Source: Marsupella aquatica
Lineage: Eukaryota; Plantae; Marchantiophyta
Assembly: GCA_973895155.1 (NCBI GenBank)
Contig: OZ316893.1
Span: forward strand, 14,538,645-14,602,644
DNA length: 64,000 nucleotides
Direction of reading: 5' to 3'
The position numbers and the translations under genes were made by a program. Shown here in pieces: positions 1-64,000 of this stretch. Each line of letters begins with the position of its first letter. Position 1 is the first letter of the stretch. The notes under the pieces were generated by a model. That model was not told where the DNA came from. It did no database searches and saw only the letters and a list, made by a program, of their open reading frames with translations.

Positions 1-1608
1 CACTCTCCCGTGGGTCAGCTGGGCTAACGATTCCAAGTTACCTTTTGCAGGAACCACATATTTTTGGTCCGTGACCTGGCCATAACATTTTGGTCACTGG
101 AAACCTTTGGGAATGAGCTGGTTTGAGGCGCCCTGATTAAGGCAAGAATGACAAATTCTACCACAAAGGAATGAAGATACCAACTAAGCAAGAACACGAG
201 AGATTAACAAACAAGTGTAGGATGCCAAAATATAAACCCATGGTTGGTCAGATAGGGTTGTGGAGGGTGAGTGTGTGGGTGGGGTGTGGTGGTGAGAGTC
301 CAGCCCCTGGCTAGTCCTTTTTGGGGCTCTGGTCCAACCCCCTTTCTCTCTCTCTCTCTGTACTGGGTATGACCCCCTTTGACCCCCTTTGTAGACTACC
401 CTAGAGAGATGCATGCTCCAAAATTGATGTCTATCTCTCTTGGATGGATAGCTTTCTATATTCAAGGGAAAATAAAATGGCTGATAAAATAATGAATTAT
501 TGTTTGGCAAACTTGGGCGGGAGCCCACAATAATATGGAGGACTGGGACAGCACTCTATGGAACCCCATGAAGGAACCCCATGAAATAGGGGAACATTAA
601 TCAGGCGTAGATTTAATGAGGGGTCAAGCAAGATGCCTCCTGATTGACTGATTCGTTCGAAAAAGAAAAGGTGATCCACATTCGCAATGCGTCAGCTGTG
701 ATCGTCACAATCGTGACTCCCATTGCACTTCTCCACGCCAGTCAAATCAGCTGTCACGAAGCTCATCGAGGATTCGAGGATGCAAATAATGGTGTGGCGA
801 TCGATCACCATCGCCCTCGTCCGCTCGCAGAGTCGCAGTAACTCACTGTACTCGGTCTCGTGATTTGATCGAGATTATTAGTGACGGATTTCGGTGACGC
901 ATGATTATTATTATTACAGGAACATCGAAACGAGGAGAAAGGTCTGTACAGGTTTTCCTTCTGTCGGTGTAAACTTGCCGAACGAGCTCTTTTCCCGAAA
1001 TTGAAGACAGAGTGCTCTTTCCTGTGCTTCAAGCTTTTGAGGGAGCACAGAGTTATTTTTACTGTGGAACAAAGGAAAGGAAGTTGGGGCAGGAGCTTCG
1101 GACCCGGAATCTCGTCCGTCCTCATGACGTCTGCTTCTGTTATCGTCACTCGATCCATTCTCGCATGGGCCCGCCCCGCCCGGCACCGGGCCCCCCGGCA
1201 GCCATCGGCACCATGGCTGCTGCCGTTCTGTTTCCCTTCGCTGCTGATGTGCCGTGGGAAGCCGCCGTGACGGGAGCGATGTGGGGCGACTGGGCGAGGC
1301 TCTGGCAGTCCGGCACACTTTGTTAGCGCGAATGGCGGAGAGAAGTGATTAAACAATACGCTGTGCAATTAAAAAAAGATTGAGTGAGATGAATAAAAGT
1401 TGTGAAGGTGAGTGAGATCCATTGCCTGGTCGAGCACGACAGAATTGGGAGGAAGGTGGTCTTCGCCTTCTTACTCTGCGTGCTTCTTGTGAGTGGGATT
1501 GGGATCGGGATCGTGGATAAGTAGGGAGAGTTCCGTCGACAGGCAAAAGTGGAGTGGTCGACCGAAGGGTTGCGAGGCTTCGAATAAATTCGTCTCCTCC
1601 GCTCAATT

Positions 1609-1610
<2 letters not shown>

Positions 1611-1661
<51 letters not shown>
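1611..1661 (+). repeat. (GA)n microsatellite abutting the malic enzyme start codon (probable 5' UTR)
   Basis: About 25 perfect GA units run directly into the ATG at 1662. Confidence 0.95.
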
Positions 1662-6914
<5,253 letters not shown>

Positions 6915-8910
6915 TTCGAGATTTGATCAACTAAATCAAAGCCACTAAAGTGCCTCCACTCCCTTTGTCGAGCAGCCAATGTTTATATAGGAATCCGGCC
7001 CCAGCGTAAGGCACTGTTTTCTTTCTATATTTTGATTGAATTATAAGCCTCTGGATAGTTTAAAAGTATGACGGGCCTTTACATTTTCCTATCGATGAGT
7101 ATCATCAGTTCTAAGCCATACCTTGAGGTCGCCAGCCTGTGGCCAATTCATCTATTGTTTGACCAAGTTTGTAAACGGCTGTGGCATATTCCCAAATATG
7201 CCCGCTTTTTATGGAATAATGGGTGTCCTGAGGGTAGCACTGGGCTGTACAAGTATCGGAGAACCAAGACGATATTAGTCCCATGAGATCTGTGGACGTT
7301 TGATACTTGTAAGCGAAACGAGTGAGCCCCAGGGATTGGAATCTTACTCTACAAAGTATAGAGTACAATACTTGTGTAGTTCTCTGCACTTGTGTACTGT
7401 TCTGGAGGCCCACTACTCTGGATTAGCAAACCTTCGAACAGGAGGCTTGAAAAAAGATAGTTCGGGTTTAAGTACTAAAAAGTGCATATTTTTGGTAAAC
7501 CAGGAATGTTTGTGTCTAGTCCTTGCAATGATTACTAAAGATTGGGAATGTAGATAAGAATAAACACTTGAATCATGGACCGTAAGTCGAGTGCATCATG
7601 GACAGTTGTGAGTGCCTCGTCGACGAGCGTGTGGATACATTTTAACTGACAATTCGAATCCCATCAGTGACTAGCAGCTCCCTCAATCCTTCCTGGAGGC
7701 ACGTTTTATATTGACAATGCAAAAAAGGAGGGGAAACAAGGGAGCTAAGCTTAGGATATGACCTTCTGAATTGTGAAACAACATACAACTTGTGGTTTCT
7801 TCTCTAACCGGCTGTATGTATCACTCTGCCCAAAAGCCACAAATGCCCAACCCCAACACAAGACAACAAAGACTCAAGAGCGCGTGAGTTGCATTCGTGA
7901 ATGACATTAAGAAAATGTGTTTAGTGCCTAGAGTAAAGGGTCTAAAGGCTGAGTGCTTCGATAAAGTGGATTGGTTTTCACGGTGAGTTGATTGATCGAT
8001 CAGTTAGTCAAACCCCAAGTACGATAAAAGATGAACGTATCCACATTTGAGACTAATCTGTTTGAGTCTTCATGGACCATCAACGGCATGTTTCTGGGTC
8101 ACATTCTAGATCACATGGGAAGTCCTACAATTACAGTTAGGATTTCTCCATTTATAAACTACAGGGTATGAACATTGCTGTCATCTACCTCCAAGAACAT
8201 TGCATTGAAAAAAACTTTCGAGTGAAGAAGCGAAGTAACGAAAAAACAGAGTGTTTTAACTTGAATATGTAGATTTGGTTCATACGAATAAGATCTTAAT
8301 TATGAGCTGATCAGCTTTCAGTCAAAATCTTGTGCGTAAGGACGCATATTCAGGAAACATGTCTCAATACTTTATCAGAAACAAATTTTTGCACATCCCG
8401 AATGCACACGGCCACATAATTTGTCCTTCAAGGAAGTTACTTTGTGGTCTTCTAAAAATGTCTTGTAATCAAAACTTGATGCTTCTTCGTTCCACCCATG
8501 CAAATCTCCCCTGATATCTCGGGAATAAATCATGTCATTTTATTTTCACGAGTGATATCAAAGTGTAAGATTATGCATAGAATGAGTACTTCCTCCCATT
8601 GTCGCCCTTGTAGTGTAGTCTGCATCTGTCAAAAATAGCAAGAAATCTATGAGTCATCCATCTCTCAAACGAGTTGATGGGAGACAACAGGTTATTGAGA
8701 ACCAATTGCGAGATAACGGCAAGAACGGAGCAGAAATTTACAATTGACTAACCTGTGGAAGATGTCGACGCACACAGTCAAAGCTGAGCGTTTCCCAGTC
8801 TGAAAGAGTTGCCCGAGAATTCGCAAGAAAGCATGAACTAGCCAAGGTTTCACTGGATTTTCACGCCATCATCAAATTAAATAAATTGAAATGTACTCTC
8901 CACGATGGAA

Positions 8911-9295
8911 GCATCCAACCATATGACCATTGTGTGCATACTTTTAATGAACAGAAAATTTCAAATATGACAGCCTGAATCTCATGTGTATAAGAAGTTT
9001 CATTTTCAAATAATGAGTACTGAATCACATGTGTATAAGAAGTTTCATTTTCAAATAATGAGTACAATGACTGTGCTCGTCCGCAGATTTTAGGACGAGG
9101 AAAATTGATGTGAAGCTGTACATTCATCCACCCATATGACCATTGTGTGCATACTTTTAATAAACAGAAATATTCAAATATGACAGCCTGAATCTCATGT
9201 GTATAAGAAGTTTCATTTTCAAATAATGAGTACAGTGACTGTGCTCGTCCGCAGATTTCAGGACGAGCAAAATTGATGTGAAGCTGTACATTCAT
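8911..9295. repeat. Nested tandem duplication (~170-210 bp units with an internal ~45-bp duplicate)
   Basis: The CATATGACCATTGTGTGCATACTTTTAAT...GAAGCTGTACATTCAT block occurs twice. TGTGTATAAGAAGTTTCATTTTCAAATAATGAGTAC occurs three times. Confidence 0.85.
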
Positions 9296-9597
9296 ACTCG
9301 GCTACATTTCATCTGCAGTGATTGCCCTGAGATCTTAGAAAAAATCTCATAAATGATGGCAGTGACTTATCAAATGTAAATTTGATATGCTGTGCTTTTG
9401 GGCTGTGCCCTATCAAATGTCGGAATGCTATGCTGAGACTGTTTGGAAGCTTTCCAAACAAAAATGAGCAGCTGTCCTATCAGCAGCGCTGAAAATTTGC
9501 ACTCCTGAGAAAAATTTCCAGAGAAAACAAATTGAAGTTGAGATTTGCAGTTTCCGGTACATATAGGCAAACTTCCTTCTCTGGTACTCAGTTTTAT

Positions 9598-12228
9598 TTA
9601 GCTGTCGTCGTTTGATTGTGATTCTTGTTGAGAATACTCACATTGGGCAGGCATGCGACTCGGATTGTGCCCAGATAATTGACTGTCAAGTGCTTCCGGA
9701 TGTAAATGGGAGTATTCTCCCTCAGTATCGCTTTCACCGAGTCCAGATTGTACTTGATAAGATTCGTCCACCTTAGCACCAACAAGCGGGAGTTGGGGCA
9801 GCATTTCGAAATATGCACCCAACTCAGCAGCCTCCAAACTGCAGTTCTGAATGGTTACATCCGACGAAGATGGTGATAGGAGCAATAGTCGATTGGATAT
9901 GATCCCTTCGCGGGATTGACCAACTGTCGGACGATCTTCATCCCCGGCTGGGACCATTCTTTCTGATTCATCATCCAATTTTAAGTCTTCTAGCAGTAGA
10001 TGTGAGGAAGAACTGTTGGTGCTGCAAGAAGGAACCAGAATTTGATTATCATTGGACACATTCATAGTATTGGAAGGTGCTGCTGCATCAGAGATCAGAG
10101 GTTCATTGGACCCACTAAGAGCGACATCAGAGGGGTTCAGAATGCTGACAAAAGGTGCTATACCAGAGACTAAGAGTTCATTTAGAGTCTTGGAAGATGA
10201 TGATGGATCAGAATCATCGGCCTGCTCAAGGATAACAACAGAGGAGTTAAGAATGTTGTACTGTGGTGCTGTACCAGAGACAATGGGTTCATGATGAATG
10301 TTGGAAAATGATAATGGAGCAGAGACCTGAGGCTCCCCGGAGTGACTAGGAGTGACATCAGAGGAGTGGAGAAAGTTGTTGTCTAGGGATTCATCTGACG
10401 GACTGTATATCACATCATAGGAAGTTAGAACAGATTCGGAGGTTGTTGAAGCAGGGATTACTGGTTCACCAGAACGGGCCACCGAAGTCTTGCCCACAAC
10501 AGCAGATGGAGCAGGTAATGCAGGATAAGGTACGGGTAATGCCCTGCTTAGGGCTGGCAAAATTGGAAGCGTTGTGGTGCCAATGATGCGCAATGCTGAG
10601 CACAGTTCAAATACGGCTACACCACATCGAGCCGCTTGGACTGGAGTGAGCAAAGAAAGAAGGTCTTTTAATGTGTGCAACCGAAGATCCTCCGCTTGAA
10701 TTAGAACTCGCCTGAAGCGAGACATTCTTCGATTTGCTACTTGATGAAACCTCGATGAGTCATTAGCAACGGGCGATGCTGCGTCTAGCAAGACAGCCTC
10801 CAACATATCCTGATCGCCTATTAACATCTGTAAAGAGAACTAGCAACATCAATACAAGTTGCCCATAGCTTCCAACCACTGCAATGAACACACAGTTGAC
10901 AGCAGGAAGTCACGTCGACTCTTCGGCTGCTGCAGATCCATCCATCGACCATCATCATGGAGCCACAACCCTTGTGCTCGTGTTGACAATTGCTAGTTGC
11001 TGGAGAATGTGATCGAGGAAATGGGAGGGGGGGAAGGGGAAGGGGGGAAGGGGAGCGCGGAAGGAAGGGAGGGAGGGAAGAAGTGGCTTTAAGTTCCCTT
11101 TCTCTGTGAGTTGGGAATTAGTAGAGGTCACTGAAATTGGTCTCGACAGGGGCAGGGAAGAAGGGAACACTGACGCTCAAAAAATGTGCGGACCAGTACT
11201 GACGGATTGAGGCGCATGCACAGATTACAAGGGAGACAACAGTACCTGCAGAAGTGTTAGCTTCTTAGTGATTCTCATCTCGGCATTCTGGATGTGCTTC
11301 TGCAGGTTGTGCATAACAGCGAGCTGCCTTGCAGACAGCAAGGACGAAGTGGAGGTCGCGCCAACGTGACCAGCACGCACAGCTTCAATGGCATTTTCGA
11401 TATCGATGCCCATCAGAGAGTATATTAGCACCAAGGCTGATGTAGGTCTCCAGCCACCGACCCACATTAGTCCAGACTCCAGTCGCGTCACATCAGCTCC
11501 TGAGTCATCAAGCGCTTCAATAAGGAACAATCCCGACGTTGCAAGTAGCATTGATGCCGTGACCAAGGATTGGTAACAAATGCATGAAGTTGTGAATCTA
11601 ACCTCTCGACACAGTTCCAAAACTGAGACAAAACTATGTGTGCGGAGTTTGTCTGACTCACGCCACACATAGGAAATTACTGAAATGGATTCAGGTTATA
11701 CAATTCGTTCGAAACAGCATACAAACCAAAGGAGAAAAACTTTACATTGCAAGATGGAAGAAAAGCCTCACCGAGAGTCATAGTGCGCGCGTACGTGGAA
11801 GAGAGCACCTCATTATGAAGGTGGGTCAAGTAGAAGGAGAAGCAGCCATGCAAGGGTCCAAGCACGGCAATATCAGGAGTGCTAGAGAGCAATGCTTCCC
11901 GCATCAACACGACATGAGGTTGACAGTCCCCCCACCAAAACCGCCTCGGTGGTAACCCACCTTCTCCGCCTCCTTCGGCCGCCTCCACCGCGTCCTTCTC
12001 CTTGCCTCTCGAATCCGAAGCAGCACCGGCAGCTGATGCATTCTCGTCCTGTCCCTGATCTGAACAAGATGCAACTGGCAGTAGTGGCACCGAATTCGAC
12101 TTAGTACTGTCTTGAGAATCTGCTGTTACAATTTGGTGCCGTTGTTCCTGTGGCTCTTCCGGGTCTTCATATTCCTGCATCTTTTTCTTGTGTTTACCAT
12201 CGAGCTCGGGCTTCGCTTCGAGATTCAT
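9598..12228 (-). CDS. DOG1-domain (DOG1-like/TGA C-terminal-type) protein with long Ser/Pro-rich C-terminal extension; exons about 12228-11809, ~11515-11246, 10827-9598 (first junction uncertain)
   Basis: The motifs LESGLMWVGGWRPT, LSARQL...L...AE..IT..L..LQ and QAEDLRLHTL..L..LLTPVQAA are typical of the DOG1 domain. GT-AG intron 11245-10828. No bZIP region is visible. Confidence 0.8.
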
Positions 12229-14407
12229 GTTGTCCGTTACTACAGTTACCTTCTTGCGAAAATACTACCAATGCTGCTTCTACTCTTCTTTCTTTTCAAG
12301 TTGGTTGGTTGGTCACAACACATACCAGTTTCTTCCCTACTCGGCTTTCTGAAGTGTCTTGTTCGATTTCTCTTCCTTTTACCTTCTTTGCTTTGAAACC
12401 TTACTCTCGCTACCACTCATAATCTCCGCGAGCGTGAGAGTTACTAAGGTTGTGTGTAGGGGGAATGAATGCCAACCAGCTGGTACCTCGCTCAAGATTT
12501 AGTGAGGTCAAGATTAAGCAAGATCGAAAACATCATGCCACCTCATCTTGAATCATCCATCCATCCAACTAGCCAACTTTACCAACCAGCGTACCAGCTA
12601 ATCAAATCTACGAAGTAAAAACCTACGAACGAAATAACAAGATTTCAGCTTCTTCATAGACAGGTTTCGATGTCCAATGCAGTGGGCATCTAGGCAGCCA
12701 GCAAGCAAGCAGTACAGTGCGGTCTGCAGATCTCACTTGGTAGACTGAGAATTGGCAGGGTCTCACCATTCCGTAAAATGAAAAAGCCTATCTTAACATG
12801 CACTGAGTGGGGGAACTAGTCTGCCAGCCTGCTAGCTAGCGAGGATCCTCCCTCCTGCCGCAAACCGCCACCTACAATATTATTAAAGGAAACACCCGCA
12901 TTCGTTAGCAACTAGAATCCCTCCTTTGCCGTGCAAAAACACTCAACAAAGGAAGAAAAATAATTGACACGGCTGGACAGCCCACACCCCTAGACACGTT
13001 CACGGTGCCAACCCCAACTCCTACCGTCTGTCTGAGCTAGGACTTTGCACTTGATCGCTAGCACAGACAGGCAAATGAACATCAATCAGCTTATTACTGT
13101 GTGGTGGATTGGACAGCAGATTACTACCATCATATCAGTTTCTCTTCCCAGACGTGCTACTCTTCACTAAGACCAACAGACACAACCTCCGCCTATGTTT
13201 GTACTTGACGCCTGCCTCCAGGACAGAGACTCGTCCGAAGCCCTGGAGAAAATTATTGTGTCATGCTTTCGGACAACACATGTTGTGCGATCACCGAATG
13301 TTCTACACAAGCACTGTGAGTCTGGGAAGTTACCAACAACCCCCTCGTTCAATTCAGATGGTCCCACGGGGAGGGACACTACACTTTCTTACCGCTTTTA
13401 TAGCTGGCAGTAGCCACAACAGGCTCTCTACAGAATTTTTCCGCCCTTCCGCCCCCGGGCTTCCGTCTATGGACACACTCGCTCGCTTGCTTGCTTGCCT
13501 TGCTGCTGCCCGCCGATTCAGTACCTTACCCAGGGCGGACGAACTCCTCCCGTCCTCCGGATCTAATCTTTACCCACCTCACCCTCCGGCTCCGTAGACG
13601 TCGACCTACAATTCTCAGTAACTCTCAGCCAGCCTCTGCGCTATTTTGGCAGACCTCTGACCAGACATCCAAGGTAAGTAACAGATCAAGAGAGCAACAG
13701 CGAATGCTCCGCCTTCGAATCCTCGATCACAGACAGCGAATGCTCCGCACTCGAATCCTCGATCACAGAATGCGAGAGGAGAATAGAATGGAAGCAGTTT
13801 CAACCCGTTTCGTGGTATGTTTTGAATGAGAGAGACGGAGAGAAGACGATGGCTGAACTCGCCGTCCACAATCCATTCACAGAATCACGTTCAATCTGAC
13901 GGGCATTCAATTCACGCGGCGCCATGGTCCGCGAATCCGCGATGGGTTTTTTCTAGTTTCTGCACAACAAATGCGTATCTTTTCCTCGCATGTCGTGAGC
14001 TCCTTCTTTTCGAAGGAATGGACTTTGAAGACCATACTGAAAGCCTCCGAATCGAAACATTATATCCCTTTGGACGGCTGACAACACGTGTCGCGATGTC
14101 TGAGATTGTCGAAACTGTGACCGTCGGTTGGTGCCGCCAAATCCGAGTTCGGATCGGACTGTGCCATGGACCGGGGCTTCGTTAATTGACACCCCGCTCA
14201 GGCATGGTGGGGCCTCCCAACACTCGACGAGTGGCTGTGACGGCGAACCAGAGATCGGCACGTGCTGTAGAAGATTTTCCTATGCGTGCGATAGCAGACA
14301 AAGCCCTTCCTGTCGGACCGGTCTCGACCTTTCCTCGCCATGGTAGAAATAACACGTAGGGTACCGAGTTTCCCGAATTCTATCGCACAGTTGTGAATTA
14401 CAGTTTT

Positions 14408-16396
14408 AGGGTGACCCTTTGGGTGGGCCTCTTTTTGCCATTGTCCATTTTACAGTTTTACGGGAAGCTGCCATGGCCCACCCCCAATGTATCTTCCCTT
14501 CCCTTTCAGATGACACCCACATCATTGGTCCTCCTGCCGCGGTTACTTTTGCCCTCGCCACTCTTTCCACCCATTTGATGGGCCTCGGTTTACGAGTTCA
14601 GCCTGTGAAGAGTCGTGCATGGAGTCCAGCTGGGTTACCCTCTGATCTTGTGCTTCCCCCAGGGTTCTTACGTCCCGCCGATGGTCTTCGGGTCCTTGGC
14701 TCCCCAGTCGGTACCGCCTCCTTTTGCTCATCTTTCATCGCTGACTCTATATAGGCTGCCTTAGCCCATACTCCTATGCTCCCTAAGTTAGCAGATTCTC
14801 AGGCAGCATTTGGGATGTTGTTGAGGTGCATCCACCTTCGTGCGTCTTATCTGGCTAGGACGCATCCCCCTACCGAGGATCTTTGTCTCCACCTTCGAGC
14901 ATTTGATGTCTCCATTCGTCAGACCCTGGCCTCTCTTTTAGGTCTGGGTACGTTGCTCTCATCTCCGTGGCTTCATCGACAACTCAGTCTTCCTATCTCG
15001 CAGGGTGGTTTTGGGCTTACTTCCATTGAGAGCCTTGCACCTTTGGCCTTTTTGGGTGCATGGGCGGCCGCCTTCTCGTTGTTGGCCGATCGTTTTCTTA
15101 TTGAGGATCGTCCTTTTTTACTTTCATCTCTCATGGAGGTAGAGGAGGGTTCCCTCCCGTTTCAGGTTCATTTGCGCGCAGCGCGGTCCTCATTACCAGA
15201 TCCCGTTCGCGCCTCGTTACCTTCTTTCCAGGAGTTTTTATCCTTGGATCCCGTTCGTCTTCAGGCAAACCTCGCTGGGCGTATGCACACTTTCACCCTT
15301 TCCAGCATCCTCTCCGAGGCACCTGACACGGACCGAGCTCGGATTCTTTCTTCTGGAGGGAAGGGCGCAGGTGGATGGCTTCAGGCCAATCCAGTCATTC
15401 CTCATTTGCGGATGTCTTCAACGGAGTTCTCCACAGCCATGCGTCTTCGTCTGGGGCTGCCCCACCCACTTCTTGCAGGTTTACCTCCTTCTTGCACTTG
15501 TGGGAAGCCTTGTGATGCCACAGGTGTCCATCTTCTTCGGTGCAGTTTGGGAGGTGAAACCATTATTGTTCACGACGCTGTGCGAGATGCGACTGCTCAA
15601 GTTCTCTCTGGCTCTTTGGTATGCGTGCAGCGGGAGGTGGTACTCGAGTTACCTGGTCCTCCATCACAGCGGTTACGGGTGGATCTTACCATGGTCCGTG
15701 AGGGTCAACGTACTTTGGCAGATGTTGTGGTGGCAAACCCATTGCGCCAAGACATCATTGGGACAGCGGCAACTACGGCAGGGGCAGCAGCGTCACGTGC
15801 GGCAACAACGAAGGAGGCCAAATATGCTGCACGAGCTTCATCCGACAGCTTCCTCCCCCTTGCTGTGGAGCTATTTGGGCGTCTTCATCCTCAGTTTGAT
15901 GGGCTTCTTCGGCAAGCTGCCCGGGATGTTCATGGCCGAATGGGTCCCACCGGACCCCCGCTTTCTATTTTGACCACGCACTTTCGCCAACGCATTTCAG
16001 TCACCTTACAGCGTGCTCAAGCTCGGGCCATCTATTGTCGATCTCTTACAGTGGGTGCTAGTGTGCCTCCGCAGCGGCTAGCTCCCCTTGAGGATGTTCC
16101 AATCCCACTTGCCGATCTAGTTTTGACTCTTGATGTGGACCATTAGCTTTTTGCCACAATCGGTAGGAATGATGAGGACCTCGGTCCGCTTGGGTTAGTT
16201 TTAGTCTCTCTCTCTTTCTTGGTTTTTAGGGGTTCCCTATTGTTCATTTCTTACTTTTAGTTCCTCTTTCTTGGTGTTTAGTGGTTCCCTTTTGCTCATT
16301 TCTTTTTCGATTGGTTTTGTCCACTTGGGCCCTCTTTTGTTTGTTCATTTGTACTCTGTTTGGTCCCTTTGTATATAAAAAGTGTGTATATTTCTC
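14408..16396 (+). mobile_element. 5'-truncated CRE-clade-like (RT + restriction-like endonuclease) non-LTR retrotransposon, copy 1
   Basis: Begins inside the RT at (Q)GDPLGG. Has LSDD, a C-terminal CxC..C...H...C knuckle, and an HDAVRD / RVDL / ADVVV / KEAKY RLE-type domain. Nonsense codon at 14752-14754 (CAG in copy 2). The T-rich 3' UTR is shared with copy 2. Candidate TSD TTTAGGGTG at 14405-14413 and 16397-16405. Confidence 0.88.
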
Positions 16397-16639
16397 TTTA
16401 GGGTGGGTTTACAAGAAGTTGGGACATTCATGATTTTTTACACCAAAGCAAACTAGAAAGGCCACTTATTTGATTTGATTAGGGACTCCACTAGAGGTCC
16501 TTTCCAAAATTCTTGGCACCACAGCGTGCCACATCAACAACAACCATAACAAACAAGACTCGTGGGTTCTGTGAATCAAACTTATAATTTTCATTCGTGT
16601 TTGTCTCAATTTGGGTGTAAATTTTGGGACACCGTGCCA

Positions 16640-17316
16640 TAAAAAGAAAAGTAAAAACATTGAAAATGCAAAGAGCAAGACGGTTAAAATTGTCACTATG
16701 TAACCGTTTCAGTTACATTTCCAATTTTAAAACTTAAATTCAAAGATTTATAAAAAGTATTTTTTATATGATAAATAATGACTAATAACTAACTTGATAA
16801 CTTCCTTGTTAAACCGCAACTCCCGGTATGTAAGGACCTCTCGTATTGTATGGCCATTAATGTTGGGAAGAGCACATAGAAACCTAGGATCGGGGAGGAG
16901 GAATGGCTGGAATCTTGAAAGTTCATCAAATTTTATACTCAAAACTATTTACTCATTCTCAAAACAAAAAATACCCAGTCGTAGATCTCATTGAGATCTT
17001 TCTTTTGCACCCTAGATCGCCTTCTAACATGGATGAATGAGATTTCTAGAGGCATTACAAAATGGATGGCAAAGATCATAAAATCAACAAAATCGACGGC
17101 TAGGAAGGCTTGGATTTGTTTAATTTTTCATTTGAAAAATATTAACCCATTTTCAAAATGGACAGAACCCATCCATAGATCTATTTGAGATCTTTCTTTT
17201 GAGCCATAGATTGGCCATTATGATGGACGGACGAGATTTCCAGAGATAAGAAATGGAGACGGCTCAGATCAACTCTTCCCCCTGATTTTATTAGCCAAGG
17301 GGTCCACGAACTAATT

Positions 17317-17317
<1 letters not shown>
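16640..17317. repeat. ~680-bp dispersed direct repeat, copy A
   Basis: Near-identical to 18873-19550 (both start TAAAAAGAAAAGTAAAAA and end GGGTCCACGAACTAATTT). The same short ORFs appear twice in the ORF track. Confidence 0.9.

Positions 17318-17318
<1 letters not shown>

Positions 17319-17352
<34 letters not shown>
17319..17352. repeat. (AT)n microsatellite
   Basis: Perfect AT run immediately after repeat copy A. Confidence 0.95.
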
Positions 17353-17355
<3 letters not shown>

Positions 17356-17390
17356 TAGAGGCAACAAGCCCCATAAACTACACGGGAAGA

Positions 17391-18152
17391 CACTACTGTC
17401 TTCCCCCGAACACAACGCCCAGGCGCTATATTCAAATATAGCGCCCTAGGCGTTGTGTTCAAATTTTGTCACAAGGATTTGGATTTTTTTCACTTGTCAC
17501 ACTGTGTTCCAAAAATGGCATTGTATTTGAGATTTGGCGTTGTGTATAAGGCTAGGAGATCAATTTATGGTGTAAGCACAAATAAAAGTCTATACAGAAC
17601 TTATGTCTTAAAGAAAATGTTTGGGAATGTGTAGGTAATTCAAACACTGAAATTACACAAGGGAAGAGAGCCAAAAGAGCCAAGAGGATCTCCATTCTAT
17701 TACCAAAAAGAAAATCTGTCACAAATTTGATGAGATAAGTCATAATAGGAGTTTAGAGTTTCATTATTGAAAGTTGTCAAGTGCCCTTTCAGTCGAGTAA
17801 GTGTGTCTGAGCTTTTGCTCCAGAAATTGTTGCGACTATTGCTACACACGATGCAAAAACTATGGACAGTTTTTTTTGTTCAGTTTTGCTTCAACATCGA
17901 ATGTAGCGGGAAACACAAAATAGGATCTCTCTCAAACACAGGGTGCAATTTCAAACACAACACCAACTTCAAATCTCTCAAACATGGGGTGCAATGTTGA
18001 ACACAACGCCAACTATTCGAACACAGCGCCAACTTTGAACACAACGCCCGGATGTTGTGTTTGAACAAAAACAACTTTTTCCTTTTAGGACCCTAAAAAT
18101 CTCATAGTCGAACACAGCGCCTGGGCATTGTGTTCGGGGGAAGACGGTAGCG
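17391..18152. mobile_element. Non-autonomous CACTA (En/Spm-type) element
   Basis: ~43-bp TIRs: CACTACTGTCTTCCCCCGAACACAACGCCCAGGCGCT at the left end, its near-perfect reverse complement ending GGTAGCG at the right end. 3-bp TSD AGA on both sides. Several subterminal GAACACAACGCC repeats in both orientations. No transposase ORF. Confidence 0.85.
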
Positions 18153-18872
18153 AGACAATCCACTTGTCTGATGGGAGGAGACAGGAGAAAACAAAACAAA
18201 AATAAAGAGGCCATAAGAAGGCGCACACCCTAGAGAAAGGAAGGGGCACACCCTGGAGAAGGTGCCACTTCTTGTTCCCAAGATAGAATTATACACCATA
18301 ATGTTTTTGGAATGAAGGTTCAATCACTTGAATGAAGGAGCCAAAGTTTACAAATATTTAAGGTGGTCTACAATCTGAGAGAAAACTAATACTTCAGCAT
18401 TGCCTTGGGCTCACTCCTTGCCATATGGGGTAGGCGGAGACCATATCTTAATGGCTCCATAGTTTTTAGAGCCAACTACGGCCCTTTCCACTCATGGAAG
18501 GGTCCATATGTAGTCTCAAGAAAGTACAAAGCTAGAAGACAATGGGCCTAGCCTCCACCGCTTGTAAGGACACCCTTATGTTAAGTTGGAAGCCGAATTG
18601 CTTTCAAACCTGTGCAATTGTAGAATTTCAATGAATAAGTATAGCCAACAAATGAAACCTCAGAAGAACTTGATTTTGTCACGGAACCTATCTTAGTTTC
18701 ATAATATTGTAGTTGCTCCATGTAAGACAACCTATGATCGCGATGGGATTACAACCTGTAGCCTCCAAAGCAGTCATAGATCATCCATAGACCCTGGAAG
18801 TGTATTTTTTTCTCTATTTCCGCTCTATTCCCATTCAAGGTGAACTTATGCCCTCTGAGAACCCCCAAGCAG

Positions 18873-19550
18873 TAAAAAGAAAAGTAAAAAACATTGGAAA
18901 TGCAAAGAGCAAGACTGTTAAAACTGTCACTATGTAACCGTTTCAGTTACATTTCCAATTTTAAAACTTAAATTCAAAGATTTATAAAAAGTATTTTTTA
19001 TATAATAAATAATGACTAATAACTAACTTGATAATTTCCTTGTTAAACCGCAACTCCTGGTATGTAAGGACCTCTCGTATTGTACGGCCATTAATGCTGG
19101 GAAGAGCACATAGAAACCCAGGATCAGGGAGGAGGAATGGCTGAAATCTTGAAAGTTCATCAAATTTTATACTCAAAACTATTTACTCATTCTCAAAACA
19201 AAAAATACCCCGTCGTAGATCTCATTGAGATCTTTCTTTTGCACCCTAGATCGCCTTCTAACATGGATGAATAAGATTTCTACAGGCATTACAAAATGGA
19301 CGGCAAAGATCGTAAAATTAACAAAATTGACGGCTAGGAAGGCTTGGATTTGTTTAATTTTTCATTTGAAAAATATTAACCCATTTTCAAAATGGACAGA
19401 ACCCATCCATAGATCTATTTGAGATCTTTCTTTTGAGCCATAGATTGGTCATATGATGGACGGACGAGATTTCCAGAGATAAGAAATGGAGACGGCTCAG
19501 ATCGACTCTTCCCCCTGATTTTATTAGCCAAGGGGTCCACGAACTAATTT
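18873..19550. repeat. ~680-bp dispersed direct repeat, copy B
   Basis: Near-identical to 16640-17317. Confidence 0.9.
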
Positions 19551-21744
19551 AGTTATCCAGGTTCCCTTGTGAAAGGACATTATGGACAATAATAACACCT
19601 CAAAACTCCCTTGAAACCGTCTCTTTTTTTTGGGGGGGGGGGGGGGCGGTCATCCCCCACAATGCCATGTCACTAGCCCTAACAGGATATGCTAACATGC
19701 AGGCAGCAGTGAGTATCACAAATCACCCAATTGGATCACGCCACGTCGCCTCAAATGACTGTATCCTGATTTTTGCAGCCAATTCAACCTTGGGTTAGGC
19801 AAATTAGGCACGTCGTTACCTCGAATTTGTTTTATTCCAAAACGACAATATGGCAGAGTGGTCATAAGGTCATTGCATCCCTGTAGCATTTTACATTGTG
19901 TTCTATTTTTATTTAGTAAAGGTCGATCCAGACAGGTCTTCTTCATATTGGACCCAACTCGACCATGCCACTTGCCCAGATACGCAAGGACAACCACGTG
20001 CTAACTGAACCGCGCACCACAGTTGAGAAGTCCCCGAGTGTCCCTCGAAGAGTCGTTCGCGAGGGGTAGGACACTCGGGGACTTCTCAACTGTGGATCTT
20101 CGCTTTTCAGGATCTTCGCGCGCTTTCTAAGTCGTGGCGATCTCTCATTCCCCGAGAAGGCTTCACAAACTGACATGTGTGGTGTCAGTATGCGACTTCA
20201 AACTCGACAAGCATCACTCCACGTGCCATGTAATGGACGCCCGGGGTTGATGTGTCAAATCTAGTGTCGTCATGTAATGTCCATAGCCCATGTTTATCGT
20301 TCCGCGTGACGATCCCCGTCCATGTTGTTCATTGGCAGTGTAAAATTGTCGTGTCACGACATTAGCGCGACACATTTGATTGAAATGGCCGAAAACATTA
20401 GGAAACCCTGATAGACCTCCATGTCGGACATAGTGCTCTTATGAATCACATTTTGCACGTCCATGGAAGTTTTGTACTTATCATTATGAGTCTTAAAATA
20501 ATATTTCTAACTCTTACAATCCATTTGCACCCAATTCCTTTCACGAAGTTGTAAAGTGGTAACTCTCCGTATCAGATAGAGTCTTGATCCATCCGGGCTG
20601 GAACTTCTTCATATTTAGTGGTTACACTATGGAATATTGTGACAAAAAGGGAAAACCACTCTCTTCCATCTTATGGATGCAATGCAAACTCCTCCCATGT
20701 TGCTCTCTTGGTTATCCATTTTAGTATCATCTCGTTTGTCCATTTGGCTATATCTGGCTCAAAAGAAAGATGTAGACAAGATCTGTGGTTGTGTTTCCTG
20801 TGTTCCGACATTTTGCCCCATACCTGTCCCTTAGACATGTATTTACAGTGTAATCGAATATATCTTATACCCGTAGTTGTCGTACGTAAAACACGTCTTT
20901 TATACAGTAGTAGCCATGGGTGAGTCACTGACCTGCTACTTGCCTTTGTGTTTCAGGCATATTTGAAATTGTACCAGTGTCTTATTTATTACAACGTTAC
21001 TTGTCACCCGCTCCATTTGCATAAAACTCTAATCTGCATGTACCTACGAAATTCATTCCCACAGTTCACGATGACCTGGAGCGCAGTTGCCGGAATGTCC
21101 TGTGTTGCCACTTGCCAGCGAAACGAAGAGCATCCTAAACCCTAAACTAGTCCAGTCTGCTTGACACTGGAATCTGGAATGGGGAGTTCGTTGAATTAAT
21201 TAATTAATAGCATATTAGCATCGACTGAGTCTGAACGAAAATGCCTGACGGCAAGTATGAGACACATGTGTCTTTCTCGAAATGCCCTCGATTCTCGGGT
21301 CAGGGACCAATCGACAGTCCGCAAGTGATGGTCAGTCTGTACGTTGATTGCCCCAAACAAGAGTTTCGAAAGCTATCGGGTCGACGATAAGACGTGGGCG
21401 TCGCTACGCGTCCTCCTCTGAAGTGCTCTGCGCTTTGCCACTGCCATCGCCATCGCCTGATCGCCGCCAAAATACGGGAGAGCGTAGGCGCGTAGCTGCG
21501 TAGCGGGTGCCCAGTTGCCGGATCTTCAGTTTGGCGATAGCAGGGAAATCTTTGACGATTATTTAAATTCGCCAGCGTGGCGAATGGTACCTTGTGAATT
21601 AATTTTATAGGTGTCGGTTTCGTATATAAATTCTTTGCGGTCAGATCTCCCTAGAATTAAGGAGAATGAGTGTCAATGAACGTTGTCGTGTGTGGGAAAA
21701 CTGGCGAATGAGTTTGGAAACGAATAATTTACATAGAAAGTGCC

Positions 21745-21845
21745 TTAAAAAAGTACAATGAGGAGCAAACAAAAGCAGGGGCCAAACAAAGTACAAAGAG
21801 AAGCAAACAAAAAAGCTTAACGAGGACAAACCAAAAAGAAACAAG
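21745..21845 (-). mobile_element. Short antisense remnant resembling the 3' UTR of the CRE-like element
   Basis: The reverse complement contains TTGGTTTGTCC...TTTGTTTG...TTTGTACTTTGTTTGGCCC, similar to the 3' UTRs at ~16310-16370 and ~26287-26345. The match is low-complexity. Confidence 0.35.
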
Positions 21846-22782
21846 TGCCTGGTTGAGTCAATGGTGCAACCCAGCAACCCCGGGTAGGGGGGTTGACATG
21901 GGAAGCGTTACATGGTATATTCTTACTTTTTCTAGTTTGTATATAGTATGGTCTATTCCAAAAATTAGGGAGCTATAATAACCCCATAAGGAGAGCTTTA
22001 CCCCAGATTTAGAGGGGCTACTATTGCCCATAATGTTGCCCTAGTAACAAAGAATTGGCCGAAGAAAAAGACCCCTTGTTTGTTATTTTTTTTATTATGT
22101 TGAGGCGCTCCACTTTACAGGTGCATCACTGACTGGTGTGAAGGGTGTGGCCTAGGTGTGATGAAGCTAAGGTCAGTGCAAACTAAATGACTCCTCCTCT
22201 TCCCACCAACAAAAAGCTGGTGTCGAAGTTAAAGAAATCACCATCCCTTTTCCTTTTACCTTTCGCAATGTTTTCTAGTACAACAAAAGGCCTCAAATAA
22301 TGCCAAATGACTATCCAATCGAAGGAAGCACTTTACGCTCCCATACAGAGTACGTACTTTTGTTCCCCAAAAGATTCTTTTCAATCTGTCATGTGGCAAT
22401 TCTTACTTTTTGTACCTTCACGACAGGACCTCCCTTTGTGCTCAGTGCTCACCCCTGCAACTTACAATCATAGGGTTGCCACTTGCGAGATTGAACCTTT
22501 ATGGTATAAATGCTATGTGATAGGAAAAGGCTGCAAATCTTGGCTTTTCGGCTCTTTCCCTTTCGATGGGTTCCGTGTCTCCAAGAGAATCATTTCTCGT
22601 AATAATTATAAGAAAAAGGCGGAGTACACAGTGCAAGTTTATTTGAGAAAAGGAATATTTTTCTGATGAACGAATTGTATAAGAGGAATATCACCTAGGT
22701 CCTTAGGTGGTGAGCTGTATTCCACAAGTACATTTGCAATCGAAAATGTCATTTTAAAAAGTAATCATTTGTCTCCTCAGAG

Positions 22783-25700
22783 ACAGTTCTCCCCCCTCTC
22801 CTCCCCGCCGCCTCGTGGTCGCCTTCGTGTTTGCTTTTCTTCATTGGATCTCTCTCATCTTCGTGATGACCCCATGCCCGATGTTCTGCCAGTCCCCCCA
22901 GTCTACTGCCCACCCCATCGACGCCCTGGCTCCTCTCCCCAGCCCATTCCCCCTCCACCCCTCCAGCATCCCCCTCCGGCCTCTTCATCCACGTCGGTTC
23001 CCCCCCCCACCTCCTGTCCAGTCGGTCCCTGCTCCCTCCCCAGACGAGCGTCCCCTGCATACTTGTCCTGAGTGTGGCTGGGTTGGCCTCTCCCTTCCTC
23101 ATCACCGCGGGCGGGGCCGGTGCCAACGTCGCCAGCAAGCCCAATCCCAGCCCCAGCCCCCTCTTGACCCAGTTAGCTCTGCCCCTCCTTCCTTGGAGGC
23201 TTCCGAGCAGGCATGGAGTTGGGTTCGCTCTCTAGACCCCCTTCCAGCCTACCATCCAGGGTACATTAGACCTCGCCTTTATAACCACATCCCACTAGCG
23301 TTGCGCCCATTAGTTCGGTCATCCTTGTTGCAACTCATGCAGCTTATCTTGGCGCATCCTATCGAGGTCTCCTATTGGTCTTTACTCATGCTTTTTCCAC
23401 AGTGGACTCTTACCCTCCCTAGTCACGGTGGTCGCGTGGGTCATCGTGAGACTGCCTCTCGTATCCATCGTTTTCTGCGGGGAGATTGGGAACAGCTTCA
23501 GGAAGAGTACTTTCTTCGAGCCCGTTCCTTTACTACCCGTGCTTTGTCTGACCCAGCTCGCCACTCTCATCCTCCAGAGCACAGACGCCTTCGTCGCTCT
23601 TGTCGTTTGGCCCAGGCTGGTGAATATCGTCGTGCGGTCCAGGCCCTTTCTCCCACCACACCAGCCCTTCCTGGCGAGGTCACCTTGACGGCCCTTCAGG
23701 ATCTCCATCCGCAGCCCTATGATCAGCTCCCTTTGTTCGTGGAGGATTTTGAGCCTGAGGAGGATCTTCAGTTTAGTAGGGACCACTTCACCTATGCTTT
23801 CCTCCATGCTCCGCGTTGCGCGGCTGGTGGCCCCTCTGGCTATGTCTTTGAGCATTTTCGTGATTTATTCCCCCCTGAGGATCCTCAGTCTGGTTTTCCA
23901 GTTTTCTTCTCCTTTTGCCAGTGTATTGCTGCCGGCCGTTTGCCTCCTCCCGTCTCTCGGCTTTTGAGTGCTTCTCGTTTATTGGCCATGGCTAAGTCTT
24001 CACCGGGTGTTCGGCCCATAGCTATTGGAGAGGTCTTTCTTCGTCTGGTGTCTCGCGCACTTTCATCGCAGTATCGCTCTGCACTATCGGATCATCTCTC
24101 TCCACATCAGTTTGCAGTAGGCGTTCCTGGCGGTTGTGAGACAGTTATTGCGGGTATTCGTACTACCTTGGACCTCCACCCTGATTGGGTTGTCCTCCAG
24201 GTTGATGTCTCCAATGCTTTCAATACGGTTTCTCGGGCAACAATTTTTCGTGCTTTGAGGGCAGCGGATCCAGACATCCAGTCCCTTATCCCCTTTGTCC
24301 GTTGTTTTTATGGGTGTGAGGCCCCCCTCTTCTATAGTCATCACACCTCTACAGGAGTGTATACCACTCTTTCTTCTGCAGAAGGTACACGTCAGGGTGA
24401 CCCTTTGGGTGGGCCTCTTTTTGCCATTGCCCATTTTACTGCTTTACGAGAAGCCTCCGCGGCCCACCCCCAGTGTATCTTCCCCTCCCTTTCAGATGAC
24501 ACCCACATCATTGGTCCACCTTTTGCTGTTACTTCTGCCCTCGCCACCCTTTCCACCCATTTGTTGGGCCTCGGTTTACGAGTACAGCCGGTGAAGAGTC
24601 GTGCATGGAGTCCAGCTGGGTTACCCTCTGATCTTGCGCTTCCCCCTGGGTTCTTACGTCCTGCCGACGGTCTTCGGGTCCTTGGCTCCCCAGTCGGTAC
24701 CGCCTCCTTTTGCTCATCTTTCATTGCTGACGCTCTCCAGGCTGCCTTAGCCCCTACTCCTATGCTCCCTAAGTTAGCAGACTCTCAGGCAGCATTTGGG
24801 TTGTTATTGAGATGCATCCACCCTCGTGCGTCCTATTTGGCTCGGACACATCCCCCTACCGAGGATCTTTCTCTACACCTCCGAGCGTTGATGTCTCCAT
24901 TCGTGAGACTTTGGCCTCTCTTTTAGGGCCAGGTACTTTACTCTCATCTCCGTGGCTTCATCGACAGCTCAGTCTTCCTATTTCTCACGGTGGTTTTGGG
25001 CTTACTTCCACTGAGCGCCTTGCCCCTTTGGCCTTCTTGGGCGCGTGGGCGGCCGCCTTCTCATTGTTGGCAGATCGTGTCCTTACTGAGGATCGACCTT
25101 TTTTACTTTCATCTCTCATGGAGGTCGAGGAGGGTTCCCTCCCATTTCAGGTTCATTTGCGCACGGCTCGGTCATCATTACCCGATCCTGTTCGAGCTGC
25201 GTTACCTTCATTCCAGGAGTTTTTATCCTTGGACCCCGTCCGTCTTCAGGCAGACCTTGCTGGGCGTATGCACGATTTCACCCTCTCCAGCATCCTCATC
25301 GAGGCACCTGACATGGACCGAGCTCGGATTCTTTCTTCCGGAGGGAAGGGCGCAGGAGGCTGGCTTCAGGCCAATCCAGTCATTCCTCACCTGCGGATGT
25401 CTTCAGCGGAGTTTGCGACAGCCATGCGTCTTCGTATGGGCTTGCCCCACCCACTTCTTGCTGGTTTACCTCCTACTTGCACTTGTGGGAAGCCTTGTGA
25501 TGCCACAGGTGTCCATCTTCTTCGATGCAGTTTGGGCGGCGAAACCATTTTTGTTCACGACGCTGTGAGAGATGCGACTGCTCAGGTTCTCTCTGGCTCT
25601 TTGGTCTGCGCGCGGCGGGAGGTGGTGCTCGAGTTACCTGGTCCTCCATCACAGCGGTTACGGGTGGATCTTACCATGGTCCGTGACGGTCACCGTACTT

Positions 25701-26371
25701 TGGCAGATGTAGTGGTGGCAAACCCATTGCGCCAAGACATCATTGGGACAGCGGCAACAACGGCAGGGGCAGCAGCATCACGAGCAGCACAAACGAAGGA
25801 GGCCAAATATGCTGCACGAGCTTCATCTGATAGCTTCCTGCCCCTTGCTCTTGAGATATTTGGGCGTCTTCATCATCAGTTCGACGGGCTTCTTCGCCAA
25901 GCTGCTCGGGATGTTCACGGCCGGATGGGTCCCACCGGGCCCCCGCTATCTGTTTTGACCACGCACTTTCGCCAACGCATTTCAGTCACCTTACAGCGTG
26001 CTCAAGCTCGGGCCGTCTATCGTCGATCTCTGACAGTGGGTGCTAGTGTGACTCCGCAGCGGCTAGCCCCCCTAGAGGACATTCCTGTCCCACTTGCCGA
26101 TCTAGTTTCGACACTTGATGTAGACCACTAGCTTGTAGCCACATTTGCTAGGTATGATGAGGACCTCGGTCCATTTGCGGTAGTTTTAGTTACTCTTTCT
26201 TGGTTTTTAGAGGTTTCCTTTTGCTCACTTCTTTTAGTTCATCTTTCTTGGTTTTTAGGGTTTCCTTTTGCTCACTTCTTTTGCGTTTGGTTTTGTCCAC
26301 TTGGGACCTCTCTTGTTTATTCTTTTGTACTCTATTTGGCCTTTTTCTGTATAAAGTATGTGTATATTCTC
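22783..26371 (+). mobile_element. Long CRE-clade-like non-LTR retrotransposon, copy 2 (single ORF: Zn finger - RT - Zn knuckle - RLE; one frameshift)
   Basis: ORF 22815-24926 has CPECG...HH, GVRPIAIGE, QVDVSNAFN, TRQGDPLG and LSDD. It continues in ORF 24812-26131 after a 1-bp deletion near 24887-24889 relative to copy 1. The C-terminal domain is RLE-type. No APE domain and no poly(A) tail. Candidate short TSD CTCAGAG at 22776-22782 and 26369-26375. Confidence 0.9.
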
Positions 26372-28320
26372 AGAGGCTGGTCCCCTAGAGTACATTCCCA
26401 TTCCCACTTGCAAATGAACTACTGTATATATGTGACATGAGCAATGGTCATTGCTAAATTACATGACCACCTTAGTGGAATGATAGCAAATAATTGTGTT
26501 TCTTTTCTTCTTTTTGGGTTTTACTATTTCAATTTGCGTTTTTCCTTGTTTGGTGTTTATCCTCTTTAGATCTTTTTGTTTTCCTTTCTTCAACTTTGTT
26601 TATCCATTCTGTATAAATTATGGTTCTTGGATTACTCATGTGGGTCTTTTAGAGCTCAAGGGCCGTTTTTTGAAGACATTTATTTGAGCAGATAACCTTA
26701 TAAGCAAAGATTGTATGAAGAAGTCAAGAGTACAGAGCTGATTACTATTCGGCCTTTTGTTTGGTAGTAAACCAATTTACACAATTCGCTTTTTAGAACT
26801 AAGGCTGGAACATAGGCAGTGAATGTTTAAAACTTCTTCTCCAATTCACAATTTTAACTGAAGCTGAAGCTCCTACCGTACACTGCAAGCTACTTTTTGC
26901 AAATTCTATTTTGGGCACTGCAAGTTGATAAGCGCCTAATGTTGCTGCAGCGAGCCCCTGACGTTCCGAAATGATGCTTTTTACTCAAATGATGTATTTT
27001 TCTCTATCGTCATTGTCTGGGCTCAGTTCTGCTTCTCAAAATATCTCGGTTCATTATTTGTGTAGAAAACATCTTTCTATTTTATAATGCTCGTCCACTT
27101 ATGTGTCGTCAGCCACTTAGGTGTCGTCAGCTCATCACTTTCCAAAAGATAATGTGTCAAAAGATGGTTGGTCATTAACTGTCTTTAGGTCGGATCATAG
27201 TGCATTTGAATATAATTTCAGCTATTTTCTGTTTACTAAATTTCAGAAAATTCATGCTTCTCGTCTGCTCGCCACCTGGCATCCGTCAGTCGAGTATTTT
27301 ACTATTCTCGAAGTGTCGAGGACAGCCCAGAGACGGAGATGACCGACGGTGTGCATCACACACAAATGCACGGTCTAGATACGCTGGAGAAGTCGGGACA
27401 CCATTATGGTCGTCGATCACGGGACATCGCAGGTGCAAGATGGGGAGCACCGTCCGTAATGGGAGTGACCCCTCATGGAACCGACAATCTCGACGGCGAT
27501 TGCGCAGTGAATGTCGAAGTGCCCCCAGTCTGAACGACGAGAAATTCTCAGGATTGTCTTATCCTAAAACGCGGAGTGTCTGCGTAGAAGCCGTCATCGT
27601 ACTGGCAGCATGATGAATGTCTGGTGAATCGGAACAGCGCGAGCGAGTGAGTCACGATTCCTCCCCTTTGCATCGAGGATATAAGTACCGGGACAAGTGG
27701 TGGCCTCCGGGACGAAATGCCAGTTTCAGTTACCACTTTTCTAAGAGTCCTGTGAAGCTTGACAGTTACCCAAGGGACTGACTCTCGTAGAGCAGCTCGA
27801 GCAGATTTCTTGTGTAACGTCGGCTCGAAAGACACGGGAAACTTGTTGCGTCCCCTTGTTGAGCTTTGGCCTCAGTCCGTCGGCAGCAGCCGTGATTTGT
27901 GTTGTAGACGGAAGATCTGAGAGCACGAGTTGCATTGTCGGACGAAACAAGAAGAGGAGAGGAGTATTTTATAGTATTTTTAGGAGGTGGGATGAGAAGC
28001 GGAGTGAAGAAGTGATATTGTAGTGGAATTGGAGGGATTGATCAGAGAATTGAGTGTTGTGTCATCGTATGAATTTTCCAGCTCCTTCAAGCTCGTACCA
28101 CTTTGGGAAATCGGGCTGGGAACGGAGGGACTGGTCCGAGAAGTGAATCGTATGCGTTTCTAGCTCGCTTTCGTTCGTGGACTTTGTGAAATCGAGCTGG
28201 GAACTGTTGGAGTAGCTGTCATCGACTGAATTTTCTAGGTCGGTTTGGTTTCTAGACTTTTGGAAAATCGAGCTCAGTGACGTTATCGACCTGGTCGACT
28301 GAAGTTGAGTTGGCATTGAC

Positions 28321-30557
28321 ATGGAGAGAGGCGAGAGCAGCGAGAGAGGGGTGGGACGGGGAGATGAGAAAGACTGGCTGGAAGAATGGAGGATGCACAC
28401 ACGCTTGCTGAGGTCGGCTTTGCAGTCCGGCGCACCAGACGAAGAGATGGAGAAGTTGCTGTTCAACTGCTTTACGCAGTATTCAGACTTTCTCAATCTG
28501 CACGCTGCTTCTGGTAAGATTACTATGTCAAATCACGTGACTCCTTCGTAATTTTATATCTAGGTCAGAATCAATTGAGTGTATCTGTATTTCTCAATCT
28601 GCACGCTTCTTCTTGATAAGATTACTATGTCAAATCAGGTGACTCCTTCATAATCTTATATCTAGGTCAGAATACAATCAATTGATGGTATCTGTAACTT
28701 GTGGGTTCATCAGATTGGGTAGATGGTGTACTTTTATTTGTTACAAAGATTGTAGCAAAGTAAAAGCTCCTTGAATGTGTAACACGTCAGTTGTACACTG
28801 TATCATGCATGATTTGAATCTATTTATGTGACTACCAAGATTGGTTTATATAATATTTATCTTTTACTTTCAAAACTCTGAGTCAAGATTAGTCTATATT
28901 GTATTTATTTCGTACGTACAAATTTTGAATCGAAATTCGATTATTAGAAAAAATATTTAATTCCGGAGACTACACCATGATTTATTCGTGAAACAAATTT
29001 CCATTTAAACAAAATTTGAGATACCAAAACGAATATTATGGATCTAGTCTTTAAATTGAAGTGTTTCGCTTAATAATCTAATTTCGATTTAGAATTTGTG
29101 CGTATGAGACAACTAGAGTATAAATGAATCTTGGTACTCATCAATTACTACAATTTAGACTTTCATCCACTATTATATAATGTAGACTCTTGTCGAATTT
29201 GGCAACTACACTATAGACCAACCTTGGTGCTCATCAAATACTAAGTTTAGATTTTTGTAAAATTTGGAATCTATGGATGAACATTGGTGCTCATCATGAA
29301 ATACTAAGAGACTTTGTCAAATTTGGCACAACCCATCCCATGGGGGGAATAACAAGCGTTGACTCGTTAATTATGGCTTCAGTGATACAAAATATGATGG
29401 AAATACTGGTGACTACTTCTTTTTGGGTGTGCAGAACGAAGAGGTCCTTCGCTCGGGACACATCTGGAGGTTGCTTTCATGTGGTTGGGTGGTTGGAGAC
29501 CCAGTTGCGCGGTCGTTATGGTGTCATCGCTCTTGAAAGCGGAAGTCGGCATAGTATCAGCTGCAGCAACTAGCGATCAGTCGACATACTTCCTGACGGA
29601 GGAGCAGTTGGCTCTTCTGGAGCCACTACAGAATGGAATTCGTGAGTCCGAGTTGGATCTCTCCAACCAGCTCTCGTTATTGCAGGTATCTCCGATATGT
29701 TTTAGAGATCTCCGATACTTTTGGGTCCCATCGCCTTGAAATGCAGTGGATGCCAAATTTCAATCCATTCATTCATCCGCGTATCCAGTGTAGGCGAGAA
29801 TATATTTTCTTCGCTACAATGTGTGTACTTTTGTTCCGACGAGCACTGCCCGATGTCTGCTGTCTGCTGCCTGTTTTATGACAAACTGAGCTGACATGGG
29901 TTTGTTTGGTTGCAGATGCTTATGGCTGATCAAAGTATGCTAAGTGCTCTGACCATGTACTCTGAGTCAAGCGGGAGCAGAACAAGTGTGAAAGACGTTA
30001 TGGAAACCAAGGTAGTCGCGCTCAAGAGGCTTGTAGAACAGGCTAATAAGCTACGCCTACAAACGTTGGCGGACCTTGGGAAACTCTTGACCCCTGTGCA
30101 GGCTGCCCGGGCTAATGTGGCAGCTTTTGAGATTGTTTTCATGATGAGAAGGATGGGCAGCAATTCAACGCTAATGAGAAGCATGAGTGCGTCTGAGGCA
30201 ATCACTCTGGCACAGACATCCATCGAAGTCGACATGCTACCAACTGTACAGAATCTTGTTGTCCCCATACATGCAGGCCTAGCATTAGAGAAGTCCGTCA
30301 GACCTGTAACCTTGCGTTTCGCAATACTGTCTGATCCTCTTCTCACAAGCGCCGGAATCCAGTCTTCGATCTCCTCTTTGCCTTCGGCCACACCCAATGT
30401 TCAAGGGCATAGACTTAACGTGGACCTTGAATCTCGTGACAACCGCACCACTGTTGCTCGTCCGACCATAATAGAGAAATCAACGGAGGATGTAGCTTCT
30501 GGTAGCTCTACTCCAGAAATTCCGTCCAAGGGCGAAATTTTGCCTTCAACGAAATAA
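28321..30557 (+). CDS. DOG1-domain protein, paralog 2 (~361 aa; exons 28321-28513, 29435-29685, 29916-30557)
   Basis: Motifs LEVAFMWLGGWRPS, LTEEQL..LE.LQ...RESE..LS..L..LQ and QANKLRLQTL..L..LLTPVQAA. GT-AG introns have consistent phases. The LQ|ML intron position is the same as in paralog 1. Confidence 0.85.
28489..28696 (+). repeat. ~100-bp tandem duplication spanning the exon 1 donor of DOG1-like paralog 2
   Basis: TTTCTCAATCTGCACGCT...CTAGGTCAGAAT...GTATCTGTA occurs twice. The donor CTG|GTAAG reads TTG-ATAAG in the second copy. Confidence 0.85.
28879..29140. mobile_element. Degenerate ~260-bp foldback (MITE-like) element in intron 1 of DOG1-like paralog 2
   Basis: The left arm (TGAGTCAAGATT...CGTACAAATTTTGAATCGAAATTCGATTATTA) is the imperfect reverse complement of the right arm (TAATAATCTAATTTCGATTTAGAATTTGTGCG...AATCTTGGTACTCA). 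AT-rich and non-coding. Confidence 0.65.
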
Positions 30558-31993
30558 TCACTTGCCTGACTTCAACTGCAGCTAAGGTATGACACTGTAG
30601 ATATCAGTATTGATCATCTATCCCTTTTCTCCCGAATTCCATGTTTCAAAACCCAGTATAGTCGTTGGTGATTGCGGTATATGGTTTGCAGCATTTGGTT
30701 CTAGTTCCGTCCTTGAGAAAGTTGTACTGTCTCTGCTTGAATTGTCATACAGCTTTGGTTTGAGCTCTCTTGAGTCTCCGATCAAATTAAGCTATCTTGG
30801 TTAAACAGCTACATAAAGTTAACTAACAAGTATTCAAACTGTCATGGGAAGACTAAGCCATTGCGACCCTGTACACAATAAAGAAGTGGTGCCATGAGTT
30901 ATTAGCAACATTCAGAAATAAGCCGGTTTCCAAAAGCTGCATGATGTCCAGCTACATAAAGTTTCAGATTTACGTCTGTTTACTATTTCCTTGTCTCCAT
31001 AGAGCATGGTCAGACAGAGAGTCAATAGCACCGTCCTATCGGAAAGACTGACGAACTGTCTGCATGGAATTCCTGCGTGATAATAAGCTTATAATCTCGC
31101 TTATAATGCTTTGTTATTTACTTTCTTCGTCGGTAACAGACAATTCTTATTAGGGGGCTCCTTCTTGGTGACACATGTGGTTTGCTTTCGTGGTCCTTCA
31201 AACTTTGTTGATGGTTTCCGCCTCGATGAGATTTCTGTCACTGGAAGCTTTGCATGGCCTGTATTAGTCTACAAGCTGCCCATCAGAGGCCGTCATTGGG
31301 GAGGAGGAGAGGGCAACGGATATCAACGAGATCAAACTTCATCTGAAAGCTTTCCTTCAGGGATATGCCTTAATGGAGTGATCGACCTCTTCATGAGCTT
31401 TTGTTGTCCTTTGTTGGCCGAAAATCGAAGGTTCGTCACAGCACACCCTGGAATCATCTCCTATCCAATCCTGCCTGATTCTCTGAAATTTCTTTGAGAA
31501 GAAACTTGGATTCTACGTAAGGTCAGTTGTGCAGTGCATGATTAACCTGCATACCGGTACATCCTTTCGACTTCATTTGTGCATTTTGTGACTTCACCGA
31601 CTCACCAAATATCTCCCAGAAGTTAGGAATTGAAATTTCACCATGCACAGGTAGAAGTCTTTGCAGTCAGATCAATTGCACTTTTACCCACGTGAAACAA
31701 GGTTATGCGGTGTTGTATGCTATCCCTGGTATGGCAGTAATGATTTTCTTTTAAACTGTAAGGGTGTAGTTCAAATACCAGGAAATCAGTACGTTATTCG
31801 CGTCAGCAATCTTCAAGATATCTTGCATGAACATCAGTATCGCAAGCTGTTTCTAAAAAGTCCATCAGTTGCTCCTCGGAAAACCTCTTCTGCCTATTTA
31901 ATATCAACCTTTAAATAGTTCTATGGCCATCAGGATCAGAAGATGCTCGTGCAGGTGGTCAATGAAGAGATCAGCGCAATGCATTAGAGTTAA

Positions 31994-32472
31994 TGATTCT
32001 CCCCATTATTATCTCACCCTCAGGAGACTTTCTGTGACCCTCAGGACCAGAAGGTGCTCGTGGAGATGGTCAGTGACCGGATCAACTTGCCCCTAGACTT
32101 ACTCTAACCGTGCTGGAGGTAAAAATCACCGGGGGATGTTTCCGGTTAGTTTGACAATACATGGTCATCTTGGCTGTCAAGGTAACGTGAAGGTAGGACT
32201 TTAAAAGTCAATGCTGTGGTTGCTGACTCTTTACTGATTCTCCCCATTATTATCTCACCCTCAGGAGACTTTCTGTGACCCTCAGGACCAGAAGGTGCTC
32301 GTGGAGATGGTCAGTGACCGGATCAACTTGTCCCTAGACTTACTCTAACCGTGCTGGAGGTAAAAATCACCGGGGGATGTTTCCGGTTAGTTTGACAATA
32401 CATGGTCATCTTGGCTGTCAAGGTAACGTGAAGGTAGGACTTTAAAAGTCAATGCTGTGGTTGCTGACTCTT
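31994..32472. repeat. ~241-bp near-perfect tandem duplication
   Basis: TGATTCTCCCCATTATTATCTCACCCTCAGG...GTGGTTGCTGACTCTT occurs twice. Confidence 0.9.
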
Positions 32473-33977
32473 CACTTTTGTGAAAGACACACACGAGATG
32501 CACTGCAGGAGATCGTTTGTGAAAGACTCATACACTAGATGCACTGCTGGAGATCTTCGTGCTAGATGCCCGTAATGTGATGGAAAGTTAGTTTTAGTCT
32601 AGTCTGCAACTTACTCATCTTCCTCAGTATCTCTGTTTGGTAGAACTTGTCAAGCATGCAATCCTCTTGCAAGGTGACTGTCGTGCTGTACCCATAGATG
32701 TTTCATAGTTATATTGACGGTGGCCTGGGTGGCTTTGTTCGCCTTGAGTTAATCCTATGATCCGATACAGCTGGTATTGGGTTCAACAAATCGCCTTTCA
32801 AAAGGTTTGCTCCACAATCTTGTCTGTCTGTAATGCTTTTCACGATGCAGGTGGTTTCGCCCGGAGTGTAATCTAATGTGTTGTTTGAGCTCGACAGTAA
32901 GGTAACTCAGATGGGAGACTTCTAAACCCATGATTCCCGTTATGAACTAATCCATCTTGCTTCTCCGTATATAGAAACAGGCCGGGATTATCTATGGTAT
33001 ATTGCAACTCAAAGTAACGTTGGTTGCTGACATCTGGAAATTGAATTATTGTCACAATATGCAGGGTGCACTTTCATGGAAGAAATAGCAGCTCAACAAA
33101 AACTAACACGAAAGGTACAGAAAATGCAGACGAATCAGGAATCGTTCGGGATGTAGAAAGGGGAGATATTTACGAAAGTGAGTAAGGTGCATCATTTTAA
33201 GAGTTGTTGCAGTAACATAGGAACTGGTTTTGGTTGTGTGAAAGCGAGCGGTTACTACTGAAGAGGAGGCATTAGGGTCTGCCATTAAGTATTGACCTCC
33301 AGCAGATGGGTGAATCAATGGGATTCGAGCAGTATCCCAGGTGAAAACTTGAGAAAAGTTATTATTCAAGTTCATTATGTAGCAGTTGAATGTGAGAGAT
33401 CTGGCCAGAAAACAAGAAACTGATTTTCTGTAAGAGTTCTTACTTCTATCTATGGTAGCAGCATATTTTCGTCCTTGGTAGCCAGCTATTGCTCTGATCA
33501 ATGGTCACAAGGATCTATGGTAACCAAGGATCACAAGGGTCTATGGTAACCAGAGTTCATGGCAGCCAAGGATCGTAATGGTTGACAATTCCACTCAAGG
33601 AGATCAGAGAGTGGGAATAGTGACGGGGGAGACAGTTGGTTTTAGAGAATCACGAGTGAGTAGAAGCTACGGCAATATATAGTTGCTAAGAATCATGGCG
33701 ATTTATGATGGAATTCTGGGACAAAGAGGGTAGAGATGGATCGGGTTTGACTTGATGGGGCGACAGTGGGAAGAGGATCGATGGTCAACATAATCTGGCA
33801 TGTAGTTCGCAGGTTTTCTGACAATTCTTGGATGGTAAACTAGGACAAGAGTGGGCGGAGAAACATCAGATGCCTAAACAAATAGTCGACTACTGCTACA
33901 GTGGAACATGAAGGTATAGGAATTTCCAGACCTAAGAGCTGTTCCCCTTCTTTCAATTTGAATGAAGTTGGCTACAA

Positions 33978-34343
33978 CGGAAATCGATTTCCAGCTTAGG
34001 ATAGTTTCTCATTGCTAGGTCAAGTCTCCCAATCACTGTTTCGATTCAGAGTTCTAATATCTTAGATTGACAACCTTCAAAGATGCTTACAAGAGGACAT
34101 CATTGAGATCATTAGGTGCCGTCAATCAGGCAGTGTCTCTATGCATTCAATGAGCGAAACTGAAATCGATTTCCATGTTAGGATAGTTTCTCATTGCTAG
34201 GTCAAGTCTCCCAATCACTGCTTCGATTCAGAGTTCTAATATCATAAATTGACAACATTTAAAGATGCTTACGAGAGGACAATCATTGAGATTATTAGGT
34301 GCCGTCAATCAGGCAGTCTCTCGATGCATTCAATGAGCGAAAC
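33978..34343. repeat. ~183-bp diverged tandem duplication
   Basis: GAAATCGATTTCCA...GCATTCAATGAGCGAAAC occurs twice with several substitutions. Confidence 0.85.
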
Positions 34344-37300
34344 AATTAATAGGCAATGCTGCTGGGATTCAGCTGGACAGTTCCCCAGAGATGATAATGA
34401 TGACATTCAACATGATTCCGTCTCGTGGCATTCTGGCCATTGTACTAACTATCGTCTTGTTCGTCCTCGTGGCAGACGTTTTGTCAACTTTGCGAGACAT
34501 TTTTGAAGATGATCAGGATATGATAGTTCTGTTCGCGATATTTAAGTACATGTGTGCTGTCCCATTTCCGAACCTAGTCTCCTCAGATTTCTGTCATAAT
34601 GACTAGGAATTGTGGAGCTACTGCGGAAAATGTTTAGTTAGTAGTTAGGCAGTTAGGTAGCTGTTCGTTCCCTTTCTGAGCCTACACTTCAGTATATTGT
34701 TGAATCCTAATATATTCTTATAAATGCTTATGAAATTTCCACTACATATACTCACCTTGGGAAGCATTGCCCGTATTCTCTTCATTCATAGGTGGGTAAT
34801 CTCATGAATTAGAAATTGACCCTCTCCCAACACAAACAGCCTGTAGATATGGTGCGAAGGGTACAGCTTTATTGAAACCGAAAATGAAATCCTTTATGCC
34901 TCGCACTCTCTAGTATTGGCCAACATTGTCAACATTCTCCTCTACCGAACAGGTTTTTAAGACTGCGAATTTCTACAACACTCACGGTAGGAAGGGACAA
35001 CTACCACGCATATCCCGAGACATTGGATTAAGCGACAATCACCAGCCATAACCCGAGCCTTGAATTAATGTTCCAGACAATCCCGGATGTTCATAGTTTG
35101 TTAGTCGTGAAATTGTTTTTAAGCATCTCATTTGTCAATAATACAATTCAGCCATCTTTGGGCTTCTTCTGGAACCACTGTTGCTTCCTGCTGTTATCAC
35201 CGTCTCGTTTCTTTATGCTGTCTTGTTCTTTCATCCTTTTTCGTATCGTTCATGAAGATTGTTTCTTCATGCTCTTTCGTCTTCTTCATGAAGTTTGACG
35301 ATAGATATGTGAACCATTTTTTCACAAAATTCTGAGTATGTTACTTTTTATTTTTCTTGCAAAATCAAAAGCACTATGCGAGTGCCTTCTAGCAGTCTAA
35401 TACCACTTGGGCCTAGTTGCCATGAGGAGCACTTAGCCAAGTGTCTTTTTGTACATCATTTTCAAGCGAGTCCTATGCAAAGGGAGCTGCAAACAAAGGC
35501 ACATCACCTCTCTCAATCAACTACTTCGAAAAATTCGGCTGCTTTAATCTTACAATTTGGTTTTCAGCCTGAAATGAAGAAAAATTAGAAGAATATCGTG
35601 TACAAAGGACGGGGACAGTTCAGAAACATTCATAGAAAGGAAAGCGTGATTGGCAAATTGGATTTCGAGACAAAAACGTTGGGTATAGGCAAAAGTTCCG
35701 CAAGTGCCTCCTGGAATTACACGTAAAGATGCTGAATTTATAAAAGTAACGGTTCAAGTGAACAACGGGCACCAATCTTTGAGGCTTTGTAGGTTTACAG
35801 TTTCACCATCTCTCGGGCGCGGAACGTAGCGATTCTTGGCTCGATCCAAAGCTGACTTAATCCTCTTTCTTTTTTGCCTTGAAAAGCCTAGAGCAGACCC
35901 ATCCTCTTTCTTTTGAGCTATGGTGTGTCCTCAGAAGTTCACTAATTGGGAAAAAATATCACTCACAAGGTATCGACAGAAAATTGATGGATGTTTCGCC
36001 TGATGGACATTTAACTGACGGAACCTCATTGAATTCCGTGACTCACGGCTCTGACGGGAAACCCATGACCCTTGGAGATGGTAAACTCATCGACGGTCCT
36101 AACTTTGACACGTCCTCCTACTCCATATTGTAGTGCATAGTTTTTGGAAAGTGAGATAGGTGTATGCTTGATGGCCCCCAAAAATGAAAAATGGTTCTTG
36201 ATGTGACCTGAGTGACCCAGAAATTGATAGACCTTAAATCAACATACCAAAATTTTAATTTAGGGCAAGAATGTACAGTTTGTGTAACCAGTCATGAGAC
36301 TACTCACGGACACAGAGGCCACTTATCATAAGTGCAAATTTTAGCCAGTACATCAGATCCGTCTTCCCCAGAGTGTGCACTAGGAGACACTTAACTTTGC
36401 TTGCGTTGCATCTGATATACAATGCAGGTACAGTGTCCTCACATCTGTACTCCCCCCTCCCCTTCGTACTCATATGAAATGAGTACACAGCAAAAATGTA
36501 TGGTTTTATGAAATAACAAATGGGTTGGGGGACCAAAACTAAAGTCTTGATCATGTGTAATATGTTGACAATATTTTTCTTTCACTTTGTACATTGTAAT
36601 TTCTTTTGTGTATTTATTACACAATGATATTTTTTACATAACACATTGTTTGTGGAACAAATTTTCTTTTTGGAAAGAGCATTCTTTATAGAACGACATC
36701 TTTAATGTAATTGTCGTAACCCAAAGGTTAGGTCAACATCCAACCCTAGTTAGGGGATTAAGGTAATTACTATAACTACCACTACATCTATACCTAGGGA
36801 GGTATTAGTAAACCTCCATGAATGGATGAACTTTGATCATGAATGGATGAACTTTCATTGTTGGAGTACTTGACATTTTTTCTCCTAATAATTATCTCCA
36901 CCCTCTCAACAATAATGACATTTTTTACAAAACAACATTTTCTATACAAAGTACCTTTTTGTGCAATGACATCTCCTATACAAGTGACGGGTCTTTAACT
37001 TTAAAGTAATGACATCTTTTTCTCAAATGACTTTTTTTTTTAAACAACACTTTCTATAAAATGTACAGTTTTTGTGCAGTGACATCTTCTATGCAAGTCA
37101 CAGGTTGTATTGAGCTAGTAGCCTCATAATTTTTGGGGACACAACCTTTTCTTTCCAAGAGTGTGTACGTGAGCCTTCTGTTTTTTAGATACTGGAATAT
37201 ACAGAGGATAAACGTGTATCGTTGCGTAGAACATCCTCAGCATCCATTCAGTCGAGTCCTTCTCAAATCTCCACATCTGGGCCGTCCAAGACCACTTGTT

Positions 37301-38054
37301 GGATATTCCCCGTCATATCCCTCTGCAGTCTGCATCGTACGACACCCGCGGTCCCGTGCCCGTCATTCATACCCGTCCGGTGCTCGGAAGGGGGAGAATC
37401 TTCCCACTCCCGTCACTTCGATCGAACGGTCATGTGATACGCTCACGACATGGCGCTGTCTATGACCGTTCAATTGCAGTACCTTTTTCGTTCCCCTCCC
37501 GTCACCGCATCACGCATCAAAGTATCAAACCTTAATTAATCAATTCTACCTCGTAATTGGTACCTTAATTAAGATTAGACAGTGAAACAGGAAACCTCGA
37601 AAGGCGAAAAGTAATTGATTGTTCGGTACGTTGTTTAGTAATCACCGTTTCAAAGGAAGATAGACGAAATGCTCGTTCACGACTTTCTGAACTGCGAGCA
37701 CGGAGGCTTTACGAATTCCATGCCGATCCTACGGATATGGTGGTTACGGGAACGATCTCGACCTCCGAAAAGCCTGGACATGAAATGTCGCGAGGACGAC
37801 GAAAAGCAATCACTGTAGCGCGTTGAGCGAGTCCGTGGCGTGCGCTGAAACGACACAGTATGGTGAACTACAGGACGAGAGACGGCCAACGCCGTCCGTC
37901 CGGAGTGTTCAATTCTCTCGAACAATTTCTTGCCACAGTGCTCGTTCGGGCTTCTAGGCAACGTTGGGTCCGAGACTTTGACGTCAAAACGAAGTTCATT
38001 CTCGGAGAACTTCGCTTCTCGAACCGGAGGAGAGGAGATAGTTGAGGAAATCCA

Positions 38055-38858
38055 ATGGGACAAGACAAGATGAGGAGAGCAGGAGGAGGAGCGGTGAGAC
38101 TGGCTGTTTTGGCTCTGTTGTTTGGCGTAATTTATGGTTTCCAAATCGCCGTGGAGGTCGAGGAGCAGCAGCAGAAGGAGGAGTTCGAGTCACACCTCGA
38201 GCTTGCAACACACGCGGGTGAGGAGAAGGTCGGAGATGAACAGGCCACGGCGTTCGACTACTTCATACTCGCTATGCAGTGGCCCGGGACGTACTGCAAG
38301 CAATCTGGGACGTGCTGTGAGAAGGTCGAAACGCCAGCGACCTTCACCGTGCACGGGTTGTGGCCGGAGAACAACGATGGATCCTATCCGGAATGCTGCA
38401 GCGGGCCGGGATTCGATCAGGCCAAAGTCGATGAGTTGGAGGACCTTCTCCAGCAGTATTGGCCGACGATGAGCTGCTCGTCTCCAACGCAGTGCAGTGG
38501 AAAGAAGACCGGCTCATTCTGGCAGCACGAGTGGGAAACGCACGGCACATGTTCGTACCCCATCATTCCCGATGAGGCGACCTACTTCACGGTCGGGCTC
38601 AACCTCCGCTTGAAGTATGACATATTGAAAATTCTAACTGATGCTGGCTTTCCGCCGAGCAGTTCCAAGACGTACCAAACCAGTAAACTCGCTGCTGCCA
38701 TCAAGTCTGCCGTCGGTGGCAGCCCGGTTTTCTCGTGCAAAAGCAAGCAGATCAACGAAATTTGGATTTGTTTTACGAAGGACTTGAAGATTCGGAACTG
38801 TGGGGCAAGCTCGAACAGCTGCCCAAATCAAATCAGCATTCCCCTTTTCACAAATTAG
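38055..38858 (+). CDS. Ribonuclease T2, class II (RNS2-like), single exon, 267 aa, N-terminal signal/anchor
   Basis: FDYFILAMQWPGTYC; CAS I FTVHGLWP; CAS II FWQHEWETHGTC; class II Cys pattern YWPTMSCSSPTQCSG. Hydrophobic N-terminal stretch LAVLALLFGVIYGF. Confidence 0.92.
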   Translation: MGQDKMRRAGGGAVRLAVLALLFGVIYGFQIAVEVEEQQQKEEFESHLELATHAGEEKVGDEQATAFDYFILAMQWPGTYCKQSGTCCEKVETPATFTVHGLWPENNDGSYPECCSGPGFDQAKVDELEDLLQQYWPTMSCSSPTQCSGKKTGSFWQHEWETHGTCSYPIIPDEATYFTVGLNLRLKYDILKILTDAGFPPSSSKTYQTSKLAAAIKSAVGGSPVFSCKSKQINEIWICFTKDLKIRNCGASSNSCPNQISIPLFTN

Positions 38859-39751
38859 ATCAGACAGTTTCTGATAGTCAGGGGCGTGATTCACTCAATC
38901 ACACTTGCCCAGCTACAGCTGCAAGTCATGTCTGGCATCATTACGGTAAATTCAGTCTCCCATTTCATAGCAATGCTGCAGTTAGAAATATTGTAGGTCC
39001 AGTAATTTCAGCACATTTGTGGGTGCACATGTTTCAGGAGCAGGTGATGGGCTAGAAAGTTTACTTGATTCGAGAAGTCTTTTCAGGTGCTTTCAAGATG
39101 ACTTAGTAGAAAAACAAGTCGAAGGGCACGTCAAGAAGTCTCTACAAACATGAAATAAACAGTGAACGAGATTCAATAACACCGGATTCTGTTCAAGATT
39201 GAGCTTCCCCCATTTTCAAAATGTCCTCAGATGTACCTCCTACTGTTGTCGTTCGTGGTCGCAATTACATCTTTCTCAACCCACAAACCTGAAATTCAGT
39301 TTCTGATGATCATTTTCGTTCACGTTCGTCTGAAAGCACGTACTCAAACATTCTAGTCAGATAAGGAAGGTTAGATGCGTTTGCCCACTTTCATTGGCAA
39401 CGAGAGGTTTTCTTCTTTTCTCTCATTGGCAATGAGAGGCATTCTGATCACGTAGAAATTATATTCAATTCAAGGTCAGGGAGGACGATAATCTGCTATC
39501 GGGTTGCAATCATTGTAATTGGTCCGTCGGCTAAGAGGGTGACCTAGTTTGTTGCATGATCTTGGGAAACTTTGCATGAGGATGATGACTGCCTCCAAAT
39601 TAAGGACAGTGCTCACCATCATGTTCGATGGTTGGTGCAAAATCCTGGGGAGGTTCCTCGATAGTAATGGGGGACCTCTCATTTGTAAGCAGTGGTGACC
39701 AAGTGATACACCTGTGTCTAGCACCTCCGGTGGTCCTATCCCGTTTCGAAT

Positions 39752-40004
39752 CTTAATCGAACGACATTACATCGGTACACTTTTGAAGATCAGGAAAACC
39801 CAATCTAGGGTCTTGTCCATGTCAATCCGGCCACGTTTGATTTGCGTCCTTCTAGGATGGTGATACCAAATATAGGGCTTAATCGAACGACATTACATCG
39901 GTACACTTTTGAAGACCAGGAAAACCCAATCTAGGGTCTTGTCCATGTCAATCCGGCCACGTTTGATTTGCGTCCTTCTAGGATGGTGATACCAAATATA
40001 GGGC
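39752..40004. repeat. ~126-bp near-perfect tandem duplication
   Basis: CTTAATCGAACGACATTACATCGG...GATACCAAATATAGGG occurs twice. Confidence 0.9.
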
Positions 40005-40340
40005 TGTATCCGATTAAAACTCAAGAGACAACACATGCACATTGGAAGACAGTCAGACCCACTCAAATGGAAAAACGGTATTCCGCGATTCAACACGTAC
40101 AAGCTCCGACGAAGCAACATTGCATTGACATAGTATGTACAGCTTTCTGACGATCCTCATACCCAGTCTAGGGTCACATGATTTCATCAAATATCACTTA
40201 ATGTACATACTCCCAAAGAGATCATATTTGGGGACATAAAGCCGAAGGAGAAAGAACTCAGCGACGTACATGACAAAAAAACCTGCCATACTCAGTCAAA
40301 CTGCTTCGCTGCCTAACCTGAAGTTTTCTGGTACAAAATT

Positions 40341-43300
40341 TTAAAGAATCTGCTGCAGGTCTGCATCTTGGCGAGCGAGCTCAAGCAACATAGGATCATC
40401 GAAAAACTTGTTGATACTCACATCTTCACTCATACCCTGCAATGATATCAAGACATGCGATATTAAGTCCATACTTACCTCATCATGTGTGTGGGTTCCA
40501 ATACAAGTCTTGCAGTAGGATAGCCATGCAATTCTTGTGTCAAATTTTCATTAAAGGACCAGAATTCGCAAGGACAGCAAGCCCTGAATTTTTGTAGAAT
40601 TTTCAATCCTTTACTACTGTTGGAAGTGAAGCGTAAGCCATACCTTTCGCCGCCTTGTTTTCACCATGAATTCACGGGCCAGATGTTGCACTGGAGCTGG
40701 TTCCAAGGGACGAAGTACCACCGACTTATCAAGAGGATCACCTGGTACATTTGACCAGTGATCGAAAACACACAAGCAGAAAGCCTGCCCTTGCGTGTGA
40801 TACCGAAGATCAGTCTCAAACCCAAAAGACTCGATGACGGGCAAAAAGGCCTGCACAAGTGGAACATCTCTTTAAGGGCTGTCTGTTCAATTAAAGAAAT
40901 TTAAAAATACCTCGCTATTAACTACTCACGAAAGGTCACTGATGTCCAATGTTTAGCCCACAATCTCTTGACAAGGAGCGGCAAAACCTATTTGAGACGA
41001 TATACAGACGTATATCTATGAACTCCTCAGCTTGGAACGGGCAGCTCAATTGTTACTCCGAGAGTCTACATACCTTCACGATATAAGCAGGAGTGCCTGG
41101 CTTCGGAACATCGGCTGTGACATGTCCACGCCTTCTTGACAGTACAGCATATATTGCTGACATGCAGTCCGCTGGGGTTTGTATCTGCTCATCCAAAACA
41201 CACTATGTCAACAGCCTTCTTCTCTGATAAAAGAGGTAAGATCGCTAAGCCAGTTCGTATCCCTAAACGGCTATTTCAAAGTTATCTGATTCCATGCGCC
41301 CCCCCCCCCCCAGAAGGAATTACCTCTACATAGTAGACTGGTTCCATGAGGCGAGGCGTAGCCATAAGAAAGGCTGAATAGGCAACACGCCTAGATGTAG
41401 GAATGATCTGACCACCACCACGATGTAGAGGTTCCTGAGCAATAGTGGCGTCCAAAATCTTGAACTTCACATTTCGAATGGGCTCATCACAAAGTGGTCC
41501 CTCGCGTGCACCCCACTGAAACCTGTCAATCAATCAGGTCATATTTCAGTCAAGACCGTGGGAACTAGACGGGTGGCGATACTTAAAACACCAACGAAGT
41601 TTTGGATGGACTTCAAGACATACATTCTCGACGCCTAATGGTCATGTACGGTAAGCTATCAATCAACGTCAGAATATTGAATCAGGCAACGATAAGATCT
41701 ACCCAAGATATACTATGGACCAGACTAGGTCCAATCATCTTATTTCCGCTCATCAGACTATTTTTTTGCAACTCCAAGGAAATTTCGAACCCAGAGTTTT
41801 TGTCATGAGAGGTGTAACAGATAAAATACCTTGCCCCATCCTAAGCGACCACTGTCCCATAATAAGACTACAAGAACTCTTGGATGACATTATATGCAGA
41901 CACGACCATGCAAAACAGCTGGAAACACTCACCCTTGTACAATTGAATCCTTCACAGCTGAAAGTAAGCCTTTGTCTACCTCACTAGGAAGGGTATCGTC
42001 CAGAAGAATGTTCGGACCCTGGAATCACCACTCCAAACTCTCAAAAGCTAGGACTACATTACAAAACGCAATCCAATACACTGAACTTATCAAAAACGAC
42101 ATTTTGCAGCAGAGTGACCATACATGTCTTCCTCTTAACTTACAATCGTGCTCCAATCAACAACTCCATAAAATGAAAGCATGAATCTCTACGATCAAGT
42201 ACCAGAAACAATATCAGCGAACCCTGTCAAACTCTCCCCCCTTCAGTCGGATAACTCTCAAGATAAAATACCTGCTTATCTGGACCAAAGGCCCAAATGG
42301 AACGTGCGGCAAGAAGATCCCAATCATACTTATTCTGGAAGAAGTCACCCAGTCTTTTCCGTGGCCAGTCAATGCTCACAATCCCACTCTCAATATCTTC
42401 TGCCAAACCCTTCTCTAAAGGCTCAGCTATCTGCAACGGTAAGTCTGAGTCAGCAGCGAGATAGAGCATAAATCCTTCCATATTTGGCAGTCCATACATG
42501 GAAAGTTATGACGATTTGATTACACAGAATTTCAGCCACTTGGACTTACAGTAGTCTTTCTTGTATAGAGGTCCAGAAGACTCACCATTGTTAGCTTATT
42601 CTTCTTGTTTGGAGTCTCAGCAAAACACTTCAGAGAGGATGTCTCCACCACCGTCTCACAAAATGATACTACAGGATCTGCTACCTGGTCAAGACCATTC
42701 AACGCGTACAAGCACACTTAGCATCTTACACATTTTCAGCTGATCCAAACTCGTGGGAAAGCAAGTCCTCCATCTAAAAAGGAAGACGACACGCTTTTAT
42801 AAACAGCTCACCTTGACTTCAACTTCCGAATACAGCTCGCGGAGATCTTTCATTATTGAGTCCAGAAAGATTTCACCTGTTCCAAGTATGGTATGCTCCC
42901 CAGACTCCTCCACTTTGGTGATAGCTAGAGGGTAGCTCTTACTAATTTTACGTAGCCCTTCAACCATCTTCGGCAATTCACTGGGATTGAGCGGTTCAGT
43001 GGCCGTTTTAACAACAGAGAGAGTATTGAACTGAAGAGGTTTGAATATGTACACGTCCTCATCTAAAAATTCAGGACACAGGGTGGCCGTCTTTGTGATG
43101 GAAGCATCCACTCCTTCAATTAGAACCCATGATCCAGCTGGAGCCTGACTTACAGGAATCCTGTAACGGGCCTGATAAACCCAGAGTTTTGTCACTTCTT
43201 TGACAGCCATATCTTCCTCATCGTCGGGGGAATAGCCTTCTCCAAGTACCCGCACCGATTGACCTGTGTAGATGGTACCACTAAGAACTCTTCCGAAGGA

Positions 43301-45823
43301 GTCAAAGACACTACAATCAGCCTTTGGGTATAACTTGGTAACGTTGACCATTAAAGGACCCTTTGAATTACATTCTTTCATAGATTGGGCCAAAGGAGTA
43401 TCCTGTATACCAGTATAGGTATGCTCAACTCTGACTGATGCAGCATCCTTTGCTGAAGGTACGTGCTCCACCAACATGTCAGTAAATCCAGTAGTTCCCC
43501 CAAAAACAGAACTACACGCCAGTTTTAGTAGAGGCTTCACATTTAGCTTGTAAGCTGCATTACTTAAGGTAACACCAAGCTCAGCTAATGTCATTTCCAC
43601 ACTCTTTCTATGCTCTCCAATGACCTGGCTGTAAATCTTATACAACGGCTCCAGGATAAACTGAACAAAGGATCTCTCTCCACCATTAGGAGGTGGCTTC
43701 CGCTTGAAAGATCTCGAGTCGGGGTGATAGTATAAATCTCCCCACAATCGGCTGGCAAACTTGGCTGCATCAAAGGGAATACCATGCAACTTCACATAAA
43801 GTTTGGCAAAAGACAAAAGGGTAAACGACCAGCCAGCTGTCGCACTGGCGAAGCAAACGTTTCCTAAAACTGGGTCTACCACTACTGGCTCTCCGTTGCC
43901 TGCATAAGTGGCAAGAAGTCCATTTATCTCCTCTAATGTGTGACGAAGCTTATGGTACGCATCTGTTGGCGGCAACTTCAGCTCAGTTATTAGCCTGTCG
44001 ACCTGTCATAGAATTCAGTCCATCGAATCAGAAAAATACAATCCGCAGAAATAGCACATCTCCTTTATCAGACGTACAATTGCAGCCACCCAATTCATCC
44101 CGAAAGTATTTCCAACCCCTCATCCTTCATACCTTACATTTGAGCGACAAAAAAGAATGGCCCAAAACATGAACCAAAATGCACCTTATTAATCACCACC
44201 ACAATTGGCAACCTGTCCTGCATGGCGTGTCTGATTGATCTTTCCGTATTCACCTGCAACATCACGTCCCAGGAAATCAAATGCAGAAATTGACCGTCAT
44301 GCCACCCGTATTTCATAAGAAGAGTTTCGTACTAGGATAATAACACGATACCAACATTTGATATACAGCTCACTAAGATTGAGTAGTAAGTGCCTTGGAC
44401 ATAAACTTTGCATGCGGTAAAACTCCACTGAAAAACCGAAAACTTCAAGACTGTACACAACTTTCCAAAGCAAGCACCACAAGCAGAGCTAGACTTGAAA
44501 ATCCAAGATTACTAGATATATCGTTACAAAAAACATACCATGACACCTTCCACGGCATCGACAACTAGGACCACACCATCCACCAACCGCAAAGCAGCAG
44601 TCATTTCGTCCGAGAAGTTGACATGGCCAGGGGTATCGATTATGTTACAGAGATAAGATTTGCCAGTGCTGTTCTCCAAGACCAATGACATGGGTATCGA
44701 CTTGATTGAAATTTGACGCTCCTGTTCGTCAATTCGGGTGTCCGTGTATCTCAGATGCTTTTCACTATTTGGATCCAGAGTCTTGATTTCATGTGTCTGC
44801 TCAACGAGCATGTCCATAATTAGGGTCTTTCCATGGTGGAGATGCCCAATGAGTGCCACATTTCTCACAAGAGCAGGGTTTCCCATCAATCCCAGCATAA
44901 AATCTGTCTGAACATAAGTCGATAGCCCATCTCTAGCCGCAACTTCGAAGTTCTTTGCTTTGATGGGTTTGATGATGGGCTCCTCCAGAGGCTGAGCGTC
45001 TTCATCCATAACCAATGTTTCCACTCCCTCCCCATAGACCTAATCAATCCAACAGCCGCATTAGAGTTCAAGACTGCCATGCGAGAGCCACATTATCGTG
45101 GCTCTCAGTGAAAAGTAAACCCTAACTTTATGCTTTAAGAAGGTTTCCAGCCTTATGAGATGCCATCCATTTGCCCAATCACAATCCTCTCTATTTGCCA
45201 TCCCAAGTGTCCAGAAGAGTGACGGAAGATATGCCAGCGCTCAAAATAACATCGGCCGAACACTCTTCCCAATTTCATAAAACTTGCCTGTGGTCTAGCT
45301 ATGCTCACAGTAAAACAATGCACTTATGCCGTGGCGAAGTTTTTAGAACTGTGGGCGAGAAGGTCAATTTGGTGAAGAGCAACACTGGTGATAATGGAAA
45401 TTCAGAATGCAGAACAGAACATAAAAGATCACCACAGTTTGTGGTGAGTGCTTAAGCGGAACTCTCCCTCGCCACAATGTAAAATACGCAACTCGATGAA
45501 CTCGGAGCTCAAATGTACTAAAATTCAGGCTCGAGCTGCTCAAAGGGGAAAGTATTGCGTAGTACCTCCATGGCAGTGGGATAATATTTCTTATCCTCTG
45601 CCAATACAACAGCCCCGTCCGTATCCATATCGTCATCGTTAACATGCCCGTCTGGCTCGACATTGGCCAGCCACGCCTCGTCTCCATCGGTGAGACCATT
45701 CATATCCGGCCTGCCTAAGCCTCCTCGCTCATCTTCCTCCTCCTCCGCCTCCGACTCGTCCTCATCGGAATCGATTTCAGGTCCGATGTAGTTCCCGAAC
45801 TCGTCATACAAAGTCTCATCCAT
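40341..45823 (-). CDS. SNU114: U5 snRNP 116-kDa GTPase SNU114/EFTUD2 (plant CLOTHO/GFA1), multi-exon
   Basis: Acidic N-terminus [17 protein letters not shown]-domain motifs [19 protein letters not shown] and INK(VD). EF-2-like domains [27 protein letters not shown] and [10 protein letters not shown]-terminus [25 protein letters not shown]...QDADLQQIL*. The splice junctions checked are GT-AG. Confidence 0.96.
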
Positions 45824-46609
45824 CACTGCTGTTGCCGCTGACGATTCTGCGCTACCTTCCTGCTGCTAGTGTTCCCAAGCGAAGTGAGGGCTCTCCCTAA
45901 CAAAATTGTTGTCCCCTTGTTCGCAGGGAGAAAGCGCACGGGTAAGGGGAAAAACCGGACGAGTTTCTTAATTTTATACGTTGCTTGTTAGACCATGACA
46001 ACCAAGAGTCCCGATTGCCGCAGACACGTTCAAGCAAACTGCAGGAGCCAACATTGAAGAAATTTTAGTACGTCGAATTCAAAGATCACTGAATGCTCGA
46101 AAAGTCCTTGCACAGACAGAGTGTTTGCAAGCTTAGATTCCTGCTGCGCCGAGCTTTGACAAAACGCTCCAACCCAAATGTAGTAGCGAACGAAACCGAA
46201 ACAGAGAGATAGTAGAGCTAAGACAAGACTTCTGAGCAGGAGGAGCTTGAGAAGATGCTTCGACCTAGTGTTGGCAAGCTAAAATTCTGCTGATGCTTGA
46301 ACCAAATGTGGCAGCGAGCGAAACGGAGACCGAGTGTTTGTAGAGCTAAGATAAAATTTCTTTGCGGGACGAGCTCGCGACAATACTTCGACTAAGTTGG
46401 TTGCCAACAACTCGAACGAGACACAGTTATTCCATGAGAGCTAAGATTGCTGCGCGGGCGTCATCGACCCGCACTTGGGAACGAATTGACGAATCAAACG
46501 AGCGCTCCCAAAAGCTTAGTAACAGAACGAGAGAGAGCACAACGAGTGGTCTAGGGTTTCGTGTGGTCATAGACCCTAAACCCTGTCCTCTTCTCTCAAA
46601 TTTGAGAAA

Positions 46610-47520
46610 CTAGCCCCACTTCTTTGAACGTGAATAAAGAGTACAATAAAAATATGACCAAAACATATACCTTATTCACATTCTCTCATCTATAAAAAAA
46701 ACCATGTCATCATTTTAATAACCATGCATACCATATGTTTTTTTATGCACATATGTTATGTTATGGTGGAGCCATAGAACCCATTTTGTATGTAAATAAA
46801 AATCATGACAAAAAGTATTCATGATTGTCATTTGATATCCATCATAGTCATGAATTTTCACATCTAGCCATGGAATTACTGCCTAGAGGCTTCATTCTAG
46901 AAGCCTAGTCCCTAATTCTAGTAGTTGACATTTTATAAGTAACATATTTGCTTCATGTAGTCCAATACCAAACTTTTATCCTCAATCAACCCATGAGATT
47001 TTGGGTACCTTGATTTAAGGTCTACTAGCCCCCACTACCCGTTCTTTGAACGTGAATAGTGAATAGTACAATAAAAATGTCATCAAAATATATTCTCTAT
47101 TCATATTCTTTGAATGTAAATAGAACGATTAAAAAACCCATCATTTTAATAATCATATATAATATATCATTCTCTTTTATGTGCACATCATTCTTTTGTA
47201 TGCACATCCATATGAGTTTTTCACATGCACATGATAGTCATATTTTTTGAAGGTTAATAAAATAATAATAAAAACTATCATTTTAATAGTCATATATAAT
47301 ATACCATTCTTCTTTACGTGCATATTATTCTTTTTGTATGGACATCCATATGAGTTTTTCACATAGACATGATGACCATAGAGTTACGGTCTAAAGGCTT
47401 CACTCTAGACCTAGGCTCTTCAAAATAGACTTCAGTTGGTGCTTTTATAGTAAGATCAAGGTCTATGAACACTCAATCAGCCCAAGAGATTTTGGGTACC
47501 TTGATTCAAGGTTTATTAGG
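46610..47520 (-). mobile_element. Two tandem Helitron-like 3'-end units (46610-47023 and 47025-~47520)
   Basis: Two related AT-rich units. On the minus strand each has a short hairpin (CACGTTC-AAA-GAAC/GAAGTG) followed within ~10 nt by CTAG and then T, the Helitron 3' signature. A third related end lies at 60313. Confidence 0.55.
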
Positions 47521-49244
47521 GTCTATGAACAGTCTAGATCACTTAGGGGGTCTAGATAACTTAGGGGTCTCATCAAGTAGCATTTTTCATTTTGGGGGTA
47601 GATCAAACATATACCTCCAAATGTTAATGTGTCCAAGGCAAAACAATCAAACTATATAATTGTTTTTCATCTACTAGCCAAAATGTCTCTGCCTTGCAGA
47701 TTATTGTGGATACTATGTGATCTTGAGTGGAAGTGTTGCACTCTATTGTGGATACTACTCAAGGTCAAGTAGTCGTGTTATTGATTATAAGTCGGATAAC
47801 CATGCACTTAGAAGCTATAGGGAATTAATGAGTCAGCCTAAACAATCAGATAATCAAGGAGTGTGTGCACTACCACAAGAGTGATCAGTTGGGTTCCGAA
47901 GAGGTGCACACTGGCACCTATAGGCTCATCTCATAATTAGTAAGAACCCTCACTTTAATTGACCGGCCACGGAGGCTGCCTGCCAGATTGACATTTATAC
48001 ATAGCATGAGAAAGGAATAGCAGGATTGCATGTTATAGTGTTTTAGATCTATTTATCTTCCATCAGCGGATTTTGATGATGTTATAGTGCACCCAAGCCA
48101 TCCACTCTAGCAATTGGTACTACAATAGGGATAAGGTTTTCTCATGAATTGATTATTGAGAATTTCAATGCATATTTAGTACAATATTCTAAGCATTTTG
48201 ATGTAAAACATTGAATTATCAGAGTACATTGTGGTTTAAACTAAGAATGAAGAGAAATTGTGAATGGTATTGTGCTATAACTTGAAAAGAGAAATAATTA
48301 ACTTTTTGCACATGGCATGTGCAAACCTCATTGTCCCTTCCCCCATTAGGGGACATCCATATCCCACTTACAAACTTAGTTACGACACTCAATTTAAACC
48401 TTTAGATCATCACACTATTGCACTGTTTTGATTTCATTCCTTAATTTTGATTTTTTCTTTATTTTCTTGATGGGGTTTGCTTTTGCCCCACTCGTTTGAG
48501 TTTAGTGTTTTTCCACTCTTGACCTTATTTAATTTTACTCAGACAGTAGTACTTTGTTTTGCCCCTTTGTTACTAAATTGGTCCATTTCTTGATTCATTT
48601 ATCCATCAATAGTAGGAAGACAATGAACCTTTATACAAGACTGCCAAGATTGAACCACCCCACCCTCTCGCATCACTCTGCCTAATGTTAGGCTTAACTC
48701 TCAGGTCCAGAGTTACGACTATACCGCAAGTAAAGCTAACCTTAGTCACAGACTAGGTTAGATTAGTCATGGTGCACACACACTATACCCAAACGGTGTT
48801 TGCTTGGATAGTGAGAACTCAAGTTCATTGTTATGGAACCAGTTGAGAGATATGGAGAGTTGGTGTCGTGGATACTTGGTATGGCCGGTTAGGTTAGAAT
48901 GCACTATAGTTCTTGTGTGTTCATGTGGACGTAACCTCATGTGGAAGTGGATCACGTATCTCTCTGTGTTGACTACTCGATCATTGGATGGTTATGGGCA
49001 TGCTCTTATGAATGTCGTCAATGCTCAACATAAAGTTCCAATCCCCCCTTACAACAATATACAACCCCCATTACAGCTCCAATCCGACCCTTTACAGAAC
49101 CAAAAATTACGTTGCTTTTGCCACAAACAGGAATGTGCACATTTGTTATTGCTAAAAGTAGATCATTCCTGTTTGTGGCTGGTTGTGGTGATGTGACGCA
49201 ACCTCATGGCAGAGAATTTGCAAGAGACCCCTAATGGAGGTCCG

Positions 49245-49875
49245 TAAATACACAACCCCCATTACAGCTACAATCCCCCCTTACAGCAATATGCAATCCC
49301 CGTTACAGCTCCAATCGACCCTTTACAGAAATACACAACCCCCATTACAGCTGCAATCCCCCCCCCCCCCCTTACAGCAACATACAATCCCCATTACAGC
49401 TCCAATCCTACCCTTTACAGAAATATACTACTCCCATTACAGCTCCAATCCCCCCTTACAGCAACATACAATCCCCATTACAGCCCCAATCCGACCCTTT
49501 ACAGACATATACAACCCCCAATTACAGCTCCAATCCCTCCTTACAGTAACATACAATCCCATTATAGCTCTAATCCTACCCTTTACATCAGTATACAACC
49601 CCCATTACAGCTCCAATCCGACCCTTAACAACAATATATAATCCCCATTACAGCTCCAATCCGACCCTTTAGAGCAATATACAACCCCCATTACAGCTCC
49701 AATTTGACCCTTTACAGCTCCAATCCGACCCTTTACAGCAATATACAATCCCAATTACAGCTCCAATTCGACCCTTTAGAGCAATATATAACCCCCATTA
49801 GAGCCCTTTAGAGCAATATATAACCCCGAGTACAGCTCCAATCCGACCCTTTAGAGCAATATACAACCCCCATTA
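49245..49875. repeat. ~40-bp minisatellite array (consensus about ATACAACCCCCATTACAGCTCCAATCCGACCCTTTACAGCA), with an outlying unit at ~49040-49098
   Basis: Roughly 15 degenerate units with recurrent CCCATTACAGCTCCAATCC and CCCTTTACAG. Confidence 0.9.
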
Positions 49876-50693
49876 CTCTGCTCACTCCCACAATCCTCGT
49901 GCGACGGGGCCCACGCTTCTCCAGATCCGGGCTCCGCTCCTCTCCTCTCCTCTCCTCTCCTCCAAAGCTTCGTGAACACTCGACGTCAAATCGATGGAAG
50001 AACGCAAACCTTGGTGAACACTCGACACCAAATCGATCGAAGAAGGCACTGCAGTCGTGGCGACGACCTCCATCTTCGATTCCGCCATCGCACGATACCC
50101 TCTGGTTTACCAGACGAGACAGGAAACAGAAACGGAACGCAGAATTGAATTGAGCCCCAAGTAACGTCTGGAGTTGATGCTGCGGTCGTCTCGTCGTCAA
50201 GCCGTGTGAGAAAGTGATCGAACAAGCGCGGCCAAGTGTCCGTGTGTGTGGAGGGGACTGTGGTGATTGCGGTGATTGCGGCAGTGGTGTGTGGAGGACG
50301 TTTTGAAGGTTTTTTTTCTTTTTTCTTTCTCTTTCGGAGGGGTTGTTCGGCGGTTGGTTGGACTTGATTTCAGAGCGGTCAAGAAGTGACGGATGAATTC
50401 TGGCCTCGACACTTTTGGAGTGGGATAAATGTACTTTGGTGACTCGCGGAGAGCATTCGAGCGGCTCGTGACATCCCGTCGTATGTGAAACTGACCGAAA
50501 AATCGCGGCTAGATTCGAGTGTGGAAGGGAGTCACGGTGTTTCCGCGTAAGGTGTGGACGTTGTGAAGGTCTGTTGTGCTTCGGAGGGGTTGTTTGACGG
50601 TTGGTTGGGGTTTTGATTCGCACGAGGAGGAGGACGAGCAGGGAAAGGCGGAGGGAGTCCGATTAAGAAGGGCCGGGGGTAAATTCAGAAACC

Positions 50694-52917
50694 ATGGCGG
50701 TGAACCCGCAGCTTTACGGGAATGGCACACCGGTGCCGTTCGTGGACGAAATGTTTGTGCTGACTCGAGATCCGGTGGAGTTCCAAGTGGACAATCTTCC
50801 AGAGTAATTTTCCTGTCTCTGCCTTTCTGCTTCTCGCTTGAATTGTTTGTATCCGTCGAATGCCCTCTCTCCCTCAATTGAGACATGTTTCATGTTGTTT
50901 TCGTAACATTTCTCAATTGGTTTAGCGTTCTCCGTCCCGTTCGAAGTATTGAACATGGAAGATATGTCCATTGCATACCCTATTTTGCCTTGGGGAGATG
51001 TCTGCAGTGTAACGCTCGAGTCTTTTCGGACATGGATAATTGCCCCGCATACGTGGCTGGAATTCTGATCCCCATTGTTTAAACGATCGCGATGTTTTGT
51101 CGGCCTCTCTGTGACCAGCAGTTGTTTGACCGTTAATTTGAGCCGGTCTCAGTACTAGAATTCGGCTCACACTGAGAAGAGTGGACCTCTTGTCCATATT
51201 AATCCGATATACTTCTTCAGTGAGCTTAGACTGTTGCGACTTGCCCTCACTCTGAGCTATCAAGGGCGGGGAGTTGTTACCGCACGTTTACTTGCTCACA
51301 CCGGATGGGAATTCATTCTTCGTGAAAAATTGCGTGGTACTCGTCTAAGTTTGTTAGTCTCTTGAACTCCCACTCGCTAGGGTACATTCTATTTCATACT
51401 GGATTTTCGGAGTTTGAGTAATTCTCGTTGCTTAGGATGGAGGGTTTTCCATGGAGTTTCTTCTAGGCATCCCCGCAAGGTTTTAAATTATCCTACAATT
51501 GATTCACATGGATTCTGGACGGCTTTTCAGAACGTGTGCACTCCAATGATCTGGAATCCGTTCATGTCCATAGTTTTTAAGAAGCGTTAATGAACATAAT
51601 CATATCGGGTGGGTGTGCCGACATCAAGGCTGCTGAGTTGGGATGTGACTGACGAGGTTATTAATTCGTCTCTCTCAGTGCTCCAGGAGGCAAGCTGTCA
51701 GCGAAGGGGGCTATCTACATTTCCAACATCCGCATGGTTTTTGTTGCCAGCAAGCCCGTTGGACATATCGCTGCTTTTGACTTGCCACTGGTATGTGGTC
51801 TTTGCCTGATTGCATTATATTCTGTTTTTGTCAAATGGTTGCACCCTTCATTATCTCCTATGAATTGAAGTTGAAGGTTGACCGTCGCAAGGGCATGACT
51901 TTCCAGCATGCAAGCAAACACTGCAAGAAGAGGACCTCCTATGAAGTAGTGCATAATATTCACTGTTTCTAATAAACTTTGTTCGATCCATCGCCATTTG
52001 CCTGTGGACAAGTCGGGAAAGAACAATATAATGTTTCACAGTAACTGCTACCGATGCCTGATCTTAGCTACTTGCACCTTGCAACAGCCGGGTAGGATGT
52101 GCTGACGATGTGATCGTTCCTATGCAGCTCTATATTCATGAAGAAAGATTCAATCAACCCATATTCTTCTGTAACAATCTGTCAGGAAAAGTTCATCCTG
52201 TAAGTAAGCATTCCCTCCAAATGTGGCTATCTTGGTTGGTTCCTGGTTGCAGAGGCTTTTCCTTGACCGTCAGCGATAACTCCATAATTATTTCAAATTT
52301 TGACGGGTCATGGGACTTTATATTGATGCTGCACTGGAAAGTGTTTCTCAAAAGCGCCGGTCTTGTGGAATCACAGGTTGTACCCGAAGGACAACACAGG
52401 GCCCTTTACGGAGTTCATTCTTTTAAGGTTTTGTTCAAGGAAGGAGGTGTTGGAACTTTCATTCCACTCTTCCTAAACCTCATAAGATCCATAAGAAATT
52501 TAAATGTTCCAGCTTCTGCGCCAGATTCCTCAGCCCCACCGTTCGATCCTATCCCAGCAGAGCAACAACCTGTCGATGACATCATTAGACACGCGTAAGT
52601 TTCTGTGTTTGTTGCCTAGAGCTCCGTCGAGAGGTCTGTGGATTTATGGCTCTCAGCACGTGAATTTGTATTTCAAGGGACTAGGTCTGGACCAAGTTCA
52701 TCTTGGTTAAATCGTGAAAATAGTCAGATCCGTCCCAATTATTCTCGTGTTGATGAAGTTGCTGCAAATCTCCTTCACTAAGGCACGTTTTTGTAATTTC
52801 AGGTATGTGGACCCGAACGATCCGACAAAGCTTTATCTTCAGCAGCCATTTGATAACCAACCGAGTCTCAGACGGCGTAAATACAATGCTCCTCTTCCTG
52901 CAGAAGGGCAACTTTAG
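50694..52917 (+). CDS. UPF0664/WBP2-like PH-GRAM-domain protein (At5g11680-like), ~208 aa; exons 50694-50803, 51679-51790, 52128-52199, 52377-52594, 52803-52917
   Basis: Joined sequence MAVNPQLYGNGTPVPFVDEMFVL...AKGAIYISNIRMVFVA...FDLPLLYIHEERFNQPIFFCNN...HSFKVLFKEGGVGTFIPLF...AYVDPNDPTKLYLQQP. GT-AG introns with consistent phases. Confidence 0.9.
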
Positions 52918-54725
52918 GACGTTTTGTGTTTGCATCAGTTAGAAGTTAGTCTTTTCCATGTAAGATTCACATGTCCACCGTCAAACGGATTTAACCTACT
53001 CTCCAGTTCCAGGTTCTGCCCGCACTCCCTCAATTACCGTTTGTACGGAAGTCACCGTCAAATACTAAGATTAAAGTCTACTCACTATTATACGTACACT
53101 CGGTGTTTGATTTAAATCATCCTGAAACAAGTTAGATAGAAGGTGGCAGATTGTTGATGTAAATAAGAACGGAGTGGGTGATGCTCACGGCATTCACTGA
53201 TACTCCGATTTTGCTTGTCCATCAGTTCTGCAATTGCAATCAGCTTTGGAGATTGCAGCCTAAAGAATTCCAGAATGAAACAGAAGACAGCCCAACGATC
53301 ATTGAGTTTTTAGACAATTTGCTGTTTTTGAAGAGCTATCTGCAGGTGGCTTGCCTGAGGCCTACAAACTATTCCAGCTTCAAGTAAAGAACTGGCTTGG
53401 TACCTGATGACAGCGTGATGAGTTGAGCCTTGGAAATGCCTCAACTCGAGGTGCTTTTGGGTTGCAGTGGTCATGGCCGGCCAAAAACTCTACTTGACGT
53501 GTGGATGTCCAAATCAATTACGGCCCAGTGAAACCCTAGTGTAAGTGTAGCGCTGCTTTTGGTGCAAGCCTTGCTAATCATCGCTTCATATTTCCTTTTA
53601 ATAAACAAATCGGCATTTGGTATGCGGAAATTCCTGAGTCCCATCTTGAACCTGGCCTGATTATTCACTGTCCAATTCTCAATCACCTTACTCCTCTAAA
53701 TGGATTCTAATGGATTCTAACAGTGAAGTTAACTGGTGAAAGGTTTCCGTGTAACCCATGTCTTCCAAGACAGTACAACTCATTACGTCAAGGCAGAGGC
53801 GATAGATTTGCTGGAGGAACCGACCACGATTCCAAGAAGGTCGTAGCAAAATGAGACGTGTCTTCTGTTTTGAGTTTCCATTGTGTGAGATTTTCTTCAT
53901 AAATTATGCTGAGATTTCACCGTTACAATGCAATCCATCTTGTGACGTACTTCATATGGGTCGGAACGTCATATCAAATTTGGTAACCTTCCTGCTGCCC
54001 GTTCTCATTATTTGAAGTAAGCCCTTAAATTTCAGTCCACATCCAGTCCACTGCACATGGCAAGGCCACATCTAACCAGCAGTTGCAGTAACACTGTTAT
54101 CTACTCCGACTCCGTCCTTAAAAACGTTAAAAGACGCTTGTCCATCTTCGGCGTTGCAATCTGGAGGTATGTCCTCTGTAGAGAAGGTGGGTGATTTTGG
54201 CCAAATTGCAAACACTTGCAGTGAAGCCACCTTAAATTTCTGTATCGAGAACATGCCAGCTAGAATGTATACATGGATGGTCGTCCACTCTCAAAACAAA
54301 TGCAGCGACGATCTTTTGCAACCAAGCTGGATGGAAAAAACACGATTCCAAGTATGGTCATGGTCTGTTCCTATTCGAAGGACTAGAGCCCACTAGAGCG
54401 GTAAAAGCTACTCCTCTACATCTTTGGGAACACCGGAAGTTGACAAATTATCTGGACAGCGGCCTCTTTAACAAACTAAGCTATTTGGCTCCTGTAATCC
54501 GGTTCCACCTCCTTAGGTTGTTTCCTTGCATGCTCAAAATCCTGTCTCTCAGTAAAACACTTCCTCCGCAGGCTTTATGGAGGTTTTTCTGGCAAAACTC
54601 GTTTTGTCCTGAAGTCAGTCAGGCAAAATAAATGTTCGTCTTATTGAGGCGCTCAACGAACCGTCCGTCGCTTAGACAGCCTGTTCTCAACAAACGACCT
54701 CTACAATAAGTGGTCATACCAAAGG

Positions 54726-57700
54726 CTATTTCTGTGGAGCAGGAGCATCCAGCAGTTGCTGTGCAGGTGTAAAATATAGCTGCAGTGATATGCCGCAAAT
54801 CACTATACCCAAAAATAACTGCATCAGCCAGAGAAGTAAGTCATTCACTATGATGCGAACAAAGGCACCGTGTAGAAAGCAGAACTACACAGAATCCTTC
54901 TCTATCATGCCAAATCATGAGTCTTCAGACTTACCGTTAATACGTTATGACCAGAGCGCCCAATTCAATGTTGGCGGGCACAATCCAAACAAGCTGAAAC
55001 GCTAATGATGCTCGAAATATGTCAAGGATCATATCAAAATTGTGTGAACAACTCAGAAGCTCAAAATAGTAGAAACGGTATGTGCAGTACCTGGAGTGTC
55101 GGTACTAGGCTGAATAAATAAACCGAAATCACCATTGTCAGAAGCATTGCCATGGATGTCGAATAAACCTGGACAAGAAGACAAGAAACATGAATTATTC
55201 TCGGTGTCACCGGAAGCTGACGTTTCCCAGAAATCGTGCTCCCACAATTCTGATGTAAACCGTTGCAGTCTTTTAGGATAAATGCACCTGAGATTTACCT
55301 ACTTCTTTTTTACGTGCCAGTCCTAAGATCTCAATCCTAAGACCTTAATCTGGGCAGAGAGACGACTAACCTTCACGATGTTGTCCGCAAATTTCATGAT
55401 CCACGACACCAGCAAGCCAGTGCATCCCAAATTGATGACCACCAGTAGTGTCACTACATTGTAGCCATGGAACAGCCGTACGAACCACAATCCATTGGCA
55501 AACTTATCTTTAAAATCCACCGCAGCCAGCTTCATTCCATTGAAAAGAACACCAAACCTGCACCCATCCAAATCGTCGAGTTCAACCACAGGCAAAGTAA
55601 TTTCACTCACAATTATCTTGCGTGTTTTCCTGGACAGAACACTAGGGTCGCAATATCTAGAGACATCGTACAGTGGCTACAGTGCTGTAAGTGGAAAGTG
55701 CTAATTATACGAAAGAGGTAGGAAGACCTACGCATAAAGCTGAACATTCTGCCAGTGTAGAGAATCGTCATTCTTCTTCATCAGGAATTCTGTGTAGACG
55801 CCTGCCAAGGCAGAGAGACAAGCAGACAGAAGAGCCAGGAGATATCCTTCTAAGGGAGACGCAAGAAGTTTGTCACAATTCGTCTGCCCGCAACCTCTCA
55901 ACTGTGAACAAGACAGTGAGTCAAAGGTAAGAATCCTTGCAAATTCGCTGTTGGATCTACTAAACATTTTTCCTATTCTTGTGGCACACCACAATCTTTA
56001 ACCTGATTCACCAGAAGTGAGCGCATCACTAATTTTACTCAACTTCCTCTTCCCTCAGTATCTAGCTTTCAAATCGTTCTGTTGTTACTTCCCTTCATTT
56101 TGTCCATTCTTGTGAAGCAACAAGCATATTCCCTCACGTTCACATTTCAATTCTCCAAAGAAATGAACATGGAGACAACCCGGTAAGCAGAAGGACAAGG
56201 GACTACCATAAGAACTGATCTATGCCTTGAGTGCTTGCTACAGACGCCCTTCGAACCCAATTGGGCAGCAAGCCCTGTCCAATTGTTAGTCTACGTCTTC
56301 TAACACATCACACAAGCTCTTAAAAAAAACTTACCTGACTGGTCGTAGTCCCAACAGTCAGTAATGCTATCGCCATCCACTGCAATTTTGATAATTTCTT
56401 CTTCAAAAAGAACCTGTACATAGAGTCATATACCAAATTCAAACATCGGAACGAAGCACAAAGATCAACAAAAGAGTAACTGATAGCTTGCCAATTAATA
56501 CAGAAAAGAGCAACGTAATTTAAAGTGGAAAGAGCTATTGGTGTATATCACACAATCACCTTGAAATTGCAGAGAAAAAGTGGAGGCCTCACCGAAATAG
56601 AATGCCCGTGGTTACAATCTTCAAGTTTCCCAGAATTTGGTAAGTGGCTGTGTCAACGTAGGTAAGAGTAGCAAATTGGATATTGTTGTGCAGGACATAA
56701 ATTATCGAAGGGATCGGGTACAAGCACACACTCCTCCAGTCTCTTGTAATTCTTGGAGCTGGACCTTTCTGCATTTCCTTCCAGAGAAACGACGCACTGA
56801 CACAAAGCTGTGACCCCAAACAATTCAAGCTTTGCTCAGAAATTGCAGTGCTATTGCAAGAATAATAATTACAGAAGTCATCCTCCAGCCGACATCTCAC
56901 ACCAGTGCTGTTTTATACACGACTTGCTCTCTTGGCTCAACATCACCTGCCTACGAATGTCAATTGCGACTCCTCAACAACGGAAGGAAAGAATGAGGTT
57001 CAGCCTAACGCTAATTGATTTCCGCCTTCCATCTAGTCACCTAGGGAAAAGAGTTGGCGGGATGAAGAGACCAAACGACCTATCCACCCTGCTGCATGAC
57101 GAAAACGAGATGGATAGCAACGTGCATCAATTTACCTTAACGATCTCCGACAGAAACGGGACTGTTGCGTAATCATATTCATATTTCCCATCCGTTTGAG
57201 ACAGCGTTGTCAAAATACCCTGTGACACGAGAAACAGGAGATGTCAGACTTATCATCCTTGCTTTAAAGAACAGGGAGACTATCCCGTCAGACTATCAAC
57301 GCAGACAGCAACCTGACATTATTATCCAATGACGAAGGAGTCGCCTCCATCCCAAGAAGGAGAAAATTGGAAATCGATTCCATTCGAGATCAGTGGCTTC
57401 CAAATCCTGATTCGTGGCGCCAGTCAAGTAAGGCGGAGTGGGAGAAAACCCCAATTACGCATCATCTCTAGAGCTACAGAATCATCCAGAAGACCTCTCG
57501 CGCAAATCCCCCAGATCTCCCGATGTAATCAATACGAGCTCCAGAGGACACACTCCTACGGGTCAAATGCGTCGCTCCAACTCATCGTTCAGTTACAACA
57601 GGCAGGCACGCTTGCATTGCTTACTCAACAGCTCGCGGTCGAGACAACTCTCACCCCCGAGAAAGAACTTACGTTCCGTCAATGCAGAACTAGATGATGG

Positions 57701-58557
57701 CCAGAGACTGAGCAGAGGCAAACCACAAACGAGAGAGAGAATGATTCGGGAACCCCGCAAACAAACAGCATGCATTTAACGAGCTCGAATTGCTCATAGT
57801 AGAGGACGAGCCAAAGAGTCCTAGAACGCACGCACGCACGCAGGCACAACCGAAGGAGATTTTATGCACCTGTGAGCTGGTGAAGAACATGAACAAGAGT
57901 ACAATACGCGGTCGAACAAGAGACTCCATGGTCGTCTTCACGCAATTCACAAGCTTGCATTTCGTGGTGGAGATTGACACATGACGCACGCATTTGATGG
58001 ATGGCCAGATGGACGAGCGCAGAATTCAAAGATATCGCGCCCTCGTTCCTTCTTTCAGCTCCTCTCTCTCTCCTCTCTCTCTCTTTCTCTCTATCTCTCT
58101 CTCTGAGTCAACACCGCCGGAGTTGACGAAAACAACGCCCTAAAAATGTTTTTCTTCTGTTTCTCTGGTAACTACAAGACGTGATATACAGTAAAATGCC
58201 GCTACGTTAGTTCGCGACGAGGACAGCGATGTGGATGCTGGAGATGGCGTGACTGATGAAGGAGGTGGTGGTGCTAAGAATGCAAAGAGGCAGAGCAGAG
58301 GAGGCAGAAGTAGAAGGAGAAGGGCAAATAGAAGCAGCAGCAGAAGATGTACGATGATGATGATAATGATGTGTATTGTAGGTGTTCACCTGTGAACTGG
58401 TGAACACAGTGAGAAAGGAAGCGACCAACACAGGTGGAATGCGCACGGGCTGCTGCTGCTTCGACTTGACCAACTTCTCGTCCTTCTCTATATCTACATC
58501 CCTTAACAACGCCTGCTGCTCCGAGGTGCTTCCTCCCGCGCCTACGAAACTCCTCAT
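54726..58557 (-). CDS. Nucleotide-sugar transporter, CMP-sialic acid transporter-like (SLC35A family, At5g41760-like), long isoform using first exon 58557-58390
   Basis: FTSSQ|GILTTLSQTDGKYEYDYATVPFLSE, HNNIQFATLTYVDTATYQILGNLKIVTTGILFR, LSALAGVYTEFLMK, GLLVSWIMKFADNIVK|VYSTSMAMLLT and LFLGIVIC...QK*. Stop at 54726-54728. Confidence 0.9.
57870..57929 (-). CDS. Alternative first coding exon of the nucleotide-sugar transporter (MESLVRPRIVLLFMFFTSSQ)
   Basis: ATG at 57929, 20 codons ending FTSSQ, then CAG|GTGCAT. Same phase 0 and same terminal motif as exon 58557-58390. Preceded on the minus strand by a GA-rich tract (~58060-58105). Confidence 0.75.
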
Positions 58558-59972
58558 TGTCTCCTCTTAACTCCTCTTCCTCCTCCTGCTCTAGCACGAA
58601 TTCTTCTCCACGATGACGACGACCACGTCCAGATCCTCCCTCTTGATTCCAACTTTTAACCAATACCTCGCTTGATCCGTTCTCTTCCCGTCCTTCCTTT
58701 CCCTTCCCTTCCCTTGGTCAGCAGCAGGACGCCATTCCGGCCCTCGTCTGCCTCGCCGGCTCCACCACCACTGGTCCTTCGCCGTCAAAGAGTCAGGGCA
58801 GGGCTGCGGTACACGTCCACAATGCGGTGCGAATGTGCGACCGAACAACGATTTGTACAGAAGTACGTTTGCATTCAACAGTACTCCGATGCTCCCGGAC
58901 GCCGAACTTCAATTCACTGCTAGCTTCCGGATGATTAGTGCTGCCTTACGTTAGAATCTCACTCGCTCCGGACAATACAGTTGTTTGTCTGCTGCATCAC
59001 TGCATGATCGGTCTCGGCACCTCATTACTACGAAATCAGCTGACGAAATTCTAAGAGGTGACCGTACACTCTTCCAGGCCAAAGAGCTCCTAATCTGACG
59101 ACGGGGCAGAGATTTACGGGAGAAAGCCGTCGCAGGATTGTCACGTTTTAAGTTAACATTAACAAACGCCATTTCTTCATTCATTCATTCATTCATCTGT
59201 GATAGCCCTTTTCAATCTCCTCCATAATTACCCCTGAAGAGTCGAACATTTTTCTCGATCCAATTGTTCGGTTGATACTCAGAGCAACGGAATCAGGGAT
59301 GAAGAAATCATCGTCTGCTGAGCAGGGAGGGGAGATGAGTACTCTGCAGTTGGCCGGGAAAATCCACAGCAGAGCAGACAACAGACGACTGACAGACAGG
59401 AGGAGAAGGCCGCATGAGGCGCAATGAGTTCCACGTCGGATCGCAGAACAGATTTAAAGCAGCGCATGGCAGCCACTCTTTTTCCGCCTCGAGATGAAGG
59501 TCACTGAACAACAAGAGTCAGACATTTGGGGCCCAGGAAACACCAATTATATGAAGAATGCGAAGCGCTATGAATCATTGCCTTGACAGGCAGAGATGGA
59601 AATCAGAAATCTCGTAGACAGTGTGGCACGGCACTGCGAAGGTGAGATTGGACTCAGCTGGAAAGGAAAGAAAGCTCGATTGCAGTGTAATGAGAACCGT
59701 TCACAACAAGATTGCGCATTGCAGCCGCTCGTTGCTCCATTGTTCAATTCGGAGCCTGTCTAAACCAGACTTCGGATGTTCCAACCAGATTGTCTGCTGA
59801 GCGCGACAGATTGGCGAGGTCATTCGTTCTGTCCATCATTTGGGGCATTATTATTTGTCGCGAGATCGACGACAGACTACAAATTGGATTGATCGAATGA
59901 GGAGCCATTGTGATCCGTCCGTCGTCTGCACTCGGGATTCGTAGTAACCCGATTGCTGAAAGACATTTACTA

Positions 59973-60090
59973 CAGTTCGATGGCAAACCATGTAATGTCT
60001 CCCTCCCCCCTTATTTTAGCGTAATTAGAATAGTTCGATGGCAAACCATGTAATGTCCCCCCTCCCATTTATTTTAGCGTAAATTAGAAT
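59973..60090. repeat. ~58-bp tandem duplication (a second, ~65-bp duplication follows at ~60172-60295)
   Basis: AGTTCGATGGCAAACCATGTAATGTC...TTTTAGCGTAA(A)TTAGAAT occurs twice. TTCCC(C/T)TTACAATATATAAGACAA...GAGCTCATAACTTTGACT occurs twice. Confidence 0.85.
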
Positions 60091-60312
60091 CTTTATGTAT
60101 AGGATTAAGGCCATAAGGTCCAGTTAAGATATATAATGTATGTGTAGGAAGGATAGGATTAAGGGCATACATTCCCCTTACAATATATAAGACAACTGTG
60201 TATCCGCCATATGAGCTCATAACTTTGACTGTAGAGTTCCCTTTACAATATATAAGACAAGTGTGTGTCCACCCTCGGAGCTCATAACTTTGACTCTCGA
60301 TATTTGATCATA

Positions 60313-60445
60313 CTAACCCCGACTACCTTCTTTGAACATGAATAGAGGGGAGTACAATAAAAATATCACCAAAATATATACATTAATCACATTCTTTGAA
60401 TGATAAAAATAACCATCATGCATGTCATCATTTTAATAATCATAC
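60313..60445 (-). mobile_element. Third copy of the Helitron-like 3' end, interrupted by the copia LTR
   Basis: CTAACCCCGACTACCTTCTTTGAACATGAATAG...GTACAATAAAAATAT...CATGTCATCATTTTAATAA aligns with the units at 46610 and 47025. Confidence 0.55.
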
Positions 60446-60615
60446 TGTTGGACCATGACAAGATGGAAAAAGATCTCGTGTATACTCCCAAGGAGAAGAA
60501 TAAGTACATGCGGCTTGAAGGCCGTTGCCCTGAGGCAGTTATCCTAACTGAGTTAGGTAGAACTCTAGTTAGGCAAGTAGAACTATGGTAAGTAGGTTTA
60601 ACCTGGGTTACAACA
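60446..60615 (-). repeat. 3' LTR (170 bp) of the copia element
   Basis: Bounded by TGTTG...CAACA inverted termini and directly adjacent to the PPT. Flanking 5-mer CATAC at 60441-60445 is the candidate TSD. Confidence 0.8.
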
Positions 60616-63600
60616 CTCCCCCTTGGGTATGACATTTTCCAGGGAAAAAGTTGTACCCATTCTAAACCTGCTTTGTTTCTACTGTATTCTTCTGCTTTCT
60701 CCTATTTTATTTTCTCATCATGATATAGTTAGGGAATAGGATGTGACCTCCCTAAAACCTCCCCATCAATGGGAGGAAAGAGTATCACCATCCATGTTCC
60801 AAAAACAGTTGTAGACTAATCAGAATCCTAAAAAGAATTATGTCCTGAATAAACAGGGGTACTAAGGGTGTGTATGCCGTAACATGTGTGTATAGAGACG
60901 GTATCGTGAGTAAAGTCGTGTCATTTTAGTGGTGAGTAGTCGTATGGAAACCGCATCGTAAGCCCTAAAGTTAGTCATGGTGGGCCGCATTCGCTCGAGG
61001 CTCGTGGAGATGGTGGGCCATACTTCGGATGGTCGTGAGATGGTGGGTCGCACAGCGTTTGGTCGAGCCCGTGAGCGCGGCTTTTTCGGACGTTGCGTGC
61101 ATGTTGCTACGTAGACTCTCCAGGTGATGTGCTCCCCCTGGAACGTGGGGTCGATGAATATCAGGGCTGCAACAAAACTTTTAGGCTGCGCATTCCAATG
61201 GAGAAGGTTAATTTCTGATGCATAGCAGGTGGTAGGGCCTTGGTGAGTAGATCAGCTGAGTTCTCTGCACTCGAAATCCATCGCACATCGATTTGGTGTC
61301 CATTTTGTTCATGTGCAAAGAAAAATTTCGGTGCAATGTGCTTTGTTTTGTCGCCTTTGATGAAACCTGCTGCTATCTGTTCGACACAAGGCCGATTGTC
61401 TTCAAAGATGACAGTAGGCGCAGTTAGTGTATTCGTTCCTGTGCATTCGGCAATATGGTTGATTACATTCCTTAACCAAATGCACTCACGACTCGCTTCA
61501 TACAGTGCTATGATTTCAGAATGGTTGGATGACGTCGTCGTTAATGTCTGCTTTGTGCTCTTCCAAGAGATTGCAGTGTTTCCTGTGAGAAAGATGTATC
61601 CCGTTTGTGATTTTGCGTTTGCAGGGTCTGACAAATATCCTGCATCGGCAAACCCGGTTAGTGTGATGCGAGATTGTCGGGGGTAAAAGAGACCCAGATC
61701 AGATGTACCGTGGAGGTATTTGAAGATCCGTTTGATTCCATTCCAATGCCGAATAGTCGGTTGTGAACTGTGCCTGGCGAGTAGATTGACTGCGAAGGCT
61801 ATGTCTGGGCGGGTTTGGTTGGCAACAAACATGAGCGCCCCTATGGCTGACAGGTAAGGTTTCTCTGAACCAAGAAGTGGTTCTATTTCCTCTCTTTTGC
61901 GAAAGATATCCTTTTCTTTGTCCAACGACCGTAGGTCCATTGGGGATCTTACTGCTTTGCTTGTCGACATGTGGAATTATTGGACCATTTTCTTGACGTA
62001 CGTGGTCTGGTGGAGTAGTATTCCACTCGGGAGATGCTCAAACTGTAGGCCAAGGCAAAAAGTAGTTTGCCCCATGTCTCGCATTTCGAAAACACGTTTG
62101 AGTATGTGTATCGTTTCTAGCATAATCTTAGCGGTTCCGAACAGATTAAGATCGTCAACATATATAGCGACGATTATGAGTTCACTGCCCTCGCGTTTGA
62201 TAAACACGCAGGGAGCTATCTCGCTGTTCTTGAAACCCATAGCTAGCATTTCATCCTTGAATTTGTAGTACCAGGTCCGGCCACTTTGCTTGAGGCCATA
62301 CAGAGAACGTAAAACTTGTACAGCAAATTTTGTCTTAGCAGGAAGTGCGCCCATGGCGGGGTGTGCAGATTGCTGAATGAATGCAATTGCTTTTGAAGTC
62401 TTCTGTAGTATGGCATGATCAGTATGCCTGAATGAGTAGTCGTTGTTCTGGCTGACGTTTTCTGTGTTATTCTCCCCCTGACTATGATAATGTACTCTAG
62501 ATATCAATTCTGGTGGGGCTTCCATGTGTATCATTTTATCTAACGTGCCGTAGAGATAAGCTGTGACTATATCCATTTGATGCATGGATAATTGATGGTG
62601 GAGTGCGAACGCAGTTAAATACCGGTACGTAATGACGTCCATGACTGGAGAATAGGTGAGGTCATAGTCTTTGCCGGGAATTTGTGTAAATCCCCTGGCC
62701 ACTAATCGGGCCTTGTATCTCACGATTATCCCTTTGGAATCTCGTTTCTTTACGAACACCCACTTATATCCCGTAAGGTGTGTCTGTGGAGGGGCCCGAG
62801 TGATTGGTCCGAAGACTTGTCGGGAGATCAGTGAGTCTAGCTCAGATTTGATGGCTCTCTCCCAATGTTCCCAATCTTCTTGTTTCTGGGCTTCTGCAAT
62901 CGTTCTGGGATCGGGTAAGTCCGCTATGATGTCTTTTGAGATTTGGAAAGCGAATCTATCGTCCATCTTTAAAGTAGATCGATCCCAGATGTGTCCAGTT
63001 TTATTATAATGTATGGAGATTTCCTCTCCTTGTTCTAATGATGGTGGCTGGAGTATGGCATTATTGACTGCAGGAATGGTGGGTTTTCTTTGGCGCGGGC
63101 GTTTGTCAGTGGAACCGAGTGGCCTGCCTCGTTTCTGCCTTGGGACTACCTCGGCTGATGGCTGTCCATCGGTCTCAATTCTCGAAGGGGTATTGGCGGC
63201 TGGTACGTGCGATCGGGTGACCTGGGCTACATCCGCGAAGGAATCCGGGAGGTCTCCAAGTACCTTGGTAAGGTGGAGGATCCTTTGTACCTTGCGATCC
63301 GCTAGTGGGGTCCGAGGGTCATTCCAAAATTTGGAGTCAATCTGCCATTTTAATTGTTGGTTGTTCGTATTCTCGAGGTTTTGTGTGGTTCCCAGTTTAG
63401 GGAATACCGACTCATAGAAATGGCAATCTGCCATTCGTGCCTTATAAAGATCTGTCGTGGTCGGGTCGAGATATCGTATGATGGACGGTGAGTCCAAACC
63501 AACATAAACGCCTTTCTGGCGTTGTGGACCAAGTTTGGTTCGTTTGGGACCCATGATCGGAACGAGGACTTCGCAACCAAAGGTGCGAAAGTGTGATAAG

Positions 63601-64000
63601 TTGGGATTGGATCCGAAGGCTAAACTATGAGGAGATGCATCGTTAAATGCGGAGGGGCGATAATGTAGTAGAGTTGCTGTGTGAAGGACTGCGTGTCCCC
63701 AGGCTGTTTGTGGAAGGTTGGTCTGCATGAGGAGTGGCCTCGCTACGGTTTGTATACGCTTAATCAATGATTCGGCCATCCCGTTTTGAAAGTGAACGTA
63801 GGGGACTGGGTACTCTAAGTCAATTCCAGCAGTCATGCAAAAATCTTCGAATGTTTTTGACGTAAATTCACCAGCGTTATCTACTCGAAGAGTTCTAATG
63901 GGATGCTCCGGGAACTGTGTCTTAAGTTTAAGTATATGGGCAAGGAGTCTGGAGAATACTAAATTTCGGGTGGAAAGGAGTGAAATTTGAGACCATTTCG
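60446..64000 (-). mobile_element. Ty1/copia LTR retrotransposon, Bianca-like lineage (integrase-RT-RNase H, PPT, 3' LTR); 5' part outside the window
   Basis: Integrase RVDNAGEF / HFQNGMAES / GVYVG. RT YKARLVARGFTQIPG, SLYGLKQSGR, IYVDDL. RNase H GFADAGY, FEDN, KHIAPKFFFAH, ADLLTKAL. An in-frame TAA at 61977-61979 splits pol. PPT AAGGGGGAG at 60616-60624. Confidence 0.93.

What the first reader, a model, noticed from the sequence alone, without database searches (positions are those of the whole stretch)
57870..58557. Nucleotide-sugar transporter with two paralogous first exons, one adding an acidic dileucine sorting motif
Seen: two separate ATG-initiated exons each encode the first transmembrane segment and end in FTSSQ|GT in phase 0. 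Exon 1a is 58557-58390 (56 aa) and exon 1b is 57929-57870 (20 aa). Either can splice to the common GILTTLSQ exon at 57219. Exon 1a carries EQQALL, matching [DE]xxxL[LI]; exon 1b is short like typical homologs. A GA-rich tract between them suggests a second transcription start. Established: acidic dileucine motifs in cytosolic N-termini route plant transporters to the tonoplast, while this family is typically Golgi-resident. Inference: promoter choice switches one transporter between Golgi and vacuole/endosome.
Basis: partly seen in the sequence, partly recalled or inferred. Interest (0 to 1): 0.7.

Follow-up and report, generated by a model that had tools for sequence, protein, structure and literature searches.

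The report
Duplicated first exons swap transporter helix
A leafy-liverwort gene for a sugar-nucleotide transporter has two duplicated first exons, both joined to the same gene body in a relative's probably-RNA contigs, which would give two versions with different first membrane helices; the proposed vacuole address tag is absent from another relative that likely keeps both exons.

Summary
The gene is a leafy-liverwort SLC35A/CST1-type transporter, likely for CMP-Kdo. Exons 1a (56 aa) and 1b (20 aa) are paralogous. Both are joined to exon 2 in a relative's probably-RNA contigs, and 1b-started spliced proteins occur in a further relative.

Exon 1a is the ancestral one: Marchantia, Riccia, a lycophyte and ferns have long first segments, so 1b is the newer copy. 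Exon 1b is not typical: three helix-1 residues invariant in 109 of 109 homologues (A, L, T) become V, F, M in both 1b copies, and one aligns with mouse CST Met20, a sugar contact.

EQQALL is kept in the window, its close relative and Calypogeia fissa. It is missing from the 1a of a JGI contig that very likely also carries 1b, so the two-exon layout does not depend on it. A start at the GA tract is untested, and contigs run through the 1a donor, so competing donors are as plausible as two promoters.

Best reading: two isoforms differing in helix 1 and tail. A Golgi/vacuole switch remains possible (about 25%).

The parts
58390..58557 (-). Exon 1a coding part (56 aa): ancestral first exon, about 42-aa cytosolic tail plus canonical first half of helix 1
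   Evidence: joint 57218/58389; frame intact in X1; orthologous to C. fissa, Marchantia, Riccia N-termini
58504..58521 (-). EQQALL acidic dileucine-like motif (residues 13-18), a 3-4 residue insertion relative to Marchantiales and the JGI relative
57930..58389 (-). Interval between 1a donor and 1b ATG: intron for the 1a form, exon or leader for at least some 1b RNA; pyrimidine-rich, then GA-rich; three upstream ATGs at 57993, 57982, 57960
   Evidence: (X1 contigs 58113-58416 and 57869-58056)
58207..58557 (-). 116-codon frame that results if the 1a donor is not used (would be an upstream ORF on a long 1b RNA); the JGI counterpart is 96 aa
58057..58110 (-).
   Evidence: (listed as skipped repeat)
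57870..57929 (-). Exon 1b coding part (20 aa): derived partial duplicate, no tail, altered first half of helix 1; ATG context A at -3, G at +4
   Evidence: joint 57218/57869; P0124, P0125
57136..57219 (-). Shared exon 2
56593..56807 (-). Shared exon 3
56335..56413 (-). Shared exon 4
55732..55901 (-). Shared exon 5
55371..55557 (-). Shared exon 6
55091..55168 (-). Shared exon 7
54726..54818 (-). Shared exon 8, coding part to the stop codon

Best explanation
A likely partial duplication of the first coding exon left this leafy-liverwort CST1-type transporter gene with two mutually exclusive first exons, both joined to exon 2 in a relative's probably-RNA contigs, and the newer exon 1b likely makes a second, tailless transporter whose remodelled first helix would change transport or gating rather than chiefly its address. 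Shown: anatomy, paralogy, both joints in a relative, 1b-started proteins in a further relative, and the helix-1 swap. Inferred: that 1b is the newer copy, that both proteins are made, that both work in the Golgi with CMP-Kdo, and that the V/F/M changes alter activity. The choice between exons is made either by a second start downstream of the 1a ATG or by two weak donors competing on one long first exon; the data here do not separate these. The dileucine is read as a lineage-limited extra on 1a.
For: Both joints in X1. P0124 and P0125 start with a 20-aa 1b-type segment, 14 of 20 identical to the window's, while their shared part is 271 of 301 and 170 of 183 identical, so 1b's start, length, frame and C-terminal eight residues have lasted over that distance. 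Long 1a-type starts occur in Marchantia, Riccia, Diphasiastrum and ferns (36-60 aa to the junction). A(-11), L(-8) and T(-7) are invariant in 109 of 109 junction-bearing homologues and kept in 1a, but are V, F, M in both 1b copies. The profile alignment puts L(-8) on mouse Met20 and T(-7) on Thr21. Met20, Ala24 and Tyr27 of helix 1 close on the sugar in the mouse structure (PMC6508934, passages). The predicted 1b protein keeps the ten-helix fold (TM-score 0.82 to maize CST 6I1R). The JGI 1a lacks the dileucine.
Against: No protein, localisation or transport data. The helix-1 register against mouse has only middling posterior (digits 5-7). A mutagenesis study lists no helix-1 residue among the pocket residues it found required (PMC8411240, passages). 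The 109 homologues are mostly related seed-plant sequences, not independent. The model is of moderate confidence (mean pLDDT 63.7) and its alignment is almost all canonical helix 1. Three ATGs lie in the 1b leader, two opening out-of-frame frames that run over the 1b start, which would lower 1b translation. The 1a joint rests on one contig with side 23 at likeness 80, which the tool flags as a weak class. No RNA run of the window's own organism was listed. 1b was not seen among the C. fissa entries.
Confidence: 0.45

Rival explanations
1. One reading: the EQQALL motif sends the 1a form to the tonoplast or endosomes through an adaptor complex, while 1b stays in the Golgi. It could act together with the best explanation in lineages that have the motif.
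For: The motif fits (D/E)X3-5L(L/I), which routes several Arabidopsis transporters to the tonoplast (PMC5383025, passages), and is close to VIT1's EKQTLL (PMC9366067, one passage). It is kept in X1 with two synonymous changes inside it and in both C. fissa copies. A strict motif arises in 3.6% of shuffles of the window tail. The lycophyte tail has a relaxed motif.
Against: Absent from the JGI 1a (P0150), which very likely lies on the same 2307-nt contig as the 1b-started P0125, and absent from Marchantia, Riccia and eight fern or fern-like tails. The rest of the tail is also conserved (42 of 55 to C. fissa), so the motif's survival is not special. Shuffles of the C. fissa tail give a strict motif 11% and a relaxed one 27% of the time. 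No vacuolar use for a CMP-sugar is known to me (recalled); one search for such papers gave 1 general review, listing only.
Confidence: 0.25
2. Regulation of output: one promoter and two competing donors. RNA spliced at the 1b donor carries the 1a frame as a long upstream ORF plus further upstream ATGs, so it gives little protein or is degraded, and the choice mainly sets the level of the 1a transporter.
For: X1 contigs cover the 1a donor and most of the interval to 1b, whereas bins lying in the 1b-exon 2 intron have no cover and other intron bins little or none. A JGI contig has 1a read through its donor. Both donors depart from consensus at +5. The read-through frame stops before 1b.
Against: 1b keeps a strong-context ATG, its frame, its length and a hydrophobic helix (mean hydropathy 1.4-1.6 over 19 residues, like homologues) across species, which a mere decoy donor would not need. 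Contigs cannot show a single molecule, and the JGI contig appears to retain other introns too.
Confidence: 0.17
3. 1b is a tolerated, functionally equivalent or weakly active duplicate kept under weak selection.
For: Its N-terminal 12 residues drift (6 of 12 differ from the JGI copy), and it has lost three otherwise invariant residues.
Against: The same three replacements and the last eight residues are identical in two lineages about 10% apart in the shared part, and the 1b joint is in 2 X1 contigs.
Confidence: 0.1
4. Artefact: 1b is a chance look-alike, or the joints are misassigned.
For: The exon 2 acceptor ends in the same six letters as both first exons, so each joint can slide by 7 letters. 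X1 being RNA is a guess.
Against: The 1b joint has 67 letters on the short side. The last 23 letters of 1a and 1b differ at 5 places. All six shared introns are joined in the same run. Independent JGI proteins begin with 1b.
Confidence: 0.03

Closest known systems
Plant CST1 / maize CMP-sialic acid transporter homologue (PDB 6I1R; SLC35A, Pfam PF04142)
   Same: Same family and fold: E 3e-134 to 6I1R, TM-score 0.82. Counterparts of seven residues reported as critical in SLC35A1 are in the shared exons (read by eye). The maize paper names CMP-Kdo as the likely substrate (10.1101/580449, passages and section 5).
   Different: The seed-plant proteins seen here mostly have one short N-terminus (91 of 104 junction-bearing proteins have 22 or fewer residues before the junction). 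Here two exons offer two versions of helix 1.
Arabidopsis DMP1.1/DMP1.2 (PMC5383025, passages)
   Same: Two N-terminal isoforms of one membrane protein, the longer with a dileucine motif.
   Different: DMP1 uses alternative translation starts on one frame, the membrane part is identical, and localisation was shown (tonoplast versus plasma membrane). Here a duplicated exon also swaps half a helix, and localisation is untested.
Human SLC35A2 UGT1/UGT2 splice variants (PMC9368800, passages)
   Same: Isoform choice in an SLC35A transporter changes compartment (Golgi versus ER and Golgi) through a short dilysine motif.
   Different: ER retention rather than post-Golgi sorting; the motif is C-terminal (position recalled for SLC35A2); no duplicated first exon, no change in helix 1.
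Type I alternative first exons in plants (PMC2174465, abstract and passages)
   Same: Mutually exclusive first exons on shared downstream exons, with weak donors.
   Different: That survey found only 5 rice and 1 Arabidopsis type I cases overlapping a functional domain; the word 'duplication' does not occur in its main text.

Membership tests
SLC35A / CST1-type nucleotide-sugar transporter | Pfam PF04142 above its cut-off over the whole length | tested here: met
   relatives P0124 176 bits and P0004 183 bits, cut-off 27; window exon 3 alone 36 bits
SLC35A / CST1-type nucleotide-sugar transporter | Ten-helix DMT fold like CST | tested here: met
   model of the 1b-type relative P0124, TM-score 0.82 to 6I1R; pLDDT 63.7
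SLC35A / CST1-type nucleotide-sugar transporter | CMP-pocket and sugar-pocket residues (mouse E52, K55, K124, T128, S188, Y214, K272) | tested here: met
   7 of 7 counterparts read by eye from the profile alignment and the window translation; list
SLC35A / CST1-type nucleotide-sugar transporter | Canonical helix 1 (A-11, L-8, T-7, T-4, Q-1): isoform 1a | tested here: met
   5 of 5
SLC35A / CST1-type nucleotide-sugar transporter | Canonical helix 1: isoform 1b | tested here: not met
   2 of 5 kept; V, F, M at the other three in both 1b copies
SLC35A / CST1-type nucleotide-sugar transporter | CMP-sugar transport and Golgi residence | not testable with these tools
   CMP-Kdo is a hypothesis in the papers seen; Golgi residence of the plant orthologue is recalled, not read
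Type I alternative first exons | Each exon spliced directly to the same downstream exon | tested here: met
   in a relative's contigs (RNA by guess); not in the window's own organism
Type I alternative first exons | Separate transcription starts | tested here: inconclusive
   contigs cannot show starts; cover runs through the 1a donor
Dileucine-sorted tonoplast transporters (VIT1, TPC1, DMP1.1 type) | (D/E)X3-5L(L/I) in a cytosolic tail | tested here: met
   EQQALL, residues 13-18; cytosolic side follows from the family's topology (recalled)
Dileucine-sorted tonoplast transporters (VIT1, TPC1, DMP1.1 type) | Motif kept wherever the two-isoform system is kept | tested here: not met
   P0150 lacks it; its link to the 1b-bearing contig is inferred from equal contig length
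Dileucine-sorted tonoplast transporters (VIT1, TPC1, DMP1.1 type) | Tonoplast or endosome location lost on LL-to-AA | not testable with these tools
   needs imaging

The most novel reading that the evidence does not exclude
One gene encodes two CMP-sugar transporters by swapping a duplicated exon that carries both the sugar-clamping half of helix 1 and the sorting tail: the isoforms differ in sugar preference or gating, and in lineages with EQQALL the long form works beyond the Golgi (endosome, tonoplast or oil body), a plant nucleotide-sugar transporter retargeted and retuned by first-exon choice.
Probability: 0.15. Interest if true: 0.78.

Novelty: new variant of a known kind. Interest (0 to 1): 0.5.

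Why it matters
Mutually exclusive first exons that cut into a functional domain are rare in plants (6 cases in the rice and Arabidopsis survey), and here they exchange part of a helix that clamps the sugar in the mouse structure. The pair is a natural experiment on the unsettled substrate of plant CST1 (CMP-Kdo is only hypothesised) in bryophytes, which have only trace RG-II (PMC12168206, passages). Lineages with and without the dileucine give a built-in test of whether such a motif can pull a Golgi transporter onward. Three searches for such a case listed none on this gene; subscription journals are largely outside the library.

Tried and rejected
No whole genome is held, so paralogues elsewhere in this organism were not searched. 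The run search listed no holder on record as RNA, which is no evidence either way.

Contig depths are not used to rank isoforms. Two odd X1 joints (57935/58383 and 58445/58741) were not reproduced when the 1a region was laid alone and are set aside. An in-frame 1a-1b-exon 2 cassette through the AG at 57937-57936 was considered and rejected: no pyrimidine tract, and the G is changed in one X1 contig.

Fisher tests of 1b conservation against its flanks are discarded, because one search showed only 40 of 333 difference rows and the 1-in-60 count is a lower bound.

The first structure model (7 sequences, pLDDT 36) was useless. The sigma-70 promoter scan does not apply to a plant. The metagenome scan gave 2 distant loci of 418 candidate stretches, no liverwort DNA. 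The search with the 1b N-terminus found 4 proteins of 14 candidates, none with 1b. The atlas search only repeated the family.

The tree (the window row ran two positions past the stop) leaves the order of C. fissa, the window and the JGI copies unsettled (91/90), and the 1a tails point the other way, so gain versus loss of the dileucine is open. Mitochondrial targeting of 1a was considered, because CMP-Kdo is made there, and rejected because the tail is acidic (by eye).

Paper searches for At5g41760 with Golgi gave 0 and alone 3. The AP-1/VIT1 primary paper is not held, so EKQTLL rests on a citing passage. Three look-ups in earlier findings were empty. No supplements were read.

Full report
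WHAT IS THERE. The gene lies on the minus strand. Exon 1a (58557-58390, 56 aa) and exon 1b (57929-57870, 20 aa) both begin with ATG, have in-frame stops upstream and end in phase 0 at CAG|GT. Joined to seven shared GT-AG exons (57219-57136, 56807-56593, 56413-56335, 55901-55732, 55557-55371, 55168-55091, 54818-54726) they give open frames of 357 and 321 aa. The exon ends share 17 of 18 and 24 of 31 letters. Among 450 other AGGT sites in the window, only 1b matches 11 of the 12 letters before 1a's CAG; the next best has 7. A partial duplication of the end of 1a with its donor is the simple reading (inference).

FAMILY AND ORGANISM. Exon 3 is 94% identical to a Calypogeia fissa protein and 76% to Marchantia paleacea (400 hits among 411 candidates, 120 listed). 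The shared part is 278 of 301 identical to C. fissa and 229 of 301 to M. paleacea, so the window is from a leafy liverwort (inference). Relatives score far above the PF04142 cut-off and match maize CST 6I1R at E 3e-134. Counterparts of mouse E52, K55, K124, T128, S188, Y214 and K272 are in the shared exons (by eye; list from PMC8411240, passages). CMP-Kdo is the hypothesised substrate of plant CST1 (10.1101/580449, passages and section 5; PMC13213038, passages).

ARE BOTH EXONS USED? No run on record as RNA was listed. One run, X1, guessed to be RNA and from a relative, shows 6 of 6 shared introns joined, plus 57218/57869 (1b; 2 contigs; 67 letters on the short side) and 57218/58389 (1a; 1 contig; 23 letters). 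The three other runs laid show none of these joints. The 1a joint is of a class the tool flags as weak, but the last 23 letters of 1a and 1b differ at 5 places, and C. fissa, Marchantia and Riccia annotations all join a 1a-type segment to exon 2. In X1 the 1a frame has no indel; 6 substitutions are listed in it, 4 in three changed codons and 2 synonymous ones inside EQQALL (6 of that contig's 16 differences were not listed). Two JGI/IMG proteins, P0124 (321 aa) and P0125, begin with a 20-aa 1b segment, 14 of 20 identical to the window's, and run on across the exon junctions; they are 271 of 301 and 170 of 183 identical in the shared part. So 1b is old and is spliced in more than one lineage.

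WHICH EXON IS NEW? That holds only against seed plants: 91 of 104 junction-bearing proteins have 22 or fewer residues before the junction. Marchantia, Riccia, Diphasiastrum and eight fern or fern-like proteins have 36-60, and the liverwort tails align with 1a from the first residue. In helix 1, A(-11), L(-8), T(-7), T(-4) and Q(-1) are invariant in 109 of 109 homologues. Of 150 proteins held, 5 query or 1b rows and 36 without the exact junction motif were left out; one search shows these are mostly fragments or other predicted starts. 1a keeps all five; both 1b copies have V, F and M at the first three. A profile of 84 sequences aligns L(-8) with mouse Met20, T(-7) with Thr21, T(-4) with Ala24 and Q(-1) with Tyr27, at middling posterior. 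In the mouse structure the first two-thirds of helix 1 moves in and Met20, Ala24 and Tyr27 contact the sugar (PMC6508934, passages). Against this, a mutagenesis study names no helix-1 residue among its pockets. A model of the 1b-type P0124 keeps helix 1 (residues 2-27) and the CST fold (pLDDT 63.7; TM-score 0.82 to 6I1R).

THE DILEUCINE. EQQALL fits the plant tonoplast consensus (PMC5383025, passages) and is close to VIT1's EKQTLL (PMC9366067, one passage). It is kept in X1 and in both C. fissa copies, and shuffles of the window tail give a strict motif 3.6% of the time (11% for the C. fissa tail). But it is a short insertion missing from Marchantia and Riccia. A search of 1.84 billion representatives with 1a gave 1 hit, P0150 (73% identical). 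It is exon 1a read through its donor, and its tail has no LL or LI. Its contig is 2307 letters long, as is that of the 1b-started P0125 and of P0126, and the window's distances fit all three in 1948 letters. A shared contig is inferred, not shown. If it is shared, a lineage keeps both exons without the motif, and the motif cannot be the general reason for the pair. Whether it was gained late or lost there is open: the tree of the shared part puts the JGI copies next to the window at 91/90, while the 1a tails put C. fissa closer (42 of 55 against 33 of 51).

PROMOTERS OR DONORS? Nothing here shows a start at the GA repeat, and purine-rich stretches precede both ATGs. X1 contigs cover 58113-58416, across the 1a donor, and 57869-58056, while the 1b-exon 2 intron has no cover; P0150 shows the same read-through in a second data set. 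So some 1b RNA likely begins upstream of the 1a donor. It may begin downstream of the 1a ATG (a second, broad promoter) or share 1a's start, in which case 1a becomes a 116-codon upstream frame. Both donors are off-consensus at +5. Three more ATGs lie in the 1b leader. Contigs cannot show starts or single molecules, so the two options stand about even.

HOW IT MOST LIKELY WORKS. Shown: two paralogous first exons, both joined to exon 2 in a relative, 1b kept in a further relative, and a conserved helix-1 swap. Inferred: both proteins are made; 1a gives the ancestral transporter with an acidic-basic tail; 1b gives a tailless form whose bulkier helix-1 face changes transport, gating or stability; both most likely act in the Golgi (0.45). 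Rivals: dileucine-driven move of 1a beyond the Golgi (0.25, compatible with the first in lineages that have the motif), output control by unproductive 1b RNA (0.17), near-neutral duplicate (0.10), artefact (0.03).

COMPARISON AND NOVELTY. It works like a type I alternative first exon (PMC2174465, abstract and passages), where overlap with a functional domain was seen in only 5 rice and 1 Arabidopsis cases. DMP1.1/1.2 and SLC35A2 UGT1/UGT2 (PMC9368800, passages) are precedents for isoform-dependent location, but by other mechanisms and without a helix swap. Searches for this case listed nothing on it (0 papers; 105 papers, 15 listings seen, none on liverworts; 0); most subscription journals are outside the library, and no supplements were read. 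Verdict: a real feature, a new variant of a known kind, interest 0.5.

Noticed in passing
window 57220-57225 (minus strand): The exon 2 acceptor ends in the same six letters as both first exons, so each joint can slide by 7 letters in alignments.
   Followed up: yes
window 55156-55398 and 56795-57054: Run X4 holds two versions of the same stretch at similar depth, one with 0 and one with 15-20 differences (records 15/16 and 19/20), as expected of a hybrid or allopolyploid; C. fissa also has two copies of the protein.
   Followed up: no
window 57935/58383 and 58445/58741: One X1 contig aligns in islands over the 1a leader, the 1a helix and 1b; it may be a second, more diverged copy read through the 1a donor. 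Not reproduced.
   Followed up: partly
window 55558-55572 (minus strand): P0126 begins with residues that match the end of the window's intron before exon 6 and ends in the intron after exon 7, so that JGI contig appears to retain introns and the intron end is conserved.
   Followed up: partly
P0033 (Diphasiastrum), residues 17-23: The lycophyte orthologue has its own long tail with a relaxed dileucine motif, DGRESLL.
   Followed up: no
window 61161-61976 (minus strand): A 271-codon frame that reads like the end of a Ty1/copia retrotransposon pol (motifs recalled); the Pfam scan gave no family.
   Followed up: partly
window 58841-59242: X1 contigs reach about 700 letters upstream of the 1a ATG; a long leader or a neighbouring transcript, unexplained.
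   Followed up: no
L001 2027-3400; L002 3-895: Two distant metagenome relatives of the transporter (34% and 59% identity); not liverwort-like, not studied.
   Followed up: no
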